Positions 1 to 64,000 of a DNA stretch of 64,000 bases are shown here, in pieces. The stretch spans positions 2,432,001-2,496,000 of the forward strand of contig CBDCWI010000002.1 of the NCBI GenBank assembly GCA_965223325.1, written 5' to 3'. A model generated the notes under the pieces. That model was not told the origin of the DNA, searched no databases, and saw only the letters and a list, made by a program, of their open reading frames with translations. A program made the translations under genes and the position numbers. This stretch comes from Candidatus Multivoradales bacterium (GTDB lineage Bacteria; Acidobacteriota; Thermoanaerobaculia; Multivoradales; Multivoraceae). Position 1 is the stretch's first letter. The number at the start of each line of letters is the position of its first letter.

Positions 1-990
1 GTCGCTGGCGACATCGTTGGCATCGCCAAACTCAAGAACACCCACACGGGCGACACCCTGACCAGCAAGGACAAACCGGTCCGCCTCGGCTGGATCGACC
101 CACCGGTGTCGGCGATGTCGTTTGCCATCGAGCCCAGGTCGAAGGGCGACGAAGAGAAGATCGGCGACGCGATCCTGCGCCTCGTCGAGGAAGATCCGAG
201 TCTGCGCGCCGGGCGTGATCCCCAAACCGGTGAATACCTTCTCACCGGCACCAGCCAGCTGCACGTCGAGATCGCGGTGGCGCGGCTGAAGAATCGCTAC
301 AAGGTCGAGGTCATCCTGCATCCGCCCAAGGTTCCCTACCGCGAAACCATCAAGCGTGCCGCCGACGGCCACGGGCGCCACAAGAAGCAGTCGGGCGGGC
401 GTGGCCAGTTCGCCGACTGCAAGATCAAGATGGAGCCGCGCGAAAGCGGTGCCGGTTTCGAGTTTGCCGATGAGATCTTCGGCGGTTCGATTCCCCAGGG
501 GTATCGCCCGGCGGTTGAGAAAGGCATCGTGGAAGCAGCCGAGCGCGGCTTCCTCGCCGGCTACCCGATGGTCGACTTCCGCGTGCGGCTGCTCGACGGC
601 CAGTACCACGACGTGGATTCGTCGGAAATGGCGTTCAAGATCGCTGGCTCGTTGGCCTACAAAGACGCGATGACGAACGCTGCACCAACCATTCTCGAAC
701 CGATCATGGCGGTCGAAATCAACACCACCGAAGAGTTCATGGGCGACGTGATGGGCGATCTCTCGCAGCGTCGAGGCCGCCCGCAAGGCATGGACACCAA
801 GGGCAACAAGCAGGTGGTCAAAGCGACCGTGCCGCTTGCCGAGATGCTCGACTACGCAACCGCTCTGCGGTCGATGACCCAGGGGCGGGCCAACTTCTCG
901 ATGGACTTCTCGCACTACGACGAGGTGCCGCGCAACATCCAGGAGCGCATCATCGCCGAGGCGCAGCGCGAACAGGCTGAGGCGTCCTAG
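1..990 (+). CDS. fusA2: Elongation factor G paralog (EF-G2/FusA-like), 5'-truncated by window edge
   Basis: Frame open from base 1 (VAGDIVGIAKLKNTHTGDTL); EF-G domain III-V motifs [34 protein letters not shown]; distinct from the str-operon fusA. Confidence 0.9.
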   Translation, partial: VAGDIVGIAKLKNTHTGDTLTSKDKPVRLGWIDPPVSAMSFAIEPRSKGDEEKIGDAILRLVEEDPSLRAGRDPQTGEYLLTGTSQLHVEIAVARLKNRYKVEVILHPPKVPYRETIKRAADGHGRHKKQSGGRGQFADCKIKMEPRESGAGFEFADEIFGGSIPQGYRPAVEKGIVEAAERGFLAGYPMVDFRVRLLDGQYHDVDSSEMAFKIAGSLAYKDAMTNAAPTILEPIMAVEINTTEEFMGDVMGDLSQRRGRPQGMDTKGNKQVVKATVPLAEMLDYATALRSMTQGRANFSMDFSHYDEVPRNIQERIIAEAQREQAEAS

Positions 991-2034
991 CTGAGGCTTC
1001 GTTGCGCACCGACCCGCGCTGAGGCATCGTCGGGTCGACCCTCTGGGGCGGGAAGGCTTCGCTCTGCCCTCTCTTCTTTCACCCTGCTCCTGCTTGCAGC
1101 GACCAGCGCGGGGGCGGCACCGCGCGCGCGCATCGAGGGCCGTGTTCTGACCATCGAAGCACCGCTCGAGTACGGCGGTTTGCTGGCGAGTCTCGAACCA
1201 GACGTCGACCGGCTGGTCGAGGTCGTCGAGCGCGACCTCGACCTACACGCCGCCGGACCAATCCGGATCTACCTCATTCCACCCGTGCTCGACGACCCGG
1301 AGCTACGCGCGATCAACGGCCGGGCTCCCGAGTGGGCGGCTGGTTTCATGCTGCCGCAAGAACGAATTGGTGCGGTGCGACTTTCCCAGGTCAACACCTA
1401 CCCTCATGACGGCCTGCGCATGGTCCTCGCTCACGAAGTCACCCACCAGCTGGTTTACGACGGGGTCGGGCACGAGCTTCCGCAGTGGCTCAGCGAGGGT
1501 GTTGCCACCTGGGAAGGCAGGCGGCGAGGACTCCGTGACTGGTTCGTCGCGTCGTCAGTCATTGTGCCCGGCGGCTTGCCGACGTTGCGCGAGCTCGATC
1601 GCGATTTCGGCCGCACCGCCGGTCATACCCGTCGCGCCTACGCGCTCAGTTTCGACTTCGTCGACTGGAGCGTCGATCGCTACGGGCAACAGTTCCTGCC
1701 CGACCTTCTCGACCAGATACCGCGCACCTCCTCGATCGAGGAAGCCTGGCAGCGCGCGGGTGGCGAAGATCTGGCGCTCGCTGAGGGCAAGTGGCGTCGC
1801 AGCACTCTCTTGCTCCATCGCTGGCTACCGCTTCTCTCGGGCTCTGGCTCGCTGTGGATTCTGGTCACTCTGATCGCTCTTTTGGCCGGCGTTGGCAGGC
1901 GACGAAAGACGCGGGTTATCGAAGCGAAGTGGGCCGCAGAGGCTGCGGCACTCGAAGGCCAGACCTGGGACGACACCCTGCCCACTGGCTCGGAAGATGG
2001 CGAAAGTGGGAACAACAGCGAGTGGGTCAACTAA
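991..2034 (+). CDS. Peptidase MA-like zinc metallohydrolase, exported, with C-terminal TM anchor; probable CTG start at 991 (first near-canonical start is TTG 1180)
   Basis: HEVTH plus LPQWLSEGVA gluzincin-type motif; signal-peptide-like RLRSALSSFTLLLLAATSAGAAP in frame upstream of 1180; C-terminal hydrophobic helix followed by RRRK. Confidence 0.75.
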   Translation: MRLRCAPTRAEASSGRPSGAGRLRSALSSFTLLLLAATSAGAAPRARIEGRVLTIEAPLEYGGLLASLEPDVDRLVEVVERDLDLHAAGPIRIYLIPPVLDDPELRAINGRAPEWAAGFMLPQERIGAVRLSQVNTYPHDGLRMVLAHEVTHQLVYDGVGHELPQWLSEGVATWEGRRRGLRDWFVASSVIVPGGLPTLRELDRDFGRTAGHTRRAYALSFDFVDWSVDRYGQQFLPDLLDQIPRTSSIEEAWQRAGGEDLALAEGKWRRSTLLLHRWLPLLSGSGSLWILVTLIALLAGVGRRRKTRVIEAKWAAEAAALEGQTWDDTLPTGSEDGESGNNSEWVN

Positions 2035-2205
2035 CCGGTGACCGGCGGCCACCCGGAGCACGATTACCTAATACCCATATGGCGAGGCACGGGCTACAAT
2101 CAACCGGCTAGCAACAGTTGTTTGAAGGCCGCGAAAGCCAGCCATCGTCCGAGCGGCGAAGGCCGGGAGGCCTGTTACCCCACGAACCAGCGATAGGAGA
2201 CTCCG

Positions 2206-2535
2206 ATGAGCGACGAGATTTTTGACAAAGCCAAAGCTGACCTCGACAAGTACGGCGGTGGTGACGAAGCCGTCCTGAAGGGCATCATCAAGCATCTCGG
2301 TATCGCCGTGCGCAGCAAAGATGCAAGCCTCGTTTCGGTCTCCGACCCGAGTGAGCTCGAGCGGGTTCGCGAAAGCTTCCTCAAGAAGAAGCTCGGCCTC
2401 GACTCCAGCGACGCAGAGCTCGACGGCGAGATCCAGAAGGTCGCTGAAGAGATGAAGGGCGATCACAACAAGCAGCGCACGACCTTCTACTACCTGCTGG
2501 CCAAGAACCTTGGCCGCACAGGAGACTTCGCGTAG
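2206..2535 (+). CDS. DUF2853-like small protein
   Basis: DASLVSVSDPSELERVRESFLKKKLGL and RTTFYYLLAK motifs; AGGAG RBS upstream. Confidence 0.75.
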   Translation: MSDEIFDKAKADLDKYGGGDEAVLKGIIKHLGIAVRSKDASLVSVSDPSELERVRESFLKKKLGLDSSDAELDGEIQKVAEEMKGDHNKQRTTFYYLLAKNLGRTGDFA

Positions 2536-2572
2536 AGGCCCCCGCCGCCGGAGTTCTTCCGGCCGGAAACAC

Positions 2573-2602
2573 AAAGGCGAGCCCAGCGGGCTCGCCTTTC
2601 TT
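2573..2602. terminator. Bidirectional intrinsic terminator
   Basis: AAAGGCGAGCCC-AGC-GGGCTCGCCTTT perfect stem between convergent genes. Confidence 0.8.
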
Positions 2603-2632
2603 CATTCCGAGGGCGAAGACCGCTCGGCGCTG

Positions 2633-2998
2633 CTAGCTCGGATCGTAGTCGACGAACTCGAGAATCGCTTCTTCGGCGCCGTCTCCACGACGGGGGCCGA
2701 GCTTGACGATTCGAAGGTACCCACCGGGGCGATCGCTGAAACGCGGCGCGATGTCATCAAAGAGTCTCTTGACGATGTCACGGTCTGCGATCCAACGCCG
2801 CACCATCCGGCGTGAGTGCACGCTGTCGTCACGACTGCGGGTTACCAGCTTCTCGGCCACCGGCCGCAGCTCCTTCGCCTTCGGCAAGGTGGTGCGAATC
2901 CGCTCGTGCTGGAACAGAGAAGCCAACTGATTGCGGAACATCGCCCGCCGATGGGAGGACGTCCGTCCAAGTTTCCTGTGCTTCATTCCGTGACGCAT
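2633..2998 (-). CDS. rplQ: 50S ribosomal protein L17
   Basis: MRH...KLGRTSSHRRAM, RRGDGAEEAILEFV. Confidence 0.98.
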   Translation of the reverse strand: MRHGMKHRKLGRTSSHRRAMFRNQLASLFQHERIRTTLPKAKELRPVAEKLVTRSRDDSVHSRRMVRRWIADRDIVKRLFDDIAPRFSDRPGGYLRIVKLGPRRGDGAEEAILEFVDYDPS

Positions 2999-3047
2999 TT
3001 CTTACTCCAAGAGGGCTCCTCTCCCATAGGAGGAAGGCCCGTAACAC

Positions 3048-4028
3048 CTAAAGGCCGGCTGCTGGGCGCTCGGGGACGTCCATGCCGAAGGAAAGACCAA
3101 GAGCCGCAAGGATGTCCGAGATCTCCTCGAGCGACTTCTTGCCGAAGTTCTTGGTCTCCAACATTTCGCGCTCGCTACGCCGCACCAGCTCGCGCAGGGT
3201 GGTGATCTCCGCGTTCTTGAGACAGTTGGCGGAGCGCACCGAGAGGTCCAACTCGTCGATGCTGCGCTCGAGCACCGCGTCGAGACCGGTGAGCTCCTCG
3301 GGAACGGTACGCTCCGGCCCAGCGTGGATGCTCTCCTCAGCTTCAATGAAGATCGTGAGGTGATCCTTGAGCAGCATCGAAGCGCGCGACAGGGCATGTT
3401 CCGGAGCGATCGTGCCGTTGGTCCAGACCTCGAGAGTCAGGCGCTCATAGTCGGTGGCGCGACCCAGGCGTGCAGACTCGACGCTGTAGTTGACCTTGCG
3501 CACCGGGGTGTGAACGGAATCCAGCGGAATCCAGCCGATACCCATGGTCTCGTCGAAGTTCTTGTCGGCGCTCACGTACCCACGACCGTTCGAGACCCGC
3601 GCTTCCAGGCGAAGGTTGCCCTCCTCGTTCAAGGTCGCGATGCGCACGTCCGGGTCGCAAATTTCGACCGATGGGTCCGCCTGGATGTCGGCCGCGGTCA
3701 CAACCGCCGGCCCCTTGACGTCGATCGTCACGATGCGTGGTTCTTCGCCTTCGTAGCGAATCGGAACCTGCTTGAGGTTGAGAATCAGGTCGGTGACGTC
3801 GTCGACAACACCGGTGAGCGAGGAGAACTCGTGGAGTACACCTTCGATCTGAACAGCGGTGACCGCTGCTCCTTCGATCGAAGAAAGCAGGCTGCGACGC
3901 AGAGCGTTGCCCACCGTCGTGCCAAAGCCCCGCTCGAAGGGCTGGGCGGTGAACTTGCCATAGTTTGGCGTGAGCGAGTCATGATCTGCCTCAACCCGCT
4001 TGGGGCGCTGAAAGCCTTTCCAAAGCAT
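3048..4028 (-). CDS. rpoA: RNA polymerase alpha subunit
   Basis: PFERGFGTTVGNALRR, LSVRSANCLK, NFGKKSLEEI; ATG 4028 with GGAAAGGAG RBS. Confidence 0.98.
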   Translation of the reverse strand: MLWKGFQRPKRVEADHDSLTPNYGKFTAQPFERGFGTTVGNALRRSLLSSIEGAAVTAVQIEGVLHEFSSLTGVVDDVTDLILNLKQVPIRYEGEEPRIVTIDVKGPAVVTAADIQADPSVEICDPDVRIATLNEEGNLRLEARVSNGRGYVSADKNFDETMGIGWIPLDSVHTPVRKVNYSVESARLGRATDYERLTLEVWTNGTIAPEHALSRASMLLKDHLTIFIEAEESIHAGPERTVPEELTGLDAVLERSIDELDLSVRSANCLKNAEITTLRELVRRSEREMLETKNFGKKSLEEISDILAALGLSFGMDVPERPAAGL

Positions 4029-4194
4029 TGTCGTATCGACTCCTTTCCTGGGCACGGCTACCGGTTGGTAGAACGGCTTCGAATGCTGGGAGAGATCTCG
4101 AAAGCGAGAACTCAGAGGGTGATGAACGGAAACTGATCAGCGCGACCTCGACGGTCGCTGGTGTCTGCCCTCTCGGGCAAGAACAAAGGGGCGT

Positions 4195-4584
4195 TCAGAC
4201 GCGGCGACGCTTGCGTGGGCGGCAGCCGTTGTGGGGAATCGGGGTCACGTCGCGGATGGACTTGACACTCAGACCAGTGGCCTGGAGTGCGCGCACGGCC
4301 GATTCTCGACCGCCACCCGGGCCCTTGACCTGCACATCGATGGTGCGCACGCCCATGTCCTTGGCCTGGTAACCACAGTTCTGGGCGGCGATCTGGGCGG
4401 CGTAGGGCGTGCCCTTGCGCGACCCTTTGAAACCCGCGCGACCAGCGGAAGACCAGGTCAGGACGTTGCCTTCGGGATCGCTGATGGTGATCTGCGTGTT
4501 GTTGAAGGTGGCACGCACGCTGGCCAGGGCGTGAGACGGTGCATCACGCTTCTTGTTCTTTTTGTCAGTGTTGGGCTTTGCCAT
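4195..4584 (-). CDS. rpsK: 30S ribosomal protein S11
   Basis: [18 protein letters not shown]. Confidence 0.98.
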
Positions 4585-4615
4585 CTTCTTCTATCTCCTG
4601 AACGCCGTGCGTTCT

Positions 4616-4996
4616 CTACTTCTTGACCTTCTTCTTGCCGGCGACGGTAGCGCGACGGGGACCCTTACGGGTACGGGCGTTGGTGCTCGTGCGTTGACCG
4701 CGAACCGGCAGCCCGCGGCTGTGGCGAACGCCGCGGTAGCAACCGATCTCCTGGAGTCTCTTGATGTTCTGGATGACGTCCTTGCGCAGGTCACCCTCGA
4801 CTCCGCCTTCCTCCTGGATGATCTCGCGAATGCGGCGGGCTTCCTCCTCGGTAAGGTCTTTGACTTTGACAGTGGGCTCGACCTCGGCCTTCTCGAGGAT
4901 GTTGTACGAGCGCGTCTTGCCAATACCGTAGATGTAGGTCAAGCCGACCCAGACCTGTTTCGGCTGCGGAAGATCGATACCAGCGATACGTGCCAT
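4616..4996 (-). CDS. rpsM: 30S ribosomal protein S13
   Basis: [28 protein letters not shown]; true start ATG 4996. Confidence 0.97.
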
Positions 4997-4998
4997 GC

Positions 4999-5112
4999 CT
5001 AGCCCTGCCTCTGCTTGTGCTTGGGGTTCTCGCAAAGGACGCGCACAACACCCCTACGACGCACGACTTTGCACTTGTCGCACATTCTCTTGACTGACGC
5101 TCTTACCTTCAT
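4999..5112 (-). CDS. rpmJ: 50S ribosomal protein L36, Zn-binding (C+) form; below the ORF-track cutoff
   Basis: Manual translation [37 protein letters not shown]. Confidence 0.97.
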
Positions 5113-5130
5113 GACTCTCTCTTTTCCCTC

Positions 5131-5355
5131 TTAGGTACGCAGCCTGTAGACGATGCGGCCGCGCTCGGGGTCGTATGGCGACAGCTCGACGCGCACCCGA
5201 TCGCCGGGCAGGATCCGAATGAAGTGCTTGCGCATCTTTCCGGAGATGTGGGTCAACGCTAGATGGCCGTTTTCCAGTTCCACGCGGAACATCGCGTTCG
5301 GCAGTGTTTCCACAACCGTCGCTTCGACCTCGATTCCTTCTTCTTTTTCTGACAA
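5131..5355 (-). CDS. infA: Translation initiation factor IF-1
   Basis: [33 protein letters not shown]. Confidence 0.98.
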
Positions 5356-5447
5356 ACCTGAATGCCTCTCTTGTGACCCGATCCGTAAGTGAACTGCGGG
5401 GAGGGGAAGAACCTCTTTCGGACCTTGGAAATTCCGTCCCTGCCGTA

Positions 5448-6227
5448 TCAGCTGGCGACTCCCAGAACACGTGGACCGTCTTCGGTGACGGCGATCGAGT
5501 ACTCAAAGTGGGCGGAAAGTGAACCGTCGCTGGTGCGTGCGGTCCAACCATCTGCATCGACTGAAACGTCTGGCGAACCTACGTTGACCATCGGCTCGAT
5601 CGCGAGAACCAGCCCCACGTCGAGCTTACGGCCGCGCCCCGGTTCACCATAGTTCGGAACCTGCGGCGCCTCGTGCAAGCTGGTGCCCACACCGTGACCG
5701 ACGAACTCTCGAACCACCGAGAAACCGTGCTCCTCGACATGGCTCTGCACCGCATGCCCGATATCGGACAGGCGCGCCCCGGGCTGCGCCGCGCGAACAG
5801 CATGTTCGAGCGACTCCTGGGTCACCCGCAGCAGACGATCAGCGTCGGACGAAACGTCTCCCACCCGGAAGGTGCGAGCCGAGTCACCGTAGTAGCCCTT
5901 GTAGAGAACGCCGCAGTCAAAGCCAACTATATCGCCTTCAACGAGCGCCTTATCATCTGGAATGCCATGCACGATCACATCGTTGATCGCGGTACAAAGG
6001 GTGGCGGGAAATCCCCGATATCCTAGAAATGCGGGAACCCCTCCAGCGTCGCGGATCAACCCCTCGGCCCAGGCATCGAGCTCCGCCGTGGTGACTCCCG
6101 GCTGCACGCGTTCGCCCAGACCCGCCAGAACACGCTGCACGATGACGTTGGCCTCGTGCATGAGCTCGATCTCACCAGCGGTCTTCAGGTGCACGCCGTC
6201 CTTCTTGCGAGCCAGCCAACCCTTCAT
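5448..6227 (-). CDS. map: Methionine aminopeptidase type I
   Basis: [30 protein letters not shown]. Confidence 0.97.
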
Positions 6228-6859
6228 CAGCTGGCCTCCTGCTCGCCGCCGGTGCCAGGCGCGTCGCAGCCACAGTCGCAGCCAAAGTCACAGCCGATGG
6301 CCAACAAGATCGCAGCCGAGACTTCATCGATGGCCTGGTTGCCGTCAATGCGGCGCAACAGGCCTTCGGCACGGTAGCGCTCGATCAGGGGAGCAGTCTC
6401 ACTGTCGTAGACATCGAGCCGGTCCGCCACGACCGCCTCGGTGTCGTCAGCGCGGCCACGACTCAACAGGCGTTTCATCAGCTCCGCTCGCGGCACATCG
6501 ATGAGCAGAACGTGATCGATGCTGGCCTGGCGGCGGACAAGGATTTCCACCATCTTTTCGGCCTGCGGAGCGGTCCGGGGGTAACCGTCGAGAAGATAGC
6601 CACCTTCTGTATCTGGAGCGGTCAGGCGTTCTGAGACGACGCCTGCCATCAGTTCGTCGCTGACCAGGCCGCCCTCAGCCATCACACCCTTGACCTCGAG
6701 CCCCAGCTCGGTTTCGGCGGCGACCGCCTCACGCAACATATCCCCCGTCGAGATCGCCGGCACGCCCAGCCGCTCGGCCAGGATCGCTGCCTGCGTTCCC
6801 TTACCAGACCCCGGAGGGCCTAGGAAAATGATGCGAATCGGCTGCTTAGCGTCGGCCAC
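6227..6859 (-). CDS. adk: Adenylate kinase, short-LID type, with Cys-repeat C-terminal tail
   Basis: GPPGSGKGTQA, LDGYPRT, RGRADD. Confidence 0.96.
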   Translation of the reverse strand: MADAKQPIRIIFLGPPGSGKGTQAAILAERLGVPAISTGDMLREAVAAETELGLEVKGVMAEGGLVSDELMAGVVSERLTAPDTEGGYLLDGYPRTAPQAEKMVEILVRRQASIDHVLLIDVPRAELMKRLLSRGRADDTEAVVADRLDVYDSETAPLIERYRAEGLLRRIDGNQAIDEVSAAILLAIGCDFGCDCGCDAPGTGGEQEAS

Positions 6860-8225
6860 GAAGTCGCCCCTTCTTCATGAAGCCTTCATAGTTGCGCATC
6901 ACCAGCTGCGATTCGATCTGCTGCAGCAAGTCCATGGCAACGCCAACCACGATGAGTAGCGAGGTACCGCCGAAATAGAAGTTGATCCCCAGCCCCTCGG
7001 TGAACCAGGTGGGCGCAAAGTTCTCGAGCTGCGGCCCAACGAAAGGCAAGCCGCCGACCTTGAAGCCCGACAAGAGGAACTCCGGCAGCACCGACACAGC
7101 TGCCAGGTAGAGCGCGCCGACGAGGGTGATGCGGGTCAAGATCTTGTCGATGTACTCGGCGGTTCGTTTGCCCGAGCGAATGCCGGGAATGAAACCACCG
7201 TACTTGCGCATGTTCTCCGCGAGATCAGCCGGGTTGAAAATGATCGACACGTAGAAGAAGCAGAAGAAGATGATCGCCGCCACGTAGAGCAGGTAGTAGA
7301 TCGGCTGCCCCCACTGAATCGTCTCGGCAATGCGCTGAACCCAGGGCAGCTGCACCATGCCACCGATGGTGGCCGGCACGGTCACGATCGAGCTTGCAAA
7401 GATGACGGGGATCACCCCGCCGGTGTTGACCTTGAGCGGCAAGTAGGTGCTCTGCCCGCCGGCCATGCGGCGGCCCACGACGCGCTTGGCGTACTGCACC
7501 GGGATGCGGCGTTGCGCCTTCTCCATATAGACGATGAAGGCAGTGACCAACAGCATGAAGACCACCAGGATCAGCACCGTGATGACGCTCAGCGAGCCGT
7601 TCTGAACCGAGTTGAGGGTGTCGAGCGTGGCCGGAACCAGGCCGACGACAATGCCCGCGAAGATGATCAGCGAGATGCCGTTCCCGATTCCACGCTCGGT
7701 GATCTGCTCGCCGAGCCACATGACGAAGGCGCAACCGGTCGTGAGAGACAAGACGGTCATCAGCACGAAACCAACGCCCGGTTCGGGCACCAGCTGACTA
7801 CCACCCTCGGTGGTCACCCGTTGCAACCAGATCGCGATACCGGTGGACTGGATGACCGAGATCAGAACCGTTCCGTAGCGGGTGTACTGAGTGATCTTCT
7901 TGCGGCCAGCTTCACCTTCCTTCGAGAGCTTCTCGAGGGCGGGAGAGACAACGGTCAGCAGCTGCAGAATGATCGAGGCCGTAATGTACGGCATGATGCC
8001 GAGCGCAAACACGGCGACACGACCGAGCGCCCCACCACTGAAGGTGTTGACGAACCCGACGAGGGTCCCCTCCATCGCGGTCATGAACTCGAGCAGCGCA
8101 GCCGGATCGATTCCTGGCGTCGGAATCTGGCACCCCAACCGGTAGACCGCCAACATGGCGAACATGAAAAGCAGGCGATTCCGGAGATCCGGAATCGCGA
8201 ACATGTTGCGAAAACTCTCGATCAC
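6846..8225 (-). CDS. secY: Preprotein translocase SecY
   Basis: [36 protein letters not shown]; probable GTG start at 8225 overlapping the rplO stop. Confidence 0.97.
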
Positions 8226-8659
8226 TTCGAGATCTCCTCGCAACTACCACCGGCACCCTCGATCTTCTCGCGAGCGCTCTTGCTGAACTTGTGCGCCCGA
8301 ACGTGCACAGCCTTGGACAGGTCGCCGTCACCGAGGATCTTCACCTTGCGGTTGCGGCGTACAAGATGAGCCGCCGCAAGGCTCTCCGGAGTGATCGGAT
8401 TCTCGAGGTCTGCGAGGGCGCCAACATTGAGAACCGAGTACTCGGTTCTGAAGATGTTGGTGAACCCTCGCTTCGGCACACGGCGAACCAGTGGCATCTG
8501 GCCACCCTCGAAGCCAGGGCGCCGGCTGAAGCCGGAACGGGAGCGCTGCCCCTTGTTGCCACGACCGGCAGTGACGCCATTGCCCGAGCCAGGGCCACGC
8601 CCCACGCGCTTGCGCTTCTTGCGGCTTCCCTTGGCGGGTTTCAGGTCATGCAGTTTCAT
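8222..8659 (-). CDS. rplO: 50S ribosomal protein L15
   Basis: [17 protein letters not shown]. Confidence 0.98.
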
Positions 8660-8763
8660 GGTTCGAATCCTCGTTGGCTCTCTGGCTGTCTGGTATTGGG
8701 CTGGCTGGTCTGGGAAGGAAAGTGTTAAGTCTTGGTTCAGTCTTGGTTGGTCGCCGGCAAGGC

Positions 8764-8958
8764 TCAGTCTTCGACCAGGCGCACGAGGTGCGGGATCTTC
8801 TTGATCATGCCGCGCACCGCCGGCGTGTCTTCACGCTCAACGACGTGACGAATGCGGCGCAGGCCGAGGCCGCGCAGCGTGTCGCGCTGCTTCTGGGTGC
8901 GACCGATAGGACTGCGGTACTGCTCGATCTTGATGGTTGCCTTCTTCTTCTTGGCCAT
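8764..8958 (-). CDS. rpmD: 50S ribosomal protein L30
   Basis: [20 protein letters not shown]...[15 protein letters not shown]; TAATG overlap with the rpsE stop. Confidence 0.96.
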
Positions 8959-9506
8959 TACGAAGCTTCTCCTGCGACCTCCGGCCCGCCGGCGGGCTGC
9001 GGCGCGACCTCGTCGGTAACCAGTGGCAGGCCGCGAAGCTGCCGCACCTGATTCTGGCTGCGCAGCGAAACGAGGGCTGCAAAGGTCGCCTTGACGACGT
9101 TCTGCGGGTTGGTGGTGCCGAGCGACTTGGTGAGGATGTCCTGGACGCCGGCACATTCGATGACCGCACGCACCGGTCCGCCGGCAATGACGCCGGTACC
9201 TTGCGAGGCTGGCTTGAGCATCACGCGGCCGGCCGAGAAAACGCCGGTGACTTCGTGCGGAATCGTAGTCCCCGACATCGGCACGCGAATCAGGTTCTTC
9301 TTGGCGGACTCGATTCCCTTACGAATCGCCACCGGAACCTCCTTCGCCTTACCCGAGCCGTAGCCCACGCGCCCACGCCCGTCACCAATGACAACAAGTG
9401 CCGAGAACGAAAAGTTCTTACCACCCTTGACTACCTTGGTGACGCGATTGATGTGGACGACTTGCTCGAAGAAGTCTCGATCTAGTCGGTTGATTTCCCT
9501 GGCCAT
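8958..9506 (-). CDS. rpsE: 30S ribosomal protein S5
   Basis: [29 protein letters not shown]. Confidence 0.98.
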
Positions 9507-9966
9507 GTTCTAGTTCCTGTTCTTTGTCTCTTCTGAGCCGCACGGCGAAGCCGTGCTTGGCGGGAAGCTCCCTGGCTGGGAGCATGATCCTCATCATGCT
9601 TCTAGCCAGGAATGTGGACGACTTGCTCGAAGAAGTCTCGATCTAGTCGGTTGATTTCCCTGGCCATGTTCTAGTTCCTGTTCTTTGTCTCTTCTGAGCC
9701 GCACGGCGAAGCCGTGCTTGGCGGAAGGCTCCCTGGCTGGGAGCATGATCCTCATCATGCTTCTAGCCAGGAATGTGGACGACTTGCTCGAAGAAGTCTC
9801 GATCTAGTCGGTTGATTTCCCTGGCCATGTCTTAGTTCCTATCTCTTTCTTGGCTCCCACCTGAGCCTGGTCCCACCTGAGCCGCACGGCGAAGCCGTGC
9901 TTGGCGGGAAGCTCCCTGGCTTGGAGCATGATCCTCATCATGCTTCTAGCCAGGATCCCTGGCCAT
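9451..9966. repeat. Tandem array: three 79-bp double-hairpin elements (9533-9611, 9694-9772, 9877-9955) alternating with duplicated rpsE 5' ends; 161-bp period
   Basis: ATGTGGACGACTTGCTCG... recurs at 9451, 9612, 9773; hairpins GCACGGC-GAA-GCCGTGC and CCTGGCTGGGAGCATGAT-CCTC-ATCATGCTTCTAGCCAGG. Confidence 0.95.
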
Positions 9967-9990
9967 GTCTTGTTGAGGCGAAACCGCACA

Positions 9991-10377
9991 TCAGAATTCG
10001 AGCCCGCCTTCTCTCGCCGCATCGGCGAGGGCTTTGATCTTGCCGTGGTAGACGAACCCACCGCGGTCGAACACCACCTTCTTGACGCCCTTATCGAGAG
10101 CGCGCTCGGCAACCAGCTTGCCCACCGCTTCGGCCGCACCCTTGTTCGAGGTACCACCGGAGACCTGCGAACGCACCGCAGACTCCAGGGAGTTCGCCTG
10201 CGCGAGGGTGGTGCCATCGGCATCGTTGATCACCTGAGCATAGATGTACCTGAGGCTCTTGCTAACGGACAGACGCGGGCGCTCTTCGGTACCGGTCACC
10301 CGGTGACGAATGTGGTAGCGCTTGCGCTGTCGACGGTTCTGTCTGAGCAGGGTTCTCCTGCGTCCTATGGAGCTCAT
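9991..10377 (-). CDS. rplR: 50S ribosomal protein L18
   Basis: [34 protein letters not shown]. Confidence 0.98.
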
Positions 10378-10392
10378 TCTCTAAACACCTTT

Positions 10393-10938
10393 CTAGGCAG
10401 GACCGGTCGCAGCGGCCTTGCCGACCTTGAGCTTGAGCTGTTCGTCGGCGTACTTGATGCCCTTGCCCTTGTAGGCATCGGGGGGCCGCAGCGCGCGCAA
10501 TTCCGCCGCCACCTGGCCGACCTGCTGCTTATCGAAGCCGGTCACCGAAATCTTGTTGTTGTCAATCGCAACCGTGACGTTCTCCGGAACCTTGTAGATG
10601 ACCGGGTGGGAGAAGCCGAGAGCCAGGTGCACTTCCTTGCCTTTGACTTCGCCGCGGTAGCCAACGCCGTTGATCTCGAGCTCCTTGCTAAAGCCCTCTG
10701 TGACGCCGGTGACAGCGTTGTTGAGCAGCGACCGCAGAAGACCTTGCTTGGCGCGCGCCGTGGGCGCTTCGGAATCCGTCGTGACCGTGACCACGCCGTC
10801 CTCGAGCTCAACCCCGAGCCCTCCGAGAATCTCTTGCTCGAGCTTGCCCTTTGGGCCCTCGACCACAAACTTCCCGTCAGCGATTTGGATCTTGGCGCCA
10901 TCCGGTACCGGAATCGGCGCTCTACCCACTCGTGACAT
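10393..10938 (-). CDS. rplF: 50S ribosomal protein L6
   Basis: MSRVGRAPI, RPPDAYKGKGIKY. Confidence 0.98.
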   Translation of the reverse strand: MSRVGRAPIPVPDGAKIQIADGKFVVEGPKGKLEQEILGGLGVELEDGVVTVTTDSEAPTARAKQGLLRSLLNNAVTGVTEGFSKELEINGVGYRGEVKGKEVHLALGFSHPVIYKVPENVTVAIDNNKISVTGFDKQQVGQVAAELRALRPPDAYKGKGIKYADEQLKLKVGKAAATGPA

Positions 10939-10970
10939 GTCGAAACTCCTTCTCTTCCCTTAGCTCGTGA

Positions 10971-11369
10971 TCAGTAGATCTCGCAGATGACCTCGCCACC
11001 GACGCGACGCTCACGCGCCTCATGGTCGGTGAGAAGCCCCTGAGATGTTGAAAGCACTGCAGTGCCAATGCCGTTCAAGACGGGGCGCAGTTCGTCTGCC
11101 CCTTTGTATACGCGGCGACCCGGCTTCGAGACGCGCTTCACCTTAGTGATTGCTGGCGTGCCCTCCGCGGAGTAACGCAACAAGATGTCGACTCGCTTGC
11201 CTGGCGGATCCTCTTCGACGCGGTAGCTCTGGATGTAGCCCTCGCGCTCGAGAATCCGGCAAATCGCCAGCTTCGCCTTCGACGACGGCACGCTGACGCG
11301 GTCGTGCTTGGCGATGATCGCGTTGCGAATCCGTGTCAACAGATCGGCGATGGGGTCCGTCATGGTCAT
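10971..11369 (-). CDS. rpsH: 30S ribosomal protein S8
   Basis: MTDPIADLLTRIRNA, SKPGRRVY, GGEVICEI. Confidence 0.98.
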   Translation of the reverse strand: MTMTDPIADLLTRIRNAIIAKHDRVSVPSSKAKLAICRILEREGYIQSYRVEEDPPGKRVDILLRYSAEGTPAITKVKRVSKPGRRVYKGADELRPVLNGIGTAVLSTSQGLLTDHEARERRVGGEVICEIY

Positions 11370-11400
11370 CTGGGTTTTCCTTCTCTCTCTATCTTGAAAC

Positions 11401-11985
11401 TCAGGAGGCTTGCTTCATGCGATCGAGATCGCGGAATGGCAGGCCGAGCTCCTTGAGCAGAAAAAGCGCCTGCTCGTCGTTGGGAGCCGAGGTGACGATG
11501 GTGATGTTCATTCCTTTGGCGCCATCGGTCTTGTGGTAGTCGACCTCCGGGAAGATCAGATGATCACGGACCCCGAGGGTGTAGCTGCCGCGACCATCGA
11601 AGGCCCGCGGGCTGATGCCCCGGAAGTCACGGACGCGCGGAAGCGCTACTGAGATCAAACGATCGATAAACTCCCAAGCGCGGTTTCTTCGCAGGGTCAC
11701 GCGACAACCGATTGGCACGCCTTCACGCAGCTTGAAGGCCGCAATCGACTTGCGCGCACGGGTAATCGCCGGGCGCTGGCCAGCGATTGCCGCCAGCTCC
11801 TCTACCGCACTCTCGAGAATCTTGATGTTCCGGCTCGCTTCGCCGAGGCCCATGTTCAGCACGACCTTGTCGACGCGTGGCACCGCCATCTGGCTACTGA
11901 TGCCGAACTCCTTCTGGAGCTTCGGCGCGACCTCTTCGTCGTAGAGAGCCTTCAGGCGCGGCGTGTATGTGTTTTCTTCGGACAT
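11401..11985 (-). CDS. rplE: 50S ribosomal protein L5
   Basis: [17 protein letters not shown]. Confidence 0.98.
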
Positions 11986-12041
11986 CTTTCTTCCTCGATG
12001 CGTAGCTTCTGAATCTAGAGAGGGTTCGATCTGGTGGCCTT

Positions 12042-12365
12042 CTAGCTGAGGGTTGCGCCGCTGCGCTTGGCAACTCGGGCGCCCTTGCCGTCGGCCAGGC
12101 GCTTGCGACCAATCCGGGTGGGCTTGCCAGAGTCCGGATCGATCACCATCAGGTTGGAGGCGTGAATCGGCGCTTCGCGCTCGAGCACGCCGCCTTGAAT
12201 CTGTTGCTGGGGGTTGGGCCGCGTATGCCGTTTCATCATGTTGACGCCCTCGACAACGGCTCGACCGGTCGAAGGGATAACGCGCAGGACCTTGCCTTCA
12301 CGGCCCTTGTCCTTGCCAGCCAGCACCAGCACCTTGTCGTTCTTCTTGACGTGGAGTTTCGGCAT
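12042..12365 (-). CDS. rplX: 50S ribosomal protein L24
   Basis: [18 protein letters not shown]. Confidence 0.98.
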
Positions 12366-12366
12366 C

Positions 12367-12735
12367 TCAGATCACCTCGGGGGCGAGCGACACAATACGC
12401 ATGAAGCGCCGTTCGCGGAGTTCACGAGCCACCGGGCCGAACACGCGGGTCCCGACGGGCTCTTTGGCTTCGTTGATAATCACCGCGGCGTTCTCGTCGA
12501 AGCGGATGTAGCTGCCATCACGACGGCGACGCTCCTTGCGAACCCGCACGATGACGGCCTGGACAACCTGGCCCTTCTTGACGGTGCCGTCAGGCGTGGC
12601 CTCTTTTACGGAGGCTGTGATGATGTCGCCGAGCGAACCGTAGCGACCGCTCGATCCGCCCTTCAAGTGAATGCAGGCGATTCGTTTGGCACCCGAGTTG
12701 TCGGCAACCTGGAGAACAGTTCCCATCTGAATCAT
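12367..12735 (-). CDS. rplN: 50S ribosomal protein L14
   Basis: [27 protein letters not shown]. Confidence 0.98.
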
Positions 12736-12746
12736 TCTTCGACCCC

Positions 12747-13022
12747 TTAGCCTCTAGCGCGTTCGACGACGCGGCGCACGCGCCAGCGCTTGGTCTTGGA
12801 AAGGGGACGCGTCGACACGATCTCGACCAGATCGCCTTCTTTGCAATCGTTGGCCTCGTCATGGGCACGGAACTTCGACGAACGGGAGAGCTGGCGCTTG
12901 TACAGCTTGTGCATGACGGTCTTGGGAACCTGCACCACTACTGTCTTATCCATCTTGGCGCTGATGACCTTGCCGGTCTTCACCTGCTGAGGCGCGCGTT
13001 CCTGGGTGGTTTGTTCAGACAT
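12747..13022 (-). CDS. rpsQ: 30S ribosomal protein S17
   Basis: [18 protein letters not shown]. Confidence 0.98.
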
Positions 13023-13103
13023 CGTTTTTCCTCTAAGGGAGTCTTCCTGTAGCGGAGGGCTCAGGGGCTCGCAGCCTCGATGAGACGCTCACTACTCCTC
13101 AAG

Positions 13104-13310
13104 TCACTCGTTTCCGTCGGCGGCGTTCAACTTCTCGCGCAGAACCGTCAGCACCCGCGCCAGATCCTTCTTGGTGTTCTTCACACGGGCAGGGCTGTCG
13201 AGCTGCCCCGTGACGCGCTGAATCCGCATGTCCCGCAGCTGCACGGAGAGGCTTTCTTCTCGCTCGCGCAAGGCGGCGACGGTCTCTTCCCTCAGTTCAC
13301 TGGCTTTCAT
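13104..13310 (-). CDS. rpmC: 50S ribosomal protein L29
   Basis: MKASELRE, TGQLDSPARVKNTKKDLARVLT; position between rplP and rpsQ. Confidence 0.95.
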   Translation of the reverse strand: MKASELREETVAALREREESLSVQLRDMRIQRVTGQLDSPARVKNTKKDLARVLTVLREKLNAADGNE

Positions 13311-13417
13311 GGTCTTGGGTCTCTTGGTCTAGCTGTGTGCGGTCTTGGTTGTTCTAACGTCTTCTTGTTGTCTGCTCTTGCGGGGCCTGGTACCGGGAGC
13401 CGCAGTTGCCGATCTTC

Positions 13418-13837
13418 CTAGCCGTGACTACCGTGACGGGTCACAAAACGCGTCTTGATCGGCAGCTTGTGCGAGGCTAGGCGCATGGCCTCTTTCGCCA
13501 GATCTTCTGGAACACCTTCGAGTTCGTAGAGGATGCGGCCTGGTTTGATCACCGCGACCCAGGCTTCTGGTGGCCCCTTGCCCTTGCCCATACGCATCTC
13601 GAGCGGCTTCTTGGTAATCGGCTTGTCGGGAAAGAGCCGGATCCAGACCTTGCCGGAGCGCTTGATGTGACGGGTCACAGCAATACGGGCGGCTTCGATC
13701 TGGCGCGCTGTGATCCAACCGACCTCCATTGCCTGGAGACCGTAGTCGCCAAACGCGATGTAGTCACCGCCCTTGGCACGCCCGGCACGGCGACCGCGGT
13801 GCATCTTGCGGTATTTGACTTTCTTCGGCATCAACAT
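13418..13837 (-). CDS. rplP: 50S ribosomal protein L16
   Basis: [18 protein letters not shown]. Confidence 0.98.
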
Positions 13838-13895
13838 GGTGGATTCACTCCTGGAACGGGTCTACTTCTATTCGAAATCTTGTTTGGGTAAGTGC

Positions 13896-13960
13896 GCGAT
13901 CGCACCTCAGGCGATCGCACCTCAGGCAATCGCACCTCAGGCGATCGCACCTCAGGCAAT
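13896..13960. repeat. 15-bp tandem repeat x4.3 (GCRATCGCACCTCAG) overlapping the rpsC stop
   Basis: Units at 13896, 13911, 13926, 13941, partial at 13956. Confidence 0.95.
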
Positions 13961-14605
13961 GGCTCTATGGCCCTTCTCGCGCAACAGGTCGCCCTTGTAG
14001 ATCCACACCTTGACCCCGATGGTGCCGTAGGTGGTGTGAGACTCGGCAAGCCCGTAGTCGATGTCAGCTTTCAAGGTATGCAGGGGTAGGCGGCCGTCCT
14101 GATACCACTCGGTCCGTGCGATCTCGGTCCCGCCAAGGCGGCCCGAAACCTGAATCTTGACCCCTTTGGCGCCGAAGCGGAACGCCGACTCCATGGCCTT
14201 CTTCATCGCCCGCCTGAAAGCAACACGACGGAGCAGCTGATGGGCGATGTTCTCTGCAACCAACTGAGCGTCGAGTTCGGGGCGCTGGATCTCCTGGATG
14301 TTGATATGCACCTCGCGACCGAGACGGCGCGTGAGGTCGTCGCGCAGCTTGTCGACCTCGGTTCCCTTGCGACCGATGATGATGCCCGGACGCGAGGTGT
14401 AGATCGTCACCCGGAACTTGTCGCCCGTGCGCTCGATGTCGATCTCACTCACGCCGGCATGGTGCAAACGCTTCTTGAGCTGGTTACGCAGCTTCAGATC
14501 TTCATGCAACCGGTCGCGGTACTGAGAGCCCTCGGCGTACCAACGCGACTTCCAGGTCTTGTTGTAGACCAGACGGAAACCATAGGGATGTACTTTTTGA
14601 CCCAA
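13952..14605 (-). CDS. rpsC: 30S ribosomal protein S3
   Basis: [26 protein letters not shown]. Confidence 0.98.
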
Positions 14606-14616
14606 CGTTCTTCTCC

Positions 14617-14973
14617 TTAGGCTTCGTCGCCGTCTTCGGGGCGGGTATCCAACTTGATCGTGATGTGGCTCTGCCGCTTGAGGATGCGGAAGGCACGACC
14701 CTGGGGCGCAGGGCGCAACCGCTTGAGGCTCGGCCCGCCATCGACGAAGATCTCCTTGACATAGAGACGATCGATGTCGATGGCCTGGTCTCCATTCTCG
14801 GCGTTGGCAACGGCCGATGTCAGAAGCTTGCGCAGCGGTAGAGCCGCATACTTCTTGGTGAGGAGAAGGATGTTCGATGCTTCCTCAACGCCCTTTCCGC
14901 GAATCATGTCCGCGACCAGGCGAACCTTCTGCGGCGAGCCCTGGTGATAGCGCAGTCGTGCGGTGAATTCCAT
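14617..14973 (-). CDS. rplV: 50S ribosomal protein L22
   Basis: [29 protein letters not shown]. Confidence 0.98.
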
Positions 14974-14999
14974 GTCGTTCTTTCCCTACCAGGGACGCG

Positions 15000-15284
15000 C
15001 TAGCGCGCCCGACCCTTCTTCTCGCGGCCACCGGCATGGCTGCGGAAGGTGCGCGTTTGCGCAAACTCGCCGAGCTTGTGGCCGACCATGTTTTCCGACA
15101 CAAAGACCGGAATGAACTTCTGCCCGTTGTGCACGGCGATCGTTTGACCCACCATTTCGGGGATGACCGTCGATCGGCGCGACCAGGTCTTGATCACCTG
15201 CTTGGAGCCCGATTCGACGTGCTTGTGCACCTTCTCCAACAGGTGGTGATCAATGAAGAAACCCTTCTTGAGTGAGCGTGGCAT
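15000..15284 (-). CDS. rpsS: 30S ribosomal protein S19
   Basis: [18 protein letters not shown]. Confidence 0.98.
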
Positions 15285-15316
15285 CGCGTGTCCTCTTTAT
15301 CTACTTCCCGAAATTC

Positions 15317-16147
15317 CTACTTCTTCTTGCGGCCGCGCACGATCATGCTCGACGTGCGCTTGTTGCGACGGGTCTTGGCGCCTTTGGTCTTCTTGCCCCA
15401 GGGCGTCGTGGGGTGGCGACCGCCACTCGACTTACCTTCACCACCACCCATGGGATGGTCGACCGGGTTCATCGAAACACCACGGTTGTGAGGACGGCGC
15501 CCCAGCCAACGGCTGCGACCGGCCTTACCGAGCGAAGCGTTGTTGTGCTCTGAGAAGCCCACCTCACCAAGGGTCGCTCGACAGTTGAGATGAACCTTGC
15601 GCACCTCGCCGGAAGGGAGACGAATCTGCGCCCACGCGCCCTCCTTCGCCATCACCTGCGCCGAGTTGCCGGCGCTGCGTACCATCTGGCCGCCCTTGCC
15701 GATCTTGAGCTCGATGTTGTGGACCTGACTACCGAGCGGGATGTGGCGCAGCGGCAGGCAGTTGCCGACGTTGACCTCGGCGCCCTCGCCGGACATGACC
15801 GTGTCACCGACCTTCAGCCCCTTGGGCCACAGGATGTAGCGCTTCTCGCCGTCGGCGTAGTTGAGGAGCGCAATGCGCGCCGACCGGTTCGGGTCGTACT
15901 CGACAGTGGCAACCTTGGCAGGAACGCCGTCCTTGTCGCGCCGAAAGTCAACCTGGCGGTAGCGGCGTTTGTGACCACCACCGCGGAACCAGATCGTCTG
16001 GTGACCCTTGTTGTTACGGCCGCCGATACGCTTCTTACCTTTGGTAAGCGGCTTGTGGGGCGTGTTCTTCGTCGTCAGCTCTTTGAAGTCGGCAAACTCC
16101 TGGTAGCGGCTTGCCGGATTCGTTGGCTTTCTCTTCTTGACAGCCAT
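15317..16147 (-). CDS. rplB: 50S ribosomal protein L2
   Basis: [25 protein letters not shown]. Confidence 0.99.
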
Positions 16148-16149
16148 CT

Positions 16150-16434
16150 CTACATGCCCTCGAACAGGTTGATCTCGCCGGAGGCAAGGCGGACGTACGC
16201 CTTCTTCCAGTCTGGAAGATGGCCGACGTAGCGACCCTGGCGACGTTCTTTGCCGTGCATCGTTGCAACCCGCACCTCGGCCACGACCACCTTGGGGTAC
16301 GTCGCCTCGACGGCGCGCTTGATCTCGATCTTGTTGGCCCGCCGGTCGACTTCGAAAGCGACGATGTTCGCCTCTCCCTGAGCAGTGCTCTTCTCAGTGA
16401 TCAGCGGCCGGCGAATGATGTCGTGAATCCTCAT
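16150..16434 (-). CDS. rplW: 50S ribosomal protein L23
   Basis: [26 protein letters not shown]. Confidence 0.97.
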
Positions 16435-17063
16435 GACGCTTCCTTGTGGAGCACACCAACGAGACGACCGAGGGCCTCCTCGCTGATCAGGACGTGTTCG
16501 CGATCGACCACGTCGTAGACGTTGACGCCGAGGGCGTCCACCGCCTTGACCTGTGCCAGGTTGCGCGAAGCAAGGCCCAGCTTTTCGTTGTGGTAGTTGT
16601 CGACGATGAGCGCCTTGCCGTCGACACCGAGTGCGTCGAGCGTGGCGAGAAAGTCTTGCGTACGGTGGCTCTCGAGCTCGAAGTTCTCGATCACGAAGAG
16701 CTTCTCTTCGGCAAGCTTCCTCGACAGCGCTGAGCGCAGAGCGTTCTTCTTCTCACGTACGGAGAGCTTGTCTTTGTAGCTGCGCGGCCTGGGGCCGTGA
16801 GCCGCACCGCCACCACGACGAATCGGGCTGGCTGCCGGGCCAACACGGGCACGACCGGTGCCCTTCTGCCGGTAGAGCTTGCGGCCCGAACCAACGACCT
16901 GGTTGCGATTCTTGGCGGAGTGCGTTCCCGAGCGCTGTGCGTTGCGATAGGAGACGACGGCCTGGTGGATCAAGTGCTCGTTGTAAGGGTACGAGAAGAC
17001 CTCATCGGGCACCTCGACCTTACGCAGAGCCTTGTTCGCCTGGCTTTTGACCTGGAGTTTCAT
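16431..17063 (-). CDS. rplD: 50S ribosomal protein L4
   Basis: RQKGTGRARVG, GGGAAHGPRPR. Confidence 0.98.
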   Translation of the reverse strand: MKLQVKSQANKALRKVEVPDEVFSYPYNEHLIHQAVVSYRNAQRSGTHSAKNRNQVVGSGRKLYRQKGTGRARVGPAASPIRRGGGAAHGPRPRSYKDKLSVREKKNALRSALSRKLAEEKLFVIENFELESHRTQDFLATLDALGVDGKALIVDNYHNEKLGLASRNLAQVKAVDALGVNVYDVVDREHVLISEEALGRLVGVLHKEAS

Positions 17064-17081
17064 GACGTTCGTGCCTCTTCT

Positions 17082-17900
17082 CTACTCGTCGTCCGCCTGA
17101 GCGGTCTCGTCAGTGCTCGCAGCAGCCTCTTCCGCGGCCTCTTCTGGGGCTTCACCCGCAGGTTCTTCCGCGGCAGCCGCCTCGACGGTCTCCTCGACGA
17201 CTTCTTCAGCTGCCTCCTCGACCGGCGCTGTGACCTCTTCGATTTCGCCCGGTGCAGCTTCGCGTTCCCCGCGGCCCTTCCAAGATCGCTCGATGAGCAC
17301 CAGACCGTTGCGACCACCGGGAACCGAACCGCGCACGAAGAGCAGGTTCTCTTCAGGAATCACGCGAACGACCTCGAGGTTGCGGGTCAAGGTGCGCGCG
17401 TTGCCCGTCTGGCCCGGCAGGCGAACGCCAGGGAAAACACGCGACGGCGAGGCGGACTGACCAACGGAACCGGGGGCGCGATGAAACATCGAACCGTGCG
17501 TCGCGCGACCGCCACCGAAACCGTAACGCTTCATAACGCCCTGGAACCCCTTACCCTTGCTGGTACCTACGACGTTGACGAACCGGTCGTTGACGAAGAT
17601 TCCGACCTTGACCTGATCTCCAGGCTGGGGATCGGCGTCTTCCGCGATAGGCACCTCGGCGGTCTTGCGCATCGGCTGCACTCCAGCCTTGGCAAAGTGG
17701 CCCTTCATTGCCTTGGTGACCTTCTTCGGAGCCACGCGGTCAATGAGCCCGATCTGAGCAGCCTCGTACCCGTCCTTCTCGGTGGTCCGTCGTTGCACAA
17801 CGACGCACGGGCCAGCCTTGATGACGGTGCACGGAATCGCGCGGCCGTCGTCGGCGTAGACCTGGGTCATACCGATTTTCCTACCCAGCAACCCATCCAT
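17082..17900 (-). CDS. rplC: 50S ribosomal protein L3 with long acidic C-terminal tail
   Basis: GRKIGMTQ, SKGKGFQG, HRAPGSVG. Confidence 0.98.
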   Translation of the reverse strand: MDGLLGRKIGMTQVYADDGRAIPCTVIKAGPCVVVQRRTTEKDGYEAAQIGLIDRVAPKKVTKAMKGHFAKAGVQPMRKTAEVPIAEDADPQPGDQVKVGIFVNDRFVNVVGTSKGKGFQGVMKRYGFGGGRATHGSMFHRAPGSVGQSASPSRVFPGVRLPGQTGNARTLTRNLEVVRVIPEENLLFVRGSVPGGRNGLVLIERSWKGRGEREAAPGEIEEVTAPVEEAAEEVVEETVEAAAAEEPAGEAPEEAAEEAAASTDETAQADDE

Positions 17901-17982
17901 TTTCTTTAGTGCTCCGTGCTCTCTGCTTGTACTGGTGAAGTCAAAACGAACATCGACTCGGCGACGAGCCGAGCGCAGTTCT

Positions 17983-18300
<318 letters not shown>

Positions 18301-18398
18301 TTCTGCAGTCTCACCAGAGTTCCGCTAACGGATTCGTTGTTCTTGGACACAAGGGTTCTTGCCTAGTTGCGACCGGCATCTTCTGAAGTCTTCGATGC

Positions 18399-19586
18399 CT
18401 ACTCGTGAATCTCGGTGACAGTTCCGGCCCCGACGGTGCGGCCGCCTTCGCGAATCGCAAAGCGCACACCCTTCTCCATGGCGATCGGAGCGATCAGCTC
18501 CACGTCGAGCGACACGTTGTCGCCAGGCATCACCATCTCGGTGCCCTCAGGAAGCTCCGCGATACCCGTCACATCGGTGGTGCGGAAGTAGAACTGGGGA
18601 CGGTAGCCCTTGAAGAACGGAGTGTGGCGACCACCCTCCTCCTTCGTCAGGATGTAGACCTCGCCCTTGAACTTCGTATGCGGAGTGATCGAACCGGGCT
18701 TCGCCAGGCACTGACCACGCTCGACCTCGTCCTTCTTCGTGCCACGAAGAAGAACACCGACGTTGTCACCCGCCTCACCGCGATCGAGAAGCTTGCGGAA
18801 CATCTCCACACCCGTCACCGTCGTCTTCGACGTGTCACGAATACCAACGATCTCCACCTCGTCACCGACGTTGACCACACCACGCTCCACGCGGCCGGTC
18901 ACCACGGTGCCACGACCCTGGATCGTGAAAATGTCCTCGATCGGCATCAGGAAGTCCTTGTCCACGTCGCGCGTCGGGTTCGGAACGTAAGAGTCCACCG
19001 AGTCCATCAACTCCACGACCTTCTCGGCCCACTCCGAAGCCGGGTCCTCGAGAGCCTTCAAGGCCGAACCGCGAATGATCGGGATGTCGTCGCCAGGGAA
19101 CTCGTAGTACGTCAAAAGCTCACGAAGCTCGAGCTCGACCAGGTCGAGAAGCTCTTCGTCGTCGACCGTGTCGCACTTGTTCATGAAAACGACGATGTAT
19201 GGAACACCGACCTGCCGAGCCAACAGAATGTGCTCACGCGTCTGAGGCATCGGACCATCAGCAGCCGACACCACCAGGATCGCGCCGTCCATCTGCGCGG
19301 CGCCCGTGATCATGTTCTTGACGTAGTCAGCATGGCCGGGGCAGTCGACGTGAGCGTAGTGACGGTTCTCCGTCTCGTACTCGACGTGAGCGGTCGCGAT
19401 CGTGATGCCGCGCTCGCGCTCCTCAGGCGCCTTGTCGATCTGGTCGAAGGCGACCGCCTCGGCGCCACCCTTCGCGGCCAGAACCGCGGTGATCGCTGCC
19501 GTCAACGTCGTCTTACCGTGATCGACGTGACCAATCGTCCCCACGTTCAGGTGGGGTTTGGTGCGTTCAAACTTTTCCTTGGCCAT
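18399..19586 (-). CDS. tuf: Elongation factor Tu (str-operon copy)
   Basis: [30 protein letters not shown]. Confidence 0.99.
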
Positions 19587-19663
19587 CGCTACATTCCTTC
19601 CAATCGGCTCTCTGACTTATTGGTTTCAGGTTTCGTTTTCTTTGACTGACGTTTCTATCGGGT

Positions 19664-21745
19664 TCAGGTCGCGGCCTGACCAACGACTTCATCGACGACG
19701 CTCTTGGGCGCCGCCTCGTACGAGTGGAACTGCATGGTCGAAGTGGCGCGCCCTTGAGTCAGGGAGCGCAGGTCGGTGGTGTAGCCGAACATCTGTGCCA
19801 GCGGCACCAAGCAGTTGATGACCTGCGCGTTGCCGCGCGCCTCCATACCCTGCACACGGCCACGGCGTGAGTTGATGTCGCCCACGACGTCACCGAGGTA
19901 CTCCTCTGGCGTGACGACCTCGACCGACATGATTGGCTCGAGCAGCTGAAGCTTCGCCTTCTTGGCGGCGTCTTGCCAGGCCATCGAACCAGCGATCTTG
20001 AAGGCGACTTCCGAGGAGTCGACCTCATGGTAGTTGCCGTCGTAGAGATCGACCTGGACGTCGACGACCGGAAAGCCGGCCAGAGGACCGGATTCGAAAG
20101 CCTCTTCGATGCCCTGGAAGACGTTCTTGATGAACTCGCGCGGAATCGCACCACCGGTGACCTGGTCCTGGAAAATCTGATCTTCCTCGCCGGTCGAGTG
20201 GAACGGCCGCACGCGAATCTTGGCGTGACCGAACTGACCACGACCACCCGACTGGCGCTTGAACAGGCCATCGCCCTCGGCCTCCTGGAGGATGGTCTCC
20301 TTGTAGGCGACCTGCGGGCGACCAACCGTCGCGCCGACGTTGAACTCGCGCACCAGGCGATCGGTGATGATCTCGAGATGGAGCTCGCCCATGCCCGAGA
20401 TGAGGACCTGGTTGGTGTCGGGGTCGGTGTGAACGCGAAACGTCGGGTCTTCCTTCATCAGCTTGCCGAGGGCGACCGAGAGCTTCTCCTGGTCGGCCTT
20501 GGTCTTGGGCTCGATCGAAACCGAGATCACCGGCTCTGGGAAGGTCATCGACTCGAGGACGATGGGATCCTTCTCAGCACAGATCGTGTCGCCAGTGGTC
20601 GCATTCTTGAGGCCAACCGCCGCACAAATGTCGCCGGCCGAAACCCGTTCGAGCTCCTCGCGCTTGTTGGCGTGCATCTGCAGCAGCCGACCAACGCGCT
20701 CCTTCTTGCCGCTCGTCGAGTTGAGAACCGACGAACCGGCCTCGAGTGAACCCGAGTAGACGCGGAAGTAGGCGAGCTGGCCAATGAAGGGGTCGGTCAT
20801 GATCTTGAAGACCAGGGCGGAGAACGGAGCATCGTCCTCCGGCTTACGGACGGCCACCTCTTCGGAACGCGGCAGGGTACCCTCGATCGCTGGCACGTCG
20901 AGCGGCGACGGCAGGTAGTCGATGACTGCGTCGAGCAGCGGCTGGACGCCTTTGTTCTTGAACGCTGAGCCGCACAGAACCGGCTGCAGCTTGCTGTCGA
21001 TGGTAGCTTGGCGGAGCGCCTTCTTCAGGTCGTCTTCGGTGACCTCTTCTCCACCGAGGTACTTCTCGAGCAGATCGTCGTCGGTCTCGGCGATCGCCTC
21101 GACCATCTTCTCGCGCGCCTCCTGAGCCTCGTCCATCATCTCGGCCGGGATCTCAGCGACCTCGTACTCGGCGCCCATCGTCTCGTCTTTGTAGTAGATG
21201 CCGCGCATCCCCATGAGATCGATGACGCCCTTGAGGTTTTCCTCGGCGCCCCAGGGAAGTTGAATGACACACGGCGACGCACCGAGGCGCGAAACCATCA
21301 TGTCGACGCAGCGCCGGAAGTCGGCACCAACGCGATCCATCTTGTTGACAAAGGCCATGCGCGGAACCCGGTACTTGTCGGCCTGGCGCCACACCGTCTC
21401 CGACTGCGGCTCGACACCGGCGACCGCATCGAACACCGCAACCGCACCGTCGAGCACCCGCAGTGAGCGCTCGACCTCGACCGTGAAGTCGACGTGACCC
21501 GGGGTGTCGATGATGTTGATCCGGTTCTCGTTCCAGAAACAGGTCGTCGCGGCAGACGTGATGGTGATGCCGCGTTCCTGCTCCTGAACCATCCAATCCA
21601 TCGTCGCGGTGCCTTCGTGCACCTCGCCGATCTTGTAGTTCACACCCGTATAGAAGAGGACACGCTCGGTGGTCGTCGTCTTACCGGCATCGATGTGGGC
21701 CATGATGCCGATGTTGCGGGTTTTTCGTAGGGATACCTTGGCCAT
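19664..21745 (-). CDS. fusA: Elongation factor G
   Basis: [22 protein letters not shown]; located in the str operon. Confidence 0.99.
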
Positions 21746-21871
21746 GATCTGGTCTCTCGAGCGAACCCCGAAAGGGGGCGCTGGAACTAGCGGGGCTTCT
21801 TGGATTGGGCTTTCTAGCTTGGGTGAGTGTCGCCCGAACGACGACCGTGTGCTGGCTGAGCGCCTCTGCTC

Positions 21872-22342
21872 CTACCAGCGGTAATGGGCGTACGCCTTGT
21901 TGGCGTCGGCCATGCGATGGGTGTCTTCTCTCTTCTTGACCGCAGCGCCGCGGCCTTCGGCCGCCTCGATCAGCTCGCCGGCGAGCTTCTCGCGCATGGT
22001 CTTCTCGTGCCGCTTCTGCGCCGCCTGGATGATCCAGCGCATCGAAAGCGCCAGCTTGCGCCCCGGATGCACTTCGATCGGCACCTGATAGGTGGAGCCA
22101 CCTACGCGCCGAGACTTGACCTCGACGGCAGGCTTGACGTTGTCAACGGCCTTCTTGAATGTCTTGAGTGGATCTTCCTCGCCCCGCTCTTTGATCATCG
22201 CGAGCGCGTCATAAAGGATGCGCTCGGCGACAGTCTTCTTGCCATCCTCCATCACGACGTTGATGAACTTGCTCACCAACTGGGAGTCGTACAGGGGATC
22301 CGGAAGGATCTCTCTCTTGGGTACTTCGCGGCGTCTCGGCAT
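21872..22342 (-). CDS. rpsG: 30S ribosomal protein S7
   Basis: [29 protein letters not shown]. Confidence 0.99.
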
Positions 22343-22543
22343 TTCGTTCTCTCTTGCGGAAACTTTTCAGGTCGTGGTCGGAAGATCGTTGGAATGGCTT
22401 TGCTAGAAGGTGGTGCGGCGAGCTCACGCGCTCGCTTGCGCCGTCTCGTTCTCCCCTTCGGTGGGGCGACCCCTCTAGCGGGGGCTGGATGTCAAAGATC
22501 GTGGGGTTCGGTTCGTAGCTCGGCCGGGGTGCTCGAGGTGGCG

Positions 22544-22918
22544 CTAGCCCTTGGGGCGTTTGGCGCCGTACTTCGAGCGACTCTGGCGTCGAGACTCAAC
22601 TCCTACGGCATCGAGTGTGCCGCGAATGACGTGATAGCGGACCCCCGGCAGATCCTTCACACGACCACCGCGAATGAGCACAATCGAGTGCTCCTGGAGG
22701 TTGTGGCCAACGCCGGGGATGTAGGTGGTGACTTCGATGCCGTTGGTCAATCGAACACGAGCCACCTTGCGAAGCGCCGAGTTCGGCTTCTTCGGCGTCT
22801 GGGTGTACACGCGAACACAGACTCCACGCTTCTGAGGGCAAGCCTGCAGAGCGGGACTCTTGGTCTTTGACTTCTGCTTCACGCGGCCCTTACGGACCAG
22901 CTGGCGAATTGTCGGCAT
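22544..22918 (-). CDS. rpsL: 30S ribosomal protein S12
   Basis: [21 protein letters not shown]. Confidence 0.99.
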
Positions 22919-23311
22919 TCTTCTCTCTTCTCTTGCTTCTCAGACTCGACGAACAACTGAACTCATGCTCTGCAGTGACTCCACCAAACAGCGAAACGGC
23001 GTCTGCCACCACACCCGGAAAACGATCAGCGCGTGTGGTGAGGGCGACGTTCCGAGTGCGACCTGGAACCATCCGGACCCAACAACCTCAATCACGAAAA
23101 GAGGAGGCCGGGCGGGTCGCTCGTCCGGTAGTCATAACCGACTGACACTGGCAACGATCGGGCGCCCCGAAGGGGCCCGGTGCCGAACTATGAGCTCGTG
23201 CTCAGAGCTGCTGCGCTAGTGCTGTCGGAACGGAGATGGAGCCGAAGGAATCCACTTACGACGAGGTGCTCGACGTACGAAACCAACGACAAATCACTGC
23301 CAAACCAGGGG

Positions 23312-23340
23312 ACCTTAGCAAAGGGTAGGAGACGGGTCAA
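23312..23340 (-). promoter_or_regulatory. Putative sigma70 promoter for the str operon
   Basis: TTGACC-17bp-TAAGGT with extended -10 TG on the minus strand. Confidence 0.6.
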
Positions 23341-23484
23341 CAGAAAGCTGGTCGGAACGCTTCAGCGATTTCCGCGGGTCTCCGCCCTCCGAGTTGACAA
23401 ACAAGGTCGAGACGGTTTCGTCCAAAACGGCTGCATCCGGGCCCCGACCTAAACCTCCTGATGACCTTCATTTTCTATTTATTC

Positions 23485-23493
23485 TGGTATAAC
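23485..23493 (+). promoter_or_regulatory. Putative extended -10 promoter for the wzm cassette
   Basis: TGGTATAAC preceded by an AT-rich tract. Confidence 0.5.
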
Positions 23494-23582
23494 CTGAGGG
23501 GGTTCGGTCGCCCTCCCCGTCCAATCGTCTGCCTCGCTCCGCTCCACGCTCGCCTCCACCTGCCCGCGACACCCCGAATCCA

Positions 23583-24479
23583 ATGCTCCATCCTCCTTCG
23601 ACCGCCGAGCCCGGAGAGCTGACTCTTCCTGTTCAGCCCCCCGTGTCTGACGATCCCACCCAGAGGATCACTGTGATCCGCCCCACCAAAGGGTGGCTCG
23701 CAATCGACCTGCAGGAGATGTGGCGGTACCGGGAGCTACTGTTCTTCCTCGCCTGGCGCGACGTGAAGATCCGCTACAAGCAGACAGTTTTTGGCGTCGG
23801 ATGGGCCGTCATCCAGCCAGTCATGACCATGGTCGTGTTCTCCTTGTTCTTCGGCAAACTGGCCTCCATCCCGTCCGACGGCGTGCCCTATCCGGTCTTC
23901 AGCCTCGCGGCGCTCGTTCCGTGGACGTTCTTCGCGTCCGGCATCACGCAGTCGGCGAATAGCCTCGTGGGAAGCCAACACCTGATCAAGAAAGTCTACT
24001 TTCCGCGCCTGATCATCCCGTTGTCGAACATCTTCACCGGCCTGGTGGACTTCGGAATCGCCTTTCTCGTGCTGATCGGCATGTGTCTGGCCTTCCACAT
24101 CGAACCGACCAGAGACCTCCTGTGGCTACCCCTCTTCCTCGTCCTGGCGCTGGTGACCGCACTGGGAACAGGCCTGTGGCTCTCGGCCCTTAACGTCCAG
24201 TTCCGCGACGTTCGCTACACCCTGCCGTTCCTGACTCAGCTCTGGCTCTTCGCCACACCAATTGCCTATCCGAGCAGCCTCGTCCCGGAGAAGTGGCAGG
24301 TCGTCTATGCCCTCAATCCGATGGTCGGAGTCGTCGAAGGGTTTCGCTGGGCGTTGCTAGGCACCGAAACGGCGCCCGGCCCCATGGTTCTGGTCTCGAG
24401 CATCGTCGCCCTCACGCTTCTTGCCACCGGCATCGCATTCTTTCGGCGCATGGAGAAGACGTTCGCCGACGTCCTCTAG
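23583..24479 (+). CDS. wzm: ABC-2 polysaccharide exporter permease (Wzm/RfbA-like)
   Basis: YRELLFFLAWRDVKIRYKQT, LIKKVYFPR, FATPIAYP, LNPM. Confidence 0.9.
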   Translation: MLHPPSTAEPGELTLPVQPPVSDDPTQRITVIRPTKGWLAIDLQEMWRYRELLFFLAWRDVKIRYKQTVFGVGWAVIQPVMTMVVFSLFFGKLASIPSDGVPYPVFSLAALVPWTFFASGITQSANSLVGSQHLIKKVYFPRLIIPLSNIFTGLVDFGIAFLVLIGMCLAFHIEPTRDLLWLPLFLVLALVTALGTGLWLSALNVQFRDVRYTLPFLTQLWLFATPIAYPSSLVPEKWQVVYALNPMVGVVEGFRWALLGTETAPGPMVLVSSIVALTLLATGIAFFRRMEKTFADVL

Positions 24480-24487
24480 ATCTGACA

Positions 24488-25750
24488 ATGACTTCAGCTA
24501 TTTCGGTCGACGGCCTGTCGAAGTGCTACAACATCGGCACCCTCAAGGCGCAGACCAACGACATTCGCGATGCGATCACCGACTCAGTGACCCGCCCCTT
24601 CAAGAAGGTCGCCGGTCTTTTACGGGGCCACGCCAGCGCCGCCGCCGATCTCAACGAAGAACTGTGGGCCCTCGACGATGTCAGCTTCCAGATCGAAGCA
24701 GGCGAAGCCGTAGGGATTGTGGGGCACAACGGTGCGGGGAAGAGTACGCTGCTCAAGATTCTCTCGCGAATCACCGAGCCAACCCTGGGCGAGGCAAGGC
24801 TGCGCGGTCGCGTCGGCAGCCTGCTCGAGGTCGGCACGGGATTTCACCCCGAACTCAGTGGGCGCGAGAACATCTACCTGAACGGTGCGATCCTCGGCAT
24901 GGGACGTCATGAGATTCAGGGCAAGCTCGACCGTATCGTCGAGTTCGCGGGTGTCGAGCGCTTTCTTGATACCCCGGTCAAGCACTACTCGAGCGGCATG
25001 TACCTGCGTCTCGCCTTCTCGGTAGCCGCCCACCTCGAGCCGGAGATCCTGATCGTCGACGAGGTACTGGCAGTCGGCGACCAGGCGTTTCAGGAGCGTT
25101 CGATTGGGCGCATGAAGGAGGTTGCAAACGAAGGACGGACTGTTCTGTTCGTCACTCACAACCTCTCGGCCGTGTCCACCCTGACGGAGCGGTCCATCCT
25201 TCTTCAACACGGAAAGGTGGTCCGAGACGGCCCCACCGAGGACATCGTGGAGCATTACCTGGGCACGATCGACCAACTCTACGGCGCCGCCGACAGCTCA
25301 GCGTTGGGAGAGGATTCCGTGATTCGATCCCTGCGAGTCGTCCAAGGAGGGGATGGAAGCCAGACAGCGATGACTGGCGAGCCGCTCGAACTGAGAATGG
25401 AGTTCGACTCGCCAGAGCCGCTCGTCGAACCTGACCTCGACATTTCGATTGACCACTTGCAGTTCGGCCGTGTGCTCACCACCAGCAGTCGGATTCAGGG
25501 TGTCCACGGAGTCGACGGTAGTGCACCCGTCCGGCGAGGCACGTTCGTTTGTCGGATCGACAAGCTACATCTCAACCAGGGCCAGTACATCCTCACCCTC
25601 CGCATCGGCGACCGCAGCGGACCGATCGAGGTCCACAAACGAGCTCTGACGATGAGGATCGTGCCCAACGCGGTGAAGGGATCTCAGAGCTTCGCAGACC
25701 TCGGCCGACCGTTGATCTATGAGGACTTCCAGTGGCGCTACGAACCGTGA
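24488..25750 (+). CDS. wzt: Polysaccharide ABC exporter ATPase with C-terminal Wzt_C-like domain
   Basis: GHNGAGKST, FHPELSGREN, YSSGMYLRLAF, DEVLAVGD; ATG at 24488. Confidence 0.9.
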   Translation: MTSAISVDGLSKCYNIGTLKAQTNDIRDAITDSVTRPFKKVAGLLRGHASAAADLNEELWALDDVSFQIEAGEAVGIVGHNGAGKSTLLKILSRITEPTLGEARLRGRVGSLLEVGTGFHPELSGRENIYLNGAILGMGRHEIQGKLDRIVEFAGVERFLDTPVKHYSSGMYLRLAFSVAAHLEPEILIVDEVLAVGDQAFQERSIGRMKEVANEGRTVLFVTHNLSAVSTLTERSILLQHGKVVRDGPTEDIVEHYLGTIDQLYGAADSSALGEDSVIRSLRVVQGGDGSQTAMTGEPLELRMEFDSPEPLVEPDLDISIDHLQFGRVLTTSSRIQGVHGVDGSAPVRRGTFVCRIDKLHLNQGQYILTLRIGDRSGPIEVHKRALTMRIVPNAVKGSQSFADLGRPLIYEDFQWRYEP

Positions 25751-25765
25751 GCGGAGGCGCCGTAG

Positions 25766-26560
25766 ATGTCTGAGCCGTGGGGCAACCGTCGTCGCCACGT
25801 GATCGGTGAGAGACTGGCCTGGTTCTCCGAGCCCGCCACGGAAGAATTCTGGGAAAGGTACTTCGACCGCCAACTCGAGCCCAGCGCCATCGAGGCACGC
25901 TCCCGCTGGGACTGTCGCAGAGACAAGCTAGGTCGCCTACTGCTCGCGAACCTGCCAACCGATGGACGACACCTCGAGGCCGGGTGTGGCGCAGGGCAGT
26001 ACGTTTTCGGACTCCGACTTCGGGGACTCAACGTCGAGGGTGTCGACTACTCGGAGAAAGTCGTCAGACGAATCAAGGAGCTGGTTCCCGCTGCGCCGAT
26101 CCGGTCAGGCGATGTGCTTGCACTGGACGCCGCCGACGGATCCTACGACTCCTACCTGTCGTTCGGCGTCGTCGAACACCGCCGCGAGGGCCCCGAGCCC
26201 TTCCTGACCGAAGCACGGAGGGTCCTCCGGCCAGGTGGCGTTCTCGCGCTTTCAGTTCCCTACTTTGGGCCCGTTCGCCGACTTCGGGCCGCGCTTGGCG
26301 CATACGAACCGTCTGAACCCGACGTCCCCTTCTACCAATGGGCCTTTTGCCGAGAGGACCTTTGCGCTCGCATCGAGGCGGCTGGATTCGCCATTGACGC
26401 CCTTCATCCCCTGGGTGCGAATCGACTGCTCGAAGAAGAAAGTTCGTTGTACCGCTTCCTGGCGCAGAAGCGCGGCGAGACCTACCTTCGCCGCCTCGTC
26501 GACTTCCTGCTCGGGCGCCTTGACGGTCACACGATCCTGGTCCTGGCTCACGCTGTTTGA
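25766..26560 (+). CDS. Class I SAM-dependent methyltransferase
   Basis: LEAGCGAG, GVDYS, SFGVVEH, RVLRPGG. Confidence 0.9.
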   Translation: MSEPWGNRRRHVIGERLAWFSEPATEEFWERYFDRQLEPSAIEARSRWDCRRDKLGRLLLANLPTDGRHLEAGCGAGQYVFGLRLRGLNVEGVDYSEKVVRRIKELVPAAPIRSGDVLALDAADGSYDSYLSFGVVEHRREGPEPFLTEARRVLRPGGVLALSVPYFGPVRRLRAALGAYEPSEPDVPFYQWAFCREDLCARIEAAGFAIDALHPLGANRLLEEESSLYRFLAQKRGETYLRRLVDFLLGRLDGHTILVLAHAV

Positions 26561-26574
26561 CACGAGGAAGCAGG

Positions 26575-26601
26575 CGGGCCGGGGCTCGCACCCCGGCTCG
26601 T
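26575..26601. terminator. Hairpin between convergent methyltransferase gene and rpoC
   Basis: GCGGGCCGGGG-CTCGCA-CCCCGGCTCGT stem; no clear U-tract. Confidence 0.45.
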
Positions 26602-26641
26602 CACAGATTCGTCTGACGCCCTTGCGCCAGACGCGCTACTG

Positions 26642-29600
26642 TCAGTCGCTCTCGAAGATCCCCGAGGGCAGGCTGCGGATCTCTTCTTCGCCGAAGTCGA
26701 AGAAGAGTTCCTCGGTGGTCTCTTCGACCGGCTGATAGGGCTCTTCCATGTGGAAGTCGTGATAGACGTGCATGCCGGTACCGGCCGGGATCAAGCGACC
26801 CACGGTGACGTTCTCTTTGAGCCCACGCAGGAAGTCCACCTTGCCGCTGATGGCGGCTTCGGTGAGCACCCGGGTGGTTTCCTGGAAGGAAGCCGCCGAG
26901 ACCCAGCTCTCGGTCGAGAGCGAGGCCTTGGTGATGCCGAGCAGGAGCGGACGGCCGATGGCGGGTTGGCCGCCGGCGGCGATGACGCGCTCGTTCTCTT
27001 CCTGGAAGGCCCAACGATGCACCTGCTCGTCGATCAGGAAATCGGTGTCGCCGACATCTTGGATCTTCACCGAGCGCATCATCTGGCGCACGATGACTTC
27101 GATGTGCTTGTCGTTGATGGCAACCGACTGCGAACGGTACACCTCCTGGATCTTGTCGACCAGGTAGCGCTGCAGCTCCTTCTCACCCAGAACCTGCAGA
27201 ACGTCGTGCGGATCGATCTGACCGTCGATCAGCTGATCGCCGGCGTGAACCCGCTCGCCTTCCTGCACGTTGACGTGGATGTGACGCGGAATCTGGTACT
27301 CGCGACCCTCGCCATCGTCTGAGACGACGGTGACGATGCGATTGCCCTTGACGATGTCGCCGAGCGCGACCGTACCGTCGATCTCCGAGATGATCGCCGG
27401 GTTCTTCGGCTTGCGGGCCTCGAAGAGTTCCTGGACGCGCGGCAAACCACCGGTAATGTCCTTGGTCTTCGTTGTCTCGCGCGGAATCTTCGCCAGGGTG
27501 TCGCCAGGATGAATCACATCGCCGTCGTTGACAACCAGATGCGAACCGGTCGGCAAGAGGTAACGACGGTCGTCGCCACTCTTGGCCTTGACCACCATCG
27601 CCGGAATGCGCTTCTCGTTCTGCGACGCCTCGACGATGATGCGCTGCGAAAGACCGGTGACCTTGTCGGTGTCCTCGCGAACGTTCTCACCCTCGATGAG
27701 GTCCTGGAACTCGACCTTGCCGCCAACCTCCGAAAGGATGACCGAGGTGAAGGGGTCCCACTCGAGGAGCTCGGTGCCGGGCTCGATCTCCTGCCCCTCG
27801 CTGACCAGCAGATGTGAGCCGTAGGTGAGCGCGTAGCGCTCCTTCTCGCGACCCTGCTTGTCCATGATGAGCAGCTTGCCGTTGCGGTTGACGACCACCA
27901 GGTCTTTGTCTTTCGAATCGACCGTGGTGACGTTGAGGAACTTGACCGTGCCGCCGTTGCGTGAGGTGTGCTTCGACTGCTCGGAGACGCGGCTCGCCGT
28001 ACCACCGAAATGGAAGGTACGCATGGTGAGCTGAGTCCCGGGCTCGCCGATCGACTGGGCTGCGATGACGCCGACCGCTTCGCCGATCTCGACGATGCGC
28101 CCGACAGCCAGGTTGCGGCCGTAGCACTTGATGCAAACCCCGCGACGGGTGCCGCAGGTGAGAACCGAGCGAATCTTGACGCGTTCGATACCGGCGGCCT
28201 GAATTGCGTTGGCGACCGGCTCGGTGACTTCCTGGCCCATTTCGACAAGCGCCTCGCCGGTCATCGGGTCGTAGATGTCGTCCTGGGCCGTACGGCCAAC
28301 GATGCGGTCGCGCAGGTTCTCGAGGATGTCGCCACCCTCCATGATCGCCGTCACGGTGATGCCATCGGTGGTTTCGCAGTCTTCCTCGGTGACGATGACG
28401 TCTTGCGAAACATCGACCAGACGACGGGTCAGGTACCCCGAGTCGGCGGTCTTGAGAGCGGTGTCGGCAAGACCCTTGCGCGCGCCATGCGTCGAAATGA
28501 AGTACTGCAAAACCGAAAGACCCTCGCGGAAGTTCGCGGTGATCGGGGTTTCCATGACTTCGCCACTCGGCTTCGACATCAGACCGCGCATACCGGCCAG
28601 CTGGCGAACCTGCTCGCGCGAACCACGCGCGCCAGAATCTGCCATCAGGTTGATCGGGTTGTAGACCTTGGTGGTCTCCTCGTGGTCGGTCATCGCTTTG
28701 AACATCTCCTCCGAGACCTTCTCGGTGGCGCGATGCCAGATGTCGATGATCTTGTTGTGACGCTCACCCGCGGTGATGACGCCCGCCGAACGCTGGCTCT
28801 CGATCTCGAGCACCGATTCACGCGCGCTGCCCAGGAGCTTGACCTTGGTCTCCGGAATGACCATGTCGTCAACACCGAAGGAGATGCCGGCAAGGGTGGC
28901 GTGCTTGAAACACACCTTCTTCATCTCATCGAGCATCTTGACGGTCAACTCGTTGCCCGACTTGATGTACGAGAACCCGACGAGATCTTGAAGACCACGC
29001 TTCTTGAGCAGGCCGTTCACGAACGGCATCTGCTCCGGAAGACTCTGGTTGAAGATCACACGCCCGACTGTGGTGTCGATGACTTTGCCGTCGAGAACTT
29101 CGATCTCGGCATGCACGACGTCCTGCGAGTCGTTCTCGGCCTCGAGGTTGATGTACTCGCCCTCGAGACGCATCCGAATCGGGGTCTGGGTCTCGATGAG
29201 CCCGGCCTGAAGAGCCATGAGGACCTCGTCGGCACTGCCGAAGACGCGCCCTTCGCCCTTCGCGCCAGGGCGCGAAAGCGTCAACCAGTAGCCGCCGAGC
29301 ACCATGTCCTGCGAGGGCACGGCCAACGGACGACCATGCGCCGGTGACAACAGGTTGCGCGACGACATCATCAAGACGTGGCTCTCGATCTGCGCCTTCG
29401 GAGACAGCGGCAGGTGAACAGCCATCTGGTCACCGTCGAAGTCGGCGTTGAACGCCGCACAGACGAGTGGGTGAATCTGGATCGCCTTACCTTCGATCAA
29501 GACAGGCTGGAAGGCCTGAATGCCAAGGCGGTGCAAAGTCGGTGCGCGGTTGAGCAGCACCGGGTGGTCTTGGATGACCTCTTCGAGCGCGTCCCAGACG

Positions 29601-30820
29601 ACGTCCTCTTCACGCTCGACCATCTCTTTGGCGGCCTTGATGGTGCCGCAGTACTCGCGTTCCTCGAGCCAGTTGTAGATGAAGGGTTTGAACAGCTCGA
29701 GCGCCATCTTCTTCGGCAACCCGCACTGATTGAGCTTGAGCTCGGGACCAACGACAATGACCGAACGGCCTGAGTAGTCGACGCGCTTACCAAGCAGGTT
29801 CTGGCGGAAGCGACCTTGCTTGCCCTTCAGGGTGTCGGAGAGCGACTTGAGCGGTCGGTTGTTCGAGCCCTTGAGAACACGACCGCGGCGACCGTTGTCG
29901 AACAGGGCGTCGACCGCTTCTTGAAGCATGCGCTTCTCGTTGCGCACGATGACCTCGGGCGCCCGCAGCTCGAGCAACTTCTTGAGGCGGTTGTTGCGGT
30001 TGATCACACGCCGGTAGAGGTCGTTCAGGTCAGAGGTCGCAAAGCGGCCACCATCGAGAGGCACCAGCGGGCGCAGCTCGGGGGGAATGACCGGAATGAC
30101 TTCGAGGATCATCCACTCGGGGCGATGACCACTGCGGCGGAAGGCGTTGACCACCTTGAGGCGCTTTGCCGCCTTGAGCCGGCGAATCTGGCTCGTGTCG
30201 GTGCGCATGACGATGCGCAGCTCTTCGGCGAGCTCCTCGACCTCGATCCGCGACAGCATTTCCTTGATCGCCTCGGCACCCATGCGAGCGTCGAAGTTCT
30301 CTTCACCGACCTCATCGCGCAGCTCCCGATACTGCTCTTCGGTGAGGAGTTCCTTCTCTTCGAGCTCGGTCTCACCGGGGTCGATGACGACGTAGCTCTC
30401 GAAGTAGAGGATGCGCTCGAGGTTGCGCAGGCTCAAATCGAGAAGGTGACCGATACGGCTCGGCAGGCCCTTGAAGAACCAGACGTGGCTCACCGGGCTG
30501 GCGAGCTCGATGTGGCCCATGCGCTCACGGCGCACGCGCGAACGGGTCACCTCGACGCCGCACTTGTCGCATACGACGCCGCGATGTTTCATGCGCTTGT
30601 ACTTACCGCACAGGCACTCCCAGTCGGTGATCGGGCCAAAAATCTTGGCGCAAAAGAGACCGTCACGTTCGGGCTTGAACGTTCGGTAGTTGATCGTCTC
30701 CGCCTTAGTGACCTCGCCAAAGCTCCACGACCGGATTTTTTCCGGCGAAGCGATCGAGATCTTGAGGGCGTTGAAGTCCCTGCTTGCCTGCTGCTTATCG
30801 AGAGTCGCGATCGGCTGCAA
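26642..30820 (-). CDS. rpoC: RNA polymerase beta' subunit
   Basis: [10 protein letters not shown], Zn ribbon CLCGKY/CDKC; TTG start with AGGAGG RBS. Confidence 0.99.
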
Positions 30821-30973
30821 AGGGGAGCCTCCTTGTTCCTATTGGGTCGAACGGGTAAGGGTCGTTCGAGGATGTCTGGGATGAGATTGGTTCGAGGTCG
30901 AAAGAGTGGCTGTTTAAAGGCCGATGGTCGAGAGAGCTTGTTGCCCGAAAGGGCAGTACCGGGTTCCAGGCCC

Positions 30974-35251
<4,278 letters not shown>

Positions 35252-35906
35252 CGCTTCCTCGTTCCGCTGGGTGAGAAGTGCTGTGCTGGATCACTAAATC
35301 TGGATGGTGGATCGGTACTGTTCTGGAGACTCAGTATCGAAGCGCTGTAGGTGGAGGGAACCGCATCGCGCTAAAACCAAGAGGCAAAGCTCCCGGCGGC
35401 TCGCCGGAAGGTGCGCCCTTCGATCGTTGAAACTCAGAACGGTGTCGTCTCTCCGAATGGAGAAACTTCCACCGGTCGGCCCATCCCTGGCGAATGGAGC
35501 CGCGTTGAAACCTGCTGTCGTCTGTTGCGCCGTAGGTGGGCAAGAGCAAGAGAACGTCGACACGTCGTGCGACGCGACCAACCGCTGAACGAGCCATGCC
35601 CCTCGGAGCAGGAAACACTCCGAGAGAAACCCCATCGCATGACGCCTCGGTCGAGACGCAATAGAACAAGCCTGTTGGTCAAAAAATTTCCACCAGACAA
35701 CCCGCCGCCGCCGCCTTGTGCGCACGCACCGAGCCCGGCTCGCGCGCAGCAAACGGAATCGACCGACCGGCCGCCCGTACCCGTCGTCTTAGCGCCATCC
35801 TACCCCCAAGATCAAGTCGAGGCGTAGAAAAGGCGGAAAGACGATGAAGGGAAGGCACGAACGGCGTCCTCACCGCCGCGCCAGCTCTGTCGCTACAGAC
35901 CGGCAG

Positions 35907-36293
35907 CTATTTGACCTCGACCTGTGCGCCCGCTTCTTCGAACTTGGCCTTGATCTCGTCGGCCTCTTCTTTCGAGAGACCTTCCTTGATCACAGCCGGA
36001 GCCGATTCGACGAGATCCTTTGCTTCCTTGAGGCCCATCGCGGTGACCTCGCGGACGACCTTGATGACGCCGACCTTCTTGTCGCCGAAAGACGACAGAT
36101 GGACAGCGAACTCGGTCTGCTCGTCGGCAGCGCCGGCGTCGCCACCCGCGCCACCACCGGCGACCATCATCGGCACGCCCGCCGCGGCAGCGGAGACGTC
36201 GAAGTGCTCTTCGAAAGCTTTGACCAGCTCGTTGAGCTGGAGCACGGTCATGCCCTCGACTTCCTTGATGAATTCTTCGTTACTCAGAGACAT
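35907..36293 (-). CDS. rplL: 50S ribosomal protein L7/L12
   Basis: [20 protein letters not shown]. Confidence 0.98.
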
Positions 36294-36408
36294 TGTTTCT
36301 TTCCTTCCAAGACCCGTTGGCCGCTAGCGGCGTTCGGGAGTTCTGCAAAGCCGGAGCTTTCTCCGACGTTCAAGATCTAGCAGGATTGCCTGATGGTGTC
36401 AGGCGCCC

Positions 36409-36936
36409 TCAGCCCTCTTCCTTCTTCTGTCTGATCTGATCCAAAACCGTGACGAAACGAGTCGGCATGGCACCCAGCCCACGCGCCAGTCGCGCGATCG
36501 GTGACTGCAGGAGGTACGCCAGCTTGGCCAGCAGTTCCTCACGGCTCGGCAGGTTGGCGATGTCCTTGATCTGCGCCCCGTCGACTGCCGTACCGGCCAG
36601 GAGCCCGGCCTTGAACTCGACGACGGGCACTTCCTTGGCGAAATCGGTGAGTGCCTTCGCCAGCGCCACCGGGTCGTCGTTCGAATAGGCCACAGCCGTT
36701 GGGCCGACAAAGTGTTCTTCGAGGTCGGCCAGGGGAGTCCCCGCAATCGCGCGCTTGACCACCCGGTTCTTGACCACGGCGTAGCTTCCACCCGACTCGC
36801 GCACCTTGCTTCGCAGCTCAGTGTCCTGGTTGACGGTAATGCCTTGGAAGCTCACCAGGAAGGCGTGCGGCGCTGCCGCCAGCCCTTCGCTGTAGCGCGC
36901 CTCGATGCTTTCTTTCGCAGCTCTTGTCAGTGCCAT
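36409..36936 (-). CDS. rplJ: 50S ribosomal protein L10
   Basis: YAVVKNR, GPTAVAYS, LPSREELLAKL. Confidence 0.97.
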   Translation of the reverse strand: MALTRAAKESIEARYSEGLAAAPHAFLVSFQGITVNQDTELRSKVRESGGSYAVVKNRVVKRAIAGTPLADLEEHFVGPTAVAYSNDDPVALAKALTDFAKEVPVVEFKAGLLAGTAVDGAQIKDIANLPSREELLAKLAYLLQSPIARLARGLGAMPTRFVTVLDQIRQKKEEG

Positions 36937-36940
36937 TTTC

Positions 36941-37642
36941 TTACTCCGAAGCCGCGGTGAGGAACGGCGTTTCGTCGACCTTGACCCCAGGCCCCATGGT
37001 GGAGCTCAGGTGAATACCCTTGACGTAGCGCCCCTTGGCGGCAGCAGGACGGTGCTGCACGACGGCGCCGATCAGGGCGCGGGCGTTCTCGTTGATCTTC
37101 TCGGAACCAAAGGAGACTTTTCCAACTGGAGCGTGGATGTTGCCCGCCTTGTCGACGCGGAACTCGACCTTGCCACCCTTGATCTCTTCGACGGCCTTGG
37201 CGACGTCGAACGTCACGGTGCCGGTCTTCGGGTTGGGCATCAGGCCGCGCGGGCCGAGCACCCGGCCAAGACCGCCGACGACCCGCATCATGTCGGGCGT
37301 AGCGACCACGGCGTCAAACTCCATCCAACCGCCCTGGACCTTTTCGGCGAGCTCTTCGCCACCGACTACGTCGGCGCCCGCAGCTTCGGCTTCCTGAGCC
37401 TTCTCGCCCGAGGCGAAGACCGCGACCCGGGCACTCCGGCCGGTGCCGTGCGGCAGAACGACGGTGCCACGCACCATCTGATCAGCGTGCTTCGGATCGA
37501 CGTTGAGGCGCATCGAAACTTCGACGGTCTCATCGAACTTGGCGTACGACGTTTCCTGAATCTTGTCGACAGCCTCATCGAGACCGTAGGGACGGTCCTC
37601 GACCTTGGCGATCGCGTTCTTGTAGTTCTTACCTTTGGCCAC
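36941..37642 (-). CDS. rplA: 50S ribosomal protein L1
   Basis: [22 protein letters not shown]; GTG start at 37642 with AGGAG RBS. Confidence 0.97.
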
Positions 37643-37686
37643 TTCTAGCTCCTTAGCCTCTTTCTCCAGCGCGGGCTCACCCACTC

Positions 37687-38109
37687 TCAGGCGACTTCGA
37701 TCCCCATCGAGCGCGCAGTACCTTCGATGATGCGCATGGCGGCCTCGATGCTTCCGGCGTTGAGATCGGGCATCTTCGTCTTGGCGATTTCCTCGACCTG
37801 CGCCTGGGTAACTGTGCCGACCTTGTTCAGGTTCGGCTCGCCAGAACCCTTCTGAAGGCCTGCGGCCTTCTTGAGCAGCACGGCGGCCGGCGGAGTCTTG
37901 GTGATGAACGAGTAACTGCGATCGACGTAGACCGTGATCACGACGGGAATGATGAGCCCTGCATCCTGCTGCGTCCGGGCGTTGAACGCCTTGCAGAAGT
38001 CCATGATGTTGACCCCAGCCTGACCGAGCGCCGGACCGACGGGCGGCGCCGGGGTCGCCTGACCGGCAGGAATCTGAAGCTTGACGAATCCTTGGACTTT
38101 CTTAGCCAT
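37687..38109 (-). CDS. rplK: 50S ribosomal protein L11
   Basis: [18 protein letters not shown]. Confidence 0.99.
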
Positions 38110-38178
38110 TTCTTATCTCGTTTGCGGGCTGGTGATCGGTTGTTTGAACTGAGACCTGACCTGAGTCGCGATCCCGAA

Positions 38179-38799
38179 CTACAGCTTCTGAACCTGTAGG
38201 AACTCGAGCTCGACCGGAGTCTGGCGACCGAAGATGGTGACCATGACCTTGACCGTGTTGCGATCGAGGTTGATCTCTTCGACCAGGCCGGTGAAGTTGT
38301 TGAACGGACCGTCGATGATCTTGATCTGTTCGCCCTTCTCGAAAACGTACTTGGGCTTCGGCTTCTCTTTCGCCGTGGTGACCTGCTGAACGATCTGGTC
38401 GACCTCGTGCTGCTCGAGAGGCGTCGGGTTGCGGCCGGTGCCAACGAAGCCAGTGACCTTGGGTGTGTTCTTGACCACGTGCCAGGCGGCGTCGGTCATT
38501 TCCATCTCGACCAGGATGTAGCCCGGGAAGAACTTGCGCTCGGTCTCGCGCTTCTTGCCGGCCTTCATCTCGACGATCGTTTCCTTGGGGATGCGAATCT
38601 CGCCAAACAGATGACCCATATCGTGCGCATCTGCGCGCTGTCGCAGGCTCTCCTTCACCCGCTCCTCGAAACCCGAGTAGGTGTGCACGATGTACCACTT
38701 GCAGTTGGCCGACTTCGCGGGCGAAGCCTCCTCCGGCGCGTCGGGTGTGTCCGACCCGGGCAAGTCGCTGGCAGTGCTCTCTGTACTTTCGTTAGCCAA
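38179..38799 (-). CDS. nusG: Transcription factor NusG
   Basis: WYIVHTYSGFE, FPGYILV, KOW domain IFGRQTPVEL. Confidence 0.98.
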   Translation of the reverse strand: MANESTESTASDLPGSDTPDAPEEASPAKSANCKWYIVHTYSGFEERVKESLRQRADAHDMGHLFGEIRIPKETIVEMKAGKKRETERKFFPGYILVEMEMTDAAWHVVKNTPKVTGFVGTGRNPTPLEQHEVDQIVQQVTTAKEKPKPKYVFEKGEQIKIIDGPFNNFTGLVEEINLDRNTVKVMVTIFGRQTPVELEFLQVQKL

Positions 38800-38892
38800 G
38801 GTGGCCTCCGGTTCGGTCAGCGGGATCTGGAAGTGTGGGGGTGCACGACGATCGGCGGGCTCAGACCCTTGGTTGTGAGGGCCCGCCGATCG

Positions 38893-39096
38893 TCAGGCCC
38901 CGAGGGTCTGATTGAAGAGTTGATAGAGCTTCACGATCACCTGATCGGACGCATACAGAAAGATCGCAAAGATGATGCTAGCCACGATCACCACCAGGGT
39001 CGTGTTGATGACCTCTTCCCGTGAAGGAAAGGACACCTTCTCCATCTCGAAGTAGACCTCCCGGAGGAAGGTGCGTGCTCTTGTGATGTAGCTCAT
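38893..39096 (-). CDS. secE: Preprotein translocase SecE
   Basis: EMEKVSFPSREE plus one TM helix; directly upstream of nusG. Confidence 0.95.
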   Translation of the reverse strand: MSYITRARTFLREVYFEMEKVSFPSREEVINTTLVVIVASIIFAIFLYASDQVIVKLYQLFNQTLGA

Positions 39097-39168
39097 GATC
39101 GTTGTTTCTCAGAGTGCGTCTTTGGAAGCGTCCTGGAGGCTCGAAGGCTGCGGCCGGTCTGACTCGAG

Positions 39169-39244
39169 TGGCAGGGCAGGAGGGAATCGAACCCCCAACC
39201 GCCGGTTTTGGAGACCGGTGCTCTGCCAATTGAGCTACTGCCCT
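39169..39244 (-). tRNA. tRNA-Trp(CCA)
   Basis: AGGGCAGTAGCTCAATTGGCAGAGC...CTCCAAA...GGTTCGATTCC...CTGCCCTGCCA cloverleaf. Confidence 0.97.
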
Positions 39245-39297
39245 CTATCGATTTCGGACCGGCATCGCGATGCCATTCGACAACTGCTAGTTGCCCC

Positions 39298-40485
39298 CTA
39301 CTCGTGAATCTCGGTGACGGTTCCGGCCCCGACGGTGCGGCCGCCTTCGCGAATCGCAAAGCGCACACCCTTCTCCATGGCGATCGGAGCGATCAGCTCC
39401 ACGTCGAGCGACACGTTGTCGCCAGGCATCACCATCTCGGTGCCCTCAGGAAGCTCCGCGATACCCGTCACATCGGTGGTGCGGAAGTAGAACTGTGGAC
39501 GGTAGCCCTTGAAGAACGGAGTGTGGCGACCACCCTCCTCCTTCGTCAGGATGTAGACCTCGCCCTTGAACTTCGTATGCGGAGTGATCGAACCGGGCTT
39601 CGCCAGGCACTGACCACGCTCGACCTCGTCCTTCTTCGTGCCACGAAGAAGAACACCGACGTTGTCACCCGCCTCACCGCGATCGAGAAGCTTGCGGAAC
39701 ATCTCGACACCCGTCACCGTCGTCTTCGACGTGTCACGAATGCCAACGATCTCGACCTCGTCACCGACGTTGACCACGCCACGCTCCACGCGGCCGGTCA
39801 CGACCGTGCCGCGACCCTGGATCGTGAAAATGTCCTCGATCGGCATCAGGAAGTCCTTGTCCACGTCGCGCGTCGGGTTCGGAACGTAAGAGTCCACCGA
39901 GTCCATCAACTCCACGACCTTCTCGGCCCACTCCGAAGCCGGGTCCTCGAGAGCCTTCAAGGCCGAACCGCGAATGATCGGGATGTCGTCGCCAGGGAAC
40001 TCGTAGTACGTCAAAAGCTCACGAAGCTCGAGCTCGACCAGGTCGAGAAGCTCTTCGTCGTCGACCGTGTCGCACTTGTTCATGAAAACGACGATGTATG
40101 GAACACCGACCTGCCGAGCCAACAGAATGTGCTCACGCGTCTGAGGCATCGGACCATCAGCAGCCGACACCACCAGGATCGCGCCGTCCATCTGCGCGGC
40201 GCCCGTGATCATGTTCTTGACGTAGTCAGCATGGCCGGGGCAGTCGACGTGAGCGTAGTGACGGTTCTCCGTCTCGTACTCGACGTGAGCGGTCGCGATC
40301 GTGATGCCGCGCTCGCGCTCCTCAGGCGCCTTGTCGATCTGGTCGAAGGCGACCGCCTCGGCGCCACCCTTCGCGGCCAGAACCGCTGTGATCGCTGCCG
40401 TCAACGTCGTCTTACCGTGATCGACGTGACCAATCGTCCCCACGTTCAGGTGGGGTTTGGTGCGTTCAAACTTTTCCTTGGCCAT
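39298..40485 (-). CDS. tuf: Elongation factor Tu (tRNA-linked copy), protein identical to 18399..19586
   Basis: Identical 395-aa translation; a few synonymous differences. Confidence 0.99.
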
Positions 40486-40911
40486 AGCCCTGCACTGCCT
40501 CCTGGCGTCGTTTGCCTCCGGTGCGTCAAGAGAAGAGCGAACACTTCGCTCGCCTGACGTGGCAGGACCTCGAGGTTCGACACAGCAAGCGTCGCTGTGC
40601 CTTCTGAGGAACTACCGTGTGGGGAAACCTGTTGTTTGGGATTCGTTACTGAATCGTTGGTCTGTTCGGGACTGTTCTGATCAGATCGCGCTCGCGCACG
40701 AAAACCGCGTCTTCGGATTCGCCGGAGACCTCGAAAGGTCACAGGCCTTAGAGCAATGTGTCAACCAAAAGCATTTCGACTGGCACCGCGGGTTCATGGT
40801 CCGACCAAAGCTTCGGTGCTCGATGCCGCGGCCGTGGACCATGGCGAGTACCGCACCTCTCTGGGCTTTGATCGGGGATCCTGCGGGCCTTCCTCGAGCG
40901 CCATCGGCTGA

Positions 40912-40986
40912 TGGAGCCCACGACCGGAATTGAACCGGTGACCCCTTCCTTACCAAGGAAGTGCTCTACCTCTGAGCCACGTGGGC
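40912..40986 (-). tRNA. tRNA-Thr(GGT)
   Basis: GCCCACGTGGCTCAG...CTTCC-TTGGTAA-GGAAG...GGTTCAATTCC...GTGGGCTCCA. Confidence 0.97.
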
Positions 40987-41151
40987 CGAAGACACGACAA
41001 TCCCCGGCCTGCCACCGTCAATCTCGGTAGCACGCTGGCGGAGAAACCAGGATCCTAGCCGCTGTCGAGGCCAAGGTAAACCCCTCGGTTGCCAAAAACT
41101 CGATTTCGAGCACTCTGGCCCGGTTGCCAGGGCCCGAAAACGCGGCTCTCC

Positions 41152-41592
41152 TCAGCCCGCGCCACCCGCAATGTCCTGCCCGCTACGCTGGCCGTGGCCG
41201 AGCTCGAAGCCCGGCTCCACCAGTTGTTCCAGGGCTTCGGCGAGCTCCTCCTGGAAGAAAGGCTTGTGGAGAAAGCGGGTACGACGGCCCGACGAGATGA
41301 CGCCCTCGGTATGGGCTGAGAAGAAGAGAACCGGCAGTTCGGGGAGAAAGGCGCGGGTGCGGGCGGCCAGTTCGACCCCACTCACCCCCGGCATGACGAC
41401 ATCCGTCATCAGGAGCGCGATGTCTTCCTGATGGTCCTCGAGAAGACCCAGCGCATCGTGGTGATTGGTGGCTCGCAGGACGCGACAGCCAAGGTCCTCG
41501 AGCAGGACAGCCGACACGTGCAGGACCGCCGGGTCATCTTCGACCAGCAGGACCAGGAGCTCATTACCGTGACACCTGGAGTTCTGACGCAT
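41152..41592 (-). CDS. Single-domain response regulator receiver protein
   Basis: VLLVEDD, LLMTDVVMPGVSG, FSAH, FLHKPF; start uncertain. Confidence 0.85.
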   Translation of the reverse strand: MRQNSRCHGNELLVLLVEDDPAVLHVSAVLLEDLGCRVLRATNHHDALGLLEDHQEDIALLMTDVVMPGVSGVELAARTRAFLPELPVLFFSAHTEGVISSGRRTRFLHKPFFQEELAEALEQLVEPGFELGHGQRSGQDIAGGAG

Positions 41593-41876
41593 TGAACGCT
41601 CACTTTTCCACAGAGGGTGGGACAGATCGCTTCGGTCGCAGCGCGCGACACTATCGACGAAAAGCACGGAATCTAAGGATCGTCGAGCCCTAAAGGGCTC
41701 TCTGTAATCTCCGATAGAGCACTATTCAGAGAAAGCATCCGCAGGTTTTCCACAGACAGTATCCACCGCAACGAGGAAAACGTCAAACCCGTCGTTCAGG
41801 GGCGCGCCAACAAAACGCTAATCTCCAACCGAGCCAAGCCCCTGTCACCACACACCAGAGAAAGGACCACTCTCTG

Positions 41877-42731
41877 ATGACGACCCCGCCCACCCCACCT
41901 CCACCGCCAGCCGCACCCGCTTCCCCACCACCGGTGCAACAGGCACCGCCGTCACGCCGCGGAATCCCCTGGTGGGGTTGGCTGGCGATGGGCTGCGGCG
42001 CGCTGGTTCTGGTGTCGCTCGTCGTGTTGGTAGGCGCTGGCTACTTCGTCGCCAAGAAGGCCAGCGAAGTCGCCGAAGACTTCGATGCCAACCCAGCGAT
42101 GACCGCGGCCAAGCTGATCGTGCGCGCCAGCCCCGAGCTCGAGCTCATCGATTCCGACGACGAAGACGGCACGTTGACGATTCGCAACAGCGAAACCGGC
42201 GAGGTGGTGACCGTCGACATCGAGGATCTCAACCAAGGCCGGATCTCGTGGGAAACCGACGACGGCCCCGGCGGCATCTCGATCTCCGAAGACGAAGGCA
42301 TCGTCATCGAAGGCACCGACGACGACGGCCAGCGCAACACGATGACCATCGGCGCCGACGAGGAAGGCATCGTGATGACCAGCCCCGACGGCACCGCCCG
42401 CATTGGAGGAGGAGGCGCCGACTACCCGAGCTGGGTACCCGTTCCGTCGGGGATCTCACCCGAGTCCAACTTCTCAGCCAGCCAGACCGGCGGCCGCGTC
42501 GGCATGTTCAGCTTCGAACCCACCGGCTCGATCGACGAGGCGATCGCGTTCTACAAGCGCGAGCTCGAGAGCGCCGGCTACACCCTCGAGACCGCATCGA
42601 TCAACGCCTCGGGGAGCCGCCAGGAGACGATCGCCGCCACCAACGCGAGCGAGAGCCGCACCATCAACGTCATGGCCAACGAAAGCGCTGGCAAGCGCCA
42701 GGTCGTCATTCAGTATGAGGACAAGCGTTAG
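41877..42731 (+). CDS. Hypothetical bitopic membrane protein (Pro-rich N-terminus, one TM helix, acidic external domain)
   Basis: AAAGGA RBS; WWGWLAMGCGALVLVSLVVLVGAGYFV; host-like codon use. Confidence 0.8.
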   Translation: MTTPPTPPPPPAAPASPPPVQQAPPSRRGIPWWGWLAMGCGALVLVSLVVLVGAGYFVAKKASEVAEDFDANPAMTAAKLIVRASPELELIDSDDEDGTLTIRNSETGEVVTVDIEDLNQGRISWETDDGPGGISISEDEGIVIEGTDDDGQRNTMTIGADEEGIVMTSPDGTARIGGGGADYPSWVPVPSGISPESNFSASQTGGRVGMFSFEPTGSIDEAIAFYKRELESAGYTLETASINASGSRQETIAATNASESRTINVMANESAGKRQVVIQYEDKR

Positions 42732-42848
42732 GCGAGACCGCTAGCGAGTCGCATGGTGGCATCAAGTCTCATCTCGAGCGCCGACTCAGCCGCCACGAAA
42801 CAGCCTTCGGCCGAGCCCCGCGCTGGAGCCCTCAAATCACGTTGGAAA

Positions 42849-43106
42849 TCAGAGGCCATGCTCCTCGGGATCCCAGCCGAAGACCTCGATCATCGTCGCC
42901 CGGTCGAGCCGCAGGGCAGCAAGCCGCAGCTCGAGTTCTCGAGGTTCCAGGGGCCCGTATAGCCTCTGGAGCCGCAGCGTCGCCATCGCCTCAGCCGTTC
43001 GGTTCAGGTCAACCACTCGCCCGAGCTTTTCGATGGGCGTTATCGTTCGGTAGCGCTCGATCAGGACGTCCTCGATCGCGCGCTCTGTGTCGAGGGTCAG
43101 GACCAT
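42849..43106 (-). CDS. Small hypothetical protein resembling partners of nucleotidyltransferase-type TA modules
   Basis: DTERAIEDVLIERYRTITPIEKL...ELELRLAALRL...FGWDPEEHG; family recalled from memory, not searched. Confidence 0.55.
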   Translation of the reverse strand: MVLTLDTERAIEDVLIERYRTITPIEKLGRVVDLNRTAEAMATLRLQRLYGPLEPRELELRLAALRLDRATMIEVFGWDPEEHGL

Positions 43107-43174
43107 ACGTCACTCTACCGAACCTGAGGGAGGGTGATGCGAGTTCCAAGCGCCCGAACCACTAGCATGGAGTC

Positions 43175-44461
43175 GTGACCTCGAGGCAGATCTATCCGTC
43201 CGTGATTCTCATCCTACTCGGCTGCCAGCCGGCAACCGAGCAGTCCGAGAGAACCGCGCGCCAAGAGCGCAGCGTTCGACTCGCCCAGGTCATCGAACAG
43301 TACGACGCCCAGGGCATTCACCGCACCGGCACCACCGTCGACGAGAAGAGCGCTCACTGGCTGGCCGACTGGGTGCACCGGGCTGGCTTCGAACCAACTC
43401 TTCAAGCCATCCCGTTCCACCGCGTCGACACGATCAACGCCTTCCTCGAGGTCGGGTCACCCAACGGCGAGAGTAAACGCTTCCTAGGCATTCCACTCAC
43501 CGACTCCGCGACCTACACCGATGCCACCGGCATCGAGGGACCCCTCGGCGAGCTGGGTGCCGAGGCACGAATCGCAGTCGTGCGCTGGCCTCCCACAGCG
43601 CAGCACCTGCCCGGCTTCCAGGCCGCCCGCACCGCCGGCGCCCACCATGGACTCGTCATCGTCACCGGCGGCTCGGAGCACGACCTGCCTCCCGGAACGC
43701 CATCCCGACCCGCAGCTCCCGGCTACGCCCTGATCAACGCTGACCGCTACTCCGATCCCTACGGGAAACCCGTCCTTCAACTCCCAAGCGAGACCGGACC
43801 AGCCCTGGTAGCAGCCCGAGCCCGCAAGGCAACTGGTCGCCTAGTCGTCCAGGTCGAGAAGACGCCGGTAGAGATCTGGAACGTAACCACGAAAGTTCCA
43901 GGCAAAGACAAAGAAGCCGCCCCGATCGTCGTCATGACCCCCAGAAGCGGCTGGTGGCAAGTAGCCTCCGAACGCGGCGGCGGCCTGGCGCTCTGGGTAG
44001 AGCTCCTCTACGCCCTCAAGGCCACCCCACCGCAAAGAACGGTCCACTTCGTCGCCTCCACCGGCCACGAGCTAGGCCACATCGGTCTCGACCACTACCT
44101 AGAGCGACACCAAGACCTGATCGCCAACGCCCATCTATGGCTCCATCTCGGCGCCAACTTCGCCGCCGCCCAGGGTGCCAACATCCGCCTTCAGGCCTCG
44201 AGCCAGGAACTCCTGGACCGAGCCACAGAGGCAATGGCAGAGAACAACCAGTCCCCAGGCGTCATCACCCCACTCGACCAACGCCCCTACGGCGAAGCCC
44301 GAAACATCCACGACGGTGGCGGACGCTACATCTCGCTACTGGGAAGCAACGGCCACTTCCACTCCCCAATGGACCGCTGGCCAGACTCAGTAGACATGGA
44401 AACACTCGAAGACCTGACCGAAGCGTTCATAGGCCTGGTGCAAGAGCTGGCCAACGAGTAG
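43175..44461 (+). CDS. Hypothetical lipoprotein with M28-like peptidase fold features
   Basis: LILLGC lipobox-like signal; IVVMTPRSGWW, HFVASTGHELGH, FHSPMDRW. Confidence 0.65.
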   Translation: MTSRQIYPSVILILLGCQPATEQSERTARQERSVRLAQVIEQYDAQGIHRTGTTVDEKSAHWLADWVHRAGFEPTLQAIPFHRVDTINAFLEVGSPNGESKRFLGIPLTDSATYTDATGIEGPLGELGAEARIAVVRWPPTAQHLPGFQAARTAGAHHGLVIVTGGSEHDLPPGTPSRPAAPGYALINADRYSDPYGKPVLQLPSETGPALVAARARKATGRLVVQVEKTPVEIWNVTTKVPGKDKEAAPIVVMTPRSGWWQVASERGGGLALWVELLYALKATPPQRTVHFVASTGHELGHIGLDHYLERHQDLIANAHLWLHLGANFAAAQGANIRLQASSQELLDRATEAMAENNQSPGVITPLDQRPYGEARNIHDGGGRYISLLGSNGHFHSPMDRWPDSVDMETLEDLTEAFIGLVQELANE

Positions 44462-44462
44462 C

Positions 44463-44652
44463 CCCAGCAAGCGCCAAAGGCGCGAGCAAGACCATCAGCC
44501 ATCCCAGCAAGCGCCAAAGGCGCGAGCAGAACCATCAGCCATCCGGGCAAGCGCCGAAGGCGCAAGCAAAACCAACCCATCCGGGCAAGCGCCGAAAGGC
44601 GCGAGCAAAACCATCAACCATCCGGGCAAGCGCCGAAGGCGCAAGCAAAAAC
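44463..44652. repeat. Five ~40-bp tandem units, each with a GCGCC-(G/A)AA-GGCGC hairpin (REP-like array)
   Basis: Units start at 44463, 44503, 44543, 44581, 44622. Confidence 0.9.
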
Positions 44653-44662
44653 AGCGTGCCGG

Positions 44663-44711
44663 TGGGAGGGAGACGGGATTCGAACCCGCGACCAACAGCT
44701 TGGAAGCTGTG
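44663..44711 (-). repeat. Duplicated 3' half of tRNA-Gly(TCC): att-like direct repeat
   Basis: GGGAGACGGGATTCGAACCCGCGACCAACAGCTTGGAAG is identical to the tRNA at 48374-48448; 5' half absent. Confidence 0.9.
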
Positions 44712-45022
44712 TGTCGATGCTGAAGTGCCTCTTCACGCCCTAGCTAAAGCCGATTCTCCCCAAGGTGCTGGTAGCGCCTGTGCACTTGGGGTCAGCCATG
44801 GCTTTCAATCCCAAACGGCGGGGAGGTTGCTTCCATTGTTGCTCGGACGGGCAGGAGACTCCGCCCGCTGAATCTCGCGAGAAACTACCTAGATCCGCAT
44901 GGTGCGGCATCTCGAGGTCAGAACTGTCCCACAAGGGTTGCTCTACCCGGCGGCGTGGCTAGGCAGCGGCGACCAGCTCGTATGCCCCGATCCGGCAGCA
45001 CTCGTCTGTCGCTTCGGAGCGC

Positions 45023-45127
45023 TCACCCCTTCGGCGGATCGCCCTTAGGCTTCAGCATCGCCCGTTTGATGAATCCGTCGAGCCCGGTCTGCTTGAAGGT
45101 GAACAGTTTGCCGGCTACCCACCCCAT
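45023..45127 (-). pseudogene. Probable C-terminal remnant of an excisionase-family HTH protein
   Basis: MGWVAGKLFTFKQTGLDGFIKRAMLKPKGDPPKG* resembles the GKxWRFxxxxLDxWI wing motif. Confidence 0.4.
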
Positions 45128-45177
45128 CGCCGCGGCTCGGGTCTCCAGAGCCCACTGCCGAAACGCCGATCGCTTCG

Positions 45178-47379
45178 TCACGAAGCTTCTTCCATCAGCT
45201 CATCGAACAGCGCCGGCCTCTCGGTCCTGACCAGGCGCCCGGGGTAGCCCTTGAAGTGGGGGATGCCCTGCTCGTGGTCGAGGAACTCGTCGTCATCGGA
45301 GCAGAGCACCGCGTCGCTCGAGAGGAAGGCGCCGCCCAGCTCCACTTTGCCGCGGAGCTCCGGGTACCACCAGCCGTGGGGCACCCGCAGGTGGCCGGGC
45401 TTCATGCTCTCCTGCACGGCGAGCTGCGCGGTGACGTGGCCATACCTCGTCTCGAGCTTCACCCAGTCGCCATCCGTGAGGCCTTCCTTCTGTGCATCTT
45501 CGGGGTGGACAAAGATGCTCGGGAGCGGGCAGCGCTTGCGCAGCTCCTCGATATTGCGCTGGCCGGTCTGGAAGAACGGGTCTTCACGCACGCCGGAGAA
45601 CACTGCGTAGGGATAGTCCGCTGTGGGTCGTGGTCCTTCGCGGTGGTAGGGCACAGGATCGAAGCCCAGATCTTCGAGCACAGACGACGACAGCTCCACT
45701 TTACCGGAGGGTGTCGCAAAGCCGGTCTTCCGATATTTGAGGAACTCTGGAGTGGGCATTTCCATGAAGCTCTGTGCCTCGAACTCGGCAAAGGTCCTTC
45801 CCGAGCGGGAAAGACGGTGGTCCAAAAGCTCCTCGAGCGTGTTCCACGGGAAGTGATCCTCGAAGCCGAACCGGAGTGCGAGGTCACGCCAGAACTGAAA
45901 GGTGCTGCTGGCTTCCTCCGGTGGCTCGACGACCTTCTGCGAGAGCGTGAGTCGAGCTGTCCAGCTCCAGCTGTCGGCGATGTGATTGCGCTCGCTGAAC
46001 ACGTCACCGGGCAGAACGTAGTCGGACAACATGGCGGTGGGCGTCATGAAGATCTCGTGAGTGACGATCAGATCCTGGTTCATCATGCCCTTCAGAATCT
46101 GGTGCTGGTTCGGGTAGCTCATGAGCGCGTTATTGCCGAGCACGAAGAAGGCCTTCACGGGGTACGGGTCTTCAGTGGCCATCGCGCGGAAGATCTCGGA
46201 GGGGTTGGCCATGTGACAACCCATGACGAGGTCGGCATAAGGGAAGCCCCAGACCTTCTCGGTGGGCTCCTTGAGCATCTCCGCGGTGCGATAGGTGTAG
46301 GCCGGGTGATTGGTGAAGCCGAGCTGCTTGGCCTTTTGTTCCGGGGCGAGCACCTCGTGCAGGCCCAGCTCCGACTCGGGGATGTAGTCCGGGTTGAAGC
46401 CACCGAAGGTCTCGCCGCCCACCACATCCAGATTGCCCGTCACTGCGCGCAGGATCGAATGGAGCCGAATGGCAGAGGTGCTGGAGATCTGCATGTCGGT
46501 GATCGGCGTCCAGGGGATGATGGCGCCGTCGGCGTTCGCGTACATGCGGGCAGCCTCGGCGATCAGCTCGCGGTCCACTCCCGTGATCTCCTCCACCCGT
46601 TCCAGCGGGTACTCGTCCACGCGGGCCTTGAGCTCCTCGAACCCGGTGCACCAGTCGCGTACGAAGTCTTTGTCGTAGAGCTCTTCGTCGAAGATGACCT
46701 TGAGCCAGCCGAGGCACATGGCCGCGTCGGTGCCAGCACGGAGCTGCAGGTGCAGGTCGGCAGCTTCGGCCTGACCGGACACCCTCGGATCGAGCACGAT
46801 GAGCTTCGCACCGCGGGCCTGTGCGTCTTTGATCCAGTGGTAGACCGGTGTCCAGGAGTGCTTGCGCGGGTTGTGGCCAAAGAGCACGATGCAGTTGGTG
46901 TTGTCGAAGTCGCCCAAGGGGAACCAGCCGTAGGTGAGCCGGTTCACCGCGGCGGTGTTGCCGGCGCATAGCGCGACGCCACTCGTCCAGTTGGGTGCGC
47001 CGAGCAGGTTCATGAACCGCCGGTCCATGGCGTGCGTGGTCTGGGTGTTCCAGCCCGAGGTCGAGACGGCGAACGCCTCCGGGCCGTGCTGGTCCACGAC
47101 CTTCTTCAGCCGCGCGGCGATCTCGTCCATTGCCTGTTCGTAGCTGATCTCTTCCCACTGGTCGGCACCACGCTCGCCCACGCGCTTGAGGGGCTTCGTA
47201 AGGCGGTCCGCATGGTTGTGGATCCTTGGCGCTGCAACGCCCTTGAAGCAAATGTTCTTGGCCAGCATCGGGTTGTCGTGCGCGAGCACACGCGTGACCT
47301 TGCCGTCGTCGGCTACGGTGCGCAGCTGGCAGTTGATGTCGCAGATCGTGCACACGGAGTACCTGGTGGTCGTGGTCAT
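45178..47379 (-). CDS. Acetylene hydratase-like W/Mo-bis-PGD enzyme (DMSO reductase family), 733 aa
   Basis: CTICDINC...ICFK 4Fe-4S motif, RRFMNLLGAPNWTS..LCAGNT, IPW..TDMQ..S.SAIR, FATPSGKVEL, PHGWW; ATG 47379 with GGGGAG RBS; no Tat signal. Confidence 0.88.
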   Translation of the reverse strand: MTTTTRYSVCTICDINCQLRTVADDGKVTRVLAHDNPMLAKNICFKGVAAPRIHNHADRLTKPLKRVGERGADQWEEISYEQAMDEIAARLKKVVDQHGPEAFAVSTSGWNTQTTHAMDRRFMNLLGAPNWTSGVALCAGNTAAVNRLTYGWFPLGDFDNTNCIVLFGHNPRKHSWTPVYHWIKDAQARGAKLIVLDPRVSGQAEAADLHLQLRAGTDAAMCLGWLKVIFDEELYDKDFVRDWCTGFEELKARVDEYPLERVEEITGVDRELIAEAARMYANADGAIIPWTPITDMQISSTSAIRLHSILRAVTGNLDVVGGETFGGFNPDYIPESELGLHEVLAPEQKAKQLGFTNHPAYTYRTAEMLKEPTEKVWGFPYADLVMGCHMANPSEIFRAMATEDPYPVKAFFVLGNNALMSYPNQHQILKGMMNQDLIVTHEIFMTPTAMLSDYVLPGDVFSERNHIADSWSWTARLTLSQKVVEPPEEASSTFQFWRDLALRFGFEDHFPWNTLEELLDHRLSRSGRTFAEFEAQSFMEMPTPEFLKYRKTGFATPSGKVELSSSVLEDLGFDPVPYHREGPRPTADYPYAVFSGVREDPFFQTGQRNIEELRKRCPLPSIFVHPEDAQKEGLTDGDWVKLETRYGHVTAQLAVQESMKPGHLRVPHGWWYPELRGKVELGGAFLSSDAVLCSDDDEFLDHEQGIPHFKGYPGRLVRTERPALFDELMEEAS

Positions 47380-47416
47380 CGCTTGTCTCCCCGCTGGATG
47401 GTCGTCGTACCCTGCA

Positions 47417-47473
47417 GTTGCATAATGAAACTTGTACCTCTCCAGTGTAGGGGATACGGTTGCATCGTGCAAC
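47417..47473. promoter_or_regulatory. Twin palindromic operators in the divergent promoter region
   Basis: GTTGCA-TAA-TGAAAC (47417-47431) and GTTGCA-TCG-TGCAAC (47459-47473), 42 bp apart. Confidence 0.65.
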
Positions 47474-47489
47474 TTCAAGGAGATCCTCC

Positions 47490-47993
47490 GTGTCCAGAAC
47501 CCGTTTCGACCAGATGAACTGTGGCGTTGCGCAGGCGCTCGAGCAGATCGGCGAGTGGTGGACGCTGCTCATCGTGCGCGACGCGTTCTTCGAGCGGAAG
47601 CGCTTCTCAGAGTTCGAGGAGAGCCTCGGGATCGCCAAGAACATCCTGAGCGATCGCCTGCGAAAGCTCGTGCAGAACGGCATCTTCGAGCGCGAGCGGA
47701 TCCCGGGCCCTGGACAGCGGTACGAGTACACGCTCACCAAGAAGGGACGCGATCTCTGGCTCATGCTCACGGCCATGCGTCTCTGGTCGGACAAGTGGGT
47801 CTTCGGCGAAGACAAGGTACCGGCCCTCATGCGCGAGCGCGACACGGGGCGTGAGGTCGCGGCACTGCTCGCAGTGGCTGCTGACGGCGAGCCCGTCGAC
47901 GCCAGCCAGCTCGAATGGGTCAAGGGGCCAGGCTTCACCGAAGGAACCCCGATCGGCCCCCCGGCCTCTCGTCCGCGGCCGTCGGACTCCTGA
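47490..47993 (+). CDS. HxlR-family winged-helix transcriptional regulator
   Basis: NCGVAQALEQIGEWWTLLIVRDAF, RFSEFEESLGIAKNILSDRL, YEYTLTKKG; GTG 47490 after AGGAG. Confidence 0.92.
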   Translation: MSRTRFDQMNCGVAQALEQIGEWWTLLIVRDAFFERKRFSEFEESLGIAKNILSDRLRKLVQNGIFERERIPGPGQRYEYTLTKKGRDLWLMLTAMRLWSDKWVFGEDKVPALMRERDTGREVAALLAVAADGEPVDASQLEWVKGPGFTEGTPIGPPASRPRPSDS

Positions 47994-48265
47994 GGAGCAG
48001 CGATCTCTCCGGAGTTCTTCCAGCTGTCGAGGGAACATCGACCGCCAGGTTCTGGCATGACTCTCTCGAACAAGAGCTTCTTGCCTCAGCAGCTACAGCA
48101 GCTCGTAGAGGACAATCCTCCTTTCGTGTGCGGTCGCGACCTCGCGACCCGAGACCCCTCCCCGCCGCTGTAACCAGATGGTTGCTCAGTGGTTGCCTCG
48201 CGGAATCGGCAGCTCGCCGCGAGAAGCGCCAGGACCAGTAAGTCCTTCTAAGAGTACGGCTTAGG

Positions 48266-48348
48266 TGGAGCGGGAGACGGGATTCGCACCCTGTTGCGGG
48301 CGCCTCCGGCGCACGCAACAGTGAACCGCAATCCCGACTCACGCTCCA
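48266..48348. repeat. 83-bp fold-back element whose terminal inverted repeats are copies of the tRNA-Gly 3' end
   Basis: TGGAGCGGGAGACGGGATT ... AATCCCGACTCACGCTCCA (17/19 complementary) enclosing CTGTTGCG-G-GCGCC-TCC-GGCGC-A-CGCAACAG. Confidence 0.85.
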
Positions 48349-48373
48349 TAACGCCGCGCTCCGCGCGGCTAAA

Positions 48374-48448
48374 TGGAGCGGGAGACGGGATTCGAACCCG
48401 CGACCAACAGCTTGGAAGGCTGTGACTCTACCCCTGAGTTACTCCCGC
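48374..48448 (-). tRNA. tRNA-Gly(TCC)
   Basis: GCGGGAGTAACTCAG...ACAGC-CTTCCAA-GCTGT...GGTTCGAATCC...CCCGCTCCA. Confidence 0.97.
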
Positions 48449-48492
48449 CCGTGGAGCTCGCTAAATCATCGCCAGGCAGCTCGAGAGAAGAT

Positions 48493-48578
48493 TGGTGGAG
48501 GTGGATGGATTTGAACCACCGTAGGGATAACCCGACAGATTTACAGTCTGTTGCCTTTGACCACTCGGCCACACCTCC
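48493..48578 (-). tRNA. tRNA-Tyr(GTA)
   Basis: ACAGA-CTGTAAA-TCTGT anticodon arm, long variable arm, CCA end. Confidence 0.97.
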
Positions 48579-48626
48579 GTCTTCACTTCAACCAACGCTG
48601 GGCGCAATCGGCGCTCTCAGCGTTCC

Positions 48627-48702
48627 TGGAGCCGGCACCCGGATTTGAACCGAGGACCTACTGCTTACAAGGCAGTTGCTCTACCAACTGAGCTATGCCG
48701 GC
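48627..48702 (-). tRNA. tRNA-Thr(TGT)
   Basis: GCCGGCATAGCTCAGTTGGTAGAGC, ACTGC-CTTGTAA-GCAGT, CCA end. Confidence 0.97.
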
Positions 48703-48768
48703 ACTGGGTCCCGGATCGCACCCTCTTGACCCAGCGGGTCGGCTGCGGCTTCCGAAAGACGACGAGAG

Positions 48769-48797
48769 AGTGTAGTTCGTTCCCATGCGGCAATCAA
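48769..48797 (-). promoter_or_regulatory. Putative sigma70 promoter of the tRNA cluster
   Basis: TTGATT-17bp-TACACT. Confidence 0.55.
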
Positions 48798-48816
48798 CCT
48801 CCGATCTCATGGGACC

Positions 48817-49587
48817 CTACTTCGTTCGCTGACGCACCGCCTCATAGAGCACCGCAGCGGCCGCCGTCGCCAGGTTGAGAGACTCGATCTTGCCGCGCAT
48901 CGGCAAACCAATCATCGCGTCGCAGAGGCCTCGGGTGCGCTGACGCAGGCCCTTCTCCTCGCCACCGATACAGATCACGATAGGCCCGGTGAGATCGATC
49001 TCCCACGGGGGCTGCCCCATCGCGTCGGTGCCGTACACCCAGTAGCCCTCCTTCTTGAGCGCACCGAGAGCGTTACCGGTGTTTCCGATGCGCTCGATCT
49101 CTACCCACTGCGAGGCTCCAGCCGAAGTCTTCTCGGCGGCCGGCGTGATCGGCGATGAACCACGATCACGAAGGAGGACACGGCCGACTCCGGCGCCTTC
49201 GCAGACCCGGAGTAGCGCACCGAGGTTGCGTGGGTCCTGAACGTCTTCAGCCAGGAGGAGGAACTGGCCGTCGGTCGATTCGCTGCCTTCGGGAGTGTCA
49301 GTGGCCTCTCGCAGGACGGCAACGAAGCCTTGGTGCTGACCGCGTGCAAGGTTGCCCAGCTCAGCCGCTTCAGCGTCGCGCACCTCGATGCGATGGCGAA
49401 GGGCCAGCTCATCGAGTTCGTCGCGCCGTTTCCCGGTGCGACCACTGGCGATCAGGATCTGCTGAATGCGGTGCGGCTGCCTCCGCAGCAGCTCGCGCAC
49501 CGGATGGAAGCCGTAGACGATGGTGCCGCCGCTCTTCGTGTGTTCCTTACCGCCGCGGGCCGCACGGTTCTCTTCGGGGTCCTTCAA
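48817..49587 (-). CDS. rlmB: 23S rRNA (Gm2251) SPOUT methyltransferase
   Basis: DPRNLGALLR, GGEEKGLR, IESLNLATAAA. Confidence 0.9.
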   Translation of the reverse strand: MKDPEENRAARGGKEHTKSGGTIVYGFHPVRELLRRQPHRIQQILIASGRTGKRRDELDELALRHRIEVRDAEAAELGNLARGQHQGFVAVLREATDTPEGSESTDGQFLLLAEDVQDPRNLGALLRVCEGAGVGRVLLRDRGSSPITPAAEKTSAGASQWVEIERIGNTGNALGALKKEGYWVYGTDAMGQPPWEIDLTGPIVICIGGEEKGLRQRTRGLCDAMIGLPMRGKIESLNLATAAAAVLYEAVRQRTK

Positions 49588-50138
49588 ACCTCGAGGATGT
49601 CCTTCTCCTTGGACTCGGTCGAAGTGTTGATCAGCCCGATGTAGTGATCGTGGAGCTTCTGCATCTCCGCTTCGCCGCGACGCTCGTCGTCTTCGGAGAT
49701 CTCTTTCTCTTTCTCCATCTTCTTGACCCGTTCGTTGCCTTCGCGACGCGCCTGACGCACCGAGTTGCGCGACTTCTCTGCCATGTCGTGAGCGATCTTG
49801 ACCAGCTCTTTGCGCCGCTCTTCGGTCAGCATCGGCACCGGAATGCGCACCAGCTTGCCATCGTTCGACGGGTTCAGACCGAGATCGGACATCTGGATGG
49901 CCTTCTCGATCGCCGGAATCGACGATGGGTCATAGGGCTGCGCAACCAGGAGGGTGGCGTCAGACACAGTGACGTTGGCGACCTGCTTGAGAGGTGTCTC
50001 GGTACCGTAGTAGTCGACCATCACACCATCGAGCATCGCAGCGTTCGCGCGACCCGTACGCAGGGTCTGGAACTCCTCGCTCAGATGATCCGAGGCCGCC
50101 TTCATTTTGAGTTCGATTTCTTGAAACAGTTCCAACAT
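49584..50138 (-). CDS. frr: Ribosome recycling factor
   Basis: LRTGRAN, LNPSNDG, LTEERRKELVK; ATG 50138. Confidence 0.97.
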   Translation of the reverse strand: MLELFQEIELKMKAASDHLSEEFQTLRTGRANAAMLDGVMVDYYGTETPLKQVANVTVSDATLLVAQPYDPSSIPAIEKAIQMSDLGLNPSNDGKLVRIPVPMLTEERRKELVKIAHDMAEKSRNSVRQARREGNERVKKMEKEKEISEDDERRGEAEMQKLHDHYIGLINTSTESKEKDILEV

Positions 50139-50205
50139 TCTCGTCTCTCCTTCTAGCGTTCCTGCGGCCAAGCGCAGCCACCTGCGCGCCTCGGTTCTAG
50201 CGCCC

Positions 50206-50964
50206 TCAGCTCGGTACGCCCGAATCTGCTCGTGCAGCTGCTGGCAGTTCGTCTAAAACCATCGAACCGATTTCTTCACCGCACACCATGCGACGAATGT
50301 TGCCGTTGGTGAGCAAATCGAAGACACCGATCGGCAGGCCGTTCTCGCGGCACAGACTGATGGCAGCCGCATCCATCACCTTGAGGTTGCGCGCCAGCAC
50401 CTGGTAGTAGGTGACGACCGGCAGACGCTCCGCACCCGGCTCCTTGGCTGGATCCGCGCTATAGATGCCGTCGACCTGCGTTGCTTTGAGCAGCACGTCG
50501 GCGTGAATCTCGTTGGCGCGCAGTGCCGCCGCGCTATCGGTTGTGAAGAACGGATTGCCAGTCCCCGCACCGAAGATGACCACGCGCCCCTTTTCGAGAT
50601 GACGAATCGCGCGACGCACGATGAATGGCTCGGCGACCTCGCGGATGTCGATCGCGGTTTGCACCCGGGTTTCGATCCCGCGTTGCTGGAGAGCGTCCTG
50701 AAGGGCGAGCGCATTGATGACCGTGCCCAGCATTCCCATGTGGTCGCCGGTCACCCGATCGATGCCCCAGTTACTGGCCGAAACGCCGCGAATGATGTTT
50801 CCACCGCCCACGACGACTCCAATCTGCACCCCAAGACCGACAACGTCGCCGATCTCGTCGGCGATCCTTCCCAGCACTTCGTGATCGAGACCAAAGTCAC
50901 GTTTGCCCATCAGGGCCTCGCCCGACAGCTTGAGCAGGATGCGCCGGTAGACCGGTTGGGTCAT
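50206..50964 (-). CDS. pyrH: UMP kinase
   Basis: [24 protein letters not shown]. Confidence 0.97.
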
Positions 50965-51125
50965 GCAGGATCTCCGATACGGGGCCGCTGGGCGCACACG
51001 AAGGCCAGGCAGCGTTTCAGGTTGGAGCGGGGACGCCCTAAGAGGGTCCTGCGATCATAACCGAGCCGCCTCGTCGATATGAGGGACCCCGCGCCTGGCC
51101 TTGAAGATCCGGCTGAGGGTAGCGG

Positions 51126-51719
<594 letters not shown>

Positions 51720-51999
51720 TGCTCTCTCCCTGTTTACTTTTCGGCGGCACAGCCCGTGGGGCATCGCCGCATCACTTTCGAGTGTTCAGTCGATCAGTTG
51801 TAGGTTAAAACTTGTTCGTTCGAGAGTGCGCCCGCCGGAATCCTCTTGGGCAAGGGACCACGCTGCGGCGCTTTTCCGCGCCAGGGCGCGGCCTTATTCG
51901 GCCGTTCAAACGCTCGAGCTCGAACAACCAGTCGGATCTCTTCGAGGACAGGGCCTCTCGGGAAAGGGGGCTTTCGAGGGACACGCCCTCGTCAGACCT

Positions 52000-52926
52000 C
52001 TACTCTTCTTCTTCGGAAGCCGCAGGCGCCTCCGGAGCGGCAGCCTCTTCTGAGCCCGCCTCTTCCGGCGCACTCTCTTCTGCGGGCGCACCCTCGGCCG
52101 CGGCCTCGGGAGCAGCGTCTTCCGCGGCTGCCTCAGCAGAAGCTGCCTCAGGCGCAGCCTCTTCTGCGGCAGGTGCGGCGGCCTCTGTGGCCGCGGCAGC
52201 CTCGACCTCGATCGCCGCAGTGGTCTCGTCGGACTGGGACTTGGCGAAACCGCCCATGCCCTCGCCGTAGGCCTCGGCGATCTTCGAGGCGAACAACCGA
52301 ATGGTGCGGATCGCGTCGTCATTGCCGGGGATCGGGTAGTCGATCAGATCGGGGTCGCAGTTGGTGTCGACGATCGCAATCACAGGAATGCCGAGCTTGT
52401 TGGCCTCCGCGATCGCGATGTGCTCGCGTTTGGGATCGACAACGAACAAGGCATCGGGCAGACCGGTCATCTTGCGGATGCCTTCGAGGTTGCGCATCAA
52501 CTTCTCGCGCTCGCGGTCGAGGCGCAGGCGCTCCTTCTTGATCAAGACGCCGTGCTCGTCTTCGAGGCGCTTCTCGATGTCCTCGAGGCGATCGACTGAC
52601 GTTCTGATGGTGACGAAGTTGGTCAGCATCCCGCCCAGCCAGCGGCTGGTGACCCAGAACTGACCGCAGCGTGCGGCCTCTTCCTGGACGACCTTCTGCG
52701 CCTGGCGCTTGGTGCCCACGAAGAGCACCTTGCGGTTGCTGCGCGCCAGGCCTTCGACGAAGCTCGCTGCTCGGCTGAACATCTCCTGCGTTTGCTGCAG
52801 ATCGATGATGTAGATGCCGTTGCGGCGTCCGAAGATATACGGACGCATCTTGGGGTTCCAGCGGCGGGTCTGATGCCCAAAATGGACACCCGCCTCGAGC
52901 AGTTCGCGCATTTGTACTTCGACCAC
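52000..52926 (-). CDS. rpsB: 30S ribosomal protein S2 with acidic tail
   Basis: [30 protein letters not shown]. Confidence 0.98.
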
Positions 52927-52935
52927 TGTTCTCTC

Positions 52936-53325
52936 CTAGCGCTTGCTGAACTGAAAGCGGGCGCGGGCGCCCTTTTGGCCGTACTTCTTGCGTTCCTTCT
53001 TGCGAGGATCGCGAGTGATGAAGCCGGCCGCCTTGAGGGCCGGCCTGAGCGAGTCATCCTGAGCGATGAGGGCGCGGGTCAAGCCGTGACGCACCGCACC
53101 CGCCTGACCACTCTTGCCGCCGCCCTGGACCGTCACCACGAAATCGTAGGCGTCGACCTTCTCGGCAACCTCGAGAGGTGCGCGAATGATCATTTTCAGG
53201 ACATCGTTGGGAAAGTACTCGTCAAGGCTGCGGCCGTTGACTTTCCAGGTTCCACTTCCCGGTTGCATGAACACACGGGCGGTCGATGTCTTCCGGCGCC
53301 CAGTGCCGTATGCGGTATGGCTCAC
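52936..53325 (-). CDS. rpsI: 30S ribosomal protein S9
   Basis: [17 protein letters not shown]. Confidence 0.98.
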
Positions 53326-53413
53326 GTTTCGCTCCGCTCTATCTCAAGGTAAGAATTGGTTTGGGTAATCGGTTCTCTGTTCAGTTCGACGGTCTGACTC
53401 AGCGCCTTACCGC

Positions 53414-53863
53414 TCAGCGCACGTTGGCGAGGTCGAGTTCGGCCGGCTTCTGCGCCGCGTGTGGGTGATCGGAGCCGGCGTAGACCTTCAGCTTGCGGAG
53501 CTGCGCACGACCGAGGCGCGTCTTGGGCAACATGCCGCGCACCGCGAGCTCGACCAGGCGCGTCGGGCGCCGCGAGCGCAAGCGCGCCGCAGTTTCCTCG
53601 CGCAGGTTGCCGGGCTTGCCGGAGTGGCGACGATAGAGCTTCTGCTCCTCTTTGTTGCCGGTCAAAACGGCCTTGTCGGCATTGGTCACGATGACGAAAT
53701 CGCCCGTGTCGTGGTGAGGAGTCCAGGTTGGCTTGTGCTTGCCGGTCAACACCTGCGCAATGATCGACGACAGGCGCCCGAGGGTCTTGCCCTCGGCGTC
53801 CACCACGAACCAGCTGCGCTCCACCTCGCCAGCTTTGGGGGTCCATGTCTTCTGCGTGCTCAT
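53414..53863 (-). CDS. rplM: 50S ribosomal protein L13
   Basis: [27 protein letters not shown]; ATG 53863. Confidence 0.98.
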
Positions 53864-54187
53864 CTGCGGTCTTCTCCGTTCATACCTTCCCGACACTCAC
53901 GGCGGGGAAACTTCCGGTCGCCCATTCGAGGCGGCCACCGGAAGCAGTGGGAAATCGTTTGCCCTTCTCGGGACTGTCAAGTGGTTACCCCGATCGCTCT
54001 CGGCTGGGGACCGGCCGCTGCGCGCCAACCGCATTTCGAGGTTGACAGCAACGGTCGGCTGATCGGTCGGCGTGACCACAGCGTGTCTGGACGCTCGAGA
54101 GAATCGGCCCGGCCTCGTGATCGAGAGTGACCGCTTGGTTCACCCACGCGCACGGAACCCAGACGCGCCAGCACGCAAAGAACGAGC

Positions 54188-54216
54188 AGTCTAGGCCCCC
54201 GAAAGGCCCCTGTCAA
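54188..54216 (-). promoter_or_regulatory. Strong putative sigma70 promoter upstream of the rplM operon
   Basis: TTGACA-17bp-TAGACT. Confidence 0.65.
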
Positions 54217-54327
54217 GAAGGCTGAGGGCCTCGTGAGGGGTCTGTTGCAGCCACGCGAGGGTCGCGCGACACGGTATATTGCGGGCCCGCCCCTCAGGCA
54301 TCCCGAGTAACTGAAGGACCTCACAAC

Positions 54328-55281
54328 GTGAAGAGCGAAGTCCTCGACGGCAAGAAACTGGCCGCAGCCCTCCGTCAAGAGGTCCAGGAACACGTCAGCA
54401 AAGCGGTCGCCGCCGGTCACCGTCCCCCCGGCCTCGCCGCCATCCTGGTCGGCGAAGACCCGGCCTCAGCGGTCTACGTGCGCAGCAAGACCCGCGACTG
54501 TCAAGAGGTCGGCATCGAAGGGCGGGCGATTCATCTCGACGCCAGCATCGACCAGGACACCCTGGTCGCTCGAATCGACGAACTCAACGCGGACCCGACG
54601 ATCGACGGCATCCTGGTGCAACTGCCGTTACCCGACGGTCTCGATGTCGAAGCCATCCAGGAGCGAGTGCTGCCCGAGAAAGACGTCGACGGCTTCCACT
54701 CCGAAAACGTCGGCCGCCTGTGGCTGGGACGGTCGGGCTTCGTCCCCTGCACCCCCGCCGGAGTGATTGAACTGCTGCGGCGCTACGACATCGAGATGTC
54801 GGGCAAGCATGCCGTGATCCTGGGCCGGAGCAACATTGTTGGCAAGCCCATGGCCGCGCTGCTCCTGCGCGAGAACTGCACCGTGACGGTCTGCCATTCG
54901 CGCACCACCGACCTGCCGTCGATCTGCCGTCAGGCCGACATCCTGGTTGCGGCCGTCGGTCGCACTGCGATGGTCGAAGCACAGTGGATCAAACCCGGTG
55001 CAGTGGTCATCGACGTGGGAATGAACCGCATCACAGATCCCGAAGAGCTCGAGCGCCTGTTTCCCGGCAACAAACGTCGCCGTCGCACTTTCGAGAAACG
55101 CGGCGCCGTACTGACCGGCGACGTCGACCAGGTCGCAGTCGCCAAGAAGGCCTCGGCGCTCACCCCGGTTCCTGGCGGAGTCGGACCGCTGACGCGCGCC
55201 TTGCTGCTCGTCAACACGCTGGCCTCCTGGCGCCGCACCCTCGGTATCGCAGAAGCCGAAGAGAAGGCGGCGGCCTCATGA
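54328..55281 (+). CDS. folD: Methylene-THF dehydrogenase/cyclohydrolase
   Basis: GILVQLPLP, KDVDGFH, PCTPAG, TPVPGGVGP. Confidence 0.97.
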   Translation: MKSEVLDGKKLAAALRQEVQEHVSKAVAAGHRPPGLAAILVGEDPASAVYVRSKTRDCQEVGIEGRAIHLDASIDQDTLVARIDELNADPTIDGILVQLPLPDGLDVEAIQERVLPEKDVDGFHSENVGRLWLGRSGFVPCTPAGVIELLRRYDIEMSGKHAVILGRSNIVGKPMAALLLRENCTVTVCHSRTTDLPSICRQADILVAAVGRTAMVEAQWIKPGAVVIDVGMNRITDPEELERLFPGNKRRRRTFEKRGAVLTGDVDQVAVAKKASALTPVPGGVGPLTRALLLVNTLASWRRTLGIAEAEEKAAAS

Positions 55282-55928
55282 CGCTACCGGTCGCCGACAT
55301 CGCCGGCACAGGGAAACGCACACTGCTCGTCGGGCTCACCGGTGGCATCGCGAGCGGCAAGTCGACCGTCGCCCGGTTGATGCGTGAACTGGGCTGCATC
55401 GTGACCGATGCCGATCGCCTGGTCGCCGAGCTCTACCAGCCCGGCCGTGAAGGTGCACAAGCGGTACGCGACCTCTTCGGCGCCGAGTTTCTCGCCCCCG
55501 ACGGTTCGGTCGACAAGCCAGCCCTCGCGCGGGTGGTGTTCTCAGATACCGAGCAACGTTCGCGGCTCGAGGCAGCAATCCACCCGCTGGTCGGCAAGGC
55601 CTTCGCTGGCCTGGTTGCCGACAGCGAAGGTGTCGTGGTGTTCGAAGCCACCTTGCTTGCCGAGACCGGCGGCTTCCGCAACTACGACATCGTGGTTACC
55701 GTCGAGGCCGATCCCGCCGAACGGATTCGGCGCGCCGTAGCCCGCGGCCTCGACCGCGCCGAGGCCGAAGCGCGGATGAAGGCGCAGGCACTGCCGGCGC
55801 AGCGCATGTCGGTGGCCGACTACGTCATTCATAACGACGGTAGCGAAGAAGATCTGGCCGAGAAGGTCGAACGGCTGGTCGAGGACTTGCGCGGCCGCGT
55901 CGCCTCCGACGGCGTCGTGCGCGGCTAG
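55278..55928 (+). CDS. coaE: Dephospho-CoA kinase
   Basis: GLTGGIASGKST, LEAAIHP, ADYVIHNDGS; ATGA overlap with folD. Confidence 0.95.
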   Translation: MTLPVADIAGTGKRTLLVGLTGGIASGKSTVARLMRELGCIVTDADRLVAELYQPGREGAQAVRDLFGAEFLAPDGSVDKPALARVVFSDTEQRSRLEAAIHPLVGKAFAGLVADSEGVVVFEATLLAETGGFRNYDIVVTVEADPAERIRRAVARGLDRAEAEARMKAQALPAQRMSVADYVIHNDGSEEDLAEKVERLVEDLRGRVASDGVVRG

Positions 55929-55931
55929 CCC

Positions 55932-56522
55932 CTACCCTCCCAACTCGATCGCGCGTTCTCGCCGCAGCGCCTCACAGAGCGCGCGCCACGCACGACCTCG
56001 GTGTGCCACCCGGTCTTTGGCTTCTCCGGCAAGCTGCGCCGAAGTCTCGTTCTCTCCCTCGGCAACGAAGAACGGGTCCCAACCGAACCCGCCTCCACCA
56101 CGCCCCGGCAACACCAGACGTCCCGGACTCACCCCCACACCCAGAACATCGCCCTCGCCGTCGCGGTAGAGCAGCATGCATCGCGCCACCACCCGCGGGT
56201 CGCCGAGCTCGATGGCCGTGCGCGCCACACCCTCGGGACCCATGCGCTTGAGCATCCACTTCACCAGCGGGCCGGGGAAGCCACCCATGGCGTCTAGCTC
56301 GAGACCAGTCTCCTCGACCACCAGCGGTCCACCGACCCGATTCCAGGCCTCGCCGGCCTTCGCCTGGAGTACCTCGTGAAGGTCGTCCGATTGAATCTCC
56401 GGTAGGTCGAGGTCGACGGCTTCGATGCGGCAGCCCAGGATCCGTTCGGCCTCGCGGCGCTTGTCACGGTTGCCGGTCACCAGAACGAACGGCGGCTTTA
56501 GGCCCCCCCTAGCTGGGCTCAT
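55932..56522 (-). CDS. Ham1/ITPase-family non-canonical purine NTP pyrophosphatase
   Basis: VTGNRDK, LPEIQ, GFPGPLVKW, GFGWDPFF, HRGRA. Confidence 0.9.
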   Translation of the reverse strand: MSPARGGLKPPFVLVTGNRDKRREAERILGCRIEAVDLDLPEIQSDDLHEVLQAKAGEAWNRVGGPLVVEETGLELDAMGGFPGPLVKWMLKRMGPEGVARTAIELGDPRVVARCMLLYRDGEGDVLGVGVSPGRLVLPGRGGGGFGWDPFFVAEGENETSAQLAGEAKDRVAHRGRAWRALCEALRRERAIELGG

Positions 56523-58092
56523 CGCGCAACTCCTCCGGCGAAGGGAGCACCCGAAACGCCTCGATGCGCTGCTCGAGGCCGCGCAGAGAGAGCTCGCCCA
56601 GGGCCTGGACCTCGTAGTGTTGGGCAATCGCCTTACGAGTCGGGCTCCCGACGACGATCCAACCCGGCTGGGCCACGGTCGACTCGAGTCGAGCGGCGAC
56701 GTTTACGGTGTTGCCGAGCACCGTGTAGTCGACGCGCTGCTCCGACCCCACGTCGCCGACCACCACCGGCCCACTGTAGATGCCGACCCGACACTCGACC
56801 TCTGGAAGGTGCGCCTCGCGACGCTCATCGTTCCAGCGGTGCATCGCGCGCTGAATCGCGACCGCAGCTCGCACACCTCGGAGGGCGTGATCGTCCTGGG
56901 CGACCGGGGCGCCGAAAAAGGCCATGACGCAGTCACCGATGAACTTATCGAGCGTCCCTCCATGCTCGAAGACGCAAGCAACGGCGAGGTTGCAGTATTC
57001 GGCGAGGATCGAGGCAACCTGCTCGGGCGTCGCACGCTCGGAGTAGGCGGTAAACCCGACCAGGTCTGCAAACAGCACCGTCACGTCGGCGGAACGGATG
57101 GTTGAGGTCTCGCCTTCCTCGCGGTCACGCAGGACCTCTTCGACGACTCGCGGAGAGTGGTAGCGCTCGAGTCGGTTTCGACGCACCCGCTCTCGCAGGC
57201 GCCCCACCGCTACCGCCGCGTAGTTCGCCAGCGCGATCAGATAGTCGAGATCTTCGGCCTCGAACTCGCCGCTGAGACGTCGCGAGTCAACCTGGATGAA
57301 GCCACTGATTCCGCCGTCGGTCCAAAGCGGCGCGCACATTGCCGCTTCGATCCCATGAATGCGGATCGACTCACCCCCGCCAACGAGACGTTCGTCGCCC
57401 TCGGCATTGAAGGTCAAAAGCGCCACCTGCTCGCGCATGACGGCTTCGAGAATCGCGCGCGACACGGGAACCTGCTCCATCGGCGGGCGGTGGGTGATCT
57501 CACTGCCGACCCGCACGAGGGCGGGGCGCGCCTCACCCGGCGCGCCGAGCAGAATCATCCCGCGCTCGACACCGAGGGTGTCGAATGCCTCGTCGAGTAC
57601 CGCCTCGAGCACCCCGTCGATCGACTGCTGATCGATGAACCGCCGACCCAGTCGACTGAGCGAACGCAGGTAGTTGCGCTCGCGCCGGATCTCGGCCGAG
57701 GCGTCGTCGATCGGAACCTCTGCCACCAGGCTGTCTTCGATCTCTGACCACGACCCCAGCGACTCGATCGGGCGAATCAACCGGGCGTCGCGCAACGCCG
57801 GGAAGCGCTCCTCCGGCGTCGGCACGACGGTCAGCTGGAAGACGCCGAGCTTGATTCGGTCGCCACGCTCGAGAAGATGGGCGCGTACCCTCTCACCGTT
57901 GACTTCGACACCGTTGGTGCTGCCGATATCGTGAATGACGAATCCGCTGCTCTCGTTGCGAATCTCGGCGTGGCGGCGCGACACAGAGAAGTCGGGCAGC
58001 ACGACGTCGTTGTCGCTGCCGCGACCGATCCGCAGGATCTGGGTGAGGTCGACCGTTCTCAGAAGGTCATCGACGGTGTAGCGCAGGCGCAC
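56509..58092 (-). CDS. FHA-GAF-class III adenylate/guanylate cyclase
   Basis: IGRGSDND/VSRRHA/STNG (FHA); AMCAPLW (GAF); FADLVGFT, DKFIGDCVMA, GNTVNVAARLE. Confidence 0.93.
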   Translation of the reverse strand: MRLRYTVDDLLRTVDLTQILRIGRGSDNDVVLPDFSVSRRHAEIRNESSGFVIHDIGSTNGVEVNGERVRAHLLERGDRIKLGVFQLTVVPTPEERFPALRDARLIRPIESLGSWSEIEDSLVAEVPIDDASAEIRRERNYLRSLSRLGRRFIDQQSIDGVLEAVLDEAFDTLGVERGMILLGAPGEARPALVRVGSEITHRPPMEQVPVSRAILEAVMREQVALLTFNAEGDERLVGGGESIRIHGIEAAMCAPLWTDGGISGFIQVDSRRLSGEFEAEDLDYLIALANYAAVAVGRLRERVRRNRLERYHSPRVVEEVLRDREEGETSTIRSADVTVLFADLVGFTAYSERATPEQVASILAEYCNLAVACVFEHGGTLDKFIGDCVMAFFGAPVAQDDHALRGVRAAVAIQRAMHRWNDERREAHLPEVECRVGIYSGPVVVGDVGSEQRVDYTVLGNTVNVAARLESTVAQPGWIVVGSPTRKAIAQHYEVQALGELSLRGLEQRIEAFRVLPSPEELRDEPS

Positions 58093-58378
58093 TAGTACCC
58101 CGTACCAACGGAACGGATAGTGGCTGAGTGGATGATCGTGCTCGGTATCAAGGCGTCACGACGCAGGCATATCGGTGATCTGTCGAGGAGTCACAACGCA
58201 GAGATCGAGTGCGAGGAACGCTCAGACTCTCCCGCCGAGGCCACTCGGCGCAGCTCGCTGTGCGGTTCAATGGTACGGGGCACAAGGCGATCCTAACCCC
58301 GATGAGGTCGCCGGCTGGTTTGGCGGCTGCCGGTGAATATTCATCGTAGTTGTCGAGACATGGCACCATACGCCCCTC

Positions 58379-59290
58379 ATGCCAAAGCATCTGATTTCCC
58401 TGACCGAGACCAGCCGGGACACCCAGGCGGAACTGCTGGAGCTCGCCCTGGCGATGAAGGCCAACCCGAGCGACTGGCGCAACGCGCTCAGAGGTCGCGC
58501 GCTGGCGATGATCTTCGAGAAGAGCTCGACGCGGACCAGGGTGAGCTTCGAGATCGGCATCAACCAGCTCGGCGGACATGCAGTCTTCCTATCGAGCGAC
58601 GACTCGCAGATCGGGCGCGGCGAAAGCGCTGCCGACACGGCGCGCGTCTTGTCGCGCTACGTCGACATCATCATGGCGCGGGTCAACCGCCACGAAACCC
58701 TGCTCGAGTTGGCCGAACACTCGACCATCCCGGTGATCAACGCGCTGACCGACACCCGCCACCCCTGCCAGGGTCTGGCCGATGCCATGACGTTTCGCGA
58801 GGTCTTCGGGGGCGACACCAAGGGCCGCAAGGTCGCCTGGGTCGGAGACGGCAACAACGTCGCAGCGTCTTTTGTCCTGGCGATGGCTGCCCTCGGCCTC
58901 GACATCGCCATCGCCACGCCACCGGGGTACGAGGTCGACGACGAAGTCATCGCCAGCGCCGAGGCGCTCGGTGGAACTCTGGAAGTGAGCCATGCTCCCG
59001 AGGAAGCAGTCGTCGGCGCGTCGGCAGTGTCGACCGACGTGTGGATCTCGATGGGCCAGGAAGGCGAACGAGAAGCCCGCCAAAAAGACTTTGCCGACTT
59101 CACCGTCAACGACGCGCTGATGGCGCGGGCGCTTCCCGAGGCGACCTTCATGCACTGCCTGCCGGCCCATCGCGGCGAAGAGGTGAGCGCTGCGGTACTG
59201 GACGGCCCGCGAAGCGTCGCACTCGACCAGGCTGAGAATCGCCTCCACGTGCAGAAGGCGGTGATGGTCAAGCTCTCGGGCGACAGTTGA
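58379..59290 (+). CDS. argF: Ornithine carbamoyltransferase
   Basis: SSTRTRVSF, HPCQGLAD, DVWISMG, HCLPAHRG. Confidence 0.96.
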   Translation: MPKHLISLTETSRDTQAELLELALAMKANPSDWRNALRGRALAMIFEKSSTRTRVSFEIGINQLGGHAVFLSSDDSQIGRGESAADTARVLSRYVDIIMARVNRHETLLELAEHSTIPVINALTDTRHPCQGLADAMTFREVFGGDTKGRKVAWVGDGNNVAASFVLAMAALGLDIAIATPPGYEVDDEVIASAEALGGTLEVSHAPEEAVVGASAVSTDVWISMGQEGEREARQKDFADFTVNDALMARALPEATFMHCLPAHRGEEVSAAVLDGPRSVALDQAENRLHVQKAVMVKLSGDS

Positions 59291-59301
59291 ACCCCAGCCG
59301 T

Positions 59302-60936
59302 CTACTCGAAGGCGGTGCCGGTCCAGAAGCTCAGATCGGCGGACTCGAAGTTGTCCGACGATAGGCGCTCGACGTCTCCGAGGTGGACCGCCAGCGCCAC
59401 CTCATCGTAGAACGCACGGTCATCGGCGAGCCGCGTGTAGAAGTACAGAAGCGCCAGTCGCTGCCCGGCGAGAAACTTCGTCGGCAGGTCGATTTCCACC
59501 AGCACGTCCTCGCTGGCGGCGATCCCGACGATGAAGGCGGCGTAGTCGTCACCCTCGAGGTCATACAGTTTTCCGTCGACCGACAGTCTGACCTCGTCGA
59601 GTCGCGCCGCGGTTGGCATGAGCTTGGCGGCCGTCTCGAGGACGAGTGGCGTGGTCGCCCCGCGCGTCGCCGGAGCCACACTTCGACCGGCGCGCCGCCG
59701 CAGTCGGCAGGGCACGCACGGTGTACTGCCCGGGTTGGGCAGATTCGTCTCGCGCATGAGCTCCTGGCGACTGAGTGGGCGAATCGCAGACGACGGAAGA
59801 CTTGAGATCGTGAGCTGATGGGTCGCGTCGGGGTATTGCTGGCCAGCAAAGGCCTCGGGATCAACTCCAAAGGTCGCGTCGAGCATCTTGTCGACGCCTT
59901 CGACCCGACTGTCCTCGAAGGGCTTGCCATCCGCCGCCAGGTAGTAGCCGCCGTCGTTGCCCCAGCGCAACGACAGAAGGCCGTCGGCCGCTACCAGCTC
60001 CTGGAGAGCGCCCGGGCTCTGGTCTTCCCAGGCCGCCAGCCAGCCCGACAGGAAGGCGCTGGCAAACGACGAGCCCGGCGCATAGACCAGCGGCGTCGGC
60101 GGAATCGACTCCCGGTTCCACGTCACCAGACCGGTTCCGGGGATCAACGCGTCGTAGCCGTCTGGAGTCCCGGGGGCCGGTCGGATCGTGTTGCCTTCGG
60201 GTGCGAACTCGGCGCTGTCGAGCATGCCGACGGCGATGGTCGAAGGCTCCGAGGCGGGAAAGAGGAGCTGCTCGTGGTTCCCAGCAGCCGCCACCAGGAC
60301 CACCCCTACCTCCTCACGCATATGGGTCAGGAGCCGCGAGATTTCACACGGCACGGAGGACGGGTCGTCGCAAGGCGGGCCGTCGAGTAGGCGACCGAAG
60401 CTCATGTTGACGACTTTGGGAATCCACTCCGGGTACTCGATCGTGTGGCATAGCGCCTCGAGCACGTGCAGGTCGCTGACGTGGCCCAGCTGTTGGATCT
60501 CCTGGATCGAAGACGACTCGAGCATCCGCAGGCGCACGCCGGCCGTCGACGCTTCATGGGTCACCCGCGACACCCAGACACCGTGGCTGCTCCAGAAATC
60601 GATCACGCTCGGCTGGCCGTACTCAGGCCAGCGCGCGCCTTCCGAGGGCTGCGGCCCGCGGACCTGTTCCTCGGTTTCAACGTCGGCAGCCAGAAGCAGC
60701 GGCTCTGCTACTCCGGAGGCTTCGGGGGTACAGCCCGCCCCACGGGTCGCCTGACCAAAGAGGTATTCGCCAAACGTCCCGCAGTTGAGAACCTGCTGGG
60801 CGCGACCCGTACAGCCAGGCTCGACCCGGCTCCAGGCAACCGTGTCCTCGGCCTGGAGAGAAACCGGCGAGAGCGACAGAGACCAAGCCATGACGATGAC
60901 CGCCAGGGCCCGGCGCGCAGGTGAGAAGAGCTTCAT
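59302..60936 (-). CDS. Secreted subtilisin-like (S8) protein, divergent
   Basis: Signal peptide from ATG 60936; IDF..HG, VVNMSFG, AAAGN, GSSFASA; C-terminal SDNFESADLSFW. Confidence 0.75.
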   Translation of the reverse strand: MKLFSPARRALAVIVMAWSLSLSPVSLQAEDTVAWSRVEPGCTGRAQQVLNCGTFGEYLFGQATRGAGCTPEASGVAEPLLLAADVETEEQVRGPQPSEGARWPEYGQPSVIDFWSSHGVWVSRVTHEASTAGVRLRMLESSSIQEIQQLGHVSDLHVLEALCHTIEYPEWIPKVVNMSFGRLLDGPPCDDPSSVPCEISRLLTHMREEVGVVLVAAAGNHEQLLFPASEPSTIAVGMLDSAEFAPEGNTIRPAPGTPDGYDALIPGTGLVTWNRESIPPTPLVYAPGSSFASAFLSGWLAAWEDQSPGALQELVAADGLLSLRWGNDGGYYLAADGKPFEDSRVEGVDKMLDATFGVDPEAFAGQQYPDATHQLTISSLPSSAIRPLSRQELMRETNLPNPGSTPCVPCRLRRRAGRSVAPATRGATTPLVLETAAKLMPTAARLDEVRLSVDGKLYDLEGDDYAAFIVGIAASEDVLVEIDLPTKFLAGQRLALLYFYTRLADDRAFYDEVALAVHLGDVERLSSDNFESADLSFWTGTAFE

Positions 60937-61179
60937 GGGGCTTTCTAGAGGATAAGAGAACAAGGCTACCCCACTGAAAGCGGGCAACAAGCCATCTTAA
61001 CATAGTAATAGCCAATAGGCTATATATCACCTCACGGGGCCGCCCTCCGGGCGGATCGGCCCTCCGACGGAACGCGACTGCCCGTCGATGGCGTGTGCCT
61101 TGAATGTTGGCCCTCCTGTAGGATTTGCGGCCTGCCCAGCAAGACTTTCTCGTCTCGAGAGACCGACCCGGAACCTCCC

Positions 61180-62595
61180 ATGCAGCCCCAGAATCCTCTT
61201 CACGAGCGCTACGCCAGTCGCGACATGTCGCGGCTTTTTACGCCCCAACATCGCTACGGCACCTGGCGGCGCATCTGGATTGCACTGGCACGCGCCGAAC
61301 GCGAGCTGGGCCTGCCGATTTCAGCCGAACAGATCGCGGACCTCGAACGCGTTCGGGGGGATCTCGACCTCGCAAAGGTCGCCGAGCTCGAGCGCCAGAC
61401 CCGCCACGACGTCGTCGCCCATCTGCGGCACTACGCCGAGCAAGCCGGCGACGCTGGGGGCATTCTCCACCTGGGGGCGACGTCAGCGTTTCTGACCGAC
61501 AACACCGACGCGCTGATCATCGGTGAGGCGCTCGATCTTCTCGCCCAGCGCCTGGCCGCCGTCATGGACGAGCTCGCCGGTTTCGCCCAGAAACACCGCG
61601 ACACGCCCTGCCTGGCCTACACCCACTTCCAGCCGGCCCAGCTCACCACCGTCGGCAAACGCGCCTGCCTGTGGCTGCAGGACTTCGCCACCGACTACGA
61701 AGACCTGACCCAGAGGCGGGCCCGGCTGCGCTGTCGCGGCGTCAAGGGCACCACCGGTACCCAGGCGAGTTACTTGACGCTCCTCGAGGGCGACCACGAT
61801 AAGGTGCGCGCGCTCGATCGCAAGATCGCCACTCAGCTGGGCTTCGAGGAGAGCTGGGCGATCACCGGTCAGACCTACCCTCGCAAACAGGACTCGCAGG
61901 TTCTGGCGCTCCTCTCTGGACTCGCCGAGAGCTGTCACAAACTGGGCACCGACCTTCGCCTGTTGCAGGGCGTGGGAGAACTCGGAGAACCGTTCGACGA
62001 ACACCAGGTCGGCAGCTCCGCCATGGCCTACAAGCGAAACCCCGTGCGCGCGGAGCGTATGTGCGCCCTGTCGCGACGGTTGATGACCGACGCCCTCAAC
62101 GGCCCGCTCAACGCCGGCACCCAGTGGCTCGAACGCTCGCTCGACGACTCGGCGAACCGGCGCCTGGTTCTCCAGGACAGCTTCCTGGCTGCCGACGCCG
62201 TCTTGAGCCTCGCTTCCGGCATCGCAGCGGGTCTCACCGTGCGCGAGAGCGCCGTGGCCGCGCGGGTCGAGCGCGAGCTTCCGTTCATGGCGACCGAGAC
62301 CTTCCTCATGGAGGCTGCCCTACGCGGCGGCGATCGGCAGGAGCTGCACGAGCGCATTCGTCAGTACAGTCTCGACGCCTACGAGCGGGTCAGCCAGGGC
62401 GAAGCCAACCCGCTGGTTGAGAGCATCGCCAGAGACAGCGACTTTGGCCTCGAGCGCAGTGAGCTCGAGGCGATGCTCGACGCGACCGCCTTTACCGGGC
62501 GTTCCGCACAACAGGTGACCGAGTTCCTCGGCGAGGTCGTCGAACCCCTCCTGGCGAACGCCGAACGGGCGGCGGTCGAAGCACCGCGGATATGA
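61180..62595 (+). CDS. purB: Adenylosuccinate lyase
   Basis: RHDV, LHLGATS, YTHFQPAQ, GSSAMAYKRNP; ATG 61180. Confidence 0.96.
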   Translation: MQPQNPLHERYASRDMSRLFTPQHRYGTWRRIWIALARAERELGLPISAEQIADLERVRGDLDLAKVAELERQTRHDVVAHLRHYAEQAGDAGGILHLGATSAFLTDNTDALIIGEALDLLAQRLAAVMDELAGFAQKHRDTPCLAYTHFQPAQLTTVGKRACLWLQDFATDYEDLTQRRARLRCRGVKGTTGTQASYLTLLEGDHDKVRALDRKIATQLGFEESWAITGQTYPRKQDSQVLALLSGLAESCHKLGTDLRLLQGVGELGEPFDEHQVGSSAMAYKRNPVRAERMCALSRRLMTDALNGPLNAGTQWLERSLDDSANRRLVLQDSFLAADAVLSLASGIAAGLTVRESAVAARVERELPFMATETFLMEAALRGGDRQELHERIRQYSLDAYERVSQGEANPLVESIARDSDFGLERSELEAMLDATAFTGRSAQQVTEFLGEVVEPLLANAERAAVEAPRI

Positions 62596-63221
62596 GGGTC
62601 ATGAAGGCGCGGGTGCGATTGGTGGCTCTGGTGGTTGCCGTTGCGGCCGTGGCTGCGGCCGCGTCCTGCGGCGCCTCGGGTGCCAGTCTCGGGCCCGGCG
62701 ACCGCGAACGCGGCAAGGCGTCGTGGTACGGCGAGCCTTTTCATGGCCGGCCGACTGCCAACGGCGAGATCTACGACATGCACGCGATCTCGGCCGCTCA
62801 CCGCACACTGCCGCTGGGCACCAGGCTCGCGGTTCGAAACCTCGAGAATGGGCGATCGATCGAGGTGCGCATCAACGATCGGGGTCCGTTCGTAGGCCAA
62901 CGCATCCTCGACCTGTCGCGCGCTGCGGCCTCCGAACTCGGCATGTTGCAACGCGGTGTCGCCGAGGTCGAAATCACAGTCCTCGAAGTTCCCCCACGGC
63001 ACACCTGGCGCGTCCAGGTCGGTGCCTTCAGGAGCCCTGCCAATGCTGAGCTCACGCACGGGCGAGCGCAAAGGATAGAGCCTGAGATGAGACTCTGGAC
63101 CGAGGGGGAACTCCACCGGGTTCAGCGTCGCGGCATCACCAGTCATGGTGAAGCGCGTCGCCTCCGCAAGAAGCTACGGCGCGCCGGCTTCGACGCTGTC
63201 ATTCTGCGCGAACGCCGCTAG
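62592..63221 (+). CDS. rlpA: RlpA-family lytic transglycosylase lipoprotein with SPOR domain
   Basis: GKASWYG, TANGE, AAHRTLP, RINDRGPF, VQVGAF. Confidence 0.92.
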   Translation: MRVMKARVRLVALVVAVAAVAAAASCGASGASLGPGDRERGKASWYGEPFHGRPTANGEIYDMHAISAAHRTLPLGTRLAVRNLENGRSIEVRINDRGPFVGQRILDLSRAAASELGMLQRGVAEVEITVLEVPPRHTWRVQVGAFRSPANAELTHGRAQRIEPEMRLWTEGELHRVQRRGITSHGEARRLRKKLRRAGFDAVILRERR

Positions 63222-63237
63222 GGTCTCGCTCCTCCGC

Positions 63238-64000
63238 TCAGGCGCTCGTTTCGACCAGCTCCGCTGCAAGGACCTCTTCGAGCGCACGAACAGCGGCCAG
63301 GAGGTCGGCGCCAGGATCCGCATCGAGTCGCAAGACCGCCAGAGCCTCGGGTGTGCCCTCACCGGCCCGCTGGCGCGAGAGATGAATGTCGGCGATGTTG
63401 ATTCCCGCTTCGCCGATCAAGGTGCCAAGACGACCGACGACTCCCGGCACGTCGCGGTTGCGCACCACCAGCAGGCGCCCCTTGGGGCGGAACTCGAGCT
63501 GAAAACCCTGGAAGCTAACGACCCTGGGATCCCCTTCGCCAAACAGGGTCCCTGCGCAGTGGATCTCCCGGCCACTGCCATGAAGGGTCACGGACACCAG
63601 CTGTGAGAACTCACCCGAGCCGCTGTGGGTCGAGCGCACGAGTTGAATGCCGCGGTCGGTGGCCTGCTGTTCGGCATTGACGTAGTTGACGGCCTCGCCC
63701 AGATGCGGAGTGAGTGCACCCTTCAGAGCAGCAACACCCACCGGCACGTGCAGCGACTCCTCGACTCCGAGAAGACCGATCTCGACCTTGTCGATGCCTT
63801 CACCGAGGACCGCGCTGGCGAGGCCGCCGAGGCTCTCGGCGAGCAACAGGAAGGGCTCACCGCGACTACCAGACGGCCGGAAGGGCAGGTTGAGCGCTGA
63901 AACCGAGAGCGAGCCTGAGAGTGCAAGAAGGACATCGCGCGCCGTGTCGGTCGCCACGCGCTCCTGGGCCTCGCGGGTCGAAGCGCCAAGATGAGGTGTC
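63238..64000 (-). CDS. serA: D-3-phosphoglycerate dehydrogenase (ASB+ACT type), 5'-truncated by window edge
   Basis: TPHLGASTREAQERVA at the edge; VNYVNA; ACT domain NRDVPGVVGRLG..INIA. Confidence 0.92.
   Translation of the reverse strand, partial: TPHLGASTREAQERVATDTARDVLLALSGSLSVSALNLPFRPSGSRGEPFLLLAESLGGLASAVLGEGIDKVEIGLLGVEESLHVPVGVAALKGALTPHLGEAVNYVNAEQQATDRGIQLVRSTHSGSGEFSQLVSVTLHGSGREIHCAGTLFGEGDPRVVSFQGFQLEFRPKGRLLVVRNRDVPGVVGRLGTLIGEAGINIADIHLSRQRAGEGTPEALAVLRLDADPGADLLAAVRALEEVLAAELVETSA

Follow-up and report, generated by a model that had tools for sequence, protein, structure and literature searches.

The interval between rplR and rpsE in a Candidatus Multivoradales bacterium holds three tandem units in which a small structured repeat is joined to copies of the start of rpsE, the gene for ribosomal protein S5. 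We conclude that this array probably goes back to one old insertion at the rpsE start that was followed by local tandem amplification. The rpsE array is a local duplication, odd yet explainable, and implies neither a new gene-capturing system nor a dedicated capture function. It shows that a small structured repeat is tolerated in the spc operon, which is among the most conserved of a bacterium, and tracing the repeat in related genomes documents a CTAG-bounded repeat family, located mostly at stop codons, in Thermoanaerobaculia.

The window analysed here comprises 64,000 nt of contig CBDCWI010000002.1 (positions 2,432,001 to 2,496,000; assembly GCA_965223325.1). All genes of this stretch are on the minus strand according to the ORF list (Table 1). 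The gap from rplR to rpsE measures 484 nt, versus 13–198 nt in 15 relatives. An earlier reading of the letters without database searches (the sequence-only reading) had described an insert of about 480 bp with three near-identical 79-bp elements and copies of the rpsE start, and this description was confirmed with Tandem Repeats Finder and a repeat search. The former reported a period of 161, 3.0 copies, 91% matches and a score of 770 for positions 9451–9955. The latter returned 161-nt copies at 9451–9611, 9612–9772 (99%) and 9795–9955, the last with only 63% ungapped identity because linker 3 is longer. Each unit is made up of a 79-bp two-hairpin core, a linker and an exact copy of rpsE nt 1–56. 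In mRNA sense, the rplR stop is followed by a 24-nt spacer, ATGGCCAGGGA (11 nt of rpsE), core 3, linker 3 and 56 nt of rpsE, then by core 2, linker 2 and a further 56 nt of rpsE, and finally by core 1, linker 1 and the intact gene.

Table 1. Features of the rplR–rpsE junction (positions of the window) and sister repeats elsewhere in the genome (positions with contig prefix C1 or C2).
Feature	Position	Strand	Remarks
rplR (ribosomal protein L18)	9991..10377	-	stop TGA at 9991–9993; ORF list, tblastn to relatives
Native 24-nt spacer after rplR	9967..9990	-	lacks a Shine-Dalgarno-like run ahead of the first ATG
11-nt copy of the rpsE start, ATGGCCAGGGA	9956..9966	-	opens a 6-codon uORF (MARDPG, then stop); the stop is the element TAG
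16-nt exact direct repeat	9956–9971 = 9818–9833	-	encloses the 11-nt copy of the rpsE start
Core copy 3	9877..9955	.	hairpin B and hairpin C; 1 difference from copy 1
Linker 3, 48 nt	9829..9876	-	hairpin A remnant, internal 16-nt duplication, purine-rich AGGAA run before ATG
56-nt copy of the rpsE 5′ end, exact	9773..9828	-	21-codon uORF, ends at TAG inside core copy 2
Core copy 2	9694..9772	.	2 differences from copy 1
Linker 2, 26 nt	9668..9693	-	identical to linker 1; CTAG AAC at its end, before ATG
Second 56-nt copy of the rpsE 5′ end, exact	9612..9667	-	same 21-codon uORF as the copy at 9773–9828
Core copy 1	9533..9611	.	sequence comparison and folding
Linker 1, 26 nt	9507..9532	-	rpsE leader; AGGAA about 8 nt before ATG; left unpaired by mRNA fold prediction
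Intact rpsE (ribosomal protein S5, 182 aa)	8958..9506	-	84% identity to the same-genus orthologue, from residue 2
194–198-bp three-hairpin subfamily, four head-to-tail abutting copies	C2:90914-91687		begins just after a gene stop
194–198-bp subfamily, single copy	C2:952624-952818		
194–198-bp subfamily, diverged copy	C1:1991186-1991324		
209–213-bp subfamily, three abutting copies	C2:1640908-1641533		CTAG at both ends; has the TTGGCGGGG module
Array of period 158	C1:1214894-1215117		behind a gene end, paralogous among the three arrays
Array of period 153	C1:1218252-1218479		as above
Array of period 151	C1:1222524-1222911		as above

The three cores differ pairwise at 2, 1 and 3 positions, and both 56-nt copies are identical to the real rpsE start (9451–9506). 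The two downstream units differ at just 2 of 161 positions, linker included, as plain tandem duplication gives, which counts against the repeated insertion that had been proposed for them. Linker 3 is about 30% diverged from linkers 1 and 2 and is set off from them by a 21-nt gap. The earlier statement that linkers differ between copies consequently stands for the upstream linker (48 nt), which is strongly diverged, and falls for both downstream ones (26 nt), which are identical. What was read as host-derived spacers consists of a linker and copies, all identical, of sequence from the neighbouring host gene, and the whole is a plain 161-bp tandem repeat.

In core copy 3, hairpin B has a 7-bp stem with a GAA loop on the + strand, and hairpin C has an 18-bp stem. 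Both hairpins are much more stable than shuffled sequences: folding as RNA gave z = −5.97 for the + strand and −5.17 for the − strand, and folding as DNA gave −5.72 and −5.19. The G–U pairs were said to favour the + strand; they do, with a small asymmetry (RNA folds of −49.2 vs −43.1 kcal/mol), and one of these pairs is missing from the third copy.

Read support came from Logan contigs of four runs, representing at most three samples of one study that is possibly the source of the assembly, placed on positions 9200–10200. A 161-nt contig corresponds to 9451–9611, and a 60-nt contig crosses the junction between element and rpsE fragment (9582–9641). From the presence of this junction contig it follows that at least two units are in tandem. 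In three runs the depth relative to the flanks was 1.9–2.2x for the unit and 1.8–2.1x for the junction; the fourth (X3) gave 1.4x and 1.15x, respectively. Flank contigs end at 9480 and 9926, none spans the array, and positions 9642–9742 and 9812–9913 are without a contig, which should not be taken as a sign that these stretches are absent. The copy number of three is the figure of the assembly, and this number and the small differences between copies could partly be assembly products. That the array as such is an assembler echo of a locus with one unit, or some other number, is highly improbable. No contig or read spans the array, one run has a depth of just 1.15–1.4x, and two copy differences are paired homopolymer shifts (GGGAAG/GGAAGG and CTAAGAC/CTAGAAC), a pattern typical of long-read consensus errors. 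However, the junction contig was found in all four runs without differences and requires at least two tandem units, unit and junction reach 1.8–2.2x flank depth in three runs, and an echo would not have invented the different linker of the third unit.

The 79-mer occurs in this genome at the rplR–rpsE locus only, and the best match of a family profile search outside that locus has E = 2.4e-5. At E ≤ 1e-5, four of the 61 genomes compared from this order had a match to it: this one, G001 (same genus), G002 and G007. Alignment of the G001 copies with their flanks defined a full element of 138 bp with three stem-loops (A, B and C) and CTAG at both ends; the flanks are unrelated, and beyond CTAG the ends share no inverted repeat. 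Used as a query, the G001 element had 18 matches in G001 (six at 95–100%), 30 in G002, two in G007 and none in G003; G002 also carries a 175-bp variant in which hairpin C is enlarged. The 79-mer of the window corresponds to hairpins B and C, positions 58–127 of the 138-bp element, at 80–86% identity, and in an alignment of 19 sequences the window copies are without most of hairpin A. The element is thus longer than the 79 bp first assigned to it, since linker 3 still has a 12-nt exact piece of hairpin A as present in a same-genus copy, a piece that units 1 and 2 have lost. The proposal of a non-autonomous structured element is borne out, as the core aligns to a dispersed non-coding family in G001, G002 and G007. 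Uniqueness to the locus, by which that proposal was to be judged, applies within this genome, whereas in relatives the element is multi-copy and dispersed. Judged by sequence, the CTAG-bounded family appears to have been recently active in these relatives.

Pairing in hairpins B and C is accompanied by compensatory changes, with double changes at 4 of the 22 predicted pairs (for example, A–U to G–C in 9 of 19 sequences). In a wobble test on 20 family copies, G–U outnumbered A–C by 15 to 5 on one strand and by 23 to 4 on the other; the consensus folds differ, and the counts do not single out a strand. A known RNA family was considered and rejected, as no Rfam match came near threshold: the best hit for the window had E = 3.4 (16.3 bits vs a gathering score of 40), and the best for six loci of relatives had E = 0.38 (17.8 bits vs a gathering score of 50). 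A pattern scan of genome contigs returned 43 stretches, among which the confirmed family copies were from Thermoanaerobaculia or Acidobacteriota MAGs; stretches in other phyla had no family match and were taken as chance hairpin matches. Scanning metagenomes with the hairpin-B pattern gave 16 stretches, eight of them confirmed family copies, all like those of G002 or of metagenomes, and window-type hairpin C was found in none of the eight. Closer relatives were also sought in metagenomes with a degenerate pattern for the N-terminus of rpsE, which yielded 0 matches. In the literature searched, we found no published description of small structured CTAG-bounded repeats in Thermoanaerobaculia.

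The same-genus copy most like the window core is L035 (G001 C2:1709145-1709283), located about 12 kb from the G001 rpsE. It adjoins a gene whose orthologue in the present genome is at C2:2426881-2427381, just before the window. The end of L035 is TTAG, so the adjoining gene stops at TAA.

Family copies have a clear preference of site. CTAG, mostly as CGCTAG, marks 17 of 20 left flanks and 17 of 20 right ends. In 17 of 18 full copies at least one bounding TAG is the stop of an open frame no shorter than 95 aa, and several copies, lying between convergent genes, end such a frame at either side. The genomes are GC-rich and have few CTAG sites, with 49 others in 166 kb. Among those control sites in the same loci, 29 of 49 also close such a frame (Fisher p = 0.007), and because of this the association with stop codons is largely a by-product of the CTAG preference. 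No flanking direct repeat above chance was found within 80 nt of any of 35 copies in relatives, the longest being 6–10 nt; the one 15-nt flanking repeat reflects an abutting second copy. In L079:4289-4546 (G002), two copies abut head to tail and their common boundary is CTGG, not CTAG. When the flanks of seven same-genus copies were compared with this genome by blast in search of empty sites, at most one flank aligned, in four of the seven cases. The rplF stop (window 10378–10392), 15 nt before rplR, lies in a CTAG context (GCC TAG AAAGG) and is an unoccupied canonical target of the family.

The array in the window departs from this pattern. Its junctions, after rpsE nt 11 and nt 56, are not at CTAG, and the CTAG within rpsE (nt 22–25) is unused in all copies. 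The sequence-only reading had seen here a habit of inserting into gene starts with target duplications of variable length. Such a habit is not supported, on two counts: a long flanking duplication accompanies 0 of 35 copies in relatives, and family junctions elsewhere are CTAG, usually at TAG stops, whereas those of the window are not CTAG.

The weaker profile matches in this genome are sister subfamilies that have CTAG at both ends and a central module of a hairpin plus TTGGCGGGG. Several form arrays (Table 1). In the arrays with periods of 151–158, every unit carries the central module along with a GC-rich hairpin resembling a terminator and a palindrome tagged with GTAG; the converging gene appears to take its TAG stop from the last GTAG. 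Copies within an array resemble one another far more than they resemble dispersed copies, and we therefore infer that local tandem amplification is common for such repeats in this genome.

The rplR–rpsE spacer is labile in this family, as its length range among the 15 relatives shows. Among these, long hairpin-bearing spacers were noted in L050 (G001; 198 nt), L052 (G003; 180 nt) and L054 (G008; 111 nt), and in the G008 spacer the rplR stop is immediately followed by three CTAG motifs at short distances from one another. An 11-mer and a 12/13 match between the linkers and the G003 spacer fall in a low-complexity purine tract and were disregarded. None of the relatives carries the element between rplR and rpsE, and a significant echo of the rpsE start was present in none of the eight spacers that could be searched, the other 7 of 15 being too short. 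Small insertions seem to have landed at this junction repeatedly.

We propose the following history for the array. One diverged copy, as an insert of about 122 nt, would have reached the 5′ edge of rpsE in an atypical insertion. A 16-nt duplication with the start codon in it would have bordered the insert, so that the intact gene remained downstream with a new purine-rich leader. The element, this leader and rpsE nt 1–56 would then have been amplified in place to three units, the tandem duplication occurring twice or by unequal exchange. A likely route is that replication switched template or stalled at the base of the 18-bp hairpin and that the units then recombined unequally with one another. 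Duplication is preferred because long target duplications are absent from the family elsewhere (35 copies), because this genome has no other copy to serve as a source, because sister repeats form local arrays here, and because clusters reiterated together with flanking DNA have already been published (PMC3733652). The missing source copy also tells against the repeated insertion of the sequence-only reading.

Re-insertion of element plus linker with a 56-nt duplication and tandem duplication give the same product, which sequence alone cannot separate. Each model needs one coincidence of breakpoints: for duplication, a left breakpoint at the element end; for re-insertion, a target starting at the end of the resident element. 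The left breakpoint is indeed the exact element end (TCCTGG... after both ...GGGA and ...CACAT), which counts against duplication. Under random duplication this would be roughly a 1-in-100 coincidence, so that hairpin stalling or an end-specific enzyme is needed; the element ends at the base of the 18-bp hairpin, where replication could plausibly stall. Three further observations weigh on the same side. Microhomology is not visible at the novel junction. Linker 3 is about 30% diverged while the cores differ at 1–3 of 79 positions and the rpsE copies at 0 of 56; this linker mosaic is not predicted by a simple series of duplications and needs gene conversion of cores and rpsE copies or fast slippage in the purine tract. 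Finally, the 16-nt flanking duplication is unlike the family elsewhere, and neither junction is at CTAG.

The mechanism first suggested for the locus was end-directed local re-insertion, which we consider unlikely. A trans-acting enzyme, for example a HUH/Y1 transposase acting on hairpin ends, would copy element plus linker a few dozen nucleotides downstream, making long and variable target duplications (13–16 nt, then 56–58 nt), and the survivors would be those events that rebuilt the essential rpsE start. It would account for the joining of one element terminus (TCCTGG...) to two rpsE positions, nt 11 and nt 56, and the two linkers terminate, directly ahead of ATG, with a (mutated) CTAG in the manner of family ends. 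The family, moreover, has subterminal hairpins and lacks inverted terminal repeats, as ssDNA transposons do, and this genome has 28 matches to Y1_Tnp (PF01797). Against it, none of the 35 family copies elsewhere has a long flanking duplication, the target of the family is CTAG and yet the rpsE CTAG at nt 22–25 was passed over, no further copy exists in this genome, and the second duplication would need to start exactly at the end of the resident element.

The search for partner transposases bears on the same question. PF01797 was matched 28 times in this genome, 6 times in G001, 13 times in G007 and 0 times in G002, and DDE_3 (PF13358) 0, 0, 2 and 1 times in the same order; neither count tracks the number of elements. 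In particular, G002 has 30 family matches but no PF01797 match (genome 91% complete, 440 contigs). At E < 0.01, no family copy was found beside any of the 11 transposase loci fetched (0 of 8 Y1 loci, from 47 matches, and 0 of 3 DDE loci), which again speaks against re-insertion. The Y1_Tnp matches of this genome, unusually many for RAYT-like genes, include clusters at C2:4455510-4486968 and C1:2126128-2143849; the frames are about 320–350 aa, a few about 175 aa, and several are near contig ends.

A wider version of the enzyme-driven account would take the CTAG-tagged three-hairpin repeats as an undescribed acidobacterial REP-like ssDNA branch moved by a HUH/Y1 enzyme of the host, the rpsE array as the outcome of local, end-specific replicative events in which tens of target nucleotides are duplicated, and its uORF-hairpin units as setting S5 translation. 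We regard it as quite unlikely. If true, insertions into the start of an essential gene would survive by rebuilding it. A new mechanism would be at hand only if the end-directed model were proven.

With one old insertion and local tandem amplification as the preferred history, the question arises of how the operon copes with the array. The extra starts open short ORFs, a 6-codon one once and a 21-codon uORF twice, and each stops at a TAG in the next element. The native 24-nt spacer is without a Shine-Dalgarno-like run, whereas linker 1 provides one ahead of the rpsE ATG. A scan of the array and operon detected no promoter-like site and, on the mRNA strand, no terminator-like site. As predicted from the sequence, the array would be tolerated because its uORFs stop at the TAG of the next element and because the last unit gives rpsE an unpaired AGGAA leader. 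The extra units may thus be rendered harmless short uORFs by the duplicated start codon together with the element's own TAG.

The same features could be read as signs of selection. The array would then be a translational or mRNA-stability module for S5 that uncouples rpsE from rplR, whichever of the two models explains its origin, with three uORFs, each with a Shine-Dalgarno sequence and ATG, and strong hairpins tuning rpsE expression. All three extra starts are in frame to end at an element TAG, AGGAA occurs in the linkers while an SD-like run is absent from the native spacer, the real leader is predicted to be unpaired, the rpsE copies are 100% conserved although non-coding, and neither a promoter-like nor an mRNA-strand terminator-like site interrupts the operon. 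However, recency or gene conversion would account for the identical copies just as well, the frame match of two junctions has a 1-in-3 chance, no relative shares the element at this junction, and the rpsE-start echo is lacking from all eight testable spacers of relatives (7 of 15 were too short). We hold selection of this kind to be decidedly unlikely. The locus also carries a warning for annotation, as tandem copies of a gene start can yield false alternative starts and small ORFs.

Among known systems, a CRISPR array was rejected: the repeat is at least 79 bp vs 24–48 bp, and the "spacers" are identical host-gene copies rather than unique foreign sequences. Mycobacterial MIRU are tandem units of 50–160 bp in operon gaps, with short ORFs in the direction of the flanking genes. 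The rpsE array resembles them as a series of tandem units in an operon gap with short ORFs in gene direction, but its units combine a hairpin element with copies of the downstream gene start, and its uORFs do not overlap the flanking stop or start. MITEs such as the Neisseria Correia elements or IS630-type elements targeting CTAG/TA are non-coding, 100–200 bp long, dispersed, inserted at a short palindromic target containing TA, and can alter expression of neighbours. The CTAG family is likewise non-coding, 100–200 bp long, dispersed and on a short TA-containing palindromic target, and may in the same way alter expression of neighbours. Its CTAG at both ends could represent a 4-bp or TA duplication, or a target plus an element end. 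Unlike MITEs, the family has no terminal inverted repeats beyond CTAG, and DDE_3 (PF13358) is absent from this genome and G001; an inverted-repeat MITE was rejected on the ground of these ends.

Miniatures derived from IS200/IS605 (palindrome-associated transposable elements) have subterminal hairpins, no terminal inverted repeats and a conserved tetranucleotide at the left flank and right end, which abutting head-to-tail copies share. The CTAG family matches them in its subterminal hairpins, its lack of inverted repeats, the conserved tetranucleotide 5′ of its left end and at its right end, and the sharing of this tetranucleotide by abutting head-to-tail copies. It differs in that a non-exhaustive search revealed only whole or shortened small copies and no parent with a transposase between the same ends, in that copy numbers do not track PF01797, and in that no strand bias of G–U vs A–C pairs was evident in the family.

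REP sequences are GTAG-tagged imperfect palindromes of 20–40 bp whose terminus often supplies the stop of the flanking ORF and for which a link to HUH/Y1 (RAYT) enzymes has been proposed; in their clusters, units may recur in tandem and take along flanking DNA of varying extent (PMC3733652, Di Nocera et al., 2013). Set beside REP/BIME, the CTAG family differs in its tag, CTAG (GCTAG) instead of GTAG, in its fixed mosaic of three hairpins of about 138 bp (175 bp in the variant) instead of a 20–40-bp palindrome, and in that no RAYT gene flanked by CTAG-family repeats was found among the 8 Y1 loci fetched of 47 matches. At rpsE, the reiterated flank is, in addition, coding sequence, namely the 5′ end, with its start codon, of an essential gene in an operon. 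Strict membership of both the REP and IS200 groups failed because the tag is CTAG and not GTAG, there are three hairpins, and neither the 8 Y1 loci nor the non-exhaustive search for a parent yielded a flanked RAYT or a parent. The likeness to REP/BIME lies in small stem-loop repeats at gene ends whose TAG terminus supplies the stop (17 of 18 vs 29 of 49 controls) and in tandem clusters that include flanking DNA, namely the rpsE array and the other arrays of this genome. By analogy, the CTAG element would work like a REP/BIME-type or an IS200/IS605-derived miniature.
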